Below, in pieces: positions 1-55,822 of a stretch of 55,822 nt of DNA. Numbering within the stretch: position 1 is the stretch's first letter; every line of letters starts with the position of its first letter. The notes beneath the pieces are model-generated. The model ran no database searches and had not been told where the DNA came from. It worked only from the letters and a program-made list of their open reading frames with translations. The stretch covers positions 1 through 55,822 of the forward strand of contig CALJMB010000326.1 of assembly GCA_937982515.1 (NCBI GenBank). Direction: 5' to 3'. Made by a program: the position numbers and the translations under genes. This stretch comes from an uncultured Balneolaceae bacterium. GTDB lineage: Bacteria > Bacteroidota > Rhodothermia > Balneolales > Balneolaceae.

Positions 1-507
1 CTTGGGCGGATGAACCCGGGTTGCCGGTTCACACGTTCACACGTTGTTCCGAAGACGGGTTCACCCCTAAATCCCCTATAGGGGATTTATTGAATGGCGC
101 AGACAGGAGCACGAACGGACGTTCGCGCTATACCTAAGAAGAACGTAACCGCTCTGCACGGCCTTCCGGCCTCTGCTCAAGACACAACCGCTATCTGTAA
201 CAGAGAACCCTTTATACTTCGGAACAAAATCTCTTAGAGAGGTTAGAATGATCGCTTAGTATAAAAACAGTCAAGAACATCATCTTACAGTCAGGTTAAA
301 CTAAAAGCACAACAGTTATATAAGGTTGATCAAAAAGTTGCAGGGTACGGTACTGCCTGAGTGAATTTTGAAGGCGCTCTTCGCCGTAAAGTCTGCCCCG
401 GCGCATCGAATTAGGAAACGTATGGTGAGTACGTTCTGAAATATTTGGGTGTGCTGTGCGTTTTGTTCCGGTGCAGACAAGAGATTTTTTAATAATCGTT
501 CTTATAT

Positions 508-2046
508 ATGAGTACAGAAGAAACTCCGGAAGAACATAATCAGACAGGGTTCAGAAGCTACAGACTTAATCTCATAGAGGAGTTATTCGACAATACACCC
601 ATGCCAACATGTATACTGGAAGGGCCCGATCACCGGTTGCGCTACATGAATCAGAGGTTCCGCCAGTTATATGGAAATCGTCTGCTTCGTCCCGGAGTGC
701 AGGCAAAGGATATTCTATCTTACTTTAAAGGCTATAAAGGAGAGGCAGGCAACGGGTTGAAAATACTGAATCGCATCTATACCACAGGCGAGCCTTTTTT
801 CGCCAACGAATTCAAAGCTTCTATAGATTCTAAAGGCACAGGAGAGCTCGAAGAAAGGTATTTCAACTTGATCTGCCAGCCCTTAAAAGATATAAAAGAA
901 GAAGTATACGGACTTTTTATTATCGGTTATGAGGTTACGGGGCAGGTAGAGTACCGCCAGGAGATAGTAGAGCAGGAGCGGAAGCTTAAAATAGCCCTTG
1001 AAGGCGCGAATATCGGTTTTTGGGAGGTAGATGCCAAAAACAAGGTATTTAATTTCGTGTCCGATGAATTTAAAGAACAGCTCGGTTACCCGCCCGAGGC
1101 CTCTCTCAGCTACCAGGATTTTCTGGAGGCCGTACATCCGGATGATATTGAGAAAGTGAGAAATAAATATAAACAGGCAGCAGATGCCGACAGATTGTAC
1201 GAGGTCGAATATCGGGTAGTATGGCCGGATGGATCCCTGCACTGGATATTAGATCGCGGGCAAATTATTTTCGATGAAAACGGGGTTCAGGACCGCCGTA
1301 TTGGCGTAAGCATCGATATCACCCAAAGTAAACAGGTTGAACAGCAACTGAAAGAAACCCTTCGGCTGCGGGATAACTTCCTGTCCATAGCTTCCCACGA
1401 ACTGCAAACTCCGGTTACCAGTATGAAAGTACAGGCTGAACTGTTTGAACGCCAGTTGAGTGAAGCAGGAGATCAGGCTTATGCCGAGCAAGCCAGAAAA
1501 ATCAGTGAGAGGGTAGATGAACTATCCCGGCTAACGGGAGAGCTGCTTGATATCTCCCGCATAGAAGAGGGGAAGCTGCAGTTGGAAAAAGAACTATTCC
1601 CTATCTCCGGGCTGATAGAAGATTCTGCCAATACATTCAGGCACGTTTCCCATCACGATATTGAAATAAGAGGCAGCGGCACTCAATATGTCTATGCCGA
1701 CAGGTTCCGCATAGGGCAGGTGTTGATGAACCTGCTGGAAAATGCCATTAAGTACTCGCCTGATGAGAATAAAATCATTATACGCTACCGGGTGGATGCA
1801 GGAAAAGTAGTGGTATCGGTCACTGATTTCGGCATTGGAGTATCCAGGGAGGATCAACAGAAAGTGTTCCAGCGGTTCTTTAAGGGGAAGGACAAGATAA
1901 AGGAAACCTATCCTGGATTTGGGGTGGGGCTTTACATCTCTCTAAAGATCGTTGAACGACACGGCGGAGGTATTTGGGTAGAAGATAACAAGGGAAAAGG
2001 CTCGGTTTTCTCCTTCAGCCTGCCTCTGGCAGATGCCGGTAATTGA
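508..2046 (+). CDS. PAS-domain sensor histidine kinase
   Basis: 512-aa ORF; PAS-like N-terminal segments; H-box SHELQTPV; N-box LLENAIKYS; G-boxes DFGIGV and GFGVGLYIS. Confidence 0.85.
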   Translation: MSTEETPEEHNQTGFRSYRLNLIEELFDNTPMPTCILEGPDHRLRYMNQRFRQLYGNRLLRPGVQAKDILSYFKGYKGEAGNGLKILNRIYTTGEPFFANEFKASIDSKGTGELEERYFNLICQPLKDIKEEVYGLFIIGYEVTGQVEYRQEIVEQERKLKIALEGANIGFWEVDAKNKVFNFVSDEFKEQLGYPPEASLSYQDFLEAVHPDDIEKVRNKYKQAADADRLYEVEYRVVWPDGSLHWILDRGQIIFDENGVQDRRIGVSIDITQSKQVEQQLKETLRLRDNFLSIASHELQTPVTSMKVQAELFERQLSEAGDQAYAEQARKISERVDELSRLTGELLDISRIEEGKLQLEKELFPISGLIEDSANTFRHVSHHDIEIRGSGTQYVYADRFRIGQVLMNLLENAIKYSPDENKIIIRYRVDAGKVVVSVTDFGIGVSREDQQKVFQRFFKGKDKIKETYPGFGVGLYISLKIVERHGGGIWVEDNKGKGSVFSFSLPLADAGN

Positions 2047-2173
2047 TTTACGGATTCGGTTTATCCCTCCTGAATTCCCTAAAGGGGGCTTTGGGCACCC
2101 TTAACCTGCACTAAAGCATATTTAGCAGCCGGCCCGATAACGTTCCCCTTCCCGGGCGTTGCCAGAAAAAAAT

Positions 2174-2205
2174 ACAGGATATCCGCCGACTGGCGGATAT
2201 CCTGT
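2174..2205 (-). terminator. Hairpin ACAGGATATCCGCC-GACT-GGCGGATATCCTGT; the A-run at 2165-2172 gives a U-run on the minus strand (clpB terminator)
   Basis: Perfect 14-bp inverted repeat read directly; lies 57 nt downstream of the clpB stop. Confidence 0.8.
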
Positions 2206-2261
2206 ACATGATTGATTTCGGCGTATAATTTCATGCAGAATTACAGCATCCTGCAACTGCA

Positions 2262-4895
2262 TCAGTCCGCCCAGGCTTCGGCATCGCTGAATACCTCGGC
2301 AAACTCAATGGTTTCGCCATCCGGGCTGAGTGTGGCCTCGAACTCTGCCGGGCCTTCATCATCACGCTTGATTAAATGCGTAGCCAGTTTGTTGACGATC
2401 TGGGTCTGTATAAGGCGCTTCAGAGGCCGCGCACCATACACAGGATCGTATCCACGGACCGCCAGCCAGTCTTTTACGCCGTCGGTAATGTTCACTTTCA
2501 CACCGCGCTTTTCCAGCATCTGATCTACCCGCTTAAGCTGTATCTCCACAATCATACGGATGTGTTCTTTACTGAGCGGATGGAACACGATGATGTCATC
2601 CACCCGATTCAGAAACTCCGGCCGGATCGTTTTCCTGAGCTGATCCAGCAGCTTATCCTGCAGTTCATGGTACACTTCCTCGCTGAAGCGGCCACCCGTC
2701 TCCTCAATCTTATCCTGGATCAGGTGAGAGCCGATGTTGCTGGTCATAATGATGATGGTGTTGGTAAAGTTTACGGTAACACCTTTATTATCCGTCAGGC
2801 GGCCCTCATCCAGTACCTGCAGCAGGATGTTGAATACATCCGGGTGCGCCTTTTCAACCTCATCCAGCAGTACGACAGAATAGGGGTGGCGGCGTACAGC
2901 TTCGGTGAGCTGGCCGCCTTCCTCATAGCCTACATAGCCCGGAGGGGCACCGACCAGGCGGCTCACACTGTGGCGCTCCATGTATTCACTCATGTCTATG
3001 CGCACCATCGCGTGCTCGTCATCAAACAGAAAGTCGGCCAGTGAGCGCGCCAATTCCGTCTTACCCACGCCTGTTGAGCCGAGGAAGAAGAAGGAACCGA
3101 TGGGACGGTTTTCGTCCTGGAGTCCGGCACGCGCCCGGCGAACGGCGTTGGATACCGCTTCGATGGCTGCATCCTGGCCGATTACACGTTTGTGGAGCTC
3201 TTCTTCCAGCATAACCAGTTTCTGCCGCTCACTCTGCAACATCTTATGAACCGGCACACCCGTCCACCGCGATACAATATCAGCGATTTCTTCGGCTTCT
3301 ACCTCTTCCTTCAGCATGGCTCTGCCTTCCTGAATTTGGGCCAGCTTTTCGTTGGTCTCTTTCAGGTCATTTTCCAGTTGGATAATGGTACCGTAGCGGA
3401 GCTCGGCTACTTTTTCGTAGTTGCCTTCACGTTCCGCCTTCTCGGCCTCATTACGCGTGGTTTCAATGGCTTGCTTTAGTTCGCGCGTCTTCTGTATGAG
3501 GTCGCGTTCCATATTCCACTGAGCCCGCATGGAACTGCGCTGCTCCGTCAGGTCGGCCAGCTCCTTGTCTATACTTTGGATTTTGGCTTCTTCGTTTTCG
3601 CGCTTCAGTGCCTCACGTTCGATTTCCAGCTGGCGGATCTGCCGCTCTATACTGTCCAGCTCTTCCGGCATAGAATCGATTTCCAGCCGCAGCCGCGAGG
3701 CCGCTTCATCGATCAGGTCGATTGCTTTGTCAGGCAGGAAACGGTCTGAAATGTAGCGGTGCGAGAGCTCGGCGGCGGCTACTATAGCGCCGTCGGTAAT
3801 ACGCACCCCGTGGTGCAGCTCGTAGCGTTCCTGCAATCCACGCAGGATAGATACGGTATCCTCAACTGAGGGTTCTCCAATATATACGGTCTGGAGGCGA
3901 CGCTCCAGCGCTTTGTCTTTTTCAATATACTTGCGGTACTCGTTTGTTGTGGTGGCACCGATGGCGTGCAGCTCTCCCCGCGCCAGTGAAGGTTTAAGGA
4001 TATTGGCCGCATCCATAGCCCCTTCGCTGGCTCCGGCTCCAACCAGGGTGTGTATTTCGTCTATAAAGAGAATAATCTCTCCATTGGAGTCGTTAACTTC
4101 GTTGATTACCGCCTTGAGCCGTTCCTCAAACTCACCGCGGAATTTGGTACCGGCCATAAGGGCTCCCATGTCCAAAGCTACGATACGCTTGGTTTTGAGT
4201 CCTTCAGGCACATCGCCCCGGGTGATGCGAAGCGCCATACCCTCGGCAATAGCCGTTTTACCAACGCCGGGTTCACCAATAAGCACTGGGTTGTTCTTGG
4301 TACGGCGGGTGAGGATCTGCATGACCCGGCGTATTTCCTGATCGCGCCCGATTACCGGGTCCAGTCTGTTCTTCTCCGCCAGTTCATTCAGGTCACGCGC
4401 ATACTTTTTCAAGGCATTATAGCGGCTCTCGGCATTGGGATCGTCTACTTTCTGTGAGCCGCGCACATCCTGCAATACTTTAAGAATATCGTTCTTTTTA
4501 ATACCGTGCTGTTTCAGCAGTCTGGAAACTTCGCCTTTGGCCTCGATCATTCCGATGAGAATATGTTCGGAGCTGATATACTCATCGCCAAGCTCATCGG
4601 CCGCTTTCTGCGCACGATCGAAAAGCTCTTTCGAGTCGTTAGAAAGATACTGGCCCGATACGGAAGCGCCTTTAACTACCGGTAACTTGTCTTTAACCTG
4701 CTCAAGTTCGCTTCTCAACTGGGGGATATGCACTCCCAGCTTATTCAAAATTGTATTTACAATATTGTCCGCGTCAGAGAGCAGGGCCAGTAATATATGG
4801 GCAGGGTCTACCGCCTGATGATTATGGCCCGAAGCAATGTCCAGAGCTGACTGAATGGCCTCCTGTGCTTTTAATGTAAATTTATTGAGGTTCAT
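2262..4895 (-). CDS. clpB: ATP-dependent chaperone/disaggregase ClpB
   Basis: Two AAA+ modules with Walker A GEPGVGKT and GSTGVGKT, long coiled-coil middle domain, Clp N-domain. Start placed at internal [15 protein letters not shown] (Met28 of the 904-aa ORF), the typical ClpB N-terminus. Confidence 0.95.
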
Positions 4896-5203
4896 AATAG
4901 TCTTGTGGTTTATTCCTGAAAATCCTTCTGTTTTTGTTTTATATACGAGCCAATACCATACCGGCTGGTAAAGCATGTCTAAATTACAGCCATCCAGTTG
5001 TAAACATCTGTCTTTTTTACCTAAAAATCAGATTTCTGTCAAATCGGTACCTATGGATGTGCCTCGACGTATGTTTTGGCAGTATTTGTGGCGCCTCGTG
5101 TGATTATGGCCGTAAAATGAGTGCCGGAACCTGCAAGCGGTGCAACAGGTATAGAAAAATAAATTCCAGTTCCGTTTGATTCCCAGGGAGATACTACACG
5201 CTT

Positions 5204-6430
5204 ATGGATGTTTACTTCTTAAGTATGCTGGTTATAGGTTTCGCGGCATTGAGTATGGCGTGGGTACCGGAACTGACCCGGAAGATCAATATATCCTATT
5301 CCATTGTTTACGTGGCGCTGGGGGTTATAATATACAGCGTATTTGACACGCTTCCCTGGCCCGACCCATTGTGGGAGGAAGATTTTACCGTCCACTTCAC
5401 CGAACTAGTTGTTATCATTGCGCTGATGGGAACCGGATTGAAAATCGACAATCCATTCTCATTCCGCACATGGCATACACCGCTTCGGCTCATATTCATA
5501 ACTATGGGGGTATCTATTTTTGCCCTGGCGGCATTGGGGTATTGGTTCTGCGGTTTTGATATCGCTTCGTCCGTACTACTGGGGGCGGTACTGGCACCTA
5601 CCGATCCGGTCCTGGCATCAGACGTGCAGGTGGGACCTCCAAGCCAAGGTAAGGAAGACGATGATGTACGGTTCACGCTCACGGCGGAGGCAGGTATGAA
5701 CGACGGGATGGCTTTTCCTTTCACCTGGCTGGCTATTGTACTGGCTATTTCTAATGAAACAGGCGAGCCCTGGCTGGTTGAGTGGTTGGCATATGATGTG
5801 GTTTACCGAATTCTGGCGGGGCTGATCATCGGGGTAGGTATGGGGCGAATACTCGCTTATCTGTTTTTCGAACTCCCGGAACGGATGCTGCTTCAGGATG
5901 TACGGGCAGGCTTTGTAGCTCTTTCGATGACTCTGTTCGTGTACGGGCTAACTGAACTGGCACATGGATATGGTTTTGTTTCTGTCTTTGTCGCTGCCCT
6001 TGCTTTCAGAAGTTTTGAAACGACCCATGAATACCACAAGGAGTTACACGATTTTACCCAACAGATTGAACATATTCTGCTGGCCGTTATTTTGATTCTG
6101 TTCGGAGGAAGCCTGGTAAGCGGAGTGCTGGATGAACTGACCTGGAGTATGGTGCTAGGTGGCTTGGTGTATGTGTTCCTGATCCGGCCGGTAGCAGGCC
6201 TGATGGGACTGGCCGGAACCCGCCTCAGCCGGAGAGAGAAGGGAGCCATCAGCTTTTTTGGCATCAAAGGAGTGGGGTCGTTCTTTTATCTTGCCTTTGC
6301 TCTGGATAATGCCGGCTTTCAGTACGAATCCGAGATATGGGCATTTGTTGCTTTTGTCGTTATGAGTTCAATCCTGGTTCATGGCTTAACCGCGCCGTTT
6401 ACCATGGAGAAACTGAAACTGAACATGTAA
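5204..6430 (+). CDS. Cation:proton antiporter (CPA1-type Na+/H+ exchanger)
   Basis: 408-aa polytopic membrane ORF; APTDPV and TAEAGMNDG motifs typical of Na+/H+ exchanger family. Confidence 0.8.
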   Translation: MDVYFLSMLVIGFAALSMAWVPELTRKINISYSIVYVALGVIIYSVFDTLPWPDPLWEEDFTVHFTELVVIIALMGTGLKIDNPFSFRTWHTPLRLIFITMGVSIFALAALGYWFCGFDIASSVLLGAVLAPTDPVLASDVQVGPPSQGKEDDDVRFTLTAEAGMNDGMAFPFTWLAIVLAISNETGEPWLVEWLAYDVVYRILAGLIIGVGMGRILAYLFFELPERMLLQDVRAGFVALSMTLFVYGLTELAHGYGFVSVFVAALAFRSFETTHEYHKELHDFTQQIEHILLAVILILFGGSLVSGVLDELTWSMVLGGLVYVFLIRPVAGLMGLAGTRLSRREKGAISFFGIKGVGSFFYLAFALDNAGFQYESEIWAFVAFVVMSSILVHGLTAPFTMEKLKLNM

Positions 6431-6594
6431 ACGGAGAGGAAGGAAACGAATAAGTGTTATAATCGCAGTTGGCGGTCTGTCTATACATGAAGCATATCGG
6501 ACGGCGTTGAAAAGGAAGTATATTATGTGCTCTGTGCCTTGCCGTACTGCTGTCATGGAGATATCGGTTAAACGTTTAGCTGCACATACAATCC

Positions 6595-6963
6595 ATGTAC
6601 CACATCCTCGATATATTCTTTCTCATATTCCACAGTACGCTTATTCTGTTCAATCTGTTTGGGTGGATGTGGAAGAAAACCCGGAAGCTGAATTTAGTAA
6701 CCCTATCTCTGACTGCTTTCTCCTGGATTGTACTTGGTCTTTGGTATGGCTTCGGCTATTGCCCCTGTACCGACTGGCATTGGAGAGTACGAAGGGAGCT
6801 GGGGTATAGAGATCTGCCCAACTCCTACATCAAGTTCTTAATTGATGAACTGGCGGGAATTGAAATCGCCGCCTATACCGTTGATCTGTGGACGGCCATT
6901 CTGTTTGCTGCTGCGTTTGTAGTATCGATCTGTATAAACCTGAAGAAAGAACAGGGCTTGTAG
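6595..6963 (+). CDS. Small membrane protein (DUF2784-like)
   Basis: 122-aa ORF with 3-4 hydrophobic helices and CPCTDWHW motif; preferred over the overlapping 6507..6809 ORF. Confidence 0.5.
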   Translation: MYHILDIFFLIFHSTLILFNLFGWMWKKTRKLNLVTLSLTAFSWIVLGLWYGFGYCPCTDWHWRVRRELGYRDLPNSYIKFLIDELAGIEIAAYTVDLWTAILFAAAFVVSICINLKKEQGL

Positions 6964-7087
6964 TCTGAATTCAGAATTCTGAATGGCGTGGTAAAAGGCT
7001 GTAGCTGTAGAATTGTAAAATCGTTGAGGAAGCTCTCTACAGTTTTGCAATTCTACAGTTCTACGGTGTCATCACTCATTACTTCTA

Positions 7088-8077
7088 CTAACTGCTGCGT
7101 AGCTTAGCCAGTCTCTGGAAAAGCTCTTTTTCCTTTTCGGAGAGTTTTTCGGGAACCTGAATCTGCACGCGGACCAGGAAGTCACCTTTTTGGGAGGGAT
7201 TCTGGAATTTGGGCATGCCCAGACCCGTTAATCTGAAAAGCTTGCCGCCTGAAGTGCCGGCCGGAATATTAAGTTTTGCTTTTCCGCCTGGGGTCGGCAC
7301 TACAACCTCGCCTCCCAGTACGGCTGTGTAAAGGTCTACAGGTTGATTGTAGTAAATATTATCACCTTTGCGCTCATACCCTTCCGGTATATTGACGCGG
7401 ATGGTCAGGTATAAATCTCCCTTAAGCCCACCTGGTATGGACGAGGCCCCTTTGCCACTGAGTTTGAGACGCTGGCCGTCTTTTATTCCCTTGGGTATTT
7501 TTACCTTCATTTTTTCATCGCCTACCCGCAGGGTACGGCTGGTGCCTTTATAAGCTTCCTGAAGGGTAATCTCTACTTCTGCTTCAATGTCTCTCTGAGT
7601 GGTTCCGGTTGCTTGCTGCCGGGCAGTTCTGGTTCTGAAATCCTGTGCCTGAGAACGCCCTCCGAAGGGACTCCCACCTCCGAACAGCGTTTCAAAAAAG
7701 CTGGAGAATGGACGGCCTCCCCCCGTTTGTCCTTCACCAAAAATATCGTTGAAATTCACTTGGTAAGACTGTCCGCCAAAGCCCTGTTGTTGTCCCTGCC
7801 GGGCATACCGTGACCAGTCAAAATCGTCAGCGCCTCCACCGGAACGCTGATACTGTTTCCAGTCTTTTCCCACCCTGTCGTATAGTTTTCGTTTTTCAGG
7901 GTCTTGTAATACTTCGTAAGCCTCTCCTACTTCTTTAAACTTTTCCTCTGCAGAAGGGTCATCAGGATTTCTGTCCGGATGGTACTTGGCGGCCAGTTTG
8001 CGGTAAGCTTTCTTTATCTCATCCTGAGAAGCATTCCTGCCAACCCCTAATATGTTATAGTAGTTTTTGTATTCCAT
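7088..8077 (-). CDS. cbpA: J-domain co-chaperone without zinc finger (CbpA-like DnaJ homologue)
   Basis: N-terminal J domain with HPD ([10 protein letters not shown]), G/F-rich linker, two C-terminal beta domains, no CxxCxGxG repeats. Confidence 0.8.
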
Positions 8078-8203
8078 TGTAAACTGCTATGGATAGTATA
8101 TTAATCAATGTTATAACGCATTGTATACAGAAGCAAATAAGATGCCATCCCCTCAACCCTATCGAATTGGCAAATATACTCATTTATTAAGTCAGGCTGT
8201 CAT

Positions 8204-8236
8204 AAAAAAAGCCCTCCGGGTTGCAGAGGGCTTTTT
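8204..8236 (-). terminator. Bidirectional hairpin GCCCTC-N9-GAGGGC flanked by an A-run and a T-run (htrA terminator)
   Basis: Read directly; 26 nt downstream of the htrA stop. Confidence 0.75.
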
Positions 8237-8261
8237 GCTTGAGGTTGCTGCGAGGCCTTTT

Positions 8262-9755
8262 CTATAATTCGAAAGCGATGAACAAGCCGGTGCCTTGCCT
8301 TATAACTCTGAGCAGAACAGCCTGATTGCCTTCTTCAACCAGTTCGTTCATGATATTGTTGAAGTCTCCCACATCTTCTATACGCTGGCGGGCAATACTT
8401 ACAATGACATCGCCTTGCCTGAGCCCCTGACGATAGGCGTCACTTCCCCTGCTGATGTTTGTAACTACCACACCTTTGGTATTTCGGGAAAGTTTTAGCT
8501 GACGCGCAATTTCCGGCGTTACGTTCTGCACTGCAAATCCAAGATTGTCTTCCAGATCTCCACCGCCAGAAGAGTCATTGGAAGAAGCGGTTTGGTCACC
8601 GGGTAATTCACCCAGGGATACTTCTATCTTTTGTTGTTCTCCATCGCGAATAATGTCCAGTGTAACCTTTGTTCCTGGTTTTTTGCCGGCCACATCTGTC
8701 CGGAATGCGTAGTAGGTTTTCACGCGCTTACCGTTCATGGCTATGATAACATCGCCTTCCTGTAAGCCGGCTTCCTCAGCAGGGGTGCCTTCTTCAACAG
8801 TGTTGATAAGAACCCCTTGCGTTTGGTCAATACCTAATGCCTCAGCCATCGTGGCATCTAACGTTTGCCCAAAAATACCAAGGTAGGCCCTGGTAACTTC
8901 GCCCGTTTCGATGAGCTGTGTCATTATATTTTTGGCCATATCCACCGGGATAGCGAAACCGATGCCCTGATTCCCCCCCGAACGGGATGCGATGGCCGTA
9001 TTGATACCGATCAATTCCCCGTCAAGGTTGATTAGCGCCCCGCCGGAGTTCCCCGGGTTGATAGCGGCATCGGTTTGTATAAAGTTTTCATAACCGCCGG
9101 TCTGCTGGGCCAACCCTATCGCCCGTCCTTTTCCGGAAACAATACCGAACGAAACAGAATGAGCCAGATTGCCTCCAAAGGGACTGCCTATAGCCAGAAC
9201 AAACTCTCCGACGCGGACATTATCGCTGGTGCCCAGCTCAATGGCCGGGAGGTTTTTGGCATCTATTTTAAGAACGGCAACATCCGTTTGTGGGTCGGTG
9301 CCCACTATTTCCGCGTTCAACTCATTTCCTTCAAATGTACGGACCCGTATTTCGTCAGCGCCCTCCACTACGTGATTGTTGGTCAGGATATATCCATCCT
9401 GAGAGACGATTACACCTGAACCCAGCCCGCTTCGTTGAAATTTCTGAGTGTCGTCTTCGCCGGGGAAATTAAAAAACCGGGAAAAAGGGTTTTGTCTTGT
9501 AACCGTTTGTGTAGTAAAAACGGTTACCACTGTAGGGGTTGTTTTCTCGGTGATGTTTACAATCGCGTCATTTAAATCCTGCAGTGTATTAACGGGTTGC
9601 TGGTCAGACGGTTTTACATCGGTCGTTGAGGTAAAGTCAGGAAGATTGAAGACGGATGCTTTGTTATTTAATGGCTGCAGATCAATAGTATAAAAAGCGA
9701 TAAGCAAAACAGCCAAAGCCGCCAACAGAGCATGTATAGAGTTAAGTGGTTTCAT
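8262..9755 (-). CDS. htrA: Periplasmic serine endoprotease, HtrA/DegP/DegQ family, two PDZ domains
   Basis: Signal peptide; catalytic motifs TNNHV, D, GNSGGAL; two PDZ-like C-terminal segments. Confidence 0.9.
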   Translation of the reverse strand: MKPLNSIHALLAALAVLLIAFYTIDLQPLNNKASVFNLPDFTSTTDVKPSDQQPVNTLQDLNDAIVNITEKTTPTVVTVFTTQTVTRQNPFSRFFNFPGEDDTQKFQRSGLGSGVIVSQDGYILTNNHVVEGADEIRVRTFEGNELNAEIVGTDPQTDVAVLKIDAKNLPAIELGTSDNVRVGEFVLAIGSPFGGNLAHSVSFGIVSGKGRAIGLAQQTGGYENFIQTDAAINPGNSGGALINLDGELIGINTAIASRSGGNQGIGFAIPVDMAKNIMTQLIETGEVTRAYLGIFGQTLDATMAEALGIDQTQGVLINTVEEGTPAEEAGLQEGDVIIAMNGKRVKTYYAFRTDVAGKKPGTKVTLDIIRDGEQQKIEVSLGELPGDQTASSNDSSGGGDLEDNLGFAVQNVTPEIARQLKLSRNTKGVVVTNISRGSDAYRQGLRQGDVIVSIARQRIEDVGDFNNIMNELVEEGNQAVLLRVIRQGTGLFIAFEL

Positions 9756-9908
9756 ATTTAGCTCCGAATTTCAAAATTAAATAATAAGTTAAACAGATTG
9801 TTTTCTAACGTTAGATAAACACAGGACAAGGCCGCTTTATTGTATTGGGGCGTAATGAGATTCAGCCCGGGAACGTCATTATACTCAGACAACTGCCCTT
9901 AAAGCAAA

Positions 9909-9939
9909 CCGGGGGATGCAGGTCTAGTGCACCCCCCGG
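9909..9939 (-). terminator. Hairpin CCGGGGGATGCA-N7-TGCACCCCCCGG downstream of hsp20
   Basis: 12-bp inverted repeat read directly; T-rich tract follows on the minus strand. Confidence 0.7.
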
Positions 9940-9984
9940 AAATTAACGCCATGTCGGGGATACAGCCATGGCTTTTCGGAGTAA

Positions 9985-10413
9985 TTAGCTTATTTCAATT
10001 TGCTTTTTAACTTTGTCCTCTGATTTTGCTATGGTAATATCGAGAACTCCATCTTTGTATTTAGCTTGTACACTATTTTCATCGACGCTGTCGGGGAGCT
10101 GGAAAGAACGGCTGAATGAACCGTATCTGGTTTCTACCCTGTGATAGGTTTCGCCATCTTCCTTTTGTTCAAACTTGCGCTCTCCGCTGATGGTTAACCT
10201 CCGGTTTTCCAAGTCAATGTTGATGTCTTCCTTTTTCAGGCCGGGGAGCTCAGCTGAAATGTGGAACTGATCATCAGTTTCCGAAACATCGATACTTGGT
10301 ACGAATGAGTCTCTGGTGGTACTTACCATATCATTGAAAAATTCATCCATGATATCAGAAAAACGTTTAGGCATTAATCCGAAATCCGGACGGGTATATC
10401 TTGTTAAAGCCAT
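9985..10413 (-). CDS. Hsp20/alpha-crystallin small heat-shock protein
   Basis: 142 aa; alpha-crystallin domain (AELPGLKKEDINIDLENRRLTISGER ... YGSFSRSFQLP ... DGVLDITI). Confidence 0.9.
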   Translation of the reverse strand: MALTRYTRPDFGLMPKRFSDIMDEFFNDMVSTTRDSFVPSIDVSETDDQFHISAELPGLKKEDINIDLENRRLTISGERKFEQKEDGETYHRVETRYGSFSRSFQLPDSVDENSVQAKYKDGVLDITIAKSEDKVKKQIEIS

Positions 10414-10508
10414 AATGTTACCTCTGTTGAGTTTGGGTTTGTGATTAAGGAAACTATACAGTTTTTAGGGCTCGTACATTGTATCTGTTCCAATCTAATT
10501 GCAATACC

Positions 10509-10526
10509 GGCAACACCTATGCCAAG
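10509..10526 (-). promoter_or_regulatory. Candidate sigma-54 -24/-12 element TGGCAT-N5-TTGC upstream of hsp20
   Basis: Minus strand reads cTTGGCATaggtgTTGCCgg; GG-to-GC spacing equals the consensus TGGCAC-N5-TTGC; about 85-95 nt upstream of the hsp20 ATG. Confidence 0.35.
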
Positions 10527-10738
10527 CCTATGGTCATGAGAGAGTTATGACAATCAGCCAGTGGGAATAGATATTTTTACAGGTGGTGGGAAAGGAAGAA
10601 GCGAATCTGTCACCTGACAGGCGGTCAAACCGTCAGACGGAACTGCAAAAGTGGCGGGGAAGGAGTGAGGGATCAGGAGTTGGTTAATCAGGAATTAGGA
10701 ATATAGACAAGGCCAATTCCTAATTCCTGATTTTTAAT

Positions 10739-12118
10739 TTACTTATAGCTTTGTTTCCACTTTTTGGCGATGAGGAAGGCAATTTCGAGACTTTGCTCAT
10801 AATTGAGCCGGGGGTCGCAGTATGTCTCGTAATTGTTGTGCAGTTCCCGCTCGCTGAGGCCTTTAGCGCCACCTACACATTCGGTGACGTTGTCGCCGGT
10901 AAGCTCAAGATGCACACCTCCCAGATAACTGCCCTGGTTTCTGTGGACGTCAAAGGTTTTACGTATCTCATCCACAATATTGTCGAAGTTCCGGGTCTTG
11001 ATATTATCTTCTGTAGCGAAGGTATTGCCATGCATGGGATCGCAGCTCCACACCACGGGCATGCCTTCCTGCTTAAGGTTTTTAATAAGGTCGGGTAACT
11101 GGTCTTCAATCTGGTCTGCACCAAAGCGGGTGATGATAACAATCTTGCCGGCCTCATGGATCGGGTTCAGTTTTTCTATGAGCCTGAGGGTCTCATCCAT
11201 CTTATAGTCCGGGCCTATCTTAATGCCGATAGGATTGCGAATTCCCCGCAGGTATTCTACGTGGGCACTGTTGATGTCGCGGGTTCTCTTTCCAAGCCAG
11301 ACTAGATGAGAACTGAGGTTATACCAGCCCGGGCGGCGGGGCACTCTCCGGGTTTGCGCGGCATCATAATAGAGGTTGAGCGCCTCATGAGAGGTGTAGA
11401 TATTGATCTTTTGAACCGTGTCAAAAGCATTCGGAGTAATGGTTTCCATAAAGCCAACGGCCTTTTGTATAGAGTTGACCATTGCCTCGTACTCTTGGTA
11501 ATAAATATTCTGCTTCATGAAGTCGAGCTCCCAATACTCGGGGTGATGCAGATCGGCAAAGCCCTCGTCGGCAAGCGCCCTCAGGAAATTGAGAGTCAGC
11601 GCTGATTTGTTATATCCTTCAATAAGCCTTTGGGGATCGGCAGTACGAGCCTGCAGTGTAGGCTCAATACTGTTGATCAGATCGCCCCGGTAGCTGGGAA
11701 TTTCTTTACCATCAACAATCTCGTAATCGCTGGAGCGCGGTTTTGCATATTGTCCGGCAATACGCCCTACACGGATTACGGGAATACCCATTTCATGAAT
11801 GAGAATAAAGCTCATCTGCAACAATACCTTGAGTAGGTTTACGATCTTGGGAGCCTTGCAGTCTGCAAAACTCTCGGCACAGTCTCCTCCCTGCAACAGG
11901 AAACTTCGCCCTGCGGCAACATCAGCCAGTTTTTTCTTCAGGGCTTCCACTTCCCAGGAAGTGAGAAGGGGGGGGTATTTACGCAGTTCATCATACACCG
12001 CTTCCAGTTCTTGTTGGTCGGGATAGGTGGGAAGCTGTTTAATTGGGTACTCTTTCCATGAAACAGGTGACCAGTCTTTTGGGTTAGCCACTTCAGGAGC
12101 CACAGTATCTTTTAACAT
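10739..12118 (-). CDS. 3-deoxy-7-phosphoheptulonate (DAHP) synthase, class II
   Basis: 459 aa, the class II size; motifs GRIAGQYAKPRSS, RGD.INS and DPMHGNT are typical of the plant/actinobacterial-type enzyme. Confidence 0.9.
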   Translation of the reverse strand: MLKDTVAPEVANPKDWSPVSWKEYPIKQLPTYPDQQELEAVYDELRKYPPLLTSWEVEALKKKLADVAAGRSFLLQGGDCAESFADCKAPKIVNLLKVLLQMSFILIHEMGIPVIRVGRIAGQYAKPRSSDYEIVDGKEIPSYRGDLINSIEPTLQARTADPQRLIEGYNKSALTLNFLRALADEGFADLHHPEYWELDFMKQNIYYQEYEAMVNSIQKAVGFMETITPNAFDTVQKINIYTSHEALNLYYDAAQTRRVPRRPGWYNLSSHLVWLGKRTRDINSAHVEYLRGIRNPIGIKIGPDYKMDETLRLIEKLNPIHEAGKIVIITRFGADQIEDQLPDLIKNLKQEGMPVVWSCDPMHGNTFATEDNIKTRNFDNIVDEIRKTFDVHRNQGSYLGGVHLELTGDNVTECVGGAKGLSERELHNNYETYCDPRLNYEQSLEIAFLIAKKWKQSYK

Positions 12119-12179
12119 AAAGGATTAGGAAATAGTTGGTAATTCTGCAACCGCTAACGTTAGCTAAATATATGCTAAT

Positions 12180-12324
12180 GAGCAAGAGACAAAAAGGTAA
12201 AAAGGCAGAGGGAAGAGGGTAAAAGGCCAATATAGCGCGAGCGTCTGTTCGTGCTGTACCGAAGTGGAACGGGCAAAGATTTGGAGTACAGCCTTTTCGC
12301 TTTTCACTTTTGCCCCCTCACACT
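12180..12324 (-). repeat. Intergenic repeat element copy A (purine-rich arm / conserved core / pyrimidine-rich arm)
   Basis: Shares GCAAGAGACAAAAGG, CAGAGG, TTTTCACTTTTG words and the GTAC.GCACGA core with 14196..14298 in inverted orientation; core 12231..12254 recurs at 109..132 and 50316..50339. Confidence 0.6.
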
Positions 12325-13365
12325 CTAGCTAAGAGGCTCTATTACGAAGATGCCATCTTTATTGATGTAGCCATATTTATTCCCGAGTTGAACCAGGCCA
12401 TACCCGCCGTGAAAATCCCAGGCGCTGTCGTAAATGGGATCCGCAATGAGCTTGCCGTTCTCATCTATATACCCGTACTTGCCGCCCAGCATAACTCTGG
12501 CCCGGCCTTCGGAAAAGGCATAAGCTTCTTCAAAGCGGGGCGGAATAATGAACCGGCCACGCCGGTTGATGTAACCGTACAGCTTTTCGTCCAGGTTCTG
12601 GTTATTCTCGGGCATGGCCACGGCCGCTTTACCTTCAGAGAAAGGGCCGGCTTCCAGGAATTTGGATTCTATGCGCACAAATCCTGTTGTGTCGATGTAT
12701 CCCCACTGCATGAATTCGAGCTGAACGGCGGCAAGGCCTTCAGAGAAAGATTTGGCTTCTCTGAATTTGTCTTTTATCACGATCTCTCCATCGGTATTGA
12801 TATACCCCCATTCACGATGGGTTGGCGTTTGAACCAGTGCGTGTTTGCCGGAAAACTCATAGGCATCGAGAAACCGGGGCTCAATAATATACTCCCCGTC
12901 CCGGTCGATATATCCCCAATTACTCCCGGCCGTCTTTTTTGCCGGAGCCAGTCCGTTACGAAAGGAACGGGCATCATAAAGTTCAGGATCTATCTTATAG
13001 CGGCCTGATTTATCAATATAGCCATACTTCCCGCCGACTCTGACGAGAGCAAGTCCTTCGGAGAAATTATATCCCCGGTCAAATTGTGGTTTAACCTTTA
13101 TGTCGCCGTCCCGTTCTATATACCCCACTTTTCCCGCTACGCTGATGGCTGCAAGGCCTTCGGAGAAGCGATAGGGCCAGTTTTCATTCGGAAGGAACTG
13201 AAATCGGGGCCGAATTTCCCTGTTTAGGTTCATATCTAAAAAACCAACCTGATTATTTTCAATATAGGGAAGCAGGGGGCTGTTCTTTTCGGCACCCAGG
13301 TTTAGCGTGCTACAGCTGTAGAGAAACAGAACCAAGGTTAAAGATAGGATAGCAAGAATTCTCAT
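12325..13365 (-). CDS. WG-repeat (KWG-type) lipoprotein
   Basis: Start placed at MRILAILSLTLVLFLYSCS (lipobox-like); body is ~9 repeats of the G.A.V...GKYGYID..G...I.P.FD.A..F.EG pattern. Confidence 0.8.
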   Translation of the reverse strand: MRILAILSLTLVLFLYSCSTLNLGAEKNSPLLPYIENNQVGFLDMNLNREIRPRFQFLPNENWPYRFSEGLAAISVAGKVGYIERDGDIKVKPQFDRGYNFSEGLALVRVGGKYGYIDKSGRYKIDPELYDARSFRNGLAPAKKTAGSNWGYIDRDGEYIIEPRFLDAYEFSGKHALVQTPTHREWGYINTDGEIVIKDKFREAKSFSEGLAAVQLEFMQWGYIDTTGFVRIESKFLEAGPFSEGKAAVAMPENNQNLDEKLYGYINRRGRFIIPPRFEEAYAFSEGRARVMLGGKYGYIDENGKLIADPIYDSAWDFHGGYGLVQLGNKYGYINKDGIFVIEPLS

Positions 13366-13487
13366 AATCCCGGTGTTTGTGTGTTGAATCAGAATGCAGA
13401 GGCACGATATGCCGCGCTTTTGCATTCTACATAATTATAAAACCAGCGTTTTAACTGAAAGGTCATACACTTGTTCCTGTCACTAAG

Positions 13488-14138
13488 CTACCGATAGGTT
13501 TCTGTGGGCAGATGTTGTGCGTTATGCAGGAGGCCTCTGTATATCACGGCTGTTGCCATGGTTGTGAGGGGGTAGGTAAAAACAATTCCCAAACCAAATA
13601 ACAGAATGCCCAGAACGTTTGCTGCCAGAACGGTGATCCCAAACAGGAACAGGTCGAGAGTGAGATTCTGGGTAGAGTCAAAACTTTTCCGAAGGGCCAC
13701 AATGGAAGAATCATCGTGCTCAATAATGTAGTACGAGTAGAACTGAAGCCGTACCGCAATGTAGATACCTGGAACCACGAGCAAAAAGAGCCCGGCCAGA
13801 GTGGCTATTCCATATAGAAAACTGGCAACAAAATAGCTTAGAAAAGGCCGGATATTATTAAATAGATCGGCTACACTTACGTACTGGTCATCGACAAGTA
13901 ACAGCATGATCTTGATAAAACCCAAACTCAGGTACAATTGAATCAGGGTAAGGGTAAACGAAATGAACTGTGTTTGGCTTGTGGGCTCTTCTGGCGCGCG
14001 GAGTGCGAAATAAATTTGGGGAATCACCGCAAGTACATAATAGGTAATCATAATGCCGATTACGAACGACGCATATTTCTTAAACTGGCTAAAACTGTAC
14101 TTGTATAATTGCAGGATATCTATGGTGCGGTTTTGCAT
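13488..14138 (-). CDS. Polytopic membrane protein (DUF975-like)
   Basis: 216-aa ORF with 5-6 hydrophobic helices; family assignment from memory only. Confidence 0.55.
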   Translation of the reverse strand: MQNRTIDILQLYKYSFSQFKKYASFVIGIMITYYVLAVIPQIYFALRAPEEPTSQTQFISFTLTLIQLYLSLGFIKIMLLLVDDQYVSVADLFNNIRPFLSYFVASFLYGIATLAGLFLLVVPGIYIAVRLQFYSYYIIEHDDSSIVALRKSFDSTQNLTLDLFLFGITVLAANVLGILLFGLGIVFTYPLTTMATAVIYRGLLHNAQHLPTETYR

Positions 14139-14195
14139 AAAGGCTCGATTATATGGTGCTATCCGGATGTTATAGTATGTTGGCGTGTTTCTTTT

Positions 14196-14298
14196 GGAAG
14201 TAAAAGGGCAAAAGCCAGTACGGCACGAGTAAAGATTCGAAGGACGGCCTTCTCATTTCTCACTTTTCACTTTTGGCCTCTGCCTTTTGTCTCTTGCC
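14196..14298 (+). repeat. Intergenic repeat element copy B (inverted relative to copy A)
   Basis: Reverse complement starts GGCAAGAGACAAAAGGCAGAGG, as in copy A; contains CAGTACGGCACGA core fragment. Confidence 0.55.
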
Positions 14299-14425
14299 AG
14301 GCTGAACTGCTGTTCTTAGTTGCCGGGTTAGTGTACCGTATTTTTATCATTAGCTCAAATGCTTCAAATGTCCAAATTAATCCTTAAATTAAAGAGTTTA
14401 TTTACAACCTGAAACACAGACAATT

Positions 14426-17269
14426 GTGAGAGAACATATTGTAATCCGTGGCGCCCGAGAGCATAATTTAAAAAATATTGATGTAGATATACCCAGAGAT
14501 AATCTGGTTGTTGTGACGGGGATATCGGGATCGGGGAAATCATCGCTGGCCTTTGATACCATTTATGCAGAGGGGCAACGGCGGTTTATGGAGTCTTTGT
14601 CTGCCTATGCCCGCCAGTTTTTAGGTATGATGGAACGGCCGGAAGTCGATTTTATCGACGGCCTGTCTCCTGTTATTTCTATCGATCAGAAAACGACCAA
14701 CCGTAACCCGCGCTCAACAGTAGGTACCGTTACCGAAATATACGACTTTCTGCGCCTGCTGTATGCCAGGATCGGGGTGCCCTACTCCTGGAAGTCAGGC
14801 AAAAAAATGGAGAAGCAGACCGAAGAGCAGGTGGTATCTGCCATTATGGATATGCCGGAAGGAACCAAAGCATACTGCCTGGCGCCTGTTGTACGGGGAC
14901 GAAAGGGACACTATCGCGAACTGTTCGAGCAGACGATGAAACAAGGCTTCATTCGCGTGCGGGTAGACGGCGAGTACCTTGACCTCGAAGAGGGGCTGAA
15001 GACAGATCGCTATAAAACACATAATATCGAAGTAGTGGTAGACCGCTTCGTTATCAACCCCAAGAGCGAGAAGCGCATCGCCGAAAGCGTACGCCTGGCG
15101 CTGGAGATGGCAGACGGCAACGTAATCCTCTCCGTGCCCGGAAAAGACGGGGAGTATAAAGACCATCTGTTCTCTCAGAATCTGTTCGACCCGGAGAGCG
15201 GACTCGCTTATGAGGATCCCGCCCCAAACGTATTTTCATTTAACTCGCCCTATGGCGCCTGCCCCAGATGCGACGGCCTGGGATATACGTATGATGTGGA
15301 TTTCAATCTGCTGATACCTAACCGGGAACAGACCATAGCCGAAGGCGCCATTCGTTTTCTGGGTACCCCCCGCGATATCTTCGCATTTAAACAACTGAAA
15401 GCCGTGCTGGCTACCTTTGATCTCGATTTCGATACACCAGTCAGGGATTTTTCTGAAGAGGCTTTGGAAGTATTGATGGAGGGAGGAGGTGACAAAAAAT
15501 ACAATGTTAGTTACGATTTCCGGAACGATAACGTAACCTACAAACATTCATTCAACGGCTTGCGCCGGATGATTCGGGAACAGTATGAAGAAAGCAAGTC
15601 TGGCAAGCAGCGCGAAAAAGCCAAAGCTTTTATGAGCAAGATTACATGCAGTGCGTGCGGCGGCGGGCGGCTGAACAGAGAGGCACTCTCCTATAAAATA
15701 GATGGATATTCCATAGATGAGCTGGTAAATATGGACATCGCCACCCTGCGAGATACTATCAATAACCTCAATCTGAACGAGCGGCAGCAGATCATCGGAA
15801 GCCAGGTGTTAAAAGAAGTGCGCGACCGCATCGACTTTCTGCTCAACGTAGGGCTGGATTACCTGACGCTGGACCGTGAAGCTCAGACACTGAGCGGGGG
15901 CGAGGCCCAGCGCATCCGCCTGGCCACACAGATCGGAACGCAGCTGGTAGGAGTACTTTACATTCTGGATGAGCCAAGCATCGGCCTGCACCAACGCGAT
16001 AATATAAAGCTCATCCGCTCGCTGGAAACCCTGCGGGATCTGGGAAACAGCATTATCGTGGTAGAACATGATCGCGAAACTATAGAGCACGCCGATTACG
16101 TTTTAGACCTCGGCCCGGGTGCCGGTGAATATGGCGGACATATTGTATCGGCAGGAAGACCTGAAAACCTTGACCCTGATTCTATGACAGCGCGCTTTCT
16201 CAGAGATGAGGAAGCGGTGCCCTATTCTTCTAAGCGAAGAAAAGGAAACGGAAAGAGTATCAAACTGACCGGTGCACATGGGCACAATCTGAAAAACCAG
16301 GATGTGGAGATCCCTCTGGGCAAATTTATATGCGTTACCGGTGTGAGCGGAAGCGGGAAAAGCTCGCTGATCAATCAGACGCTGGAACCTATCCTTACCA
16401 ATTACTTCTATAAGTCTAAGTCTGTACCGCTGCCTTACAATGAGGTTAAAGGCCTGGATAATCTGGACAAGGTTATTTCGGTTGATCAAAGCCCGATCGG
16501 TCGCACACCGCGTTCCAATCCCGGAACCTATACCAAAGTTTTTGACCATATCCGGTCGCTGTTTGCCGAACTGCCTGAGTCAAAGATCCGGGGGTACGAC
16601 CAGGGACGCTTTTCATTCAACGTGAAAGGCGGCCGTTGCGAGTCGTGCGGAGGTGATGGCGTACGAAAGATTGAGATGAATTTCCTGCCCGACGTGTACG
16701 TAACGTGCGAAAACTGTAACGGCCGTCGCTACAACCGTGAAACCCTGGAAATCTACTACAAAGGCAAGAACATAGCCGATGTACTGAGTATGTCTATCCG
16801 CGAAGCCGGCGAGTTCTTCGACAGCGTTCCCGCCATCCAGCGCATTCTGAGTACGCTGAACTCTGTGGGACTCGGGTACCTCACGTTGGGGCAATCCAGT
16901 ACCACGCTCTCCGGCGGGGAGGCCCAGCGGATCAAACTGGCACGTGAACTGGCCAAGGTAGGCACGGGCGACACTCTGTACATTATGGATGAACCCACCA
17001 CAGGGCTGCATTTCCAGGATGTGCGCATGCTGGTGGATGTCATTCAACAATTGGTAGACAAAGGAAATACAGTTATTGTTATCGAACACAACCTGGATCT
17101 GATCAAAGCAGCCGATTGGATCATTGACCTGGGTCCCGAAGGAGGTGCATCCGGCGGAGAAATTATTGCGCAGGGCACTCCGGAACAGGTAGCGAAAGAG
17201 AAGAGCTACACCGGTGAATTTTTAAAGCAGGAACTTGAGCGGCACCAGAATAAAAAACTCACCGCCTAG
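14426..17269 (+). CDS. uvrA: Excinuclease ABC subunit A
   Basis: 947 aa; GTG start; two ABC ATPase modules ([24 protein letters not shown], two LSGGEAQRI signatures); zinc-finger CxxC pairs. Confidence 0.97.
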
Positions 17270-17643
17270 AGTAATGGCTGTTAAGTAAGGCCGCTAAAAC
17301 ACGAAGCGGATTCATGCTTTTGTGTTTCACTACCCTCGGATAGGCCGAAATAGCAGGATATAACAGATCGCCGGAGGGCCGTATCTATTCTCTGTTTTCT
17401 CCCCAATTTTGGGGAGTTGGTACGGAGATGGTAGAGAGCTGGCCGGGCTGTTACGTTCTGTTTTGATCGCATCCAAATGTGCACCTGTGCCCCTTTCGGT
17501 CAATCTCCTAGTCCCTTCTCCAGACAGGGCCGTTGCATTCTATTATTATCCCTCGTCCCCGGCGTCATCCCAACCGCAATCCTTGCTTTCAAGGGTGTAC
17601 CGGAGGGATCCCATCCTCTCATAGCTGATCTTCATCTTATTCG

Positions 17644-17690
17644 TGCAAATTAAATTTGCAATTCAAGTATTTTTATTTCTACATTTGTAG
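17644..17690 (+). promoter_or_regulatory. Two palindromes in the blaI promoter region: TGCAAAT-TAA-ATTTGCA (17644-17660) and CTACA-TT-TGTAG (17679-17690)
   Basis: Read directly; the second contains the TACA/TGTA half-sites known for BlaI/MecI operators; 27-70 nt upstream of the blaI-like ATG. Confidence 0.5.
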
Positions 17691-17716
17691 TATACATTCT
17701 AATAATATAGAACAAT

Positions 17717-18088
17717 ATGAGGCTACCGAAATCTGAAGAAGAATTAATGCAGTATATATGGGAACTTGAAAAAGCATTCTTAAGTGACCTGCTTGAAAAG
17801 TACCCCGAACCGAAGCCGGCCAGCAGTACAGTTGCCACCCTACTGAAAAGACTGAAAGCGAAAGGCTACGTTGATTATGAGCAGATGGGGCGTTCTCGCA
17901 GGTACTATCCACTCGTTGAAAAGTCAAGCTACTTTTCAAAGTATATTAACCGCCTCATTAAAAAATATTTCAATGATTCGCCCGCGACCTTTGCTTCTTT
18001 TTTTACGAGGGAGACCAATCTTTCAGATGAGGAGCTGGAAGAACTACAGGAAATTATCAACAATGAACTTAAAAAGAGAGACCGATGA
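17717..18088 (+). CDS. BlaI/MecI/CopY-family transcriptional repressor
   Basis: 123 aa winged-helix protein (EEELMQYIWE ... STVATLLKRLKAKGYV); stop overlaps the start of the downstream M56 gene (ATGA). Confidence 0.85.
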   Translation: MRLPKSEEELMQYIWELEKAFLSDLLEKYPEPKPASSTVATLLKRLKAKGYVDYEQMGRSRRYYPLVEKSSYFSKYINRLIKKYFNDSPATFASFFTRETNLSDEELEELQEIINNELKKRDR

Positions 18089-19638
18089 TTTCTTACCTGA
18101 TCCATTCAACAATATGTATGGGATTAGTGCTTCTGTTTTATCATGCGGCTCTTGCCAGAGAAAAAATATATCAGATCAACCGCTGGTATCTGCTTGGCGG
18201 TCTGCTCTTTTCTTTGGTTGCTCCGTTTATACCCGTGGGAATATCGGACTCTTTGTTGACCTTGGATAGGGGTACTGAAATACCACATGTACTTTCAGGT
18301 TCCGGGTCCGATCTTCATAGTTCAGCTAATTCAGCAGGAGAAGATACTGTGGGACAAACATCTGATCCGGTATGGATTTATCCCTTCCTCTTCTGTCTTT
18401 ATGGTATTGTGACGTTGATCTTGGCTTTTCGAATGATTCGGCACTTGTATCGAATGCAGCTTAAGACAATGAAGAATCCGGCCACCTTTTTTAAAGGCCA
18501 CCGAGTAGTTTTGATGGATGAAGAAGTGGTTCCCCACACTTTTTGGAAAACGATATTTTTAAATAAAAAGCAGTATGAAAATAAAGAAATTGGCGAAGAG
18601 GTATTGATTCATGAACTAACCCATGCCAGGCAAAATCATTCGTTAGATATTCTCATAGTAGAGATGTTGAAAACCATCTGTTGGTTTAACCCATTCCTTT
18701 ACTTTTATAAAATAGCAATCCAGATCAATCACGAATATATCGCAGATGATAAGGTCTTATCCAGTCGTACTGATGTTGCAAGCTATCAGGCACTACTATT
18801 ACACATGAGTACGGCTAAATCAATGCACTATCTTAGCGCCAGTCTAAATTTTAACGTCACAAAAAAGAGGTTCAAGATGATGACTCTTAACAGATCAGTA
18901 TACCGCTCTTTCCTAAAAACAGCGTTGATAATTCCATTCATTGTCGTTCTCGGTATCACATTTGGTTGTGGGCCTGCAAGTGTGGAAAGTGGTAACCAAA
19001 TCAAAGACATAAGCCTGGAGATAGTAAACGCTGAAACTATAAAACTCAATGACAAAACTTTTCCGGCTTCTCAATTTAAAACGGCACTTTCTGAGCTGTC
19101 AGTAGATCCAAAACGGACTGTTATTGATTTTAAAATATATAAGGATGTTCCGATGGGGCTGGTCACGGATATCGAAAAAGTTATCCGTGAATATGGTGCC
19201 ATAAGAATTAATTACTCCACAGAACAATCAAATAATTCTCGGTCTGAAGAAGCCTGGAGGACAGAGTTAGATAGCCGAAATATCCTGGACATATACATTA
19301 ATGAGAAAGGAAATATTACTGTTAATCAAGATCGCGCGTCACTTTCTTCATTAAGTAGGTTGGTGAGAGAATTTATAATAAATAACGGGCATTCTCCGGA
19401 ATTATCGGAAAGCCCCAGAGATGCCATCATTGCAATCAGGACGGATACAAGGGCGCCATATGAAAGCTACAGCCGTATGATCGGGAAAGTTATTGAAGTC
19501 TATGATGAACTGAGAGATCAAGCTGCTGTGCAACTATTTAACCAACCGTTTCAGTCGCTCGAAGAAGGGAGTAAGGAAAGAGACAAAATTAGAAATATGT
19601 ACCCAAAGAAAATAAGCGTTCAGGAACCCCTCCAATAG
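18085..19638 (+). CDS. BlaR1-like M56 peptidase signal transducer with two C-terminal ExbD/TolR-like modules
   Basis: N-terminal TM helices; zinc motif HELTHARQNH plus NHEYIADD; extra TM helix; then two segments resembling ExbD periplasmic domains. Confidence 0.75.
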   Translation: MISYLIHSTICMGLVLLFYHAALAREKIYQINRWYLLGGLLFSLVAPFIPVGISDSLLTLDRGTEIPHVLSGSGSDLHSSANSAGEDTVGQTSDPVWIYPFLFCLYGIVTLILAFRMIRHLYRMQLKTMKNPATFFKGHRVVLMDEEVVPHTFWKTIFLNKKQYENKEIGEEVLIHELTHARQNHSLDILIVEMLKTICWFNPFLYFYKIAIQINHEYIADDKVLSSRTDVASYQALLLHMSTAKSMHYLSASLNFNVTKKRFKMMTLNRSVYRSFLKTALIIPFIVVLGITFGCGPASVESGNQIKDISLEIVNAETIKLNDKTFPASQFKTALSELSVDPKRTVIDFKIYKDVPMGLVTDIEKVIREYGAIRINYSTEQSNNSRSEEAWRTELDSRNILDIYINEKGNITVNQDRASLSSLSRLVREFIINNGHSPELSESPRDAIIAIRTDTRAPYESYSRMIGKVIEVYDELRDQAAVQLFNQPFQSLEEGSKERDKIRNMYPKKISVQEPLQ

Positions 19639-19886
19639 TTAATTATTACCCGTGCTTTATTTTGTTAAAGCTCAAGATAACGGATTGAAAAAGTTGAAAA
19701 ACATGAACTAGCTAAAGAATAACAGCCAACGCTTAACCCGGCATGAAGCGGATGTCCCCCTGCTCTTCTTTGCCGCCGCTGGTTTTTTAGCTCTTCATTC
19801 GTTATCTACCCGATTAACATGCACAAACTTGCGCTTCTTATGCGCAGGGCCATTATCTCACCTTCACCTCGCAACCCGTTACAGAT

Positions 19887-20231
19887 ATGATTCATATCGT
19901 TCTGCACTTTATTGTGCCCCTCCTGGTTGCACGTGTCTTCTGCCGTAGCCGCTGGCGCAAAGCGTCGGTAATTATGATTGCAACCATGCTCGTCGATGCA
20001 GATCACGTGCTGGCTGATCCGGTCTACGATCCCAATCGGTGCTCCATCGGATTTCATCCACTACACACGGTCCCCGCCATTGTGATATACGCCATTTTAT
20101 TCCTTCTTCCTCTCATACTAAAGCGGAAAGCCGACGCTCAGAGTTTACATCCAGCCTGGCGTGTTGTGCATTTGGTTGGCCTCGGGCTACTGATCCACAT
20201 GGCGCTGGACTGGATCGACTGTATGATTTGA
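19887..20231 (+). CDS. Small His/Asp-rich membrane protein (DUF6122/YdjM-like)
   Basis: 114-aa ORF, 3 hydrophobic helices, motifs VDADHVLAD, GFHPLH, HMALDW; family call from memory. Confidence 0.5.
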   Translation: MIHIVLHFIVPLLVARVFCRSRWRKASVIMIATMLVDADHVLADPVYDPNRCSIGFHPLHTVPAIVIYAILFLLPLILKRKADAQSLHPAWRVVHLVGLGLLIHMALDWIDCMI

Positions 20232-20423
20232 CGCGGCTTCGATGGGTACCGCGAAACGCGTGAGAATGAAGAAGAAGTAACGCTTCGGAAGTTTGTACTT
20301 AAACTCTGTTGTATTTTTTCCATGAGTCCGAAACCAGAGAACGCACTTTGTGCTAAAAATGAGGTTCTATTCACTGTTGTGACATTGTTTACAGGAATGT
20401 CTAATCTAAAAGTACAAAACACA

Positions 20424-20710
20424 ATGAAAGCTACAGTAACGAAAACATCAACATTAAAGTCAGTCCGGGCAAGATTTGGGATTATGTAAGCGATTTATCA
20501 AAATGGCCGGAATGGGCTATTCACAATGTAACACGTTCACGAAAGGGAGAGAAAGACTATTATTGGCTGATGGAAGGACCGAGAGGTACTTCAAAAGTGA
20601 AAATGCACGGCAACAAAACGCTTGGAATTTTAGACCACGAGTTTATAGACCCGGGCGAGGGCCATTGGATTGTTCCTTGCGATGGATGCAGACTACTGGA
20701 CGACGCTTGA
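20424..20710 (+). pseudogene. Frameshifted/truncated SRPBCC (polyketide-cyclase-like) gene remnant
   Basis: MKATVTKTSTLK stops after 21 codons. The +1 frame continues INIKVSPGKIWDYVSDLSKWPEWAIHNV..GILDHEFIDPGEGHWIVPC and then ends abruptly. Confidence 0.6.
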
Positions 20711-21053
20711 ACAGGCTAATGTCAATGATATCATTCGCCCGTTTGGCATTCAGTACGGTTCGGACAGCCCGGATACACAGGTCGGCGGACAAACCCGGAA
20801 AGGGTTGATTACCAGGCAGGCGCTGAAGATTCCCTATCACGGAGGCAGAATTGTTAGCGGAGGAACTCCCTTCAGCTTCGGTAACGGGCCGGAGCCTGTA
20901 TCATTCGGCGCCTTTGCAGAGCCGCGTGGAGGAGGCAAGCTTGTAGTGATGGGTGATGCGATGGCCTCGTTGTATATGAACAGCTAGCAGGGAGTGGGTG
21001 ACTACCAGACGGAGCAATTTATGCAAGATGTGCTTCAATGGCTTCTGGAATGA
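20670..21053 (+). pseudogene. 5'-truncated gene remnant with in-frame TAG (unknown family, possibly DUF4350-like)
   Basis: Frame reads ..GGKLVVMGDAMASLYMNS*QGVGDYQTEQFMQDVLQWLLE*; the TAG at 20985-20987 sits where TGG (Trp) would fit; there is no N-terminus. Confidence 0.5.
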
Positions 21054-21282
21054 AAGGAGCGGTTGAACGAAGAATGGACACAATAGAATCCCCCGTTAAA
21101 GGGGGCAAGGGGGGGATGACCGGGAAAGCAGACCTGCTTCTTTAGATTTAAGAACCAAGGCTAAATCCATAGCCGGTCATCCCTCTGCTCTCTGCATCCG
21201 CTTTCTTCCTTCAAAGGAGACGTGTGCACGCCCTCTAAAAATTCCATCCGCTAAACATCTTAACAACAAAACCCAGGCAAAA

Positions 21283-22237
21283 ATGACACCATCCGTAATA
21301 GCATACATCCTGTTATTAATACTTCTGTTTACAAGTTGTTCATCCGATCACGCCGGAGATGGAACAGAAATTGAAAGTTATTTTGGAACCAGACTGACAG
21401 CGGCGGCAGTAGACAGCGCTCTGGAAGCTGCCATGAAAAAGTACAACATTCCGGGGCTCTCATTCGCGCTTATCAACGGCGGACAGACTGTACATCGCAA
21501 GACGCTGGGGTAGGCGAACCTCGCCCGGAAGGCGCCGGTAACCGGGCAGACCATATTTGAGGGGGCATCCCTGTCAAAGTCTGTATTCGCCTTCTTTGTG
21601 ATGACCTATGTTGAAGAGGGCAGGCTGGATCTGGATCGCCCGCTGTATGAATACCTGCTGTATCCCGACATTGCACATGGCCAGCGCTATAGGAAGATTA
21701 CGGCGCGGATGGTGTTAAGCCACTTGAAAACACCGATTGGAAGGGGCCGGAGGCGGCCTTTCAGCCTGTGAATGTCAACACGCCCTAGGGATGAGTCATA
21801 CCGTGTTCATCCAGACCCCCTACACGAGAAAACACAAAGCCGAACCTTATGATGCAGGCAATATGTGGGTAGACTGGAAAAATGACTATTGGTATAAAAA
21901 AGCAGACGGCCAATTTAACGCCGCCTCTTCCCTGCATTCCGAAGCGGTGGATTTTGCCAGGTGGATGATGGCCGTCATGAATAAAGAGCTGTTCACGCCG
22001 CATTCGTCCGTCCCTTCCGGCGGAGACAGAGACGTCTCGTACACCCTGGGATTCATGAAACCGCACATCCCGGATACAGATCTATACTTTCATGGCGGTG
22101 ACAATACCGGATTCACCAGCTTCTATGTGCTGGACCCGGAAAAGGACTGGGGGCATGTGGTGTTTACCAACTCCGAGTATGGTGAGGATCTGGGTAATGA
22201 TCTGACGGATTTTTTGATGGTGGATCCCAATCGATGA
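21283..22237 (+). pseudogene. Beta-lactamase-family serine hydrolase pseudogene
   Basis: Lipoprotein signal, then ..HRKTLG*ANL (in-frame TAG 21511-21513). The SxxK motif GASLSKSVFA lies after the stop. Frame is lost near 21725 with an apparent internal deletion. The C-terminal part (21737..22237) carries HGGDNTGF. Confidence 0.7.
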
Positions 22238-22256
22238 GCGTCGCGTGAGCAGGCGG

Positions 22257-22288
22257 GGCCTTGGAGGTTTCCAAAAACCTCCAAGGCC
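22257..22288 (+). terminator. Perfect hairpin GGCCTTGGAGGTTT-CCAA-AAACCTCCAAGGCC
   Basis: 14-bp inverted repeat read directly, 20 nt after the pseudogene stop. Confidence 0.65.
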
Positions 22289-22305
22289 TTATTCGACGAT
22301 CGTTA

Positions 22306-22463
22306 CGGTACAAGGCGCCTGTATTACCCTTACAGGGTGCTTGTACTACCGTTACAAGGTGTCTGTACTAGTCGGTACAAGGTGTTTGTACTAGTCGGTA
22401 CAAGGTGCTTGTACTACCGGTACAAGGTATTTGTCCTTATCGATACAAAATGCGGGTCCTTAT
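22306..22463. repeat. Tandem array of 7 units of 22-23 bp, each built around GTACAAG-GTG-CTTGTAC
   Basis: Unit starts at 22306, 22329, 22351, 22373, 22396, 22418 and 22441; the central units are near-perfect and the outer ones degenerate. Confidence 0.85.
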
Positions 22464-22814
22464 CGGGAAGAGAAGTTGGGCCGGCGGAGATGGTGCATCA
22501 CCCCGTTAATAATAAGGGCCTGGCCACAGCCGGGCGGAGACAGGCGGGCGGTCCGTACTGCATCAAACCATTGGTTCGATCTGTGCCCATCTGTGGCTGC
22601 CCCGTCCGCGTTCATCCGGGCAGCTCCGCGGTTAACCTTCCGATTTCCAAGCCTGGGGCGTGTGGACAATCAGCCTGAGTATCTGGATGTGAAGGTGAAC
22701 CGCAGAGCGCATGGCGCAAAGCGCATAGCCTCCCCGGGGTTCACGCTATGCGCCTAACACAGCGATGCGCCTAATCCGCCCAAAGACACGCCGCACGTTG
22801 AATGTCCACCCGCT

Positions 22815-23990
22815 CTAGTACTGTGGCACGCTTTCATCTATTTCTTTCGACCACGCCAGAATTCCACCCTTCAGGTTGTACAGGTTATTGAAGCCGTACT
22901 TATCCCGAAGCTGACGGATGGCGTCGGCGCTGCGTTTACCGCTTCGGCAGTGAACCACCACTTTCTTATCACGGCTGATTTTGTCGGCATGGTCCAGCAC
23001 CGTATTGAGCGGGATAAGCTCTCCGCCAATTTCAGCGATCTCATACTCATGAGGTTCGCGCACGTCGATGAGCTGTATATCCTCGCCATGGGTAAGCCAT
23101 TCTTTATACTCCTGTACCGATACTTCAGGTATGTTCAGTTCGGCCTCCTGGCCCTGGCCCGGAATTCCGCAAAATGCCTGGTAGTCGATGAGTTCGGTAA
23201 GGGTGGGATGCTCTCCCGTCAAAGGGTTCTCCCTGTTTTTGGTGATCTTTACGGTTCGGGTCTTAAAGCTGAGCGCATCGAACAGGAAGAGCCGGCCCGC
23301 CAGGGGTTCTCCGATGCCGGTGATGATCTTAATCACCTCGCTTGCCTGCAGGCAGCCGATGATGCCGGGAAGTACGCCCAGAACGCCGGCTTCCGCACAG
23401 CTGGGCACCAGGCCGGGAGGGGGCGGTTCGGGAAACAGGTCGCGGTAGTTGGGCCCGCGGTTGCCTTCGTCGTCTACATAGTTAAAGACGGAGACCTGCC
23501 CTTCAAACTGAAAGATGGAGCCGTGCACGTTCGGTATATCCAGCATCACGCTGGCATCGTTGACCAGGTACCGGGTGGGGAAGTTGTCGGTTCCGTCGGC
23601 CACAACATCGTAACCTTTCAGGATGTCGAGGGCATTTTCGCTGGTTAGCTGTGTTTCATAGACATTGACGGTAATGTGCGGGTTGATTTCCAGCAGCCGT
23701 TCTTTGGTCACTTCTACTTTCGGGCGGCCAATGTCAGAGACGCCGAACAGAACCTGCCGGTGCAGGTTACTGGCTTCTATCTTATCAAAGTCGATAATGC
23801 CTATGGTGCCTACCCCGGCGGCTGCGAGATATTGAAGCATAGGCGCTCCGAGTCCGCCGGTACCTACAGCAAGTACTTTAGCCGCCTTCAGCTTTTTCTG
23901 GCCTTCCATACCAAACTCGGGAATGGTAAGATGACGGCTGTAATGGCCCAGTTCTTCTTTCGAAAACTCTACGTCGTTCCAGTTGTTCAT
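22815..23990 (-). CDS. moeZ: E1-like adenylyltransferase/sulfurtransferase (ThiF/MoeB domain fused to rhodanese), MoeZ-type
   Basis: 391 aa; GTGGLGAP nucleotide loop; C-terminal rhodanese with HCRSGKRS active-site loop. Confidence 0.9.
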   Translation of the reverse strand: MNNWNDVEFSKEELGHYSRHLTIPEFGMEGQKKLKAAKVLAVGTGGLGAPMLQYLAAAGVGTIGIIDFDKIEASNLHRQVLFGVSDIGRPKVEVTKERLLEINPHITVNVYETQLTSENALDILKGYDVVADGTDNFPTRYLVNDASVMLDIPNVHGSIFQFEGQVSVFNYVDDEGNRGPNYRDLFPEPPPPGLVPSCAEAGVLGVLPGIIGCLQASEVIKIITGIGEPLAGRLFLFDALSFKTRTVKITKNRENPLTGEHPTLTELIDYQAFCGIPGQGQEAELNIPEVSVQEYKEWLTHGEDIQLIDVREPHEYEIAEIGGELIPLNTVLDHADKISRDKKVVVHCRSGKRSADAIRQLRDKYGFNNLYNLKGGILAWSKEIDESVPQY

Positions 23991-24068
23991 GGTTTATATA
24001 TGGTTTTAGTTATCTACCCTTAATAAAGGGGGATTAAGAGGGGGCTTTAGATTCTGTGGCTCGATATT

Positions 24069-24344
24069 CTATATTCCGCCGGCAATAGCAGGGACGATGC
24101 TGATTTCTGTGTCCTCGCTTAGCTCAACGGAACCGTTTTCATTAGGGTTTACCTCGTTATCTTCGATGTATACCTTAATAAAGGATCGCACCTTGCCTTC
24201 TTCATCCAGCAGATTGTTTTTCACACCGGGATAGGTGGCTACCAGATGATCGATGGCATCGGACAAAGTCTGCCTGTCGGTTTCAAAGTTGCGCTTTTGA
24301 TCGGTGAATTTGCGCAGTGGCGTGGGAATGTTAATGGTTGCCAT
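24069..24344 (-). CDS. cysO: ThiS/MoaD-fold sulfur carrier protein (CysO-like) ending ..AGG-I
   Basis: Start placed at MATINIPTPLRKFT (Met18 of the ORF); 91 aa; C-terminus VPAIAGGI, i.e. one residue after the Gly-Gly. Confidence 0.8.
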   Translation of the reverse strand: MATINIPTPLRKFTDQKRNFETDRQTLSDAIDHLVATYPGVKNNLLDEEGKVRSFIKVYIEDNEVNPNENGSVELSEDTEISIVPAIAGGI

Positions 24345-24435
24345 GGTTGTGGTAGTAAATGTGTTGATGTTTTGTGTAATATGGTATGGCCTCAAAGGGC
24401 CGGAGGTAGTGGCCTTCTATTCATTCGTTGGCGTA

Positions 24436-24870
24436 TTATTGGCCATTTATAAGCGGTTGTGTTTCCAGCGGTTCCTCCCCGAACCGGCGCTCGTTGTTCA
24501 GCCGCCATGAGCGTATATCGGCTGCTTTTCCATCCTGTACTGAAATGATGATATAGGAGAAAAAGGGCATTGCCGCTTTACGATCGTGTTCGGATGGTTC
24601 GGCTGGATGGTCCGGATGCGAATGATAGATGCCCAAAAAGTCCAGACCGTTTTCATCCGCGTATGCCTCCGCTTTCCGGTAATCCTGAGGGTCGATACGA
24701 AAGCGTCTGCGCTGATCGCCCTCTTTGGCGTTGGTTACCCGCTGTACGTGTGAGACGACGCGCTCTTCCCCGTCCTCCCCGAAGAAAAATCCGCAACATT
24801 CATTGGGGTAGATTTCTTCCGCGTGGTTTTGCATGTAGACGGTTACTTCATCTTTGAGTAAGAGTTTCAT
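24436..24870 (-). CDS. mec: JAMM/MPN+ metalloprotease (Mec-like)
   Basis: 144 aa; NECCG glutamate motif and exact JAMM signature HSHPDHPAEPSEHD (HxH-x7-S-xx-D). Confidence 0.9.
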   Translation of the reverse strand: MKLLLKDEVTVYMQNHAEEIYPNECCGFFFGEDGEERVVSHVQRVTNAKEGDQRRRFRIDPQDYRKAEAYADENGLDFLGIYHSHPDHPAEPSEHDRKAAMPFFSYIIISVQDGKAADIRSWRLNNERRFGEEPLETQPLINGQ

Positions 24871-24894
24871 GGATATAATTTATGGATGCAACGT

Positions 24895-25848
24895 TTACGT
24901 CTTGTTAAAAAGGTGATTCATAACTTCTCCATACTTGCTGCCGTCATCGGGAAAGACGGTTACCACCGTTCCTTCTTCTAGTTCATCTGCCAGTTGCAGC
25001 GCGGCCGCGAGATTGGCTGCGGAAGAAGGGCTCAGTAATAAACCTTCTCTGGATGCAGCCAGCTTTATCGTTTCGTGTGCTGTTTCTGTACCGATACTCC
25101 TGATTTCATCCGGCAGGGTATCATCATATATACCCGGAACGAGGGCTGTTTCCAGGTGTTTCCAGCCTTCCAGTCCATGCATAGGCAGGTCGGGTTGAAG
25201 CGCTATGACACGTATATCCGGATCATATTCTTTGAGGCGCCTCCCCGTACCCACGACGGTTCCGGTAGTGCCCAGTCCCGCTATGAAGTGGGTGACACCG
25301 TACTCCGACTGCTCCAGTATTTCAGGGCCTGTGGTATCGTAGTGAGCTTTCCAGTTACTCTCATTTCCATACTGGTCGGCAAAGAAGTAGGTGTCGGGGT
25401 CATCTTCGAATAGTTGCCGCGCAATTTCCTGAGCCTCGTCGGTTGTACCTGTCATAGAAGTTAAACGGAGATCTACCCCTAACGCTCTTAAAATCCTTTT
25501 TCGTTCGTTTGTGGCGTTTTCAGGCAGGCATAGTGTAACCGGTATGCCCAGCGCCGCCCCGATGTGAGCGTATGCAATACCTGTGTTACCACTGCTGGCA
25601 TCCAGCAACCGTTTACCGGGAATCAGGGCGCCTTGATGAATGGCATCTTTGATAATTCGATACGCCGGGCGCGCCTTGACACTTCCGCCGAATTGCTGCC
25701 ATTCCAGTTTTGCAAATATACGTACCTTCTCATTGCGGTTGATATTAGTGACATGATAGAGAGGGGTACCTCCTATAAAGGGGGCCAGCCGATTGCTTTT
25801 AGCTGCCAGATTAGCCTCTGGATTTTTAATCAGATTAATAGTGTTCAT
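24895..25848 (-). CDS. cysM: PLP-dependent cysteine synthase, CysM/CysK family
   Basis: 317 aa; PLP lysine context GGSVKARPA; SSGNTGIA loop; first gene of the cysM-mec-cysO-moeZ string. Confidence 0.9.
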   Translation of the reverse strand: MNTINLIKNPEANLAAKSNRLAPFIGGTPLYHVTNINRNEKVRIFAKLEWQQFGGSVKARPAYRIIKDAIHQGALIPGKRLLDASSGNTGIAYAHIGAALGIPVTLCLPENATNERKRILRALGVDLRLTSMTGTTDEAQEIARQLFEDDPDTYFFADQYGNESNWKAHYDTTGPEILEQSEYGVTHFIAGLGTTGTVVGTGRRLKEYDPDIRVIALQPDLPMHGLEGWKHLETALVPGIYDDTLPDEIRSIGTETAHETIKLAASREGLLLSPSSAANLAAALQLADELEEGTVVTVFPDDGSKYGEVMNHLFNKT

Positions 25849-25955
25849 TTAAAGTATGCCTTGAGTTGGAAGTTGAGAAAAAGCCCGACGGAGGTTGAAC
25901 TTCAGGATCAGACTTTGTTACCGGTAAGAGAGATAAGTATGGGTAAAACGGTAAC

Positions 25956-26039
25956 TTAACTACAACAACAGCAACAACACGCCGCACAGCAGCAGCGGTT
26001 GGAAGGAAAATAATTTAGTATGTTGGTTGCTGTTTTCAA
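25956..26039 (-). promoter_or_regulatory. Cys-codon-rich leader ORF (27 codons, TTG start) upstream of cysM: (M)KTATNILNYFPSNRCCCAACCCCCCS*
   Basis: Translated by hand from the minus strand; 9 Cys in the last 12 codons (TGC/TGT); stop TAA at 25956-25958; 108 nt upstream of the cysM ATG; aligns in register with the plus-strand leader. Confidence 0.65.
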
Positions 26040-26295
26040 TCTGTAATCGCTTTTAAGCCAGACCAGCCTGGCTATATGAAGTTAATAAAAACTGTGATTA
26101 ATCCAAGGCTAGATGCTGTAAAAAAGGTTTTTCGCCCTTTCGGCATAACCAGGGTTCGCTAAAAAGAGTTCAATTTGGAAAGGAATAATTTTTTTATAAT
26201 TTCTCTTGACATCAATCCTCAGAGTTTATAATCTGTTGGCGGTGCTGAAGAAACCGCTGGCACCAACGTTTTTCATTACACATTTAGTACTATTT

Positions 26296-26412
26296 ATGAG
26301 CTTTCTCAACAACATCCAAAACTTTTTCGTTGCATACATGTGCGCTTGTATGATGTGTATCTGTTGTTGTATGGATACCGTAAAAGGTAGTGGATGGAGC
26401 ATTCTCAAATAG
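26296..26412 (+). promoter_or_regulatory. Cys/Met-codon-rich leader ORF (38 codons, ATG start): MSFLNNIQNFFVAYMCACMMCICCCMDTVKGSGWSILK*
   Basis: 3' part of the 68-aa track ORF 26206..26412; 6 Cys + 4 Met in 12 consecutive codons (26338-26373); followed by antiterminator/terminator elements. Confidence 0.7.
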
Positions 26413-26434
26413 TATATTAAAGGATCTAACTCAA

Positions 26435-26469
26435 AGCCCACTACCTGATACAGGTGGCGGGCTTTTTTT
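26435..26469 (+). terminator. Attenuator terminator AGCCCACTACCT-GATAC-AGGTGGCGGGCT + T7
   Basis: 12-bp stem (one mismatch, one G-U) followed by TTTTTTT; the 5' arm can alternatively pair with GGTAGTGG at 26386-26393. Confidence 0.8.
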
Positions 26470-26559
26470 GTATCTGCGGAAGATCTCCCCCTCCTGTGTC
26501 AGCAAAAGGGCTTTGTGGAATTTTAACTAATCACCACTAAACACAAAGTCAAAACTATT

Positions 26560-27402
26560 ATGGCTGACGTAATAACCAATCAAAAAGTACTGGTAACGAC
26601 CGACTGGGCGGCCGAACATCTGAATGATGAAGGCATCCGGTTTGTGGAAGTCGATGTAAATACCAAATCTTATGACTCCGGGCACATACCGGGAGCTGTA
26701 GGCTGGAACTGGAAAAAAGAGTTGCAGGATCAGCTACGGCGAACCATCGCGTCGAAAGATGATTTCCAGCAATTGCTGAGTAAATCGGGTATCAGCAACG
26801 ATACAACCATTATCCTTTACGGCGATAACAACAACTGGTTTGCCGCCTGGGCCTATTGGCTTCTCAAATACTACGGCCACGAAGATGTGAGAATTCTGGA
26901 TGGCGGGCGGAAGAAGTGGGAAGCGGAAAACCGTGAGTTGACTACCGATGTCCCAGAAGTCAATACAGCAACATATACCATTGACAAAATAAAAGGTGAA
27001 TACCGTGCCTTCCGCGATGATATCGCCAGGAACCTTGAAAACAGTGCCTTCGGCCTGGTGGATGTGCGTTCTCCAGATGAATTCTCAGGCAAAATTCTGG
27101 CCCCCCCGGGACTGAATGAACTTTCCCAGCGTCCCGGGCATATTCCCGGTGCGGCAAATATCCCCTGGTCTCAGGCCGTGAATGAAGACGGCACTTTCAA
27201 GAGCAAGGAAGAGCTGAGAAAGCTGTATGAAGGTCACGGCATCACGCCAGACAAGGAGATCGTTGCTTACTGCCGGATCGGTGAGCGCTCTGCTCACTCC
27301 TGGTTTGTACTCAATGAGTTGCTGGAGTACCCGAATGTGCGTAACTATGACGGTTCCTGGACCGAATGGGGGAACCTCATTGATGCACCTATCGAGAGAT
27401 AG
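26560..27402 (+). CDS. Two-domain rhodanese (thiosulfate sulfurtransferase)
   Basis: 280 aa; active-site loop YCRIGERSAHSWFVL, resembling actinobacterial CysA/SseC-type thiosulfate sulfurtransferases. Confidence 0.85.
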   Translation: MADVITNQKVLVTTDWAAEHLNDEGIRFVEVDVNTKSYDSGHIPGAVGWNWKKELQDQLRRTIASKDDFQQLLSKSGISNDTTIILYGDNNNWFAAWAYWLLKYYGHEDVRILDGGRKKWEAENRELTTDVPEVNTATYTIDKIKGEYRAFRDDIARNLENSAFGLVDVRSPDEFSGKILAPPGLNELSQRPGHIPGAANIPWSQAVNEDGTFKSKEELRKLYEGHGITPDKEIVAYCRIGERSAHSWFVLNELLEYPNVRNYDGSWTEWGNLIDAPIER

Positions 27403-27437
27403 ATAACCTCAACCCAAAGAAAAAGCACACATTCCTT

Positions 27438-29117
27438 ATGGGATCGCGAGATAAGAAAAAAAGCAAAATCGAAATCATTAAGGAAGAAAGCGATTATCTG
27501 CGGGGCAGCCTTACAGAAGAAGTGGGAAACGACCTTTCCCACTTCAGTAAGGTTGCAATTCAGCTGCTTAAGTTCCACGGCACGTACCAGCAGGATGACC
27601 GCGATCTTCGCCAGGGCCGGGACAGGCATTGGATGTTTATGATCCGGGGCCGTCTGCCGGGAGGCAAGATGACAGCAGACCAATACCTGGCTATCGACAA
27701 AATTGCCGATCGCTATGCCGATGGCACGCTGCGCGTTACCACACGGCAGGCCTTTCAGCTGCATGGAGTGATCAAGGAGAATTTAAAGCAAACCATGCAG
27801 GATATTAACAAAGCTTTAGTTACCACACTGGGAGCCTGTGGCGATATCGTACGCAATGTCATGGCCACTCCCGCACCCGATATAGATGGCCGCCAGGCCC
27901 AAGTTCAGGCATTTGCCGATGAGCTTTCTGATACGCTGCTTCCCGCTTCCAATGCGTATCATGAGGTGTGGCTGGATGGTGAGAAAGTGTACTCGGGCAA
28001 AGAGGAGATCGTCGAAAACGAACCTCTATATGGCGATAGCTATCTTCCGAGGAAATTTAAAATCGGTGTCGCTCTGCCGGGAGATAACAGTATTGATGTA
28101 TATACCCAGGACATTGGGCTGGTAGCGCTTTTTGACGACGAGAATAACATAGAAGGTTTTAATGTCATTATAGGCGGTGGCATGGGAATGAACCACCGAA
28201 AGCCGGATACATTCCCCAGGCTTGGCGATCATTTGGGATATGTCTCCAAAGAGCAGGTAGTTTCTGCAGTAAAAGGCATTATTGAAATTCAGCGGGATTA
28301 CGGAAACCGCATCAACCGGAAGCGTGCACGTATGAAATACCTGGTGGATGAATGGGGAGTCGAAAAGTTTCACGATGAATTGGTAAAACGGACCGGTTTC
28401 GCGCTCCATCCCTTCCGTGAGCTGCCGGAGTTTGGCCTGGACCTTTACCTGGGCTGGAACCGGCAGTCAGATGGAAACTGGTTCCTGGGGCTTTCTATAG
28501 AAAACGGCCGCATCAAGAACGATGAAAACTTGCAGCTGAAAACTGGCCTCCGGGAGGTGGTGGAACAGTTTGGAGTGGGGGTTAGGCTGACCCCAAACCA
28601 GAATGTGTTATTGACAGATATCAAAGAAGAGGACAAAGCCGGCATATCGCAGATTCTAAGCAGCCATAATGTGCTCTTCGGAGAGGATCTTTCCAATCTG
28701 CTAAAATATTCAATGGCCTGCCCGGCAATGCCAACCTGTGGACTTGCAATTACAGAATCGGAACGGGTGCTGCCAGGGGTGATCCGGGAGCTGGAAGAAG
28801 TGATTCGTGAACTCGGGCTTGAAGAAGAAAAGATTTCGATTCGTATGTCTGGCTGCCCCAACGGCTGTTCCCGTCCTTATGTAGCCGACATTGGCTTTGT
28901 AGGAAGATCACTAAATAAATATACCATTTTTGTTGGCGGAGATCCTTCCGGAACCCGTCTGAATAAAGAATACAAAGATTTGGTATCGCTGGAAGATCTG
29001 GTTAAGGAAGTGCGCCCCCTGCTGGAACACTACAAAGAACACAGAGCAGAACAGGAATCCTTTGGCAATTTTTGGAACCGTACCGGGATCGGAGAAAACG
29101 GACAAATTCTAGTATGA
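27438..29117 (+). CDS. sir: Assimilatory sulfite reductase hemoprotein (siroheme/4Fe-4S), probably ferredoxin-dependent
   Basis: 559 aa; nitrite/sulfite reductase repeats; cluster-binding cysteines MACPAMPTCGLA and SGCPNGCSRP; no cysJ-like flavoprotein gene nearby but a ferredoxin gene in the cluster. Confidence 0.9.
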   Translation: MGSRDKKKSKIEIIKEESDYLRGSLTEEVGNDLSHFSKVAIQLLKFHGTYQQDDRDLRQGRDRHWMFMIRGRLPGGKMTADQYLAIDKIADRYADGTLRVTTRQAFQLHGVIKENLKQTMQDINKALVTTLGACGDIVRNVMATPAPDIDGRQAQVQAFADELSDTLLPASNAYHEVWLDGEKVYSGKEEIVENEPLYGDSYLPRKFKIGVALPGDNSIDVYTQDIGLVALFDDENNIEGFNVIIGGGMGMNHRKPDTFPRLGDHLGYVSKEQVVSAVKGIIEIQRDYGNRINRKRARMKYLVDEWGVEKFHDELVKRTGFALHPFRELPEFGLDLYLGWNRQSDGNWFLGLSIENGRIKNDENLQLKTGLREVVEQFGVGVRLTPNQNVLLTDIKEEDKAGISQILSSHNVLFGEDLSNLLKYSMACPAMPTCGLAITESERVLPGVIRELEEVIRELGLEEEKISIRMSGCPNGCSRPYVADIGFVGRSLNKYTIFVGGDPSGTRLNKEYKDLVSLEDLVKEVRPLLEHYKEHRAEQESFGNFWNRTGIGENGQILV

Positions 29118-29148
29118 AATTTCTCACATATTTTTAATCTTTCTGCCA

Positions 29149-29964
29149 ATGAATAATTTACAGGGCAGCCCCAAAGGCAAGGTGTATCTCGTTGGTGCGG
29201 GGCCCGGGGAACCGGAACTTATTACTTTGCGTGGTGCAAAGATTTTAAAAAAATCCGAAGTCGTTGTTTATGACCGTCTGGCAAATTCAGAGATATTAGC
29301 CATGACCCCGGAGCATTCCGAACATATATACGTTGGTAAAAAGCCGGGCCGGCCATCGGTGTCTCAACAGCAAATCAACCGTATCGTTATTTCAAAAGCA
29401 CAAGAAGGTAAAACTGTTGTTCGCTTAAAGGGTGGGGATCCGTTCATTTTCGGGCGCGGAGGCGAAGAATGTGAAGCTCTTCGGCGAGCCGGTATTTCTT
29501 ATGAGATTGTTCCAGGCCTTAGCAGTGTATTGGCGGCCCCCGCTTATGCAGGCATACCGCTGACTCACCGTAGATATGGCCGGTCGTTTACTGTTGTAAC
29601 GGGGCATACCGTTGCAGGATCGGATCATTTTGACAATTGGGAACATTTGGCGAATGCCGATACCTTGATTATCTTAATGGGCTTGAAAAACCTGGCAGTC
29701 ATTGCAAGTACTCTGGTACAACTTGGAAAAGAAGCGGATACGCCGGCTGCAGTCATTGAAAATGCCACTTATCAGCACCAGAGAACCATTATTGGCACCC
29801 TAAATGATATTGCTGAAAAGACGGATCACCTTTTACCCCCTGCTACGATTGTGGTGGGAGACCTGGTTTCTCTGAGTAACGATCTGGCCTGGTTTGGTAA
29901 TGATGAGGCTGAAAATCAGACAATTAAGCAGGATTCACAACTTTTTTCAAACTTTGCAGGATAA
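29149..29964 (+). CDS. cobA: Uroporphyrinogen-III C-methyltransferase (SUMT)
   Basis: 271 aa; VYLVGAGPGEPELITLRG and RLKGGDPFIFGRGGEE motifs. Confidence 0.9.
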   Translation: MNNLQGSPKGKVYLVGAGPGEPELITLRGAKILKKSEVVVYDRLANSEILAMTPEHSEHIYVGKKPGRPSVSQQQINRIVISKAQEGKTVVRLKGGDPFIFGRGGEECEALRRAGISYEIVPGLSSVLAAPAYAGIPLTHRRYGRSFTVVTGHTVAGSDHFDNWEHLANADTLIILMGLKNLAVIASTLVQLGKEADTPAAVIENATYQHQRTIIGTLNDIAEKTDHLLPPATIVVGDLVSLSNDLAWFGNDEAENQTIKQDSQLFSNFAG

Positions 29965-29979
29965 CTAATCTTTCGTCAC

Positions 29980-30747
29980 ATGCAAGATACCAACAAATCT
30001 GTACCAACAGATGAACAATGGCCTCCAGAGCTGTTTATTTCGCTAAACAGCCAGCTACAGGAGGCACATCCGGATGAAGTAATAGAATGGGGTTACAAAA
30101 CTTTTGGTTCAGATATGGTGCTCGGAACGGGTTTTGGCCCGTCGGGGATGTTGTTAATTCATCGCATCCAAAAACTGGGGCTGCCTGTTTCAATATTTTA
30201 CCTTGATACGCATTTATTATTCGAAGAAACATACAAACTGTGTGATATTCTGGAAGAACGATACAATGTAGATATCATTCGTGTGGCTACCGATCTCTCG
30301 CTGGAAGAACAGGCTGAGCAATATGGCGATGAACTGTGGGCTAAAGACCCCGATACATGCTGCCATATCAGAAAAGTATTGCCGCTGCGTAACTTCTTGT
30401 CCGATAAGAAAGCCTGGATAAGCGGAGTGCGGCGCAGCCAGTCCGAAACACGCAAGCAGACCCAGGTTATAGAGTGGGATCCTGCAAACGAAGTAATTAA
30501 AATTAATCCACTGGCCACCTGGACGGGAGAAGAAGTGTGGGACTATATCCACATCAATGAACTGCCATATAATCCACTGCACGACGAGGGTTATCCCAGC
30601 ATTGGGTGCATACCCTGTACACAACCGGTTCTTAACGGGGAAGACGAACGGGCCGGACGCTGGAGAGGATCGGATAAAATGGAATGTGGTATTCACGTAC
30701 CGACCCAGAATTTCCATAACGGTCTGAGCAACGGCGTAAAAAAATAG
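29980..30747 (+). CDS. cysH: Adenylyl-sulfate/PAPS reductase (thioredoxin-dependent); the Fe-S type motifs suggest APS reductase
   Basis: 255 aa; CC pair (DPDTCCHIRK), CxxC (GCIPCT) and C-terminal ECGIH motif. Confidence 0.9.
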   Translation: MQDTNKSVPTDEQWPPELFISLNSQLQEAHPDEVIEWGYKTFGSDMVLGTGFGPSGMLLIHRIQKLGLPVSIFYLDTHLLFEETYKLCDILEERYNVDIIRVATDLSLEEQAEQYGDELWAKDPDTCCHIRKVLPLRNFLSDKKAWISGVRRSQSETRKQTQVIEWDPANEVIKINPLATWTGEEVWDYIHINELPYNPLHDEGYPSIGCIPCTQPVLNGEDERAGRWRGSDKMECGIHVPTQNFHNGLSNGVKK

Positions 30748-30756
30748 TACAGGGCA

Positions 30757-31416
30757 ATGGAAGTCTTCCCAATCTATCTGAGCAAACTAGATACAAAAAA
30801 AACGGTACTGATAGGCGGTAACTATGAAGCCGAAGGTAAAGCGAAACAGTTACTCGATCGCAATGCCTTACTCACTGTGATTAGCCCGCAACTGACGACT
30901 AAACTGCATGCCTGGGCCGAAGAGGAACGCTTTAGCTGGATACGGAGGACGTATCGCAGAGGAGATCTGGAGGGTGCATTCATGGCCATAGTCGCAGAAT
31001 TTGAAGGAGATGTCAACAAACAAGTATACCGCGAGGCAGAAGAACTGGGAATTTTGGTAAATGTAATGGATGATATCCCTCATGCAAACTTTGCCTTTGG
31101 ATCTGTTGTTAAACAAGGGCTACTCACTTTATCCGTGTCAACCGGCGGGGCGGCTCCGGCTCTGGCTGTAAGGCTGCGCCAGCGGTTTGAGGAGGAGTTC
31201 GGGCCGGAATACGCCGTTTTTCTGGAGCTTATGCAAAAACTGAGGAAGCCTATGGCACACTATCATCCCGAATTTGAAATCCGCAAAAAGCTCTGGTATG
31301 AATTGATTGATTCTGAAATACTGAGCATGTTACGGCAAGGGAAAGTAGGCGAGGCTCATCTCAAAACAGCAGAGATTGTGGGAGAGCCGGTTCTGACAGA
31401 AGCATTGAAAACATGA
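30757..31416 (+). CDS. Precorrin-2 dehydrogenase / sirohydrochlorin ferrochelatase (CysG N-terminal-type, SirC/Met8-like)
   Basis: 219 aa; Rossmann-like N-terminus (VLIGGNYEAEGK); STGGAAPALAVRLRQ motif. Confidence 0.8.
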   Translation: MEVFPIYLSKLDTKKTVLIGGNYEAEGKAKQLLDRNALLTVISPQLTTKLHAWAEEERFSWIRRTYRRGDLEGAFMAIVAEFEGDVNKQVYREAEELGILVNVMDDIPHANFAFGSVVKQGLLTLSVSTGGAAPALAVRLRQRFEEEFGPEYAVFLELMQKLRKPMAHYHPEFEIRKKLWYELIDSEILSMLRQGKVGEAHLKTAEIVGEPVLTEALKT

Positions 31417-31666
31417 ATGATTGTGTATAAAGGCCGAGCATAGTCCTATAGTGTATTGTACGCCTATATCTGGTATAATATGAACTCTTTTTCACCAGAT
31501 CGGAATAGCAAAGGCCGCAGACAGACGACCAAAGGCCCTGCAGGCCGCTGCGGTCTTCCTCATGACAATAAGATCAGCTTTGCTATAAGATTTATTGTTG
31601 AATGCCAGGCTGATCCTGATTTTCTGAATTTTCTAAATATTAATTACTCTATAACGAGAAACTAAC

Positions 31667-32002
31667 ATGGCTTACGTAGTTACCGAACCTTGCATCAACT
31701 GTAAATATACCAACTGTGCAGCAGTTTGCCCCGTAGACGCTTTTCGTGAAGGGCCTAACTTTTTGACCATTGATCCTCTGGATTGTATAGATTGCGATGC
31801 TTGCGTCCCTGAGTGCCCGGTTGAGGCTATTTATCCGGATGATGAAGTACCCCAGGAGTGGGAGCATTATATAGAGCTGAATGAACGGCTTGCGGAAAAC
31901 TGGCAAGATCGCATCATCAATCAAACCCAGGATCCGCTGCCCGATGCCGATGACTGGGCCGAAAAAGAAGACAAAGAAGACCTGTTGCAGGAGGACTGGT
32001 AA
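31667..32002 (+). CDS. fdxA: 7Fe-type ferredoxin (FdxA-like)
   Basis: 111 aa; CINCKYTNCAAVCP and CIDCDACVPECP cluster motifs. Confidence 0.9.
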   Translation: MAYVVTEPCINCKYTNCAAVCPVDAFREGPNFLTIDPLDCIDCDACVPECPVEAIYPDDEVPQEWEHYIELNERLAENWQDRIINQTQDPLPDADDWAEKEDKEDLLQEDW

Positions 32003-32117
32003 GCGATTGGATGCCGGCTTTCAGTGAAGGCCCCCCATATATCATATCTGTGCTTATCAGAGCCCCAGCTGCAGCACCCGCGTTCTATAGAAACGACAGA
32101 CTATAGCTGGCATAGCA

Positions 32118-33287
32118 CTAGCTCTCCAGCGCTTGTTCCACATCCCCGATGATATCCTCTACGGCCTCAAGGCCCACAGCGATGCGGATGAGGCCCGGAG
32201 TGATGCTCACTTCTCTGCGCTCTTCATCCGACAGCTTGGAATGAGTAGTCGACGCCGGGTGTGTGGCAATGGAGCGGGTGTCTCCCAGATTGGCGGAAAG
32301 TGATATCATGGAGAGGTTATCCAGGAATTTTTTAGCCCTCTCATAACCGCCTTTAATGTTAAAAGTGACAACGCCACCGCCTGATCGCATCTGTTTCCGA
32401 GCCAGATCATATTGAGGATGGCTTTTCAGGAATGGATACTTCACCCACTCTACCTGGTCATGCGATTCCAGAAACGCGGCGAATTGCAGTGCGTTAGCGG
32501 AATGCTTTTCCATACGTACAGGCAGTGTTTCCAGGCTTTTGGAGAAGAGCCAGGCATTGAACGGGGAGAGTGAAGGGCCGGTATGTCGGGTAAAAAACCG
32601 AATCTCTTCTATATATCGAGCCTTACCTACAATAACGCCGCCGATGCCACGCCCTTGACCGTCGATAAACTTGGTGGCGGAATGAACCACAATATCGGCG
32701 CCATATTCCATTGGTTTCTGCAGATAAGGGGTGGCAAAGCAGTTATCGACGATGGTGATCAGGCCGTGTTTATTTGCCAGGCTACAGGCCCATTCCAGAT
32801 CGATAAGATCCAACCCCGGATTAGAGGGTGTTTCAAGAAAAATAATTTTCGTATTGTCCTGAATAAGTTGTTCCCAGGACTCAGGCTGGTCAATATTTAT
32901 ATACGAAAAGTCTATCCCCCATTTAGGGAATACAGAGCTCAAAATCTGATGGGTTGAACCAAAAATCGAACGGCAGGCTATGACATGATCTCCCTGTTCC
33001 AGCAAGGCTGCCATGCTGGAAAATACAGCGGCCATACCCGAGGCCGTAGAAATACCCGCTTCAGCCCCCTCCATCAGGCACATTTTAGCGACAAACTCAT
33101 CGGTGTTCGGATTGGAGTAGCGGCTGTAGATATTTCCATCCACTTCACTGGCAAACATCGCCCGTGCGTGCTCCGCGGAATCGAACACGAAGCTGGATGT
33201 CATAAAAAGAGGAGTGGAATGTTCTCGTTGCCCGGAGCGCCTGGTTTGTGTTCTGATTACCTGTGTTTTTGCCTGCTTATCTGGCAT
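32118..33287 (-). CDS. O-succinyl/O-acetyl-homoserine sulfhydrylase (Cys/Met-metabolism PLP enzyme, MetZ/MetY-like)
   Basis: Start placed at MPDKQAKTQ (Met39), which removes the overlap with osmC; PLP lysine context HSATKFIDGQG; SRYSNPNTDEF motif. Confidence 0.85.
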   Translation of the reverse strand: MPDKQAKTQVIRTQTRRSGQREHSTPLFMTSSFVFDSAEHARAMFASEVDGNIYSRYSNPNTDEFVAKMCLMEGAEAGISTASGMAAVFSSMAALLEQGDHVIACRSIFGSTHQILSSVFPKWGIDFSYINIDQPESWEQLIQDNTKIIFLETPSNPGLDLIDLEWACSLANKHGLITIVDNCFATPYLQKPMEYGADIVVHSATKFIDGQGRGIGGVIVGKARYIEEIRFFTRHTGPSLSPFNAWLFSKSLETLPVRMEKHSANALQFAAFLESHDQVEWVKYPFLKSHPQYDLARKQMRSGGGVVTFNIKGGYERAKKFLDNLSMISLSANLGDTRSIATHPASTTHSKLSDEERREVSITPGLIRIAVGLEAVEDIIGDVEQALES

Positions 33288-33297
33288 ATGGGTGGCC

Positions 33298-33717
33298 TCA
33301 GGATTTGTTGATGGAATAACTGTGAGTGATGACAGCTGTTTTTTCGAGTATCTTTGAAACGGAGCAATATTTACCCAGCGAAAGATCAATCGCGCGTTCA
33401 ACCTTTTTAGGGTCCAGGGTACCTTTTAAGTCGAAATGTATATGAATTTTCTCGAACTCAGAATAGGTGTCTTTTTTCACCCGGTCTCCATCCACAACGA
33501 CCTGCAGGGCGGTTAACTCCTGTTTCTGTTTTTTTAAGATGCCGATCACATCAATAGCACTGCAGCCTCCAACGCCGGCTAATAGAAGCTGCATAGGGCT
33601 AAATCCGCCTTCCAACCCTCCAATACTTCGGGTACCATCTATCCGAATGATTCCGCCTTCTTCATTTTTCGCCTCCATGTGCAGCTCTTCATCGAGCCGG
33701 TCAATTACTATGTGCAT
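33298..33717 (-). CDS. OsmC/Ohr-family peroxiredoxin-like protein
   Basis: 139 aa; two conserved Cys contexts (GGCSAIDV and GKYCSVS). Confidence 0.8.
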   Translation of the reverse strand: MHIVIDRLDEELHMEAKNEEGGIIRIDGTRSIGGLEGGFSPMQLLLAGVGGCSAIDVIGILKKQKQELTALQVVVDGDRVKKDTYSEFEKIHIHFDLKGTLDPKKVERAIDLSLGKYCSVSKILEKTAVITHSYSINKS

Positions 33718-33814
33718 AAGATGGATAATCTGTTATAAATTTATCATTTGCAGGCAAAGTAAGAAAAGACATTTGATATAGAAAGAGAGGTGATATAGAA
33801 AGAGAGGCGTAAAG

Positions 33815-33848
33815 TAAAAAAGTCTGCCCGGTTTTCACACCGGGCAGA
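33815..33848 (-). terminator. ilvE terminator TCTGCCCGG-N8-CCGGGCAGA followed by a U-run on the minus strand
   Basis: Read directly; 6 nt after the ilvE stop. Confidence 0.85.
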
Positions 33849-33853
33849 TTGGT

Positions 33854-34966
33854 TTACTTAACGTCAGACATCCAATGATGGGTGTCTTTTTGAGTTCCGT
33901 ATTGAATACCGGTAATTGCATCATAAAGCCGCTGCGCGAAGGGACCGATTTGTACTTTGTCGGTTACAATCGTTTCTCCGTTATGATGAATAGACCCTAC
34001 CGGAGAAATAACAGCTGCCGTTCCCGTTCCGAACACTTCTTCAAGTGTGCCTGTGCGGTGAGCTTCAAAAACTTCATCGATACTTACGGGCCGTTCCTCT
34101 ACTTCCACTCCCCACTCTCTGGCCAGATGGATTGCAGAGTCGCGGGTAACGCCGCCCAGTATGGAACCGCCCAGGCCGGGGGTAATCAATTTGCCACCAA
34201 TCTTAAAGAAAATATTCATGGTGCCAACTTCCTCAATATATTTGTGCTCATGCGCATCCAGCCATAAAACCTGCGTGTAACCGTCTTTTTGGGCCTGGAG
34301 AGCCGGTAACAGGGAAGGGCCATAGTTACAGGCTGTCTTGATAAACCCGGATCCCCCTTTTGCCGCCCGGATATACTGATCGGTGGTTGTCAGGCTTACC
34401 GGATTGATTCCTTCTTTATAGTAGGCGCCTACCGGAGAAGTCATGATAAACATCCGGTATGTTTTGGATGGGCGTACCCCCAGATAAGGATCCGTCGCGA
34501 AAATAAGGGGGCGGATATAGAGCGCATTGCCTTTTTTCTGCGGTACCCAGTCTTTATCAACGGAAATCAACTCTTTGAGAGCCTGTACCAGGAAATCCGG
34601 ATCGATTTCGGGAATACACATACGCCGGCACGACATGTTCAGCCTTTCAAAATGCCGGCGGGGACGGAATATCTGAATCCGGCCATCCTGCCCGCGGAAT
34701 GCTTTCATCCCTTCAAACACGGTTTGCCCGTAATGAAGGGTTGCCATAGCTGGTGAGCAGCTAAAATCAGCGAAAGGAATAATCTTCTCATTTGCCCAGG
34801 ATCCGTCACGGTATTCCATACTGAACAGGTGGTCTGAGAAACTACTTCCGAAACCGGGATCATCCAGATTGGTTTCATGAAGCCGGCTCGAAGTACAGGC
34901 ATGAAAAGGAATAGCGTGATGGCCGTTCTTCTGAGATATCGTTGTAGAGTGTGAAGCTTGCTTCAT
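33854..34966 (-). CDS. ilvE: Branched-chain amino acid aminotransferase
   Basis: 370 aa; class IV aminotransferase motifs (HYGQTVFEGMKAF, GTGTAAVISPV); start overlaps the leuB stop (ATGA). Confidence 0.92.
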   Translation of the reverse strand: MKQASHSTTISQKNGHHAIPFHACTSSRLHETNLDDPGFGSSFSDHLFSMEYRDGSWANEKIIPFADFSCSPAMATLHYGQTVFEGMKAFRGQDGRIQIFRPRRHFERLNMSCRRMCIPEIDPDFLVQALKELISVDKDWVPQKKGNALYIRPLIFATDPYLGVRPSKTYRMFIMTSPVGAYYKEGINPVSLTTTDQYIRAAKGGSGFIKTACNYGPSLLPALQAQKDGYTQVLWLDAHEHKYIEEVGTMNIFFKIGGKLITPGLGGSILGGVTRDSAIHLAREWGVEVEERPVSIDEVFEAHRTGTLEEVFGTGTAAVISPVGSIHHNGETIVTDKVQIGPFAQRLYDAITGIQYGTQKDTHHWMSDVK

Positions 34967-36069
34967 AAGAGGGTGCCGGGTTGCAAGTTTGGATTTAAAT
35001 GTTTCATGATGGCAGAACCCATTTCTGAGGTGCTTACCAGGTGTTCTTCAGGCGATTGGGTATAGATGTCAGGAGTCCTGAATCCCTCCTCCAGTGCGGT
35101 GTCTATAGCTTCTTCAATTTCCTGAGCCGTCTCTTCCAGATCCAGCGCGTACCGGCAGAGCATGGCAGCTGAAGCTATAGCAGCTATGGGATTGGCCTTT
35201 CCCTGTCCGGCTATGTCCGGAGCGGAACCGTGTACCGGCTCGAACAGCGCTGTGCTCTCTCCGAGACTCGCAGAAGGGAGCATACCGATAGAGCCGGTAA
35301 GCATAGAGGCTTCGTCGCTGAGAATGTCGCCAAACATATTGGAGGTAAGAATGACGTCAAACTGCGCGGGGTTGCGGATAAGTTGCATGGCACAGTTATC
35401 TACCAGCATATGGCTGAGGCTCACATCCTTCCACTGCGATGAGTACTCTGTAACCGTCTTTCTCCACAGACGCGAGGTGTCGAGAACATTAGCCTTGTCT
35501 ACCGAACAGAGCCCGCCGCGGCGGTTCGATGCCATCTCAAAGGCTTTTACGGCAATACGATAAATCTCGGAGCTGTGGTATTCCATAGTGTCAACGGCAT
35601 ATTCTCCGTCGTCTTTGGTCGTGATAAAACGCGGAAGCCCAAAATAGATGCCGCCTGTCAATTCACGAACAATGAGGATATCTACGCCTTCAATAACCTC
35701 ACGTTTGAGATTCGAAGCTCCAACAAGAGCGGAATAAATTTTAACAGGACGTAAATTGGCATATAAATCCAATTCCTTACGTATCTGTAACAAGCCCGCT
35801 TCCGGTCGCGTTTCTTTTGGATGATTATCCCACTTCGGATCTCCCACGGCACCAAGCAGTACGGCAGAAGCATTCTTACAGGCTTCTAATGTCTCCTCAG
35901 TCAGGGGAATGCCATGCTTTTCGATACTTTTACCCCCAAAAGGGAATTCACGTACCTTCAACTTATAACCATGGCGATGACATACCGCCTGAAGTATGCT
36001 GATGGCTTCGCGGGTAACTTCGGGCCCGATGCCATCACCGGGAAGCGCTATTATTTCTTTTGTGACCAT
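34963..36069 (-). CDS. leuB: 3-isopropylmalate dehydrogenase
   Basis: 368 aa; LPGDGIGPEV N-terminus; NMFGDILSDEASMLTGSIGMLPSAS signature. Confidence 0.95.
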   Translation of the reverse strand: MVTKEIIALPGDGIGPEVTREAISILQAVCHRHGYKLKVREFPFGGKSIEKHGIPLTEETLEACKNASAVLLGAVGDPKWDNHPKETRPEAGLLQIRKELDLYANLRPVKIYSALVGASNLKREVIEGVDILIVRELTGGIYFGLPRFITTKDDGEYAVDTMEYHSSEIYRIAVKAFEMASNRRGGLCSVDKANVLDTSRLWRKTVTEYSSQWKDVSLSHMLVDNCAMQLIRNPAQFDVILTSNMFGDILSDEASMLTGSIGMLPSASLGESTALFEPVHGSAPDIAGQGKANPIAAIASAAMLCRYALDLEETAQEIEEAIDTALEEGFRTPDIYTQSPEEHLVSTSEMGSAIMKHLNPNLQPGTLL

Positions 36070-36074
36070 TTACC

Positions 36075-36641
36075 TCAAACCATCCCTTCTTTACGTGCAT
36101 AGTGAAAGATTCCGCCGGATTGTACAATTTCCGCTACGCTGCCTAGTTTGCGTATGCTGTGAGACCGCCCCTGGCTTTCGTTTTCCACCTGTTGGATATC
36201 GGGGTTGATAATCAGCTCGTCGCCGGTTTTAATCTCGGCGCTCAGATCTTCCAGGCTTTCGTAAGGGATGACAAAGCCGCCGTCTACCGAATTGCGATAG
36301 AAAATGCGTGCGTACGTAGGAGCAATGATGGCTTTGATGCCGGCGATCTGAAGAGAAGCGGGGGCGTGTTCACGCGAGGAACCACACCCGAAATTGGGTC
36401 CGGCAACAATAATACTGTATTCCGACTGGAAGGCGCCTTCCGCAACGAGCGGAATATGACCCATGGGCAGCCCCGATTCTTCATCAGGTACTCCCGACAG
36501 GGCGTAGGAGCCGTAATACTTGCGTTCTTCCGGGTCATTCAGGCTGTAAACCAGGTGTTGAGCGGGAATGATCTGATCAGTATCTATATTCTTTCCAAGA
36601 ACAAAAGCTTTGCCCTTAATAATAGATGAAGAGTTATCCAT
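36075..36641 (-). CDS. leuD: 3-isopropylmalate dehydratase small subunit
   Basis: 188 aa; GPNFGCGSSREHA motif. Confidence 0.93.
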   Translation of the reverse strand: MDNSSSIIKGKAFVLGKNIDTDQIIPAQHLVYSLNDPEERKYYGSYALSGVPDEESGLPMGHIPLVAEGAFQSEYSIIVAGPNFGCGSSREHAPASLQIAGIKAIIAPTYARIFYRNSVDGGFVIPYESLEDLSAEIKTGDELIINPDIQQVENESQGRSHSIRKLGSVAEIVQSGGIFHYARKEGMV

Positions 36642-36664
36642 TGTATCTGTATAAATCTGTTAGG

Positions 36665-37960
36665 TTATGAAAGATAGTTTCGGGGATCGGTAATGGAGCC
36701 TTCCAGGGCAGAAGCGGCAACGGTATATGGCGAAGCCAGATAAACCTGAGCTTGTTTAGATCCCATTCGTCCGGGATAGTTTCTGTTTGTAGTAGAAATA
36801 CAGATCTCCTCGCCATTCAGCCGGCCAAATGTGTCGGAAGGTCCACCCAGGCACGCTGCGCAGGAAGCCTCGCCAATATGGCAGCCGGCTTCAACAAAGA
36901 TTTCCAGCAACGTTTGGTCGCCAATCTTCTCTGTTCTAAGCGCATCGGCAATCTCGGTTGTGGCAGGAACAACGTAGGTTTCTATAACCGGTGTCTTACC
37001 TTTAAGTATTTCGGCTGCAGCCTGAAAATCAGAGAGTTTACCGCCGGTGCAAGAACCGATGTAAGCTCTGGTCAGCTTCGTGCCTTCCAGCTCCTCAGCC
37101 GTGGCTTTGTTGTCCGGGCTATGAGGCTTGGCCACCATCGGCACCATCTTATCCAATTCATAGGTGTATGTACTGTGATACGTTGCATCATCATCGCTGT
37201 AGACGGGCGTGAAATCTTTGTCGGTCCGGCTTCTAACATACTCTTCTGTTTTTTCATCCGGTTCTACAACGCCATTTTTCCCACCGGCCTCGATAACCAT
37301 ATTGGTTAGGGTCATGCGGTCTTCCATGGTCATAGCGCTGATACCGCTTCCCCCGAATTCCATAGTACGGTAGGTGGCGCCATCAACACCGATATCCCCG
37401 ATGATTTGAAGGATAATATCTTTGGCCATCAGATAAGGGGGCATTTCATCTCCTTCAAAGACAAATCGCATGGTTTCGGGTACTTTTACCCACAATTTTC
37501 CTGTCCCCATGATGAAGGCGGCATCGGTATTGCCGATACCTGTTGCAAACTGGCCGAAGGCACCTGCGGTACAGGTATGAGAGTCGGTTCCGAAAAGAAC
37601 CTCGCCGGGCCGTGTAAAACCCTCTTCCGGAAGAGCTATATGACAGACCCCTTTATACCGGTCGGTACCGACATCATAATAGTGGGGCAGGTCCTGATCA
37701 GCCGCGAATGCCCTCAGGATATCCACGTTTCGGTTAGCATAGACATCTTCGGTAAAGATATAATGGTCCGGAATGATGACCAGCTTTTCTCTGTCCCAGA
37801 CCCGGGCATCTTCACCAAACTCATTCTTGAATATGGAAATAGCCGGCGGCCCGCAGACGTCGTGAGTCATAAGCACATCTACGTCGATCCACACGTTATC
37901 ACCGGGTTCTACGCTGCTTTGATTGCTGTGGTTGGCAAGTATTTTTTCTGTGAGAGTCAT
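36665..37960 (-). CDS. leuC: 3-isopropylmalate dehydratase large subunit
   Basis: 431 aa aconitase-family protein; Fe-S cysteines in GSCTGG and ASCAACLGG contexts. Confidence 0.93.
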   Translation of the reverse strand: MTLTEKILANHSNQSSVEPGDNVWIDVDVLMTHDVCGPPAISIFKNEFGEDARVWDREKLVIIPDHYIFTEDVYANRNVDILRAFAADQDLPHYYDVGTDRYKGVCHIALPEEGFTRPGEVLFGTDSHTCTAGAFGQFATGIGNTDAAFIMGTGKLWVKVPETMRFVFEGDEMPPYLMAKDIILQIIGDIGVDGATYRTMEFGGSGISAMTMEDRMTLTNMVIEAGGKNGVVEPDEKTEEYVRSRTDKDFTPVYSDDDATYHSTYTYELDKMVPMVAKPHSPDNKATAEELEGTKLTRAYIGSCTGGKLSDFQAAAEILKGKTPVIETYVVPATTEIADALRTEKIGDQTLLEIFVEAGCHIGEASCAACLGGPSDTFGRLNGEEICISTTNRNYPGRMGSKQAQVYLASPYTVAASALEGSITDPRNYLS

Positions 37961-38086
37961 GTGATTATTTGAGTTAAGCTGTTGCCTGGCATCAGTTCAA
38001 TATTGTTTAAGATCAGAAAGTATGGAATACGTATCATGTGTTTTTGCCATTCAGTCCGTTCCCTGAATCTTAAACCTGATGCGAAA

Positions 38087-39277
38087 TTAAGCAGATTTTG
38101 TTTTCTTTTCTTCGAGAGGGCTTAACGGTATCTGATCCGTTAAAAGCGTTATCAGTTCATCGTCAGTGACGACCTTTTTCTTATCGGCCAGCCTGATAAA
38201 CTGGATATAGATCTGGTTAAGTTGATCTTTGGCCAGGTTATAACCAAGTGTCTGAAGCTTTTTATCCAGTGCAAAGCGGCCAGAATGTTTCCCCAGCACG
38301 ATTTTGTTGCCACGGGCTCCCACCGACTCAGGCGTCATGATTTCATAAGTCAGAGGGTTGTTAAGCACCCCATGCTGGTGGATACCGGCTTCATGAGCAA
38401 AGGCATTTTCTCCAACGATGGCTTTATTGGGCTGTACGGTTTTACCGGTTATCTCCGTCAGCAACTGGCTGGCAGCGAAAAGCTCTGTTGTTTTGACGTT
38501 TGTGGTCTGGGTAAAGTCATTTTTGCGTGTTTCCAGACACATCACGATCTCCTCCAGAGAGGCGTTTCCGGCGCGTTCACCTATGCCGTTGATGGTACAC
38601 TCAACTTGCTGAGCCCCGTTTTTGATAGCAGAAAGCGAGTTGGCAACCGCCAGCCCCAAGTCGTTATGGCAGTGTACACTTATGGTTGCCCGTTCAATAT
38701 TCGGTACTTCATCTTTAATTTTTTTGATCAGCGCGCCGTATTCCCAGGGCAAGGCATAGCCCACAGTATCGGGTATGTTGATAATTTTAGCCCCGGCGTT
38801 AATGACTTCCGTAAACACCTGTATTAAAAAATCGGGATCGCTGCGGGAGGCATCTTCTGCCGAAAATTCCACTTCTCCACACTGCTGACTGGCAAACTCC
38901 ACCGCACGTATCGCTGCATCGAGGACCTCCTGGCGGGACATCTTCAGCTTATATTTCATGTGGATGTCTGAAGTGGCGAGAAAGATGTGAATGCGCGATT
39001 TAGCCGTGTACTGAAGTGCGTCAGCCGCCCGCTGGATATCTTCTTCACGGGTACGGGACAGGGCGGCAATTGTTGTGCTTTTAATTTCTTTACTGATTTG
39101 TTTTACGGTCTCAAAATCTCCGTCAGAGGCTATGGGGAAACCCGCCTCTATAACATCTACCTGCAGTTGCTCAAGCTGCCGGGCCATCCGTAACTTTTCA
39201 TCCCGGTTCATACTGTAACCGGGCGACTGTTCTCCATCTCTTAAAGTAGTATCGAAAATTTGTATTTGATTGCTCAT
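38087..39277 (-). CDS. leuA: 2-isopropylmalate synthase, short form lacking the C-terminal LeuA-dimer regulatory domain
   Basis: 396 aa; DTTLRDGEQ and [13 protein letters not shown] motifs; the protein ends soon after the catalytic barrel and linker subdomains. Confidence 0.85.
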
Positions 39278-39390
39278 GGTATTCTAATTGAAATTGGTGT
39301 TGAAATATGTGGTATAAAGAACATGCGGTTCTTTAGTAGCAGATATAGCAAGCCAGGTAGAGATAGAGAAGTTAGTCTGAGCAATTTCAT
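39274..39390 (-). promoter_or_regulatory. Leu-rich upstream [41 protein letters not shown], stop overlapping the leuA ATG (ATGA)
   Basis: Internal Met24 of track ORF 39274..39459; 10 Leu in the first 19 codons, 6 of them CTA. Confidence 0.45.
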
Positions 39391-39425
39391 TGTAGCTAAT
39401 GTATAAGTTAAGGTTAAATTAAAGT

Positions 39426-39463
39426 CCTGTCGGCTTCCGGTAAGCGTACCCGGAGCCAACAGG
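39426..39463 (-). terminator. Hairpin CCTGTTGGCTCCGG-N9-CCGGAAGCCGACAGG between ilvC and the Leu-rich ORF
   Basis: Imperfect ~14-bp stem followed by ACTTTAATTTA on the minus strand. Confidence 0.5.
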
Positions 39464-39510
39464 CATGGGTTATCTATGTTTGCCCCCTTGGGACACTCCT
39501 GGATTAGTGT

Positions 39511-39578
39511 ATCGGTTAATAGTTACTGGTTATTCGTGGGAGAGCACTCCTGATAACGAATAACCAATAACCATTACA
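39511..39578. repeat. Hairpin repeat element X1 (GGTTATTCGT ... ACGAATAACC with AATAACC word repeats)
   Basis: Shares the 19-nt string GGTTATTGGTTATTCGTTA (reverse strand here) with 43698..43775. Confidence 0.65.
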
Positions 39579-39643
39579 AGTATTTTGATGGCAATAGATC
39601 AGAACACCTGCTTATAAAGCATTACACTAATTCAATTCTGAGT

Positions 39644-40672
39644 CTATTCGGCAGCCTCTTCTGCACCGTCTTCGTCATCTATCGTAATCCAGTCCATCAT
39701 GCCCCGCAGCTGCTTGCCGACTTTTTCTAATTCGAGAGACTGTTGATCCTTGCGATGCTTCAGCAGGTTAGGCGTGCCTTGTTTATTCTCTTCGATCCAT
39801 TCTTTGGCAAATCTTCCATCAACTACTTTGTCGAGCACTTCCTGGACCCTTTTCTTGGTCTCATCATTAACTACATGCTCGCCGCGGGTCATGCCTCCGT
39901 ATTCGGCTGTATCACTGACGGAGTAGTACATTCGCTCGAGGCCGCCTTCATACATAAGGTCTACAATAAGCTTAAGTTCATGCAGACATTCGAAGTAGGC
40001 AACTTCCGGCTGATAGCCTGCATCTACCAGTGTCTTGAACCCTACTTTAACCAGTTCGGGAACACCGCCGCAGAGGATAGCCTGTTCGCCGAACAGATCG
40101 GTCTCGGTTTCCTCTTTAAATGTGGTTTCAATGACTCCGGCCTTTGTACCGCCCAGCCCCTTTGCATAGGCAAGTGCAATATTTTTGGCATTGCCACTGG
40201 CATCCTGGTGAATGGCAACCAGGCATGGAACGCCGGAACCTTCTTTGTAGACTCTTCGCACCAAATGCCCCGGGCTTTTGGGAGCAACCATAAAAACGTC
40301 TATACCTTCAGAAGGTTTGATCTGATCAAAATGGATATTAAAGCCATGTGCAAAAGCAAGAGCATTGCCGGCCTCGAGATGCGGCTCAATTTCATTTTCA
40401 TACACACTGGCCTGGTGTTGATCGGGAATGAGTATCATTACAATATCTCCGGCTTTAGCTGCCTCGGCTACGTCTAATACTTCAAGGCCGGCGCGTTCTG
40501 CATGTTTTCTTGAGCTGCTGGTGCTTTTCAGTCCAACAACTACATCAACGCCGCTTTCTTTGAGATTGAGTGCATGGGCATGTCCCTGACTGCCATAACC
40601 GATGATGGCCACTTTTTTTCCTTCCAGATGTTTTAGGTCAGCGTCTGAATCGTAATATGTTGTTGCTTGCAT
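39644..40672 (-). CDS. ilvC: Ketol-acid reductoisomerase
   Basis: 342 aa class I KARI; [15 protein letters not shown] nucleotide loop. Confidence 0.96.
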
Positions 40673-40697
40673 TTGTAGTTTAGTTCGTGATTATTGG

Positions 40698-41231
40698 TTA
40701 AATAGTACCGTTGAATTCGCGTTTAAGAGCCACACTTCCCGTTCGTGCCACTTCTTTAATACCAAACGGGCGCAACATTTCGATAGCCGCGTCGATCTTG
40801 TCTTTATTACCGGTCACTTCTACCGAAAGGTTATCCTGGCTCAGGTCGATGATTTTAGCCCGGAAGACTTGTGTAATTTGCATAATCTCCGAACGCGAGG
40901 CAGGCGTGGTTGTAACTTTGATAATGGCCAGTTCCCGTTCGATGTACGGATCATACGTCAGGTCTTTGACCTTTATAACATCGATAACCTTGTGGAGTTG
41001 TTTGGTAATCTGTTCTACGATATGCTCATCACCCTGGGTGGTGAGTGTAATACGCGCCACACCGGGTCGTTCGCCGGTGCCGAAACTGATGCTGTCTATA
41101 TCAAATCCGCGCCCGCTGAAAATACCGACAATACGGCACAACGCGTTAAGGTTGTGGTTGGCAAGCACGGAAATGGTGTGTTTCTGCTTTTGCTCTTTAG
41201 CTTTAGATCTGACAGAACTCATATCAATCAT
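40698..41231 (-). CDS. ilvN: Acetolactate synthase small (regulatory) subunit
   Basis: 177 aa; ACT domain (HTISVLANHNLNALCRIVGIFSGRGFDIDSI); the start may instead be Met4 at 41222. Confidence 0.9.
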   Translation of the reverse strand: MIDMSSVRSKAKEQKQKHTISVLANHNLNALCRIVGIFSGRGFDIDSISFGTGERPGVARITLTTQGDEHIVEQITKQLHKVIDVIKVKDLTYDPYIERELAIIKVTTTPASRSEIMQITQVFRAKIIDLSQDNLSVEVTGNKDKIDAAIEMLRPFGIKEVARTGSVALKREFNGTI

Positions 41232-42984
41232 CTCCTTCTACCATTTCGTATAAGGCAGCGCCTGTAGGCACCATCGGATAACAGTTTTCTTCTGCCTCAA
41301 CAACGAAATCCATCACTACAGGCCGATCGTTGATATCCATAGCTTTTTGCAGTACTTCATGCATCTCGTCAGGGGTAGTGGCACGTAACCCGACCGCGCC
41401 ATAACTTTCTGCAAGTTTGACGAAATCAGGGTTGCTCGCACTGAGAATGGAATGAGAATAACGGTTTTCAAAAAAGAGCTCTTGCCACTGCCGCACCATT
41501 CCAAGGCAGCCGTTATTCATGATGGCGATTTTCAGAGGAAGCTTGTACTGAACCGCGGTGGCCAGTTCACATGACGTCATTTGAAACCCGCCATCGCCTA
41601 CAATGGCAACAACCGGCCGGTCTTTAACGCCAAAAGCGGCACCCATGGCAGCGGGGAATCCATATCCCATTGTGCCGAGGCCCCCCGAAGTAATCTGAGA
41701 GCGGGGATGGTTAAACGTATAGTGCTGGGCCGCCCACATCTGATGCTGGCCTACGTCTGTAGCGACAATAGCATTTCCATTGGTGGCTTTGGAAATAGCT
41801 TTAATCATCTCCTGAGGTTTGATGACGCCCTCTTTATGGGAAATCCTGAGGGGATGCTCTTTTTGCCACTTGCGTATGGTGGCCCACCATTTATCGGTGT
41901 TGGGCTTTTGAGTGGCTTTGTCAAGCTGCGGGAGCACCTGCTTCACATCCCCGACAATGGGAACTTCTACATGTACGTTTTTGGAAATGCAGGAAGGATC
42001 AATGTCGATATGAATTTTCCGGGAGTAGGGAGAAAATCCGTCCAGGCGTCCCGTTACCCGGTCATCAAAGCGCGCGCCCACAGCCAGCAGCACGTCGCAT
42101 TCCGTGGTAGCCATGTTAGCCGTCCAGGTGCCATGCATACCCAGCATGCCCAGCGATTGTGGCTTGCTTTCCGGGAAGCAACCCAGCCCCATAAGGGTAG
42201 TGGTTACAGGAATATTGAGCCGTTCGGCCATGGCAGTCAGTTCTTCCCAGGCCTCTCCGAGCATGACACCGCCGCCGACGTAAATAAGCGGTTTTTCTGC
42301 GTTGCTAAGCAGTTCCGCGGCTTTTGTGATCTGGGCCTGATGCCCTTGGGTTACCGGATTGTAGCTTGGTATGGATACGCTTTTATGGCCGGTGTAACTT
42401 CCTTTAGCGTTGATCATGTCTTTGGGTAAATCGATCAGAACCGGTCCCGGTCTGCCATTGACGGCAATATGGAAAGCCTCGCGGATCACATGCTCCAGCT
42501 GGTTTACATCCTTAACAAGATAATTATGTTTGGTAATGGGACGGGTAATCCCGACAATATCCGCCTCCTGGAAAGCGTCATTGCCAATCAGATTGGTAGG
42601 CACCTGTCCGGTAAAAACAACCAGAGGTATGGAATCCATGGCGGCAGTGGCAATACCCGTAACCGTATTGGTTCCGCCCGGGCCGGAGGTTACCAGAACA
42701 ACGCCTGGTTTCCCCGTGGCCCGAGCGTAACCGTCGGCAGCATGAGTTCCTGCTTGTTCATGGCGAATCAAAATGTGGTTGAGGTCCGTGTTTTTGTATA
42801 AGGTGTCATAAATGGGCAATACGGCTCCTCCCGGGTATCCAAAAATGGTGTCCACATCCAGATCCACTAGCGTACGCAATAAAATTTCCGAACCGCTGAG
42901 TCCTTCTGCAGGTGCGGGGCTTCGTTTCCCCGAAGGGATATCATGTTTCTTTTTTGCCTGTTGAGTTTGTGTAGTGTTACTCAT
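41224..42984 (-). CDS. ilvB: Acetolactate synthase large subunit (biosynthetic, ThDP-dependent)
   Basis: 586 aa; ThDP motif GDGGFQM...NNG; GYPGGAVLPIYD N-terminal region. Confidence 0.95.
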   Translation of the reverse strand: MSNTTQTQQAKKKHDIPSGKRSPAPAEGLSGSEILLRTLVDLDVDTIFGYPGGAVLPIYDTLYKNTDLNHILIRHEQAGTHAADGYARATGKPGVVLVTSGPGGTNTVTGIATAAMDSIPLVVFTGQVPTNLIGNDAFQEADIVGITRPITKHNYLVKDVNQLEHVIREAFHIAVNGRPGPVLIDLPKDMINAKGSYTGHKSVSIPSYNPVTQGHQAQITKAAELLSNAEKPLIYVGGGVMLGEAWEELTAMAERLNIPVTTTLMGLGCFPESKPQSLGMLGMHGTWTANMATTECDVLLAVGARFDDRVTGRLDGFSPYSRKIHIDIDPSCISKNVHVEVPIVGDVKQVLPQLDKATQKPNTDKWWATIRKWQKEHPLRISHKEGVIKPQEMIKAISKATNGNAIVATDVGQHQMWAAQHYTFNHPRSQITSGGLGTMGYGFPAAMGAAFGVKDRPVVAIVGDGGFQMTSCELATAVQYKLPLKIAIMNNGCLGMVRQWQELFFENRYSHSILSASNPDFVKLAESYGAVGLRATTPDEMHEVLQKAMDINDRPVVMDFVVEAEENCYPMVPTGAALYEMVEGDD

Positions 42985-43008
42985 ATGACCTCATGGATAT
43001 AGTTTACC

Positions 43009-43067
43009 CGCCAGAGGTCAAAATTTGAATTTACATGTATTGGTGTGTTAAATTCTAACCTCTGGCG
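43009..43067 (-). promoter_or_regulatory. 10-bp perfect hairpin CGCCAGAGGT-N39-ACCTCTGGCG between the ILV-rich ORF and the ilvB ATG
   Basis: Read directly; no U-run follows, so it is not a canonical intrinsic terminator. Confidence 0.5.
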
Positions 43068-43073
43068 TCGGTA

Positions 43074-43310
43074 TTAGCTAATAATTAGAATTAGGTTAAC
43101 GATAATGCCAGAAATTAGAACCGATAGGATAGTTAGTAAACCCAGCACAGATACAGGCAGGGAGTTAATCACACCGGTTACCACGAAAGAGAGGACGACA
43201 GTGATAAGAGAAAAAGCCAACAAGGCATTAACAGAAAACGGGCGTTGCGTAACAGGGGCTGTTGCACACAGCGTTTCTGATAAATTGTTATGTATTGACT
43301 GTTTGAGCAC
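43074..43310 (-). CDS. Ile/Leu/Val-rich small ORF (78 codons, GTG start): candidate ilv leader peptide or small two-helix membrane protein
   Basis: C-terminal 53 residues contain 31 I/L/V; it ends GIIVNLILIIS* immediately before the hairpin and ilvB. Confidence 0.4.
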   Translation of the reverse strand: MLKQSIHNNLSETLCATAPVTQRPFSVNALLAFSLITVVLSFVVTGVINSLPVSVLGLLTILSVLISGIIVNLILIIS

Positions 43311-43697
43311 TTAGTTGTCGTTCATTAATTGATCAGCTCGTATAATAGGCATACCTGAGTGTTGAGTCAAGGGGAAAATGCACTATTTAATCATTTCGTT
43401 TTAAGTTTATCTGCACTAATAAATTAATAAGTTGGCGGGGGTATTATTAGCAGCAATAATAGACAGCGTATAACCGGCGGACGGAGTATATTTGGCCGGT
43501 GGCGTTAAAATATTTTACAGCTCATTTTAAATATTAACTTTACTTTGGTTACTCGTATTTTATATTTACAGGCTTCCCGCCGGCAGTTGTTTTTTCATGA
43601 CAATCGTAAGCTCTAAAATTCTAAGGATTAGTTAAGCCACAGATTTACACAGATAAGGGCAGTTTTTTTAAGTAAAGAGGCCGCCAAAACACTAAAG

Positions 43698-43775
43698 GGG
43701 TTATTGGTTATTCGTTAATGGCTATTAGCAGGGATGTTCCTGATACCAACTAACCATTAACGAATAACCGATAGC
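43698..43775. repeat. Hairpin repeat element X2 (GGTTATTCGTTAATGG ... CCATTAACGAATAACC)
   Basis: 16-bp perfect inverted repeat; related to X1 at 39511..39578. Confidence 0.65.
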
Positions 43776-43850
43776 AACACTGGCTAAATGTACAACAGTA
43801 CACAACCATCTGCTTCAATCTGTGCTAATCTGTGACCCAAAATATTTACC

Positions 43851-45530
43851 ATGGCTGATAAATTAAACAAGTACAGTTCCCGTCTTACGCAACAAGAATC
43901 TCAGGTTGGCTCAAAAGCCATGCTGTATGGCGTGGGGCTAAGTGATGAAGATATGAATAAAGCCCAGGTGGGTATTGCAAGCACCGGCTGGGAAGGCAAC
44001 CCTTGTAATATGCACCTCAATGACCTGGCAGTGCATATTCGAGAGAGTGTGACTGCTTCCGGCCTGGTGGGATTTATCTTTCACAGCATCGGGGTGAGCG
44101 ATGGTATTTCTATGGGAACCCAGGGGATGAAGTTTTCACTGCCCTCCCGTGAAATTATTGCAGACTCCATTGAGACGGTGATGTCTGCACAGTGGTACGA
44201 TGCCAATATCTCTGTTGTAGGGTGCGACAAAAACATGCCGGGTTCCGTGATGGCTATGTCTCGTTTTAACCGCCCCTCTATAATGATCTATGGAGGAACC
44301 ATACGCCCGGGTAACCTGAACGGACAAAAACTGGATATCGTCTCGGCCTTTGAATCATACGGGCAGTATTTGTCCGACGATATCAATGAAGCGGAAATGG
44401 TGAATGTGCTGAAGCACGCTTGCCCCGGGGCCGGTGCCTGCGGCGGAATGTACACAGCCAATACGATGGCCGCGGCTATTGAAACCATGGGATTGAGCCT
44501 GCCTTTCAGTTCATCTATCCCGGCTACGCATGAGTTGAAGGTTGCAGAGTGCAGGAAGGCAGGCCAGGCAATCAGGGTTTTGCTGGAAAAGGATATCAAG
44601 CCGCGGGACATCATCAACAAGCGGTCACTGGAAAATGCCGTGGCCATGGCGGTTGCTCTTGGCGGTTCTACCAACGCCGTAATGCATCTGCTGGCGATCG
44701 CGCGTTCGGCAGAGGTTCCGTTTACGATCGATGACTTTCAGGAAGTCAGCAACCGGACACCCTACCTGGCCGACCTGAAACCCAGCGGAAAGTATGTAAT
44801 GGAAGACCTGTTTAATGCAGGCGGTGTTCCGGCCGTGCAAAAGCTTATGCTGAAAGAAGGATTGCTGCACCCCGATTGTATTACGGTAACGGGTAAAACC
44901 CTTGAGGAGAATGTAGCCGAAGTGCCAGACCTGCTGGAAGAGCAGAAAGTCATACACCCACTGTCCGACCCTATTAAAAAGACCGGGCACCTGCAGATTC
45001 TGTACGGTAATCTCGCTCCCGGGGGCGCCGTAGCCAAGATTACGGGAAAAGAAGGCGAACGATTCTCCGGCCCCGCCCGTGTGTTTGAATCTGAAGAAGA
45101 AGCACTGGAAGCCATCCAGCAAGGAAAAGTTAAAAAGGGGGATGTGGTGGTAATTCGCTATGAGGGCCCCAAAGGAGGGCCCGGCATGCGGGAGATGCTG
45201 TCTATTACCGCTGCAATAATGGGAGCCGGATTGGGTAAAAGTGTTGCTCTTATTACCGATGGCCGGTTTTCGGGAGGAAGCCACGGCTTTGTCATCGGCC
45301 ATGTAACGCCCGAAGCACAGGCAGGCGGGCCTATCGGTCTTATCAAAGACGATGACATCATTACCATAGACGCGGAAAAGAATGTAATAAAGGTTGATAT
45401 TTCCGATGAAGAAATGGAGCAGCGGAAAAAAGAATGGAAGCAGCCGGAGCTTCAGGCTAAAAGCGGAATTCTTTACAAATATGCCCAGCTGGTTTCCAGC
45501 GCATCGGAAGGTTGTGTAACCGACAGGTAG
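43851..45530 (+). CDS. ilvD: Dihydroxy-acid dehydratase
   Basis: 559 aa; [19 protein letters not shown] and SGGSHG motifs. Confidence 0.96.
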
Positions 45531-45559
45531 TAATCAGGAACCAGATTATACATAACAGG

Positions 45560-45590
45560 CCCATTGGATGACTTAGAGTCATCCAATGGG
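45560..45590 (+). terminator. ilvD terminator CCCATTGGATGACT-TAG-AGTCATCCAATGGG
   Basis: 14-bp perfect inverted repeat 30 nt after the ilvD stop. Confidence 0.7.
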
Positions 45591-46255
45591 TACTTGCTTT
45601 CATTTAATTAAGCAGGGCGCCTTTCTCAACTCTGATCCTGAAACATCTGCCGCTCCTTATCCGGCAGAGAGTATCGATTCTAATCATCTGCACCGGCCCT
45701 GGTTCCATCCGTTTCGCTGCCTCTCCAAAGAAGGAGAAAATCTCACACTGTTCTCAGCATTCAGGGGGTTTCAGACCCCCTTCTGTGCAAAAATTTGCAC
45801 AAACCCCGTTCCAAGCAGGGGCCAAGTCCCGACCAAGTACTGTGCAAGCTTTGTGCAAACCCTGACCAACACCCCGCAGCTGCAGGCCTTGTATGAGACT
45901 TGGGCAGGCCTTGGCAGAAGGTATGAAAGGCCTTCAGGACTTGTTTTGTGCAAAAAACAGGCGCTATTTGCGCAGTCCGGTGTTGAGTTTTGAATCGGGG
46001 GGGCTACGCCATGGCGTGTCTGTATAGCGGGGTTGCTGGTCCGGTGCTTCAAGCGCGGAGAACAGGAGGGGAGATTCCCATCTGAAAGTGACCGGTCGGC
46101 AGCCTTCTATGCTTCCGTAATTATTCTGAATTTCTGTGGCTGACCCTGACCCCGAAGATGGGAGTAATTCCGGTATAAGAGTACCTGTAGCGTTCCACGT
46201 CAACCATGCGTATAGACTGGTAACTGTTAATCCGAACCAAAACCGACGTGAAGCT

Positions 46256-46792
46256 ATGATAAGTAAAAAAATATCGATGCTGGCATTTGCAGGAGCCGTA
46301 TTGTTTATGGGGTGTAAACAGAGTGTGGTTAACTCTGATGAGGCCGACAATCCACCCGCGCCAATGCAAGGCGAAAACTTCAGCTTCTATAGCAGTTCAG
46401 ATATGTATGAAGAGTTGCGTGAAAAAGGCAAGAAAGGGAAGAGCGGAATTGGCGATGCTTTTGAAATTACCGATGTGTGGCGTACGGAAGAAGACGATAA
46501 AAAGTACCTGCATATCGAAGTAACGCATAACAAGGCATGTGACGAACGCTTTCAAGTTGTCTGGAATGGTGCAGTGGCGGAATCATATCCCCTGCAAACC
46601 TGGCTTCTTGTGAAACTGGACGCGGAGGATTGCCCGAATTTAAATAGTGTTACCTCAGATACGCTTTCTCTGGATCTCTACAAATTTCTGGGAGATGAAA
46701 GATATCTGGCAGACGAGAACATGATATTCCATGTTTACAATGTTTCGTCTGATCAGGATGTTAACTACGATGAGCCGGTTTCGGACAGTTGA
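46256..46792 (+). CDS. Hypothetical lipoprotein
   Basis: Start placed at MISKKISMLAFAGAVLFMGCKQS (lipobox FMGC); 178 aa; no recognised domain. Confidence 0.6.
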   Translation: MISKKISMLAFAGAVLFMGCKQSVVNSDEADNPPAPMQGENFSFYSSSDMYEELREKGKKGKSGIGDAFEITDVWRTEEDDKKYLHIEVTHNKACDERFQVVWNGAVAESYPLQTWLLVKLDAEDCPNLNSVTSDTLSLDLYKFLGDERYLADENMIFHVYNVSSDQDVNYDEPVSDS

Positions 46793-46965
46793 TCATGGAT
46801 TCGGCTGCCTGACTATACTTTGGGGCGTGTCGACAATCACAGGCTAATTGTCAACATGCCCTGACTTTAAAAGCCGGCAGAAGAAATAGTTGTTGGCCGG
46901 GGTTGATGTGTAACTTCTGAACACTGGCATAACAATTAATACATTTATTTCATACTCCTATTGAA

Positions 46966-47580
46966 TTGACGGAAGAGGATATAGCAGGCAGGGTTTTTGG
47001 GGTTAATGGTTCTGCATGTGCAAAAGAGGCAGATGCAGAAGAGAAGGGTAGGTTTAAAGAGATTATAGACGGATGCCGTGCGAATGAACCATCCAGCCAG
47101 GAGGAGTTGTATAAGCAGTTTTACGGATATGCTTTGGCTGTTGCTTTGGCCTATTGTTATTCAAGGGAGGATGCTGTGGAAGTAGTCAACGACAGTTTTA
47201 TCAAGGTTTTCAGGAATATCAGAACATTTGTATCTACAGAGCCCTTCAGGCCGTGGCTCAGAAAGATTGTTGTTAACACCTCGATTGACAGGATCCGTGC
47301 AAACAAAAAATACCGGAATCATGTGGAAGATGAAGACTTACAACATGTATCTCGGGTAGATATAGAATCCGAGCTTACCGCAAAACAGATGTATGCCCTG
47401 TTGAATGAACTGCCAGACTTGCTTCGGTTTGTTTTTAACATGTATGAGATTGAAGGATACAGCCACCGGGAAATTGCCGACAGGCTGGAGATAGCCGAAA
47501 GCTCTTCCCGTACCTACCTGACCAGGGCTAAAACCAGGCTAAGGCATCTATACGGCAAACTTTTTACAGGTGAGCAATGA
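46966..47580 (+). CDS. ECF-type RNA polymerase sigma-70 factor
   Basis: 204 aa (TTG start per track); region 2 (VVNDSFIKVF, PWLRKIVVNTSIDRIR) and region 4 (EIEGYSHREIADRLEIAESSSRTYLTRAK). Confidence 0.85.
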   Translation: MTEEDIAGRVFGVNGSACAKEADAEEKGRFKEIIDGCRANEPSSQEELYKQFYGYALAVALAYCYSREDAVEVVNDSFIKVFRNIRTFVSTEPFRPWLRKIVVNTSIDRIRANKKYRNHVEDEDLQHVSRVDIESELTAKQMYALLNELPDLLRFVFNMYEIEGYSHREIADRLEIAESSSRTYLTRAKTRLRHLYGKLFTGEQ

Positions 47581-48773
47581 GTAAAAGAAAACATACGGAA
47601 CTTATAGACCATATAAGGGAATCTCTGCAAGGCCGCGAAGAGCCTTATCTGCCCGGTGCCTGGGAAGGGTTTCAGCAGCACAGGGAAAGAAAGAACAGAA
47701 TATACGCGGGTAAAGTGGTGCTCAGCCTCGCTGCTTCTCTGGCTTTGGTTCTGTCTGTTTTATATGTCCTGAACGATTTTATTGAGGTAAGCCCAGAACA
47801 GCGTATCACCGAACAGCGGGAAGAGGCGTACGCCGATAACGTCGCCCGGCCTGACATCCGTCCTGAGCCTGATGTGTCCGCTCCCGCGATCACAGATTCC
47901 TCCGTTGCTATGAATGTGCAAACGGCTGTTAAAAAGCCGGAACGGGCTGATGATGCGGGGAAGGAAGTCGGGCTGAAAGCCACCTTGCCCGGTATTGGCC
48001 GGGCCGCGCTCCCCGAAACTCCCTGTCAGACAAGACTTGCACTATGGTCTCCAAAAGACCTGTCTGAACCAGGCCCGGCAGAGCATCCGGGAGCTATGGG
48101 CTGGACGGAAATCCAACAGGAATCTCATGAGCGCAGAGTGGTAAAAACGGAGCGTGATAAAAACCTTTCATTTGGTCTGGCTTACACGCCCCTGATAAAT
48201 AGTAATGATACAAAAACCGATTGGGGTATGGGAGGCGGACTTTATACCGAATGGGCGTTTACGCGTAACCTCGCTCTCTCTTCGGGAGTTATATTTGCAC
48301 AAAACCAGTTGGAATACGATCGCGGAACAGGAGCGGAGGGGGCCGGAACAGAAAATCTGGCTTATATACAGGTTGATCTGGTGAGCCTGGAAATACCTTT
48401 AAATCTGCGGTATTACCTGACGGATCATATTTCTGTTTCGGCGGGTATTTCTTCGGCCGCATTCCTGAAAGAGGATTATAACTACACATATGAGTATCAG
48501 CGGGAGATTCAGGTATTAACCTACACCGAGAGTTCGGGGTTTGAGCCGGTTGTCACGAAGGTTACCATTACCGAGTCGGAGAAGCAGTCAGAGCCTTCAT
48601 TCAACAGCATGGATTGGGCCGCTTTCTATACCTTCTCTTTCGGCTATCAATACGACATTGCGGATAAGCATACCTTGTCGCTGGAACCATTTGTGAAGGT
48701 ACCCTCCGGGCAACTGACCACCCGCAATATCAAGTACTACACCGGCGGAATTCAGCTGAAGATTTCTTTCTGA
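47577..48773 (+). CDS. Membrane-anchored protein with C-terminal outer-membrane beta-barrel-like domain (putative anti-sigma partner)
   Basis: Start overlaps the sigma gene stop (ATGA); one TM helix (VVLSLAASLALVLSVLYVL); the C-terminus has alternating-hydrophobicity strands and ends in F. Confidence 0.65.
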   Translation: MSKRKHTELIDHIRESLQGREEPYLPGAWEGFQQHRERKNRIYAGKVVLSLAASLALVLSVLYVLNDFIEVSPEQRITEQREEAYADNVARPDIRPEPDVSAPAITDSSVAMNVQTAVKKPERADDAGKEVGLKATLPGIGRAALPETPCQTRLALWSPKDLSEPGPAEHPGAMGWTEIQQESHERRVVKTERDKNLSFGLAYTPLINSNDTKTDWGMGGGLYTEWAFTRNLALSSGVIFAQNQLEYDRGTGAEGAGTENLAYIQVDLVSLEIPLNLRYYLTDHISVSAGISSAAFLKEDYNYTYEYQREIQVLTYTESSGFEPVVTKVTITESEKQSEPSFNSMDWAAFYTFSFGYQYDIADKHTLSLEPFVKVPSGQLTTRNIKYYTGGIQLKISF

Positions 48774-49147
48774 TCTGTGTAGCGTTTACCCGGTTCCGGC
48801 CGTATGGTCTATAGAAACAGTTAGAATTCAGTTTTCGGGCGGATGCAATGCGGCGTCGGCTTTATAACTCCGTATCTTCAGATTTTTTTGCTGTGACGGA
48901 GTAGTAAGCAATTGTAACACGGAATCCGTTCATAATATTAGTATCTATACCCGGTGATCATTTCTGGACACCCCCCTTAATCCCCCTTTATTAAGGGGGA
49001 GATGATCTTGTCCTGGCACCATTCATTCCTCCCGAATCCTCGGGAAGAAGGGCAGTAGGGGATCGAAAGGGCAATGGGCGTGGATCCTGACATTATGAAT
49101 ATAAATCTCCACAACACCTAAACAGGCTAAGTTACCATATCATACAT

Positions 49148-50089
49148 ATGAAGAGATATATACCATTTTTTTTGAATACACTTATAGCCATTCTCATTCT
49201 GCAGGGTTGCCTTATGGGCGAGACCGAACAGGAAAAACGGATACGCAAAGATGACGAAGCCATAGAAAGCTATCTTCAAGAGCATAACATCCATGCTGAA
49301 TTGTCTTCCAGCGGAGTTCACTATGAGGTGCTTGAAGAAAACAGCCAGGGCAAGCAGATTAAGGCAGACCATGTTGCAGGTATTCTCTATACCATGAAGC
49401 GGCTTGACGGAAAAGATGTTGAATCTCACAGCGACAGGCAGCGCCCACTGCGTTTCAGCTACAGCCGAAATGCTCTGATACCGGCAGGATTAAACTACGA
49501 GATCGGCCGGATGAAAGCAGGGGAGACTCTGCGCTTTTATATACCTTCGTACCAGGCTTTCAATAATTACAATCACGATAATTTATTCCCTCCCTACACG
49601 AATTTCATCATGGAGGTGGAGTTGGTTGAGGTAAAAACCGAAGAAGAGGTCTATGAACAAGAGGTTGATTCCATTCAGAGCTTCATTAAATATAATGGAA
49701 TAGAGGCCGAATCCTACCCCAATGGATTGTACTATGTGGAGGTGGAAGAGGGCTCCGGAGCGGCACCGAAAGGCAACAGTTTGGTGAAGTTCCACTTTAC
49801 GAGAAAATATCTGGACGGAACAGTCATCGAGTCTACTGAAGAAGGTGATCCTGTTCAGGAATATCTCAATAGTAACAGATTGGTTCGGGGCCTTGAGGAA
49901 GGGATAAAGCTGATGAAGGAAGGAGGGAAGGCCGAGCTTATCATGCCTTCAAAAATGGCTTTCGGTAAGAGTATTCAGGTGATTCCGCAACAGGTTAGGG
50001 AAGACTGGGTGAAAGAAGACCAGATAAATCCTCTTGTAAAGCCTTACTCGCCTGTTATTTATGAAGTTGAGTTGCTCTCTGTTAACTAA
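49148..50089 (+). CDS. FKBP-type peptidyl-prolyl cis-trans isomerase lipoprotein (tandem FKBP domains)
   Basis: Lipobox ILQGC; two or three FKBP-like modules (GLYYVEVEEGSG..VKFHFTRKYLDGTVIES..GLEEGIKLMKEGGKAELIMPSKMAFG). Confidence 0.85.
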   Translation: MKRYIPFFLNTLIAILILQGCLMGETEQEKRIRKDDEAIESYLQEHNIHAELSSSGVHYEVLEENSQGKQIKADHVAGILYTMKRLDGKDVESHSDRQRPLRFSYSRNALIPAGLNYEIGRMKAGETLRFYIPSYQAFNNYNHDNLFPPYTNFIMEVELVEVKTEEEVYEQEVDSIQSFIKYNGIEAESYPNGLYYVEVEEGSGAAPKGNSLVKFHFTRKYLDGTVIESTEEGDPVQEYLNSNRLVRGLEEGIKLMKEGGKAELIMPSKMAFGKSIQVIPQQVREDWVKEDQINPLVKPYSPVIYEVELLSVN

Positions 50090-50129
50090 CCTGTTTTTTT
50101 AAAGAGCCTTCTTGACCCCGACCCGAAAA

Positions 50130-50163
50130 GATGTCGGAAGTCTTCGGACTTCCGGCATCTTTT
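50130..50163 (+). terminator. Terminator GATGTCGGAAGTC-TTCG-GACTTCCGGCATC + TTTT
   Basis: 13-bp stem (one G-U) with a UUCG tetraloop and a T-run; 41 nt after the FKBP stop. Confidence 0.85.
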
Positions 50164-50613
50164 ACTTTATACAAGGGATGGAAACCAGGGAGGTGGTGGC
50201 AGATTGTCACGGATCGGCACGGATGGTTTTGCAGGACAGGCATCCGCCCTTCTCTTTTATAACATTCTTATCCCGAATCGTGCTACTCCATAGAAGGCTT
50301 CCCTTGCCAAACCCGGCACGAACAGACGCTCGCGCCATACATTGCTTTCCCCCTTCGAAACGAGTCAGGGAGATCAGTATGGATAGTTTTACAGTACAGC
50401 TATGCAGCCCTTCCCCTATGCAATACGCCCATTCTGAATTCATGTAACTACATCAGTTCCAAATGAATGCTTGTCAACCGGCTTTGGTTGTATGTTAACT
50501 GATTACATCGGATAAGATATTTCGTACATTTCGAGGTATAATAGGAAAGCAATCAAGTGCTTTATACTTGGTGCGGCACAGATGCTAATTTGATAATCCA
50601 AAGCAGAAGTTTT

Positions 50614-51069
50614 ATGATTGATTGGAAACAGGTAAATAAGTATATATCTAACGGAAACCCCGAACCACCCCGGCGGGTTGAGAAAACAGACGAGGAGTGG
50701 AGGCAGCAGCTTACACCCAAACAATACGAAGTAGCCCGCCGCCACGGAACAGAGCAGCCGTTTACAGGCGAGTATTGCGAAGCTCATCAACCAGGCCTCT
50801 ACGCATGCATTTGTTGTGGAACCGAACTCTTTAACTCTGAAGAGAAGTTCGAGTCGCACTCAGGCTGGCCCAGCTTTACGGAGCCAGTCCAGGAAAATGT
50901 CATCAAGTATGTAGAAGACTTAAGCCACGGTATGCAGCGGATTGAAGTGCTGTGCAATGTCTGCGATGCTCATCTGGGGCATGTCTTTCCAGATGGGCCG
51001 CCGCCCACCGGCCTCCGTTATTGTGTGAATTCAGCTTCTCTCAGGCTGGTGGAAATGGCAGAAAAATAG
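50614..51069 (+). CDS. msrB: Peptide-methionine (R)-S-oxide reductase
   Basis: Start placed at MIDWKQV (Met20); zinc CxxC pairs (CICCG, CNVCDAHLGH) and catalytic RYCVNS. Confidence 0.92.
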   Translation: MIDWKQVNKYISNGNPEPPRRVEKTDEEWRQQLTPKQYEVARRHGTEQPFTGEYCEAHQPGLYACICCGTELFNSEEKFESHSGWPSFTEPVQENVIKYVEDLSHGMQRIEVLCNVCDAHLGHVFPDGPPPTGLRYCVNSASLRLVEMAEK

Positions 51070-51187
51070 CGGTCAGATTTTGGTATGTGAGGTATTGTGT
51101 ATTAAGTACCGCGTATTCCTTATCAGAGCAGCCGTTACAGATTACAGGCACTGCACAATACGCGATACCTCCGTTTAAAACCTGTAA

Positions 51188-53308
51188 ATGTATTTGTTTC
51201 TCTATGTTGTTCTGTTAATTTGTGTGTTATTCACAAATAAAGGAGAAAAACATTACGTGAAGCCACTACCTAAGACATTTACGCCCTTTGTACGCCCGGA
51301 AGATGACCTGCCTCAGATAACCGTCAAGGCCGTAGTTCTGGGCATAATTCTATCTATGGTGCTTGCCGGGGCCAATGCCTACCTCGGGCTAAAGGTTGGA
51401 ATGACCGTCTCTGCCTCCATACCGGCTGCCGTCATTTCTATGGCGGTGCTCCGTCTGTTCAGGGAATCGAATATTCTGGAAAATAATGTGGTGCAGACAG
51501 CCGCCTCGGCCGGAGAGTCGCTGGCTGCAGGTGTCATCTTCACTCTTCCCGCATTGATTTTGATGCAGTACTGGATGGATTTTCCGTTTATAGACACCAT
51601 GGCCATCGCCATGTTTGGCGGAATTCTGGGTGTTCTGTTTACTATCCCGTTGAGGCGTGCGCTGATTGTGGAAAGCGAATTGAAGTTTCCGGAAGGTGTG
51701 GCCACAGGCGAAGTGCTGAAGGCAGGGACCACAGGAGGAAAGGGAATTCTATCCATATTATGGGCCGCTCTTGCCGCCGGTTTCTTTAAACTCGGTCAGA
51801 CAGGCTTTAAGATTTTTTCAGGTGCGTTGGGAGGTTCGGTTCAGGCCGGGCGATCCATATTCGGTTTTGGCACAGAACTGTCAGTGGCTCTTCTCGGGGT
51901 CGGTTACATCGTTGGCTTAAATATAGCCCTTCTGGTTTTTGGCGGCGGCCTGATCTCATGGCTGTTTGGCATTCCCATATATATGGCTTTCGCCGATCCT
52001 GCTGAAGTAGCCGGTGTCGTGGGGGCTGCCGAAGGGTATGACGCCGCACTTTCCATATGGAGCCAGAAGATTCGGTATATGGGTGTCGGGGCCATGGTGG
52101 TGGGCGGTATTTGGGCACTTATTTCGCTTGCCCGTCCGCTGGCTGATGGTATCAAATCCTCACTCGAAGCTGTGCGAAATATCCGTTCTGGCCATACAGC
52201 TAACATACCGCGGACCGAGCAGGACATACCTATCAATTATGTATTGTGGGGTATCATTCTGCTGGCTATTCCCATATTTATCGTTTTCGTACAGGTTATT
52301 GATACTACACACCTTCCCGTTTCCAGCGGGTTATATTGGTCCGTGATGATAACAGGTGTTCTGTTCTCACTCATAGCAGGGTTTCTGTTCTCTTCTGTAG
52401 CCGGATATATGGCCGGCCTGGTGGGCTCTTCAAATAACCCCATATCAGGGGTAACCATTGCTACCATCCTGGCAACTTCACTTATACTGCTGGCACTACT
52501 GGGATCGGAAATCGATGTAGCTGTAGATGGCGACAGAGCCACGGCCGCCGCCGCAGCTGCAATAGTGGTTGGTGCCATTGTTTGTTGTGCTGCAGCCATT
52601 GCAGGCGACAATATGCAGGATCTGAAAGCCGGTCAGCTGGTCGGTGCTACTCCTTATAAGCAACAGATTATGCAGATCATAGGCGTGGTTGCCGCGGCCC
52701 TGGTGCTGGCACCCATTCTGGGTTTGCTGTTCAATGCCTATGGGTTGGGCGGGGTATTCCCCCGGGAGGGTATGGATCCGGCCGAAATGCTGGCGGCGCC
52801 ACAAGCCACTCTGATGCAGTCGGTGGCGGAAGGCGTCTTTACCCGCAATCTGGAGTGGGCTATGATCATCATCGGTTGCATAATTGCTGTCAGTATTATT
52901 ATCCTGGATAAAGTGTTGGAGGCCAGGGGGTCAGGGTTCAGAACCCCCGTTCTGGCCGTTGCGGTAGGCATATATCTGCCTATAGAGCTTACAGCTCCGA
53001 TATTTTTGGGCGGCATGATTGCCTGGTTTGCAGCCCGCACCGTGCGCCGGAAAGCGGCAGCCGGGGGCCGCGACCCGGAAGAAGCAGTAAACGAAGCTGA
53101 AAGTAAGGGACTGCTTTTTTCATCCGGGCTTATCACCGGAGAAGCTTTGATCGGAATTGTCCTGGCCATTCCTTTTGCCATACAGGAAAGTACGGATGCG
53201 CTGCGGATTGTTCCGGCGTCTTTTGCTCCTTATGCCGACTGGATGGGCGCTGCCGCCGCAATATGTTTTATGATATGGTTGTATAAAGTGTCTGTGAAGC
53301 GAGGATGA
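51188..53308 (+). CDS. OPT-family oligopeptide transporter
   Basis: 706-aa polytopic ORF; N-terminal FTPFVRPEDDLPQITVKAVVLGIILS is typical of bacterial OPT proteins; the true start may be the GTG near 51257. Confidence 0.85.
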   Translation: MYLFLYVVLLICVLFTNKGEKHYVKPLPKTFTPFVRPEDDLPQITVKAVVLGIILSMVLAGANAYLGLKVGMTVSASIPAAVISMAVLRLFRESNILENNVVQTAASAGESLAAGVIFTLPALILMQYWMDFPFIDTMAIAMFGGILGVLFTIPLRRALIVESELKFPEGVATGEVLKAGTTGGKGILSILWAALAAGFFKLGQTGFKIFSGALGGSVQAGRSIFGFGTELSVALLGVGYIVGLNIALLVFGGGLISWLFGIPIYMAFADPAEVAGVVGAAEGYDAALSIWSQKIRYMGVGAMVVGGIWALISLARPLADGIKSSLEAVRNIRSGHTANIPRTEQDIPINYVLWGIILLAIPIFIVFVQVIDTTHLPVSSGLYWSVMITGVLFSLIAGFLFSSVAGYMAGLVGSSNNPISGVTIATILATSLILLALLGSEIDVAVDGDRATAAAAAAIVVGAIVCCAAAIAGDNMQDLKAGQLVGATPYKQQIMQIIGVVAAALVLAPILGLLFNAYGLGGVFPREGMDPAEMLAAPQATLMQSVAEGVFTRNLEWAMIIIGCIIAVSIIILDKVLEARGSGFRTPVLAVAVGIYLPIELTAPIFLGGMIAWFAARTVRRKAAAGGRDPEEAVNEAESKGLLFSSGLITGEALIGIVLAIPFAIQESTDALRIVPASFAPYADWMGAAAAICFMIWLYKVSVKRG

Positions 53309-53340
53309 CCTGCAAAAGTAAATTTAAAAAGGGGAGAATT

Positions 53341-54354
53341 ATGGGAAAGATGATTAACCGTGTGATGGTAATGGTGTTGCTGGCAGGGATGACAAGTGCC
53401 GGGTGCAGTCAGGTTCAATCGGAGCAAACGGAACCGCCCGAGCCGGAGTATTCGCTTTCGGCCGATCAGACTCATAGCAGCTGGAGCAGTGCTATCGAGC
53501 CGGTGTTAAAGGTTCCGTCAGGATCTGTTGTTGAAGTTTATACCGAGGAGGCATCGGCCCGGCAGCTAAACGTCCATTCGACGATTGAGGATCTCAGGAA
53601 TCTCAGCTTTGATCCCATTCACCCCCTCACCGGCCCGGTATATGTAGAAGGAGCGGAGCCTGGCGATGTGCTGAAGGTGAAACTGCATGAGATAGAAATG
53701 GGAGACTGGGGATGGACAGCCGTCATCCCGGGGTTTGGATTCTTATCGGACGAATTCCCTGACTACTACCTGAAGACTTTTGAGCTGGGTAAAAATAAAA
53801 AATCCGTACAGTTTGCCGATGGCATTGAAATTCCGCTGAAACCATTCCCCGGAGTAATGGGCGTGGCGCCGGCAACCGATTCTATGTTGTCTACCATCCC
53901 TCCCAGAAAGAACGGCGGAAATCTGGATGATCCTAACATAGTGGAAGGCTCGGTCGTCTATTTCCCGGTATTGGTGGAGGGAGCGTTATTTTCTATCGGT
54001 GATGCCCATGCCGTTCAGGGGTTGGGTGAAGTGTGTGGCACGGCTATAGAGGCGCCAATGCGCATCGTTTACGAGGTCGAAGTGCTGAAAGGCGGACGGG
54101 GGATCGAAGAGCCGCAGTATGAAACCGAAGATTATTACGCCGTTACCGGATTTGGTACAACTATTGATGAAGCGGCACAGAAAGCTACGCGCTATATGAT
54201 CGATTACCTGGTTGAGGAGCACGATATGGAGCGCTACGATGCCTACGCTTTGTGTTCACTTGCCGGAGATCTAAAGATTGCCGAAGTCGTAGACGAACCT
54301 CACATGCTGGTAACCATGCATATGTCGAAAGAAGTGCTGGGAATAAACCGGTAA
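53341..54354 (+). CDS. Acetamidase/formamidase-family protein with lipoprotein signal
   Basis: Start placed at MGKMINRVMVMVLLAGMTSAGCS; motifs NGGNLD and GDAHAVQGLGEVCGTAIE. Confidence 0.85.
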   Translation: MGKMINRVMVMVLLAGMTSAGCSQVQSEQTEPPEPEYSLSADQTHSSWSSAIEPVLKVPSGSVVEVYTEEASARQLNVHSTIEDLRNLSFDPIHPLTGPVYVEGAEPGDVLKVKLHEIEMGDWGWTAVIPGFGFLSDEFPDYYLKTFELGKNKKSVQFADGIEIPLKPFPGVMGVAPATDSMLSTIPPRKNGGNLDDPNIVEGSVVYFPVLVEGALFSIGDAHAVQGLGEVCGTAIEAPMRIVYEVEVLKGGRGIEEPQYETEDYYAVTGFGTTIDEAAQKATRYMIDYLVEEHDMERYDAYALCSLAGDLKIAEVVDEPHMLVTMHMSKEVLGINR

Positions 54355-54416
54355 ACGGGTTGATCCGGATGTAGCCCACCTTCAGGGTGGCCTGCATCTC
54401 TTTATAGCAAGGCGAT

Positions 54417-55034
54417 CTATTTATTATGCCGTTCTTTAAGGCGCTGTACAATGCTTTCGAGAGGTGTCTCTTTTTCTGCCAACAGCACGATCAGGTGGTA
54501 TAAGAGGTCCGCAACTTCGCCAATGAATTCTTTCTCGCTGTTATTTTTGGCCTCAATGATCGTCTCAACAGCTTCTTCTCCCACCTTTTGGGCGATCTCG
54601 TCGATCCCTTCGGTAAACAGATGCGTTGTGTAGGAACCTTCGGGCATGTTAGCTTTCCGGTCTTTTATAAGGCTTTCAAGTTCGCTTAGAAAAGACAGAT
54701 TGCCTCCGGCAGATGTAAAGTCCTTTTTGTGAAAGCAGGATTGTTCTCCGGTATGGCAGGTGGGGCCCTGAGGGTCGGCAAGCACAAGCAGGGTGTCGCT
54801 GTCACAGTCGCTCTGGATGTCTACCAGCTGAAGAGTATGGCCCGAGGTCTCTCCTTTGGTCCACAGCCGGCCCTTGCTGCGGCTGTAAAAGGTTATCTGT
54901 TTTTCATCCAGAGTTCGCTGCAGGGCTTCTTTGTTCATGTAGCCCAGCATCAACACCTGATGTGTGCGGGCATCCTGTATAATGGCCGGGATTAATCCGT
55001 TACCTTTCTCAAAGTCCAGTTCTTCGATATTCAT
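54417..55034 (-). CDS. hisIE: Bifunctional phosphoribosyl-AMP cyclohydrolase / phosphoribosyl-ATP pyrophosphatase
   Basis: 205 aa; HisI part (WTKGETSGH, CDSDTLL, CHTGEQSCF) fused to the HisE part (EEAVETIIEAKN, ADLLYHLIVLL). Confidence 0.93.
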   Translation of the reverse strand: MNIEELDFEKGNGLIPAIIQDARTHQVLMLGYMNKEALQRTLDEKQITFYSRSKGRLWTKGETSGHTLQLVDIQSDCDSDTLLVLADPQGPTCHTGEQSCFHKKDFTSAGGNLSFLSELESLIKDRKANMPEGSYTTHLFTEGIDEIAQKVGEEAVETIIEAKNNSEKEFIGEVADLLYHLIVLLAEKETPLESIVQRLKERHNK

Positions 55035-55073
55035 TAATTGGTTCTACAGTTAATTTTGAGTCATTTAATAAAG

Positions 55074-55822
55074 TCAGACTTCAACTAACCTGACGGGAAT
55101 GGATGCTTTGGCAAGCTGTTTCTTGAGTTCCGGGATCTCTACTTCTTTAAAGTGGAAAATACTGGCTGCAAGAACAGCATCGGCATTTCCCAGTTTTATG
55201 GCATCAATACAGTGCCGGATAGTTCCCGCCCCTCCACTGGCAATAAGGGGAATGGCAACATGCTTGTTTACCTGTTTAAGCAGTTCGATATCAAACCCTT
55301 CTTTAGTGCCGTCGCGGTCCATGCTGGTCAGCAGTATTTCACCGGCTCCCCGCTCTTCCACTTCCTGCATCCATGCAATGGCATCTCTGCCGGTATCTTC
55401 GCTGCCCCCTTTGACAAACACCGACCAGTGATCGTTTACACGTTTGACATCTACGGCGGCTACAATACATTGAGAGCCAAACCGGCTTGCGGCCTGATTG
55501 ATCAGATCCGGGTTTTTAACAATAGCGCTGTTTAGGGAAACCTTATCAGCACCGGCATGAAGCAGGTGGCTGATCTCTTCGGTTGATCGTATCCCGCCTC
55601 CAACCGTAAAGGGGATATTCAGCTCCAGGGCGATTTTGCGTACCAGCTCTGTCAGTGTTTTGCGCTTCTCTTTGGTTGCGGTGATGTCCAGAAATACCAA
55701 CTCATCCGCTCCTTCCTCGGCATAGCGCCTGGCCAGTTCTACAGGGTCGCCTGCATCCCGCAGGCCAACAAAATTTACTCCTTTAACCGTCCTGCCGTCT
55801 TTTATATCCAGGCAGGGGATAA
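55074..55822 (-). CDS. hisF: Imidazole glycerol phosphate synthase cyclase subunit, 5'-partial (runs off the window)
   Basis: The frame stays open upstream of the track Met to the window edge, reading ..[49 protein letters not shown]. Confidence 0.93.

Follow-up and report, generated by a model that had tools for sequence, protein, structure and literature searches.

A cysteine-codon-rich leader ORF upstream of cysM-mec-cysO-moeZ in an uncultured Balneolaceae bacterium: a candidate ribosome-dependent cysteine sensor

Introduction

Cysteine is both essential and toxic, and its supply is therefore tightly controlled. The stretch of DNA analysed here (the window, 55,822 nucleotides from an uncultured Balneolaceae bacterium) carries a cysM-mec-cysO-moeZ operon, which constitutes a thiocarboxylate route to cysteine, and upstream of it on the same strand a short ORF that ends in a run of cysteine codons. 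No account of the regulation of the CysO/CysM thiocarboxylate pathway in Bacteroidota or Balneolaceae was found in the literature. The locus raises the question of whether this ORF is a sensor of cysteine shortage placed before a cysteine synthase operon, as the original prediction held, and of how the reading of its cysteine codons could be passed on to the genes downstream.

Cysteine-sensing leader ORFs with polycysteine runs have been predicted for Actinobacteria (Seliverstov et al. 2005, PMC1262725), and Ms5788A/Rv0815A and five other mycobacterial loci have been reported as polycysteine leaderless sORFs (Canestrari et al. 2020, bioRxiv 10.1101/834739). Attenuation by a polycysteine run was demonstrated in Mycobacterium smegmatis by authors who stated that no earlier uORF-mediated cysteine attenuation had been described (bioRxiv 10.1101/834739). 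A two-Cys uORF upstream of cysS, the uORFC-8-2 motif, is known from Rhodobacterales (PMC8632094). Leader-peptide attenuation has also been noted in Flavobacterium and Bacteroides transcriptomes, with cysteine unmentioned. The general concept of a leader ORF that senses cysteine is already established; the cases found in the literature are mycobacterial and from Rhodobacterales, and no Cys leader was found for Bacteroidota or Balneolaceae.

Results and discussion

The leader ORF and the neighbouring operons

The leader ORF occupies positions 26039-25956 of the minus strand (TTG-…-CCCAACCCCCCS-TAA) and runs for 27 sense codons from its TTG start to a TAA stop at 25958-25956. Its codons are TTG-AAA-ACA-GCA-ACC-AAC-ATA-CTA-AAT-TAT-TTT-CCT-TCC-AAC-CGC-TGC-TGC-TGT-GCG-GCG-TGT-TGT-TGC-TGT-TGT-TGT-AGT-TAA, and the encoded peptide is (M)KTATNILNYFPSNRCCCAACCCCCCS*. 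Nine of the final 12 sense codons specify cysteine. They are arranged as a first cluster, TGC TGC TGT (25986-25994), which lies in the apical part of the hairpin P0 considered below, and a second, TGT TGT TGC TGT TGT TGT (25962-25979), with one codon between the end of the cluster and the stop. There is no ATG in frame, and an in-frame TAA at 26084-26082 closes the frame upstream; the distance from the stop to cysM is 107 nt. The sequence and coordinates given for this short non-ATG ORF in the original prediction were reproduced exactly.

The operon downstream spans 22815-25848 on the minus strand and was identified by Pfam matches and conserved gene order. It begins with cysM (PALP cysteine synthase, 25848-24895, with its ATG at 25848, where it had been placed), followed by mec/JAB (Prok-JAB, 24870-24436), cysO/ThiS (ThiS-like, 24395-24069) and moeZ (a ThiF-rhodanese fusion, 23990-22815), so that the identity proposed for the operon is borne out. 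The same gene order is conserved in 76-77 of 80 related loci. A divergent operon on the plus strand encodes a rhodanese, sulfite reductase, uroporphyrinogen methylase, PAPS reductase and sirohaem synthase, and a twin Cys-run ORF (26296-26412, plus strand), 260 nt away from the cysM leader, faces that other sulfur operon.

Neither leader peptide, of the cysM leader or of its plus-strand twin, matched Pfam-A or NCBIfam. Searches against Rfam 15 gave no match above threshold for the window; for 15 related loci the leader regions gave none either, tRNAs downstream of the operon being the sole matches there. The tRNA gene found downstream of moeZ in relatives is a tRNA-Pro and is unrelated to the leader.

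The cysteine run is conserved across Bacteroidota

In a six-frame scan of the 55.8-kb window, only two stretches had at least six Cys in 12 codons: the cysM leader (nine in 12) and its plus-strand twin. Mononucleotide shuffles of the window yielded a mean of 0.02 such stretches, and Cys makes up 0.8% of the codons across the window's genes.

A comparison set was assembled from the loci of CysM relatives in 80 species genomes (614 kb), comprising Balneolaceae, the window's nearest relatives, together with Saprospiraceae, Chitinophagales, Cytophagales and others; 77 of these loci had enough upstream sequence to be used. The best CysM matches were from Balneolaceae (Halalkalibaculum, Fodinibius and Aliifodinibius, 63-72% identity), and a metagenome scan returned no relatives above about 70% CysM identity. 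The 614 kb hold 85 runs of the form (TGY)≥4, 74 of which lie no more than 450 nt upstream of cysM and on its strand.

Cys-run ORFs precede cysM in 64 of the 77 usable loci, in many Bacteroidota families, which supports the proposal of a cysteine-shortage sensor and disposes of the possibility, raised with it, that the run might be missing from orthologous regions. All 64 runs lie inside ORFs with a start codon, of 7-40 codons in length (16-40 in all except three). An ATG is available in 55 of them; the nine with only GTG or TTG are all from Balneolaceae. The runs use both cysteine codons (TGT:TGC = 271:89), and TAA, TAG and TGA all serve as stops. The two alternative frames, whose equal conservation would have counted against a cysteine reading, are instead interrupted by stops, one of them in 59 and the other in 48 of the 64 loci. 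Across distant families, what is shared is the cysteine codons within a short ORF; the sequences of P0 and P1 are not shared, and the peptide outside the run is unconserved between families. The Cys-run leader ORF is thus no product of chance: it is real, it is conserved as a regulatory leader, and its translation is very probable.

Start codon, promoter and 5' UTR

The alignment of 18-19 Balneolaceae leaders places an invariant xTG, in frame with the Cys run, at the position of the leader start. It is TTG in most leaders, GTG in L001 and L014, and ATG in L008, L019 and L020, so that the TTG proposed as the start aligns with GTG or ATG in relatives; in two further leaders (L030 and L039) an ATG in the same frame precedes the aligned start by one or two codons. 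The indels between start and stop are all multiples of three. Toggling of this kind, with the frame kept throughout, is characteristic of a start codon. Most TGTTGTTGCTGTTGTTGT columns are identical across the aligned leaders, synonymous sites mostly included.

An SD-like motif precedes just 3 of 31 window genes, and the missing SD before the TTG is therefore normal for this organism. A TTG start without an SD is intrinsically weak.

A candidate promoter lies at 26077-26106 on the minus strand (TTG at 26106-26104, 19 nt, and TAACTTCA at 26084-26077); it was recognised with the Bacteroidetes-type consensus. Of 26 Balneolaceae leaders, 13, the window's among them, have the pattern TTG-N18-20-TAnnTT[TC][GAT] at a point 143-171 nt before the leader stop (150 nt in the window), against a background of 0.018 per 200 nt in the window. 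Transcription is predicted to start at about 26070, giving a 5' UTR of ~30 nt. This stretch includes a small hairpin, AGCCAG-6 nt-CUGGCU (26056-26073, minus strand; -9.1 kcal/mol, z -2.35), and inspection by eye shows hairpins in the corresponding place in relatives, such as CUGACA...UGUCAG in L001, L002, L007 and L021.

Two other readings of this region were considered and rejected. A promoter scan returned a sigma-70 match inside the ORF (TTGAAA-16-TAAATT, beginning at the TTG), which was rejected because the first base of the TTG varies (G or A in relatives) and because the Bacteroidetes-type motif upstream is conserved. Read-through by frameshifting at hungry codons was suggested by the +1 frame of the window, which from the Cys run onwards stays open across P1 and P2 (a 50-aa ORF, 25987-25835) and extends 10 nt beyond the cysM ATG. 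The alternative frames close before cysM in 22 of 22 orthologues, however, and the open +1 frame is therefore most likely due to chance.

A hairpin inside the ORF

Taken singly, the hairpins of the window's cysM leader are less compelling than its cysteine run. One of them, P0, was not described in the original prediction. In P0, the 5' arm AACAGCAAC-C-AACA, which covers codons 2-7 (26021-26034, minus strand), pairs with 25979-25967 in the second Cys cluster, and an inner helix pairs 25997-25992 with 25985-25980. The predicted fold has an energy of -23.1 kcal/mol (z -3.4), none of 200 shuffles was equally good, and the P0 fold is the MFE structure in nearly all orthologues.

An N-terminal 'TAT' motif is kept at the nucleotide level in the leaders, their Thr codons are ACA in 33 of 42 cases (24% in window genes), and their Ala codons are GCA in 17 of 19 (19% in window genes). 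The pairing register differs between subfamilies, and P0 was tested sequence by sequence. When the codons were recoded synonymously, the real ones paired better with the run (median rank 0.067; below 0.05 in 10 of 27 leaders). One subfamily displays, by eye, a compensatory change, in which CAAGACAUA/UAUGUCUUG become CAAAACAUA/UAUGUUUUG in L011. Compared with random genomic 30-mers the complementarity is modest (median rank about 0.15), because a UG-rich run pairs with many sequences. The codon bias is also to be read with caution, as A-rich codons are expected near SD-less start sites.

Hairpins after the stop codon

P1, the hairpin GUUACCG (25955-25949)/CGGUAAC (25923-25917), spans 25917-25955 of the minus strand and begins at the base after the stop. 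It had been described as a seven-base stem with a 25-nt spacer, and both are present; the 25-nt loop is G-free and pyrimidine-rich in the window. The predicted energy is -7.3 kcal/mol (z -2.2). In 19 Balneolaceae leaders 95% of cells are paired and three pairs change on both sides, whereas slid controls do much worse, reaching only 17-66% paired. The arms are conserved in sequence as well as in pairing. Across leaders the first base of P1 is either the final base of the stop codon or the one that follows it, and its 5' arm stays 6-7 nt from the Cys run even in the two leaders where the stop has moved (L001 and L090). The local DNA palindrome TTACCGGTAA was considered as a transcription-factor site. 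It was rejected because its left half is unconserved (in L005, L006, L011, L014, L016 and L017), whereas the long-range complementarity, G·U pairs included, is kept.

P2 (25878-25916, minus strand) adjoins P1 without a spacer and without overlap. It pairs AAAGUCUGAU (25916-25907) with GUCGGGCUUU (25889-25880), carries a U5 run at 25882-25878 and forms a weak terminator-like element 30 nt before cysM. The weak stem originally proposed here, AGUCUGA (25914-25908)/UCGGGCU (25888-25882), and the U5 run that follows it are both present. With a 17-nt loop and three G·U pairs, P2 reaches -9.8 kcal/mol (z -1.5), and a terminator scan of the window did not call it. A hairpin occurs at this position in nearly all orthologues, and a U-rich tail in only some. 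A filter for a hairpin plus U-tract was passed by 3 of 22 Balneolaceae leaders tested (plus the window), against 45 of 64 loci overall; most relatives outside Balneolaceae pass it.

Constrained folding, with a 30-nt ribosome mask placed at every codon, left P2 intact throughout, and no antiterminator that would exclude it was predicted; in 17 orthologues P2 likewise survives ribosome masking. The start region of cysM is unpaired in every fold, and sequestration of that region, which none of the folds predicts, was rejected. The hairpins of the original prediction are present, then; as a terminator the stem plus U5 is weak, and no mutually exclusive antiterminator is predicted to accompany it.

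Some pairings in the orthologues bear on how P1 and P2 might be connected. Masking of the P1 5' arm releases the 3' arm, which in at least 9 of 17 orthologues then pairs with the sequence that flanks P2 on its 3' side. A duplicate of the P1 5' arm within P2 was considered as an antiterminator partner and rejected, being perfect in L017, L097 and L098 and absent from the window and most others; in L017 the P1 3' arm can pair with this downstream duplicate. L030, a deep-branching leader, has directly after its stop a segment that pairs, by eye, with the 5' arm of the next strong hairpin, an arrangement that corresponds to the 2:3 versus 3:4 logic of trp. The region between stop and cysM is partly folded in the window and contains 29% C and 13% G there.

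Leaders outside Balneolaceae and the plus-strand twin

Thirty-three leaders from outside Balneolaceae were analysed. They have strong terminators with a U-tract 50-70 nt after the run (-12 to -29 kcal/mol), and 4-32 nt past the run, for the most part still within the ORF, lies a 'region 2' whose sequence complements the terminator's 5' arm (mean z -2.2, with z below -2 in 20 of 33). As judged from predicted pairing, most of these leaders have the textbook trp-type terminator/antiterminator design. The plus-strand twin in the window is of the same classical attenuator design, with a predicted terminator (-21.8 kcal/mol, z -5) and a predicted antiterminator, GGUAGUGG (26386-26393) being complementary to CCACUACC (26438-26445).

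Proposed mechanism

These observations suggest with good confidence that the element is a translated, cysteine-sensing cis-regulator of cysM-mec-cysO-moeZ. The narrower proposal, that it acts as a ribosome-mediated, cysteine-responsive leader (attenuator) of the operon, is about evenly balanced between being right and wrong. The complete trp-like chain set out below, from promoter through to termination, falls slightly short of that.

Transcription would begin ~30 nt upstream of the TTG, at the Bacteroidetes-type promoter, and a ribosome would initiate at the TTG without a Shine-Dalgarno interaction and read the 27 codons, nine of the last 12 being Cys. With Cys-tRNA(Cys) scarce, the ribosome would stall at the early Cys codons, 20-40 nt before the stop, leaving the 5' arm of P1 free; P1 would then form and the operon would be read through. 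With Cys-tRNA plentiful, the ribosome would reach the TAA and cover the P1 5' arm, which starts at the next base, and transcription would end within the leader, most likely at the weak P2 and its U5 run, otherwise through Rho. Self-folding of P0 may limit repeated translation of a peptide that is costly in cysteine, may pause RNA polymerase and keep it in step with the leading ribosome, or may do both. Within this chain, initiation of translation at the TTG, stalling and each step of the read-out are inferred.

The reading that we prefer is that a stall on the first five or six Cys codons would leave the P1 5' arm free, by analogy with trpL; a stall at the last Cys codons would mask P1 just as a terminating ribosome does. 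The trp-like reading is preferred because of the pairing in L030, the arm duplicate in L017 and the pairing with the P2 3' flank in at least nine of 17 orthologues. As the terminator of the attenuator, P2 with its U5 run is weakly supported by the predicted folds.

Alternatively, the Balneolaceae cysM leader may embody a distinct, SD-less attenuator composed of a weak TTG-initiated polyCys ORF, P0, P1 and a non-classical output, a proposal that we regard as tentative and on balance unlikely. P0 would in that case close the ORF's own start region once the Cys run has been transcribed, and the sequence-conserved P1 at the stop codon would report the position of the ribosome. The output would be neither a terminator/antiterminator switch nor sequestration of a ribosome-binding site, and might instead involve the loading of Rho, decay of the RNA or a factor that binds P1, to name examples.

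Alternative explanations

The most serious rival to the trp-like reading keeps the same sensor and changes its read-out; we consider it plausible, if less than probable. In its masking version, of the mycobacterial type, a ribosome lingering on the stop-proximal polyCys run blocks P0 and/or P1, and the open state is ON. In its other version, the OFF state arises by Rho-dependent termination or mRNA decay in a C-rich, G-poor leader and not at an intrinsic terminator. The Cys run does abut the stop, the 6-7 nt between the run and the P1 5' arm are kept in leaders with a displaced stop, and the polyCys codons of mycobacteria form an arm of an inhibitory duplex at the 3' end of the sORF; only a ribosome on the last one or two Cys codons would reach the P1 arm, however, and starving ribosomes stall at early codons first. 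The run of the window, moreover, pairs with the ORF's own 5' end, and the start region of cysM is unstructured. A role for Rho was earlier proposed for terminator-less Cys leaders (PMC1262725), and it would suit both the missing U-tract of most Balneolaceae P2 hairpins and the composition of the region between stop and cysM, which averages 27% C and 14% G in 23 leaders, but SD-less initiation likewise predicts G-poor leaders. In L017, L097 and L098 the second copy of the P1 5' arm, in the loop of P2, could pair with the released 3' arm and so disrupt P2 (-12.3 kcal/mol); this copy is lineage-specific and absent from the window.

The remaining alternatives do without a ribosome that senses cysteine. 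An untranslated, structured 5' UTR, in which P0 is made up of the UG-rich run and an AC-rich partner, P1 and P2 bind a protein or small RNA and the 'ORF' is a by-product, would account for the stability of P0 (z -3.4), for nucleotide-level conservation at the synonymous sites of the run and of codons 2-8, for P1 arms conserved in sequence beyond pairing and for a start that is TTG. An element acting only as RNA would not keep a start position that toggles between TTG, GTG and ATG, in-frame indels, varying stops and closed alternative frames, distant families share the Cys codons in a short ORF and not the P0 and P1 sequences, and there is no Rfam match; this explanation is improbable. Still less probable is a functional Cys-rich micropeptide, expressed together with the sulfur genes, that binds metal or sulfur, for instance, or is the precursor of a RiPP. 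The ORF is indeed short, Cys-rich and conserved beside sulfur-metabolism genes, but the peptide sequence outside the run is unconserved from family to family, the N-terminal codon choice follows RNA pairing and not amino acids, Pfam and NCBIfam gave no match, modifying enzymes were not found adjacent, and terminator/antiterminator pairs follow most members of the family. That the run is a chance feature or a functionless TGY microsatellite might be argued from its repetitiveness and from a P2 stem no better than that of shuffled sequence. This last explanation has next to no probability and is effectively refuted by the rarity of such stretches in shuffles (0.02 per window with at least six Cys in 12 codons) and by the conservation of position, strand and frame in 64 loci across the phylum.

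Implications

The leader points to a protein-free sensor, in which the ribosome reads a Cys-codon run before cysM-mec-cysO-moeZ; such a run is present at most of the related loci examined, in many families. The second Balneolaceae leader, at the divergent sulfite-reduction operon, would make this a two-operon 'ribulon', analogous to the experimental case in mycobacteria and of independent origin. If true, the distinct Balneolaceae design, the twin and the 64 of 77 loci would together amount to a ribosome-run cysteine regulon in Bacteroidota, none having been found described. What would be new is a widespread Bacteroidota family of cysteine attenuators and, within it, a variant that starts at a TTG, pairs with itself and places a hairpin at its stop codon. 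The locus also provides a natural test case for leader-peptide attenuation from a non-AUG codon without Shine-Dalgarno pairing, and an annotation rule: (TGY)≥4 in an ORF of 16-40 codons upstream of sulfur genes indicates an unannotated regulatory ORF.

Comparison with known systems

The classical leader-peptide transcription attenuators are trpL, hisL, pheL and thrL of E. coli. Like these, the window has a short ORF rich in codons for the end product, on the same strand as a biosynthetic operon and upstream of it, and a hairpin followed by a U-run before the first gene. As in trpL, the stop is closely followed by a hairpin arm (region 2 of trpL) that would be hidden under a ribosome terminating there. 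Unlike leaders of the trpL type, the window has no predicted 2:3 versus 3:4 overlap and its terminator is very weak, its regulatory codons pair with an upstream segment (P0), and its start is non-AUG and lacks an SD. That leader-peptide attenuation works in an SD-less phylum is indicated by the Bacteroid-trp leader, reportedly described by Weinberg and colleagues in 2010, with Trp codons upstream of trp genes in Bacteroidetes; its amino acid and its sequence differ from those of the window.

The uORFC-8-2 motif resembles the window leader in being a uORF with Cys codons and a predicted terminator that senses the charging of Cys-tRNA. It differs in having two Cys codons, in regulating the synthetase gene cysS, in its occurrence in Alphaproteobacteria and in its unrelated sequence.

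The closest parallels are with the mycobacterial polycysteine sORFs. There, as in the window, cysteine and sulfur genes are preceded by a short ORF ending in a Cys run, the Cys codons provide one side of a duplex in the RNA, and an intrinsic terminator is not obvious; several loci are co-regulated through ribosome pausing, as those of the window would be. The mycobacterial loci include a thiosulfate sulfurtransferase downstream, like the plus-strand twin of the window. The mycobacterial sORFs are leaderless, whereas the leader of the window has a predicted promoter and a predicted transcript start ~30 nt upstream, and a TTG start. The Cys run of the window pairs with the ORF's own codons 2-7 and not with the ribosome-binding region of the next gene. 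The organism, unlike mycobacteria, does not use Shine-Dalgarno sequences, and most of its Bacteroidota relatives use classical terminators. As the two groups of leaders have no sequence homology, an independent origin is indicated.

Reading frames and the end of the cysteine run

In most of the Balneolaceae cysM leaders, the last Cys codon is followed by a Ser or Arg codon of the form AGN (25959-25964 on the minus strand in the window). The resulting UGU-AGN sequence contains a -1-frame UAG where the run ends, as found in 18 of 23 leaders. A ribosome slipping backwards on hungry Cys codons would thus still terminate at the same place, at this -1-frame UAG. A stop codon downstream of the 5' arm of P1, the hairpin that follows the cysM leader ORF in the window, was found in two leaders at related loci (L001, 3785-3880; L090, leader ending at 548), and in these the arm is therefore within the translated part. 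Despite the moved stop, the arm is still 6-7 nt from the Cys run in both.

The +1 frame relative to the cysM leader contains an ORF of 50 codons (25835-25987, minus strand) that starts within the Cys run, spans P1 and the weak hairpin P2, and stops 10 nt past the cysM ATG. Its occurrence is probably due to chance, because alternative frames close before cysM in all 22 of the orthologues tested.

cysM leaders in other Bacteroidota

Cys-run leader ORFs are also found ahead of cysM in Saprospiraceae, Chitinophagales, Cytophagales, Reichenbachiella, Flexithrix, Puia and others. At the related loci L022-L080 their distance upstream from the cysM match is about 50-450 nt, depending on the locus. Their predicted terminators are strong and of canonical type, and a 'region 2' is predicted as antiterminator; an Rfam search of 15 related loci found no family that covers them. 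Several loci carry two small Cys-run ORFs in tandem upstream of cysM (L026, 107-383; L033, 3566-3895; L040, 2060-2292; L055, 1626-1903; L056, 3571-3850; L074, 3622-3921), and these pairs may be tandem attenuators.

The divergent plus-strand leader

Shine-Dalgarno-like motifs were found for only 3 of the 31 confident genes in the whole window, and promoter-like TTG-N19-TAnnTTTG patterns are present; initiation of both transcription and translation appears to follow the Bacteroidetes manner. Between the predicted promoters of the two divergent leaders, the minus strand encodes a hairpin (GGUU-AUGCC-GAAAG-GGCG-AAA-AACC, followed by U6; 26120-26150; -8.7 kcal/mol, z -1.7), which may serve to keep antisense transcription out of the cysM leader.

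The other Cys leader, MSFLNNIQNFFVAYMCACMMCICCCMDTVKGSGWSILK (plus strand, ATG 26296 to TAG 26412; element 26296-26469), precedes the rhodanese-sir-cobA-cysH-sirC operon. Just downstream of this sulfite-reduction operon, the plus-strand ORF 31667-32002 bears the motif CxxCxxCxxxCP (DCIDCDACVPECP, 31781-31819), which is typical of 4Fe-4S ferredoxins. The leader peptide belongs to a family conserved at a minimum of ten Balneolaceae loci (..QN.IHNF..MC.MCCCM..KGSG..; at least that number). A terminator is predicted at 26433-26465, followed by U7 (plus strand; -21.8 kcal/mol, z -5), and its 5' arm, CCACUACC (26438-26445), is complementary to GGUAGUGG (26386-26393, plus strand). The predicted layout of the plus-strand leader is that of a classical attenuator.

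Follow-up and report, generated by a model that had tools for sequence, protein, structure and literature searches.

Two cysteine-codon leader ORFs between divergent sulfur operons in Balneolaceae: probably separate attenuators of different design

To our knowledge, experimental proof of cysteine-responsive control by leader peptides exists in mycobacteria only, with predictions in a few other lineages. In the mycobacterial 'Cys ribulon', leaderless poly-Cys short ORFs unmask a downstream ribosome-binding site (Canestrari et al., bioRxiv 10.1101/834739). Candidate leaders of cys operons in Actinobacteria have no terminators, and Rho-dependent termination has been proposed for them (Seliverstov et al. 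2005, PMC1262725). The uORFC-8-2 upstream of cysS in Rhodobacterales has been read as ribosome-mediated attenuation by Cys-tRNA (Brewer et al. 2021, PMC8632094). In the literature that we searched, no Cys leaders were described for Bacteroidota or Balneolota. The locus described here offers a testable model of sulfur-amino-acid regulation for phyla with almost no prior knowledge of it.

The window that we analyzed is a stretch of 55,822 nucleotides from an uncultured Balneolaceae bacterium. A divergent intergenic region of 711 bp holds two short ORFs back to back, leader A on the forward and leader B on the reverse strand (Table 1). Downstream of leader A lies rhodanese-sir-cobA-cysH-sirC and downstream of leader B cysM-JAB-ThiS-ThiF/rhodanese (Pfam assignments). 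Both small ORFs exist where the first-pass annotation had placed them. For leader A its start position was right, but the 26 residues it quoted fall short of the full peptide of 38 aa, which runs from an ATG at 26296 to a stop codon at 26410-26412. A plasmid BLAST search with the intergenic region gave no matches. Rfam gave no match at gathering thresholds for the window and 16 related loci, with only chance sRNA matches in E-value mode.

Each leader ORF is flanked by a conserved predicted promoter and a sulfur-metabolism operon. The suggestion that both halves of the sulfur block are under charged tRNA-Cys is thus reasonable, and one tRNA-Cys signal for both operons is plausible. Most likely, leaders A and B are conserved sensors through which low cysteine, presumably read as Cys-tRNA charging, switches on the sulfur-assimilation and cysteine-synthesis operons. 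This would resemble the mycobacterial case, in which poly-Cys short ORFs stand before several cysteine-related operons, one of them rhodanese-led (bioRxiv 10.1101/834739), and a common tRNA-Cys signal coordinates separate operons. Leader A is found without leader B at one locus (L088), and leader B stands alone at every Bacteroidota locus and at about half of those of Balneolaceae. Because their architectures differ and each is found alone, we regard the two as independent modules. In the reading that we consider probable, they are two separate ribosome-mediated attenuators, each with its own promoter and leader ORF, leader A having the classical four-region design and leader B a different platform, and their resemblance reflects RNA-arm bias and chance. 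A single intergenic region with one classical and one non-canonical attenuator would make a clean natural comparison pair.

Table 1. Coordinates of the predicted features of the divergent intergenic region and the adjoining rhodanese 5' UTR
Feature	Position	Strand	Description
Leader A promoter (predicted)	26206..26234	+	TTGACA 26206-26211, 17-nt spacer, TAATCT 26229-26234; T-run upstream
Leader A ORF	26296..26412	+	38 aa, MSFLNNIQNFFVAYMCACMMCICCCMDTVKGSGWSILK; sensor zone codons 15-26, Cys and Met mixed
Leader A region 1, anti-antiterminator arm	26309..26327	+	Codons 5-11, N-N-I-Q-N-F-F, exactly the 'shared prefix'
Leader A region 2	26382..26400	+	Codons V-K-G-S-G-W-S; partner is region 1 or the terminator 5' arm
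Leader A intrinsic terminator, regions 3 and 4	26433..26469	+	AAAGCCCACUACCUG-AUA-CAGGUGGCGGGC, then U7; 15-bp stem
Post-terminator element, rhodanese 5' UTR	26478..26517	+	Complementary to the whole leader A terminator
Leader B promoter (predicted)	26079..26106	-	-35 TTGGAT 26106-26101, 16-nt spacer, -10 TAACTT 26084-26079
Leader B 5' UTR hairpin	26072-26057	-	Covaries across relatives
Leader B ORF	25956..26039	-	27 aa, MKTATNILNYFPSNRCCCAACCCCCCS; TTG start at 26039; nine Cys codons
Leader B region 1	26021..26034	-	Codons 2-7, AACAGCAAC.AACA; complementary to the distal Cys codons (MFE structure)
Leader B region 2	25967..25979	-	UGUU-GUUGCUGUU, distal Cys-codon run; partner of region 1
Leader B hairpin P1	25917..25955	-	GUUACCG, 25-nt C/U-rich loop, CGGUAAC; starts at the first base past the stop
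Leader B hairpin P2	25875..25916	-	AAAGUCUGAU...GUCGGGCUUU and UUCUC tail; weak candidate terminator

Alignments show that leader A, on the rhodanese side, is conserved in 14 Balneolaceae sequences. Its start codon is ATG, Cys and Met codons are mixed in the sensor zone, the tail has 12 codons and the terminator is canonical. The first Cys in the family falls at codons 16-19, and Cys makes up 49% of the sensor zone and Met 26%; in the window, 6 Cys and 5 Met (initiator included) occur among the 38 codons. With Met at a quarter of that zone, leader A probably answers to both sulfur amino acids, a mixed sensor that parallels the multivalent thr and ilv leaders. In a metagenome pattern scan for leader A, three of the 11 stretches retrieved were true leaders. 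The predicted promoter was absent from the list of the consensus scan and was found by direct reading; its pattern, TTGAC(A/T)-17/18-TA(A/T)T(A/C/G)T, is kept in most A-type relatives (8 compared hexamer by hexamer; L001 and L021 not resolved). Judged from these promoter-like hexamers, the 5' UTR would be about 55 nt long, with a conserved hairpin.

The RNA of leader A can form three mutually exclusive helices, all of them established by the comparison of relatives. Helix 1:2 pairs RNAalifold columns 34-52 with 110-128 in 17 pairs, with 86.6% of cells paired. Six pairs are changed on both sides, and the compensatory changes include 36-126 (UA/CG), 38-124 (CG/GC) and 50-52 with 110-112. Tested jointly with the terminator, the helix shows more covariation than 500 of 500 shuffles, and slid controls are 39-52% paired. 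By eye, region 1 of L088, the locus with leader A alone, differs (CAACAUUU), and so does the tail that matches it (AAAUGUU). The antiterminator strand against the terminator 5' arm is GGUAGUGG at 26386-26393, within region 2, and its 2:3 pairing with CCACUACC is 99.1% paired over 14 sequences; in L017 the pairing is preserved with wholly different sequences (-17.5 kcal/mol). In the terminator, 98.6% of cells are paired in the 14 sequences. Energies in the window are -13.4 kcal/mol for 1:2, -16.6 for 2:3 and -22.5 for 3:4. The antiterminator arm is near-invariant and shows no covariation in the main family, so that covariation support for it comes essentially from L017.

With clustered sensor codons, a terminator, an antiterminator and an anti-antiterminator, leader A fits the model of a classical ribosome-mediated transcription attenuator. 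It is like trpL, hisL, thrL, ilvL and pheL of E. coli and Salmonella in having a short ORF with a run of end-product codons, mutually exclusive 1:2, 2:3 and 3:4 helices and an intrinsic terminator before the first structural gene. Without a ribosome, region 1 would pair with region 2 and the 3:4 terminator would form. A ribosome stalled on the Cys/Met codons would sit between regions 1 and 2 and hold both apart, leaving region 2 with its antiterminator strand free for the terminator 5' arm, and RNA polymerase would read through. At the stop codon the ribosome would be placed between regions 2 and 3, and the terminator would again form. Helix 1:2 would thus depend on ribosome position. Since helix 1:2 carries the regulatory codons in its loop and not in the region 1 arm, blocking of 1:2 by a stalled ribosome is a steric argument and not one of footprint overlap.

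Leader A differs from the classical leaders in its regulatory amino acid, Cys (with Met), in the location of these codons in the 1-2 loop, in a Balneolaceae host without obvious Shine-Dalgarno sequences and in the extra element past the terminator that is complementary to it. It shares with uORFC-8-2 a Cys-codon uORF embedded in a stem and followed by a terminator; the latter has two Cys codons only, controls a tRNA synthetase gene in place of biosynthetic operons and is alphaproteobacterial (PMC8632094), and it has no sequence relationship to leader A or leader B. The duplex of the post-terminator element with the terminator has energies of -30 to -39 kcal/mol and z-scores of -4.9 to -8.6 in 13 of 13 loci, and the terminator loop covaries with the element. 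The 3' end of the element, CUUUGUG (26511-26517), has an alternative partner, CACAAAG (26542-26548), which lies shortly before the AUG of rhodanese (26560).

Leader B is widespread. In 67 of 76 loci from Balneolaceae and Bacteroidota, cysM has a poly-Cys ORF directly upstream, compared with 0.009 expected by chance, an approximately 100-fold positional enrichment that is in frame, on the coding strand and found in two phyla. With 62% Cys and 1% Met, the sensor is a pure Cys run. This terminal run starts at codons 16-24, a few relatives having an isolated Cys already at codon 13-14, and the stop follows one codon after the run in the window and one to two codons after it in the family. A single UGC keeps its position inside the UGU run. 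The aligned start position carries TTG, ATG or GTG in relatives, and this alternation makes the TTG start of the window credible. A promoter scan suggested the conserved TTG as a -35 hexamer, which we rejected: ATG or GTG replaces it in relatives, and no in-frame start would be left downstream. The predicted promoter pattern, TTG(G/T)AT-16-TA(A/C)(C/T)TT, is kept in the relatives compared (L001, L002, L004 and L007), and the predicted transcription start is about 33 nt upstream of the start codon, with a conserved 5' UTR hairpin.

Both peptides are short low-complexity sequences without annotation, and no Rfam family matches the leaders, as would be expected if the Cys-rich ORFs were chance products of (TGT/TGC)n repeats or non-regulatory micropeptides that bind metals or act in redox reactions. 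We find this hardly credible in view of the enrichment upstream of cysM in two phyla, the start-codon alternation, the stop placement, the conserved promoters and the covarying helices around both ORFs; for a micropeptide, the residues outside the Cys run are also poorly conserved while synonymous sites are frozen. Cys-codon sensing appears to be very widely used before CysO-dependent cysM in Balneolaceae and Bacteroidota, and in Balneolaceae also before the sulfite-reduction and siroheme operon.

The sensing principle of leader B would be the same as that of leader A but on a different platform, in which codons 2-7 pair with the distal Cys codons. In RNAalifold this helix is lost through register slippage of low-complexity columns, and we therefore tested duplexes sequence by sequence. 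Duplexes of the first ten codons with the Cys run of the same leader have energies of -6 to -23 kcal/mol in 22 sequences (-13 to -23 in 20 of them), and region 1:2 has a mean z of -2.0 against composition-preserving shuffles, with P < 0.05 in 14 of 22. The helix would close the ORF and adjoins the weak TTG start. Hairpin P1 has an RNAalifold consensus with compensatory pairs, its closing pair being GC in nine, AU in three and GU in two sequences. A large-loop hairpin starting -3 to +2 nt from the stop is present in 21 of 24 Balneolales leaders, including distant members with other sequences. As the stop lies one to two codons past the Cys run, at the foot of P1, the ribosome would melt P1 only after traversing the run. 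We also considered TTACCGGTAA as a DNA operator palindrome and rejected it, as only the RNA-pairing half is conserved and the stem covaries.

Compared with classical leaders, leader B has no recognisable competition between 2:3 and 3:4 helices. We found no canonical terminator with a competing antiterminator for it, and RNAalifold recovers P1 alone. A hairpin is present at the P2 position in relatives, with weak stems and a poor U-tail in about half of them. When a ribosome footprint was masked in the folds, no P1/P2 switch appeared, P2 forming in every state, and no alternative pairing linking P1 to P2 was found for leader B. Two candidates seen by eye proved not to be general: a second copy of the P1 arm that could build a terminator occurs in L017 only, and a CUGGCAA partner for the P1 3' arm only in the group of L001, L002, L007 and L021. 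The Bacteroidota homologues have tails and strong canonical terminators, and on this account look like classical attenuators.

With no alternative P1-P2 pairing, P2 in every state and the poor U-tails noted above, any output step for leader B is a guess. Opening of P1 may lead to premature termination, either at the weak P2, which would then act as a terminator, or through Rho on the C-rich, G-poor spacer, and a ribosome stalled early in the Cys run would leave P1 closed and permit read-through. Spacers downstream of the stop have a C/G ratio of 1.4-2.8 in 22 of 22 loci (26% C and 14% G, against 25% and 25% in the cysM coding sequence), a skew that is no more than suggestive of Rho involvement. 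Leader B resembles the actinobacterial leaders in its Cys run adjoining the stop, the lack of an obvious terminator and a pyrimidine-rich downstream spacer (PMC1262725). It differs from them in lineage and sequence, and neither a covarying hairpin abutting the stop nor a helix of the N-terminal codons with the Cys run has been described for those leaders (PMC1262725). The Cys tract also lies near the C-terminus, as in the mycobacterial poly-Cys ORFs. A further possible analogy is the Rho-dependent control by tnaC of the E. coli tna operon, which senses free tryptophan via nascent-peptide arrest at its stop codon: in both, where the ribosome stands when it has come to the end of the ORF would decide access to a C-rich termination site, although leader B would sense codon starvation rather than free tryptophan.

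Control of leader B could alternatively be translational, with a free Cys-codon tract masking the cysM initiation region and a stalled ribosome freeing the cysM start, as demonstrated for Ms5788A of M. smegmatis (bioRxiv 10.1101/834739). A canonical terminator is missing in most leader B relatives, and in the MFE structures of L001, L003, L012 and L014 a GCAACAA-like stretch close to the start of cysM is paired with the Cys run. Over 22 loci, however, the Cys run is no more complementary to the initiation region of cysM than shuffled sequences are (mean z = 0.04; window z = +0.59), by which occlusion of the start was rejected, and the run instead shows significant complementarity to codons 2-7 of its own leader. 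Moreover, the mycobacterial ORFs are leaderless, whereas the predicted 5' UTRs here are 33-55 nt long, and with its predicted transcription start leader B would not be. We hold a mycobacterial mechanism for leader B to be quite improbable; leader A further departs from the mycobacterial system in being terminator-based, and the phylum is a different one.

A more specific form of the two-attenuator reading, which we put forward as a tentative possibility and think doubtful as a whole, is that the two distinct cysteine attenuators constitute a 'Cys ribulon' of Balneolota and Bacteroidota, made up of a bivalent Cys and Met leader A with its covarying post-terminator element and a non-canonical leader B. 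The post-terminator element would then link the decision taken at the attenuator with translation or processing of the rhodanese-sir mRNA, and the stop-abutting hairpin would report clearance of the poly-Cys run by the ribosome, with Rho or a weak terminator as output. Neither attenuator type is in Rfam, nor was either found in the searchable literature.

The first-pass annotation had proposed a duplicated bidirectional control region, on the grounds that the two peptides align in register from residue 1. All the coincidences it listed are correct (N6, I7, N9, F/Y10, F11, C16, C18, C21 and C23-25), and the alignment has 11 identities in 27 positions. Residues 2-15 hold four identities (P = 0.02 in the fixed register, 0.12 for the best of nine registers), with P = 0.004 by BLOSUM62 score. 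The coincidences of Cys with Cys are not significant (P = 0.29). In the first 45 nt, 22 bases are identical in register (P = 0.002 by base shuffles, 0.012 by codon shuffles), and the DNA flanking the two leaders is not clearly similar. The match within the window is thus real yet marginal, and it was chosen after the fact.

The match is not conserved across relatives, an outcome that the first-pass annotation had itself named as speaking against its proposal. In nine other genomes with both leaders, codons 2-14 share 11-15 of 39 nt, compared with an expectation of 11.4 +/- 2.8, and the 20 of 39 in the window is tied for the highest among all 100 A x B pairs. Mean identity is 13.8 of 39 within genomes (ten genomes, window included), 13.3 across genomes and 11.4 +/- 2.8 in shuffles. 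Profiles of the two families from which the window was left out score 0.110 in register, 0.122 at a shift of +1 and 0.104 at -3; register 0 is not the best, and column permutation gives P = 0.095. Given that the family Cys starts are 16-19 in A and 16-24 for the run in B, a common Cys start at 16 is specific to the window. The two families have a single residue in common, Ile at codon 7 (profile overlap 0.58).

These identities of residues and bases in the window, the shared Ile7 and a conserved segment immediately after the start codon in both leaders would be accounted for if the leaders were diverged copies of one ancestor, related by inverted duplication, with N-I-x-N-(F/Y)-F acting as a nascent peptide, for instance one that modulates stalling within the exit tunnel. 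We judge this unlikely. Similarity is at chance level in the nine other genomes, the profiles fit no better in register than shifted, leader B relatives do not keep N9, Y10 and F11, and Ile7 is encoded by AUC or AUU in leader A but invariably by AUA in leader B. Flanks, tails and termination platforms differ, and either leader can occur alone. For a paralogous pair, we thus found neither conserved similarity nor a shared architecture with co-occurrence. If true, a duplicated bidirectional control region would change the picture little.

A role for the prefix as a nascent peptide is likewise unsupported: codons 5-11 of leader A are an RNA helix arm whose compensatory substitutions, covarying with the tail, alter the amino acids of the prefix, and codons 2-7 of leader B are complementary to the Cys run. 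Synonymous sites point the same way. Those of GGU-AGU-GGA in leader A are unchanged, the sole change being AGU to AGG (Ser to Arg) in L011, and those of AUA and the single UGC in leader B are frozen, which argues for constraint on the RNA rather than on the peptide. Of the earlier interpretation, genuine and conserved Cys-codon-rich leaders stand, and duplication and a peptide function are left unsupported.

Under the reading of two separate attenuators, the leaders resemble each other in N-I-x-N-F-F because both N-terminal segments are A/C-rich RNA arms pairing with G/U-rich partners. Such a constraint would bias codons to AAC, ACA, CAA, CAC and AUH (Asn, Thr, Gln, His and Ile), and the rest may be an unusually good chance match in one genome. 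Conserved 'peptide motifs' in leader ORFs can be shadows of RNA helices, and some caution is due: in-frame reading of the sequence complementary to a UGU/UGC run yields codons for Thr/Ala, Asn/Ser or Gln. Together, the 22 of 45 identical bases in the window (P = 0.002-0.012) and the shared Ile7 leave some room for a distant common ancestry.

The divergent intergenic spacer (25849-26559, 711 bp in the window) carries two small cysteine-rich ORFs: leader A, a plus-strand Cys/Met ORF preceding rhodanese-sir-cobA-cysH-sirC, and leader B, a minus-strand poly-Cys ORF preceding cysM-JAB-ThiS-ThiF/rhodanese. The first-pass annotation had located both and reported the leader B peptide exactly, while for leader A the ORF stands but its extent does not, as only 26 of the 38 residues were given and the conserved tail DTVKGSGWSILK was omitted. 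The predicted sigma-70-like promoters are placed back-to-back, an arrangement kept in the relatives checked, and behind both a short hairpin opens the predicted 5' UTR; relatives keep the presence of these hairpins and not their sequence. No operator common to the two promoters is evident. A semi-conserved (A)AAnnGTTCAA-like motif, recognized by eye only, lies between them at ~26150-26175 in the window and in the inter-promoter regions of five related loci (L001, L002, L007, L014 and L021), and could be a candidate transcription-factor site acting on both.

Features of the divergent locus, with arms and hairpins of the two leaders (regions 1 and 2, arms of the leader A 1:2 helix; P1, leader B hairpin at the stop codon)
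Feature	Position	Strand	Details
cysM (PALP)	24895-25848	minus	Pfam
JAB/Mec-type protease, ThiS/CysO-type carrier, ThiF-rhodanese activating enzyme		minus	cysM side; Pfam
Leader B P1	25955-25917	minus	GUUACCG, 25-nt C/U-rich loop, CGGUAAC; begins at the base after the stop
Leader B 1:2 helix	26034-26021 with 25979-25967	minus	window fold
Leader B ORF	TTG 26039 to TAA 25956	minus	
Leader B 5' UTR hairpin	26057-26072	minus	GCCAG...CUGGC
Predicted leader B promoter	26106-26101, 26084-26079	minus	TTGGAT, 16 nt, TAACTT
Predicted leader A promoter	26206-26211, 26229-26234	plus	TTGACA, 17 nt, TAATCT
Leader A 5' UTR hairpin	26240-26265	plus	GGUGC...GCACC
Leader A ORF	ATG 26296 to 26412	plus	38 aa
Leader A region 1	26309-26327	plus	alignment columns 34-52; codons 5-11, N-N-I-Q-N-F-F exactly
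Leader A region 2	26382-26400	plus	columns 110-128; V-K-G-S-G-W-S codons
Leader A canonical terminator	26433-26469	plus	5' arm CCACUACC
Two-domain rhodanese	26560-27402	plus	Pfam
Sulfite reductase, uroporphyrinogen methylase, PAPS reductase, siroheme-synthase module		plus	rhodanese side; Pfam

All of the in-register peptide identities from which a duplicated control region had been proposed check out. In shuffling tests, the four identities within residues 2-15 gave P = 0.02 for the fixed register and P = 0.12 for the best of nine registers, and the six Cys-on-Cys coincidences did not reach significance (P = 0.29), leader B being almost all Cys in that part. The first 45 nt share 22 in-register bases (P = 0.002 when bases and 0.012 when codons are shuffled); the flanks are dissimilar on the promoter side and barely similar downstream. 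Within this genome the resemblance is real but modest. Across nine other genomes with both leaders, codons 2-14 have 11-15 of 39 bases identical against a composition expectation of 11.4 +/- 2.8, and same-genome pairs are no closer than cross-genome pairs (mean identity 13.8 versus 13.3), the window pair being the joint highest of 100 pairs at 20/39. The overlap between amino-acid profiles of the two families, made without the window, is 0.110 at register 0, compared with 0.122 when shifted by +1 and 0.104 when shifted by -3 (P = 0.095 by column permutation), and the nucleotide profiles do not favour register 0 either. The only residue common to both families is Ile at codon 7, for which leader A uses AUC or AUU and leader B always AUA, and N9, Y10 and F11 of the window leader B are not kept in its relatives. 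The in-register similarity is thus not conserved, the very outcome that the first-pass annotation had set as refuting its proposal.

The distribution of the leaders was assessed by scanning species-representative genomes with the CysM protein, which yielded 80 loci from Balneolaceae (Fodinibius, Aliifodinibius and Halalkalibaculum; 63-72% identity) and many Bacteroidota. A same-strand, stop-to-stop frame with at least four Cys in six residues, ending no more than 450 nt upstream of cysM, was present in 67 of the 76 loci with enough upstream sequence, compared with a background rate of 0.009 per locus, so leader B is a widespread conserved element. TTG, ATG and GTG interchange at its aligned start position, an alternation that is a start-codon signature. 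Leader A was found, divergently oriented, in 11 loci of Balneolaceae, and a metagenome pattern scan added three. Loci L083 and L086 contain both leaders, L088 has leader A before ORFs matching rhodanese and sulfite reductase in size with neither a divergent cysM nor leader B, and leader B occurs without leader A in roughly half the Balneolaceae loci and in every Bacteroidota locus. The leaders are separable modules, one per operon, which together with the lack of conserved similarity leaves a duplicated control region unsupported.

The prefix of leader A has a different explanation. RNAalifold, run on 11 and then 14 sequences, predicted a long-range helix of 17 pairs joining regions 1 and 2, with 86.6% of cells paired and both sides changed in six pairs (for example, columns 36-126 are UA in 6 and CG in 4 sequences, and columns 38-124 CG in 8 and GC in 4). 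When this helix and the terminator were tested jointly, controls slid in the 3' direction paired at 39-52%, and the covariation exceeded that of 500/500 shuffles. The compensatory changes recode both sides, codon 6 becoming Y, N, Q or D and the tail C-N or T-D; by eye, L088 sets a distinct region 1, CAACAUUU, opposite a distinct tail, AAAUGUU. Synonymous sites of GGU-AGU-GGA are invariant in 14/14 leader A sequences, the stretch being altered only in L011, where AGG replaces AGU (Ser to Arg). GGUAGUGG has further complementarity to the terminator 5' arm CCACUACC (99.1% paired), and the divergent L017 leader retains an equivalent 2:3 pairing (-17.5 kcal/mol) with wholly different sequences. Window energies are -13.4 kcal/mol for 1:2, -16.6 for the 2:3 antiterminator and -22.5 for the 3:4 terminator. 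Because the 1:2 helix covaries, the 2:3 pairing is kept and a canonical terminator is present, leader A is predicted to be a classical four-region attenuator, with the 'shared prefix' as its region 1. Unusually, the regulatory codons sit in the loop of the 1:2 helix, where a stalled ribosome would wedge between the two arms and hold them apart; once at the stop codon, a ribosome would lie between regions 2 and 3 and favour the terminator.

In leader B, relatives keep ACA-GCA-ACA, AAC-AUA and similar codons immediately after the start, which are the reverse complement of UGU-UGC-UGU in the Cys run, and the position of the lone UGC in that run is conserved. The first ten codons of 22 leaders pair with their own Cys run with energies from -6 to -23 kcal/mol, 20/22 lying between -13 and -23, and with a mean z of -2.0 and P < 0.05 in 14/22 against shuffles keeping the A/C-rich composition. 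N6-I7 of leader B is therefore part of an RNA arm whose partner is the Cys run rather than a tail. Since the in-frame complement of a Cys-codon run consists of Thr/Ala, Asn/Ser or Gln codons, N/T/Q/H-rich N-termini follow, and this explains those of leaders A, B and Bacteroidota leaders without homology or peptide function. The nascent-peptide role suggested for the prefix is unsupported, as the whole prefix in leader A and its N6-I7 in leader B lie in RNA arms.

The leader B ORF stops one or two codons past the Cys run. A large-loop hairpin begins -3 to +2 nt from the stop in 21/24 Balneolales leaders, including distant members with unrelated arm sequences, and the closing pair of P1 covaries (GC, AU and GU in 9, 3 and 2 sequences, respectively). 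Given this placement, a ribosome cannot occupy the final Cys codons or the stop without melting P1. A second hairpin, P2, lies downstream with a weak U-tail; no pairing linking P1 and P2 was found, and masked-ribosome folds gave no switch. Masking of the cysM start by the Cys tract, the mycobacterial mechanism, is unsupported (mean z = 0.04). Our best guess is that P1 opening would lead to termination, either Rho-dependent or at P2. The stop-to-cysM spacer (25849-25955, minus) and those of 21 relatives contain 26% C and 14% G (C/G 1.4-2.8 in 22/22), a C-rich, G-poor composition that resembles Rho-utilisation sites. The proximal Cys codons CGCUGC-UGCUGU-GCGGCG (25980-25997, minus), where a conserved Ala codon, GCG, breaks the run in most relatives, fold into a local GC-rich hairpin, which was flagged in a terminator scan but is located inside the coding part.

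The two leaders also differ in composition. Leader A starts with ATG (GTG in L083), has a sensor zone of 49% Cys and 26% Met, and continues into a 12-codon structured tail before its canonical terminator, whereas leader B mostly starts with TTG, has 62% Cys and 1% Met, and stops 1-2 codons after the Cys run, with P1 and P2 as termination platform. Met and Cys codons alternate in codons 15-26 of leader A (26338-26373; percentages across 15 leaders). This Met enrichment suggests that the sulfide-producing operon is responsive to both sulfur amino acids, with leader A as a possible bivalent Cys+Met attenuator, and that the CysM/CysO operon responds to Cys alone; a nearby PLP enzyme of Cys/Met metabolism (32118-33401) is consistent with Met sensing. 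Placing both operons under one putative tRNA-Cys signal, as proposed, is reasonable.

Poly-Cys leader ORFs were predicted in Actinobacteria (PMC1262725) and shown to be cysteine-responsive translational attenuators in mycobacteria (10.1101/834739), and cysS has a two-Cys leader in Rhodobacterales (PMC8632094) and Deinococcus (PMC4007540). Our searches found no Rfam family and no paper for Cys leaders of Bacteroidota or Balneolota. By its predicted structures leader A is an attenuator of textbook type with a new specificity, while leader B is a variant of the known Cys-leader kind with a putative output step.

Among Bacteroidota, cysM leaders carry a tail followed by a strong canonical terminator (GC-rich stem and U6-8; L022, L027, L032, L048, L052, L062, L064-L066, L070, L072 and L078), the tails being complementary to the terminator 5' arm. 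They apparently resemble classical Cys attenuators and have no entry in Rfam 15. Seven loci from several Saprospiraceae, Chitinophagales and other Bacteroidota (L026, L033, L036, L040, L055, L056 and L074) have a tandem pair of poly-Cys small ORFs ~100-450 nt upstream of cysM, which may be tandem attenuators.

Downstream of the leader A terminator, a ~38-nt element (26478-26517) is complementary to the entire terminator, with duplex energies of -30 to -39 kcal/mol (z -4.9 to -8.6) in 13/13 loci (the window, L001, L002, L004, L007, L009-L012, L014, L021, L083 and L088). The terminator loop covaries with it (for example, GAUAC/GUGUC, GAAGC/GCUUC and GGCGC/GCGCC), and its 3' end, CUUUGUG, has an alternative partner in CACAAAG (26542-26548), which precedes the rhodanese AUG by ~12 nt. 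The element may provide a second control layer, translational or through RNase III.

Follow-up and report, generated by a model that had tools for sequence, protein, structure and literature searches.

A cysteine- and methionine-codon leader with a predicted transcription attenuator upstream of a sulfur-assimilation operon in Balneolaceae

Organization of the locus

The window, which is the whole stretch of 55,822 nucleotides analysed in this study, originates from a member of the Balneolaceae, and its rhodanese shares ~78-85% identity with the rhodaneses of Gracilimonas, Fodinibius, Rhodohalobacter and Aliifodinibius. The features considered are listed below, with the operon and its genes recognized through Pfam matches.

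25956-26039, minus strand: companion leader ORF MKTATNILNYFPSNRCCCAACCCCCCS, with a TTG start and 9 Cys in the last 12 sense codons
26206-26232, plus strand: promoter-like element read from the sequence (TTGACA 26206-26211, TATAAT 26227-26232, 15-nt spacer)
26296-26412, plus strand: leader ORF of 38 codons plus stop, encoding MSFLNNIQNFFVAYMCACMMCICCCMDTVKGSGWSILK
~26300-26329, plus strand: segment 1, 5' arm of the 1:2 anti-antiterminator or pause hairpin, from MFE structures and duplex analysis
26338-26373, plus strand: putative regulatory codon run MCACMMCICCCM, codons 15-26, six Cys and four Met among the 12
26382-26399, plus strand: segment 2, with the core AGGTAGTGG at 26385-26393, pairing with segment 1 or, as antiterminator, with segment 3
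26433-26447, plus strand: segment 3, 5' arm of the predicted terminator (AAAGCCCACTACCTG), of which CCACTACCT (26438-26446) also pairs with segment 2
26451-26469, plus strand: segment 4, 3' arm of the predicted terminator (CAGGTGGCGGGCTTT, 26451-26465) together with the T7 tract (26463-26469)
26560-31416, plus strand: operon of five genes, the putative target of control
26560-27402, plus strand: rhodanese-type sulfurtransferase
27438-29117, plus strand: ferredoxin-type sulfite reductase
29149-29964, plus strand: uroporphyrinogen-III methyltransferase
29980-30747, plus strand: PAPS/APS reductase
30757-31416, plus strand: sirohaem synthase (NAD-binding type)

The order of the operon genes is identical in the related loci L081-L088, and in L089 and L090 the leader precedes the rhodanese gene alone. 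The first-pass annotation had placed the leader before a sulfite-reduction operon; the conserved neighbour of the leader is the rhodanese gene and not the sulfite reductase gene.

The leader ORF starts with the ATG at 26296 and stops with the TAG at 26410-26412, and the cluster of six Cys and four Met codons at 26338-26373, as described in the first-pass annotation, was confirmed; in the long ORFs of the window, Cys accounts for 0.9% of codons and Met for 2.3%. When the window is translated in six frames, at least six Cys per 12 codons occur in two places only, and both share one intergenic region, the second being on the opposite strand. A Shine-Dalgarno sequence was not found upstream of the leader ORF, nor upstream of the rhodanese, sir, cobA and cysH genes. 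A longer reading frame of 68 codons, starting with the TTG at 26206, was rejected because this TTG coincides with the conserved -35 box. A protein-database search with the extended leader ORF returned a single match of 73 aa among 5.8 billion clusters, so the ORF belongs to no annotated protein family.

With reference to the promoter-like element, an alternative -10 box, TAATCT (26229-26234), has a 17-nt spacer, and transcription is predicted to start at ~26239-26245, about 50 nt before the leader ATG. In an alignment of 12 orthologues, the TTGA of the -35 box never varies and is accompanied by an A/T-rich -10 box; these conserved boxes end ~60 nt upstream of the leader ATG. The element is missing from the consensus-scan list because its best -10 hexamer has a 15-nt spacer.

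The perfect complementarity of GGTAGTGG (26386-26393) to CCACTACC (26438-26445) that was first noticed holds and in fact extends to 9 bp, between AGGTAGTGG at 26385-26393 and CCACTACCT at 26438-26446. The hairpin AGCCCACTACCT/AGGTGGCGGGCT, given earlier as 12 bp, is present as well, but two of its positions depart from perfect pairing, an A.C mismatch and a G.U wobble; once the A:U pairs on its flanks are counted, the stem comprises 15 positions (26433-26447 with 26451-26465) around an ATA loop. Folded alone, this terminator reaches -21.2 kcal/mol, and it is the dominant structure in the fold of the window leader, whose RNA is strongly structured (z -3.15). The T7 tract ends 91 nt before the rhodanese ATG at 26560, close to the 90 nt first estimated. 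Since the 2:3 antiterminator and the 3:4 terminator share segment 3, they are mutually exclusive, and the combined pattern of segments 2, 3 and 4 has a single occurrence in the window, against 0.00 in 100 shuffles. The anatomy originally proposed is retained, with the addition of a segment 1 that it had lacked. This segment corresponds to about codons 2-12, with core helices CAUCCA (26313-26318) and ACUUUUU (26321-26327), and by pairing with segment 2 it completes a four-segment anatomy whose 1-2 loop contains the Cys/Met codons.

The plus strand also has a conserved inverted repeat, situated 3' of the terminator and 5' of the rhodanese ATG (CTTTGTG, 26511-26517, and CACAAAG, 26542-26548). In L082 it appears as the compensatory variant GCTTTGTT/AACAAAGC, and from the MAFFT alignment RNAalifold recovered no structure for it. 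No conserved sigma-70-like promoter was seen on inspection between the terminator and the rhodanese gene.

A distance of 107 nt separates the companion minus-strand leader from the divergent cysM operon downstream of it, which encodes a CysM-like enzyme, a JAB protease, a ThiS-like protein and a ThiF-rhodanese protein. Ten distinct sequences retain this leader, all of them with an unchanged TGTTGTTGCTGTTG tract, and nine of the ten share the full 18-nt TGTTGTTGCTGTTGTTGT. A conserved hairpin (GTTACCG 25955-25949 with CGGTAAC 25923-25917) follows directly past its stop codon, and a clear canonical terminator is missing in most of the orthologues. The suggestion that the poly-Cys tract of the minus strand might sequester the initiation region of cysM was rejected as unsupported, the pairing being no better than shuffles in 7 of the 10 sequences.

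Conservation and covariation among orthologues

Through the rhodanese protein, and hence free of pattern bias, 11 orthologous loci were retrieved, in every one of which segment 2 and the terminator accompany a short ORF rich in Cys and Met. Cultured relatives bearing the element include Gracilimonas mengyeensis DSM 21985 (locus L001), Fodinibius roseus (L082) and Rhodohalobacter sp. A DNA-pattern scan of metagenomes raised the set to 18 distinct full-length Balneolaceae sequences, all with the same leader architecture before the orthologous rhodanese gene. Given the rarity of Cys codons, the 0.00 shuffle matches and the conservation in 18 orthologous sequences, a chance origin of the arrangement is excluded.

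In all 18 sequences, a leader ORF of 32-39 codons with an aligned ATG, GTG or TTG start was observed, and its frame is open throughout, the alignment gaps compensating one another in size and so leaving it intact. The codon run of the orthologues contains on average 4.8 Cys and 4.1 Met per 12 codons, the run having 4-8 Cys plus 2-6 Met codons in all, and TGT and TGC swap at the Cys codons. The order of Cys and Met varies within the run, only the composition being kept, and the peptide sequence drifts across the 18 sequences while the start-codon column is kept. The Met codons are conserved to the same degree as the Cys codons, on which ground the leader is probably a bivalent sensor of Cys and Met. 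This differs from the cysM-operon leader, where 8-10 Cys are accompanied by 0-1 Met. The two compositions match the two pathways, as sulfide feeds both amino acids and CysM makes cysteine only.

The segment 2 motif G[AG]TAG[CT]GG is found in 18 of 18 sequences and is read as G/D-S-G in 13 and as V-V-D/E in five, and its preservation in two frames indicates a constraint acting on the RNA. The terminator is paired in 95.2% of cells of the 18-sequence alignment, as compared with 37-58% in slid controls, and the antiterminator 2:3 in 96.9%, as compared with 25-58%. Compensatory changes are a few in both helices: terminator pair 202:221 occurs as AU in 10, GC in 4 and GU in 3 sequences, antiterminator pair 140:206 as GC in 14, AU in 3 and GU in 1, with A.C never seen at the latter though the search pattern permits it, and L081 displays a triple change, GATAGCGG / CCGCTATC / GATAGCGG. 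These covariation counts for segments 2-4 are modest and partly constrained by the search, because the search that supplied 7 of the 18 sequences used a pattern fixing much of these segments. Free energies of the orthologous terminators lie between -21 and -26 kcal/mol; most of these terminators end in T6-7, and in L089 and L090 the T tract, GGGCTTTGCTATTTG, is weak.

The 1:2 pairing was assessed free of alignment, as duplexes against dinucleotide shuffles, which it beats in 16 of the 18 sequences (mean z -3.4). Its flanks covary (for example CUUCUG/CAGAAG, UUCUCG/CGAGAA and UCUCGGCG/UGCCGGGAG), and 72.6% is paired on the MAFFT alignment of the 18 sequences, from which RNAalifold recovered the terminator alone and not 1:2.

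Beyond this family, a rhodanese-protein scan of genome contigs gave at least 79 loci from other phyla and one from Balneolaceae among the matches listed. The segment 2-4 pattern occurs in none of the 79 listed loci from other phyla, and a Cys-rich short frame lies upstream in just eight of these 79, which are mutually inconsistent. Leaders with Cys codons and the same anatomy were found before NIR_SIR genes in Blastocatellia and in two other uncultured lineages. Moreover, the pattern in which segment 2 repeats segment 4 gave 54 metagenome matches, mostly attenuator-like leaders; about three quarters of the 54 precede rhodanese, amino-acid biosynthesis, tRNA-synthetase or sulfite-reductase genes, the remainder being unclassified. 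The GRTAGYGG core recurs in unrelated attenuators of the Trp, Tyr, Thr, Ala and Leu type; shared descent was not favoured as its origin, since the frame of the core differs among them, and chance would suffice by a rough estimate (~1 in 10^4 attenuators expected to match, among the very many in 241 million contigs).

Spacing and folding with a modelled ribosome

The distance from the last Cys of the run to segment 2 is 18 nt in 10 of the 18 sequences (range 9-20), and the leader stop follows segment 2 by 7-22 nt and precedes segment 3 by 20-36 nt, a spacing that fits attenuation of the trp/his type. In the window, the stop lies 16 nt past segment 2. It had been proposed that a ribosome at the stop masks segment 2 and so permits the terminator. 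Blocking of 2:3 agrees with the geometry, but in the window such a ribosome would cover ~26395-26422 and abut segment 2 instead of covering it; masking proper is predicted for the orthologues with a stop 7-11 nt past segment 2.

In the free full-length RNA, the terminator forms with P = 1.00 in all 18 sequences. For the RNA 3' of a ribosome stalled at the last Cys, 2:3 reaches P >= 0.83 in 17 of the 18. This result requires the ribosome to be modelled as an insulator between upstream and downstream RNA, in which case 2:3 is competitive; a naive equilibrium model that bars only ribosome-covered bases from pairing gives mixed and inconsistent values of P(2:3). Both the spacing and the downstream folding agree with the earlier proposal that a ribosome stalled on the Cys codons leaves segment 2 free. 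The elements themselves, their mutual exclusivity, spacing and conservation are observations made directly on the sequences.

Rfam families were searched at gathering score in the window and 13 related loci, and no riboswitch, T-box or leader match was obtained; the best leader match was Trp_leader, with 14.4 bits against a threshold of 41 (E = 6.3).

Discussion

Our data make it probable, and we hold this with good confidence, that the element is a ribosome-mediated, leader-peptide transcription attenuator of the operon for rhodanese, sulfite reductase, sirohaem synthesis and PAPS reduction. The trp/his-type attenuation first proposed is supported by conservation, by compensatory changes in 2:3 and 3:4, by folding with a stalled ribosome, by the absence of riboswitch and T-box matches, and by the sulfur-assimilation operon downstream. 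Jointly with this reading, and held just as firmly, expression of the operon would be coupled to the supply of charged tRNA-Cys, and probably of tRNA-Met as well. Most likely, the switch would let a marine or saline bacterium express its sulfur-assimilation genes only at Cys or Met shortage.

Translation of the leader ORF, stalling, termination and the physiological response are steps that we infer from the sequence, and they may proceed as follows. Transcription would start ~50 nt before the leader ATG, and the nascent RNA would first fold 1:2, pairing codons 2-12 with the region around GGUAGUGG and leaving the Cys/Met codons apical, until a ribosome translating the leader opens this hairpin. 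With scarce Cys-tRNA or Met-tRNA, the ribosome would stall within 26338-26373, its leading edge at least 6 nt short of segment 2 and its body parting segments 1 and 2. Segment 2 could then pair with newly made segment 3, no terminator would form, and RNA polymerase would read into the operon. With both tRNAs charged, the ribosome would cross segment 2 and reach the stop codon at 26410, where it would occupy the would-be 2:3 loop, or its release would let 1:2 reform; segment 3 would then pair with segment 4, and transcription would end at the T7 tract, at ~26469.

Other explanations of the same features were weighed. The leader might sense Cys and Met by stalling and yet control translation or mRNA stability, the hairpin and T tract acting only as a partial terminator or marking where a short transcript ends constitutively. 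Ms5788A, the sole Cys leader ORF dissected by experiment, works at the level of translation (bioRxiv 10.1101/834739), a conserved inverted repeat lies just 5' of the rhodanese start codon, and the companion cysM leader has no clear canonical terminator in most orthologues. Against this, the intrinsic terminator is both canonical and strong (-21 to -26 kcal/mol, T6-7 in most orthologues) and overlaps exactly with the conserved alternative pairing 2:3; no pairing of the leader with the rhodanese initiation region was seen, and from ~90 nt away the terminator cannot occlude the rhodanese start codon. We regard this explanation as unlikely.

A functional Cys/Met-rich micropeptide, metal-binding or redox-active, with its own promoter and terminator and simply co-located with the operon, would account for an ORF of 32-39 codons in all orthologues and for the recurrent N-terminal N-x-I-x-N and G-S-G motifs. 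These motifs coincide, however, with RNA segments 1 and 2, the nucleotides of segment 2 are kept even where the frame gives VVD or VVE, and the order of Cys and Met is not conserved but only their composition; the near absence from protein databases (one match in 5.8 billion clusters) and the conserved mutual exclusivity of 2:3 and 3:4, which a micropeptide leaves unexplained, make it very improbable. A riboregulator of the riboswitch type or a small RNA, controlled by a metabolite or protein and carrying an incidental, untranslated ORF, would suit the strongly structured leader RNA (z -3.15) and the ATG without a Shine-Dalgarno sequence. The latter is, however, usual for genes at this locus, all 18 sequences have an open frame, an aligned start codon and balanced gaps, the Cys codons swap TGT and TGC, the most variable nucleotides sit where conservation of an aptamer would be expected, and Rfam gave no match in the window and 13 related loci, so that we give this explanation hardly any credence.

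To our knowledge, Cys and Met are absent from the textbook list of amino acids sensed by leader-peptide transcription attenuation. If the attenuator reading is true, the Cys+Met terminator switch would extend classical attenuation to sulfur metabolism and to the FCB superphylum, with ribosomes initiating without Shine-Dalgarno sequences. We also put forward, tentatively and with slightly more doubt than belief, a two-operon 'sulfur ribulon' in Balneolaceae in which the codon composition of each leader is tuned to its pathway branch: the Cys+Met terminator switch may serve sulfide production (rhodanese-sir-cobA-cysH) and the poly-Cys sensor the CysO/CysM branch. If so, sulfur assimilation would gain its first family of classical terminator-type attenuators, and Met-tRNA charging its first leader-peptide sensor, and the tuning could be tested naturally by comparing the Cys+Met operon with its Cys-only divergent neighbour. 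The rhodanese gene is indicated as a core co-regulated part of cysteine synthesis in these bacteria, as with cysA2 in mycobacteria. Moreover, these leaders are unannotated, being without an Rfam match and near-absent from protein databases; the analogous leaders of Blastocatellia and two uncultured lineages would make the class widespread, and the pattern in which segment 2 repeats segment 4 suggests a cheap route to further attenuators.

Comparison with known systems

The classical enterobacterial attenuators are trpL, hisL, leuL, thrL, ilvL and pheL, with multivalent sensing in thr (Thr+Ile) and ilv (Ile/Leu/Val). Like these, the Balneolaceae leader has a short ORF enriched in codons of the pathway end products, four segments whose 1:2, 2:3 and 3:4 pairings exclude one another, an intrinsic terminator before the first structural gene, and regulatory codons ~15-18 nt before segment 2; its predicted multivalent sensing resembles thr and ilv. 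It differs in the use of Cys and Met, in the pathway (sulfate/thiosulfate assimilation) and in its host, the Balneolaceae of the FCB group, whose genes here lack Shine-Dalgarno sequences. Again, its regulatory codons lie in the 1-2 loop and not within segment 1, its stop codon is downstream of segment 2, and sequence similarity is absent (Trp_leader, 14.4 bits vs 41). Among other leaders of sulfur amino-acid genes, the S-box (SAM) riboswitches and T-box leaders of Firmicutes Cys/Met genes act through direct binding of SAM or of uncharged tRNA. Premature termination in the leader, here predicted, is common to them, whereas the sensor is different and neither motif was detected in the window or the 13 related loci.

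The first-pass annotation stated that, to its knowledge, Cys leaders exist as sparse computational predictions only, which was too narrow, as the mycobacterial ones have been demonstrated experimentally. In mycobacteria, ribosome stalling at the Cys codons of the unannotated polycysteine leaderless sORFs Ms5788A / Rv0815A de-represses cysteine-related operons, one of which includes the rhodanese-type thiosulfate sulfurtransferase cysA2, and several loci come under parallel control, the 'ribulon' idea (Canestrari et al. 2020, bioRxiv 10.1101/834739). The two divergent Balneolaceae operons, each with its own leader, are alike in this respect. The dissected mycobacterial ORF acts translationally, sequestering the Shine-Dalgarno of the next gene, and has no intrinsic terminator (bioRxiv 10.1101/834739). 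Unlike it, the Balneolaceae element has a canonical terminator/antiterminator pair as well as Met codons, and its mRNA would not be leaderless, with a predicted 5' UTR of ~50 nt and predicted -35/-10 boxes that end ~60 nt before the leader ATG. Sequestration of the mycobacterial kind was not found on either strand, the plus-strand terminator being 90 nt from the start codon and the minus-strand pairing unsupported in 7 of 10 sequences.

In Actinobacteria, candidate Cys leader peptides are short ORFs upstream of cys operons with runs of Cys codons near the stop, reported without terminators and with Rho-dependence suggested (Seliverstov et al. 2005, PMC1262725). They resemble the minus-strand poly-Cys leader of the window and differ from the plus-strand element, which has a complete intrinsic terminator switch. 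In Rhodobacterales, which are alpha-proteobacteria, the uORFC-8-2 motif before cysS is a predicted ribosome-mediated attenuator with two stems, conserved Cys codons of the uORF inside the first stem, and an intrinsic terminator stem with a U run; it has two tandem Cys codons at about positions 14-15 and no Met codons (PMC8632094). As described, that motif controls cysteinyl-tRNA synthetase, the Balneolaceae leader would control biosynthesis genes, and the two are further set apart by the Cys/Met run and by its location between segments 1 and 2. Since Cys-sensing leader ORFs are known from mycobacteria and predicted in Rhodobacterales, the Balneolaceae element is an uncatalogued addition to the known Cys-sensing leaders and not a new mechanism.

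Leader ORF and proposed switch elements

The 38-codon ORF that the first-pass annotation had placed before the rhodanese gene was recovered from ATG 26296 to TAG 26410-26412 (peptide MSFLNNIQNFFVAYMCACMMCICCCMDTVKGSGWSILK), and its run of 6 Cys and 4 Met indeed occupies codons 15-26 (26338-26373); the background shares in the long ORFs of the window are 0.9% for Cys and 2.3% for Met. Six-frame translation of the window disclosed at least six Cys in 12 codons at only two places, both within the leader's intergenic region. The main features are listed below.

24895-25848, divergent cluster upstream of the leader: CysM-like PLP enzyme
25955-25949 / 25923-25917, minus strand: conserved hairpin GTTACCG/CGGTAAC, directly 3' of the companion ORF's stop
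26039-25956, minus strand: companion leader-like ORF MKTATNILNYFPSNRCCCAACCCCCCS, TTG start, 9 Cys in the last 12 sense codons
26206-26211, plus strand: TTGACA of a predicted promoter-like element, A/T-rich -10 box 15-17 nt downstream, kept in orthologues
26433-26447 with 26451-26465, plus strand: terminator hairpin, loop ATA, its 5' arm being segment 3, running into T7 (26463-26469)
26560-27402, plus strand: two-domain rhodanese
27438-29117, plus strand: ferredoxin-type sulfite reductase
32118-33401: Cys/Met-metabolism PLP enzyme

Five plus-strand genes follow the leader (rhodanese, sulfite reductase, uroporphyrinogen methyltransferase, PAPS/APS reductase and sirohaem synthase), and the divergent cluster, which also holds a JAB/Mec-type protease, a ThiS-like ORF and a ThiF-rhodanese fusion, corresponds to cysteine synthesis of the CysO/CysM type. 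With proteins of Gracilimonas, Fodinibius, Aliifodinibius, Rhodohalobacter and many Balneolaceae MAGs the rhodanese shares about 78-85% identity, which assigns the window to a Balneolaceae bacterium. The genes here lack a Shine-Dalgarno sequence, so its absence before the leader ATG is no argument against translation of the leader. Judging from the promoter-like element, the transcript would begin some 50 nt upstream of the leader ATG. Just past this predicted start lies a 5' UTR hairpin, GGTGCTG...CTGGCACC followed by T5 (26241-26273, plus strand), within an insertion absent from orthologues.

The complementarity of GGTAGTGG (26386-26393) and CCACTACC (26438-26445) was found as described earlier, and the perfect pairing of segments 2 and 3, the antiterminator, extends to 9 bp (26385-26393 with 26438-26446). 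The terminator (segments 3 and 4), reported as a 12-bp hairpin, is present, but its stem is not a perfect 12-mer because it contains one A.C mismatch and one G.U pair; it dominates all unconstrained folds despite the mismatch. Its T7 lies 91 nt before the rhodanese ATG, in line with the earlier estimate of about 90. The pattern that combines segments 2, 3 and 4 has a single match in the window and none in 100 shuffles. An inverted repeat, CTTTGTG (26511-26517) and CACAAAG (26542-26548) on the plus strand, was also observed 12 nt before the rhodanese ATG; most orthologues carry it (consensus GCTTTGTG-N25-35-CACAAAGC), Fodinibius roseus has a compensatory variant (GCTTTGTT/AACAAAGC), and RNAalifold on the MAFFT alignment gave no structure for it.

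Conservation in Balneolaceae

Eleven orthologous Balneolaceae loci came from one genome scan plus eight look-ups by exact protein, and all of them carry a Cys/Met-rich ORF, a GGTAGTGG-type segment and an AGCCCRCTRYC...GGGCTTT terminator upstream of the rhodanese gene. The segment 2-4 pattern matches all 11 and is absent from the 79 loci of other phyla among the rhodanese matches listed; a metagenome scan with it returned 54 stretches, and 18 distinct full-length leaders were obtained in all. Both the ORF and its Cys/Met run are kept in these 18 sequences. The ORFs span 32-39 codons, counting the GTG/TTG starts of two loci (L110 and L123), and their start codons fall in one alignment column (ATG, with GTG once and TTG once). 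The peptides are poorly conserved (22-51% identity) and TGT and TGC interchange among the Cys codons, yet in every sequence the run comprises 3-6 Cys and 2-6 Met per 12 codons (means 4.8 and 4.1). Segment 2 nucleotides are kept whichever peptide they encode (G/D-S-G in 13 of 18, V-V-D/E in 5), as predicted by RNA-level constraint. In two loci (L089 and L090, 2700-3900) the leader stands before a lone rhodanese gene, followed by a convergent isopropylmalate/isocitrate dehydrogenase-family gene rather than sulfite reductase, and the rhodanese gene is therefore the conserved partner of the leader; the terminator T tract is weak in both.

Across the 18-sequence alignment the terminator was paired in 95.2% of cells (slid controls 37-58%) and the antiterminator in 96.9% (25-58%), counts that are partly constrained because seven sequences were retrieved by the segment 2-4 pattern, a constraint from which the 11 protein-found loci are free. 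Compensatory changes in the two helices are few but consistent: AU/GC/GU at 202:221, GC/AU/GU at 140:206, and locus L081, where all three copies are altered together (GATAGCGG, CCGCTATC, GATAGCGG). No A.C combination occurred at these pairs, though the search pattern permitted it.

This study also recognized a segment 1, absent from the first-pass annotation, in which ORF codons ~4-13 pair with segment 2 and its flanks as an anti-antiterminator. Nearly every sequence shows this pairing in the MFE fold of its RNA through segment 3, with the Cys/Met codons apical, and in an alignment-free test it exceeded dinucleotide shuffles in 16 of the 18 sequences (mean z -3.4). Its flanks covary (CUUCUG/CAGAAG, UUCUCG/CGAGAA, UUUUCCGCG/CGCGAAAG, UCUCGGCG/UGCCGGGAG). 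On the MAFFT alignment the helix was paired in only 72.6%, and RNAalifold missed it there. About half of the sequences also show pairing between the start-codon and stop-codon regions.

Proposed attenuation mechanism

The anatomy is that of classical attenuation, and the elements, their mutual exclusivity, their spacing and their conservation are all observed. In 10 of the 18 sequences the distance from the last Cys codon of the run to segment 2 is 18 nt (range 9-20); the stop codon follows segment 2 by 7-22 nt and precedes segment 3 by 20-36 nt. A ribosome covers about -15 to +12 around its A-site codon, and this footprint was adopted in modelling the stalled ribosome. A ribosome stalled anywhere in the Cys/Met run would end short of segment 2 and would part segment 1 from it; in folding of the RNA downstream of such a ribosome, the antiterminator proved competitive, forming at P >= 0.83 in 17 of 18 sequences, and the free full-length RNA formed the terminator at P = 1.00 in 18 of 18. 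A cruder equilibrium model gave mixed numbers. At the stop codon, a ribosome would occupy 26395-26422, within the would-be 2:3 loop and abutting segment 2; the masking of segment 2 proposed earlier would thus not apply in the window, but would in orthologues with a closer stop, where segment 2 would be covered. We infer that the leader is translated, that ribosomes stall on it and that termination is conditional.

Companion leader-like ORF and codon choice

The companion ORF precedes the divergent cysM-JAB-ThiS-ThiF/rhodanese operon and is conserved in 10 distinct Balneolaceae sequences, which keep an in-frame start (TTG/GTG or ATG) and an invariant TGTTGTTGCTGTTG tract; nine of them agree over all 18 nt of TGTTGTTGCTGTTGTTGT. 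A clear canonical terminator was not found after it in most orthologues, and pairing of its poly-Cys tract with the cysM initiation region was not supported. Per 12 codons it carries 8-10 Cys and 0-1 Met, against the means of 4.8 and 4.1 in the rhodanese leader. Sulfide from the plus-strand operon can supply both cysteine and methionine, a Cys/Met-metabolism PLP enzyme being encoded at 32118-33401, and CysM makes cysteine only. Leader codon composition thus tracks the pathway branch, a match that would be difficult to account for if the codons were not the sensor.

Comparison with known systems

Outside this element, the core GRTAGYGG ... AGCCCRCTRYC ... GGGCTTT is shared with attenuators of other regulatory codons among the metagenome loci L091-L144 (e.g., L117:5585-5662, L096, L116, L097 and L131). 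The metagenome pattern retrieved Trp-rich leaders before trpE (one protein cluster named Zixibacteria), a Tyr-rich leader before chorismate mutase, a Thr/Ile-rich leader before homoserine dehydrogenase, an Ala-rich leader before alaS and an LLL (Leu) leader before leuS; this sharing is most likely coincidental, given how numerous attenuators are. Three further kinds of Cys-codon leader came from the same pattern, before NIR_SIR-family (sulfite reductase-like) genes of other lineages, with a terminator/antiterminator pair in L126 (also L091 and L103), L104 and L095, and peptides such as ...ATCRATVCICTCPCNSMGPIVG..., ...VAACMCCRR... and MKDIFPHYCMICFMCCCDFCCSF...; the protein cluster of L126 is named Blastocatellia. 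Two Acidobacteria MAGs (L037 and L047, upstream of 4001) have Cys-rich short frames (...CCQRSRCCCACC..., ...CCSACGAGCCCVCC...) before rhodanese homologues, and a GC-rich contig (L108) has a poly-Cys ORF (MTITPTNVCCCCCGGPTPAGSCCCGCC..., minus strand, ~1274 in reverse orientation); these may be further Cys leaders.

Neither the window nor any of 13 related loci scored at threshold for an Rfam family, and among leader models Trp_leader came closest (14.4 bits against a threshold of 41). Leader ORFs of this sort have almost no counterpart in a protein database of 5.8 billion clusters. The library searched contained no paper on Balneolaceae and none joining methionine codons, leader peptide and transcription attenuation, though the 2010 comparative survey by Lopatovskaya et al., cited in PMC4833913, may hold related predictions. 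The earlier statement that only sparse computational predictions exist for cysteine leaders needs correction: they were predicted in Actinobacteria in 2005, without terminators (PMC1262725), and in Rhodobacterales as a Cys-codon uORF with an intrinsic terminator before cysS (PMC8632094), but mycobacterial polycysteine leaderless ORFs were shown experimentally in 2020 to be cysteine-responsive translational attenuators, one controlling an operon with the rhodanese cysA2 (bioRxiv 10.1101/834739). The finding is real and the proposed attenuation mechanism is supported; the mechanistic kind is well known, and within it the leader forms a new, uncatalogued family, moderately novel in its target of sulfur assimilation, its bivalent Cys and Met codons and its codon-tuned twin on the divergent operon.
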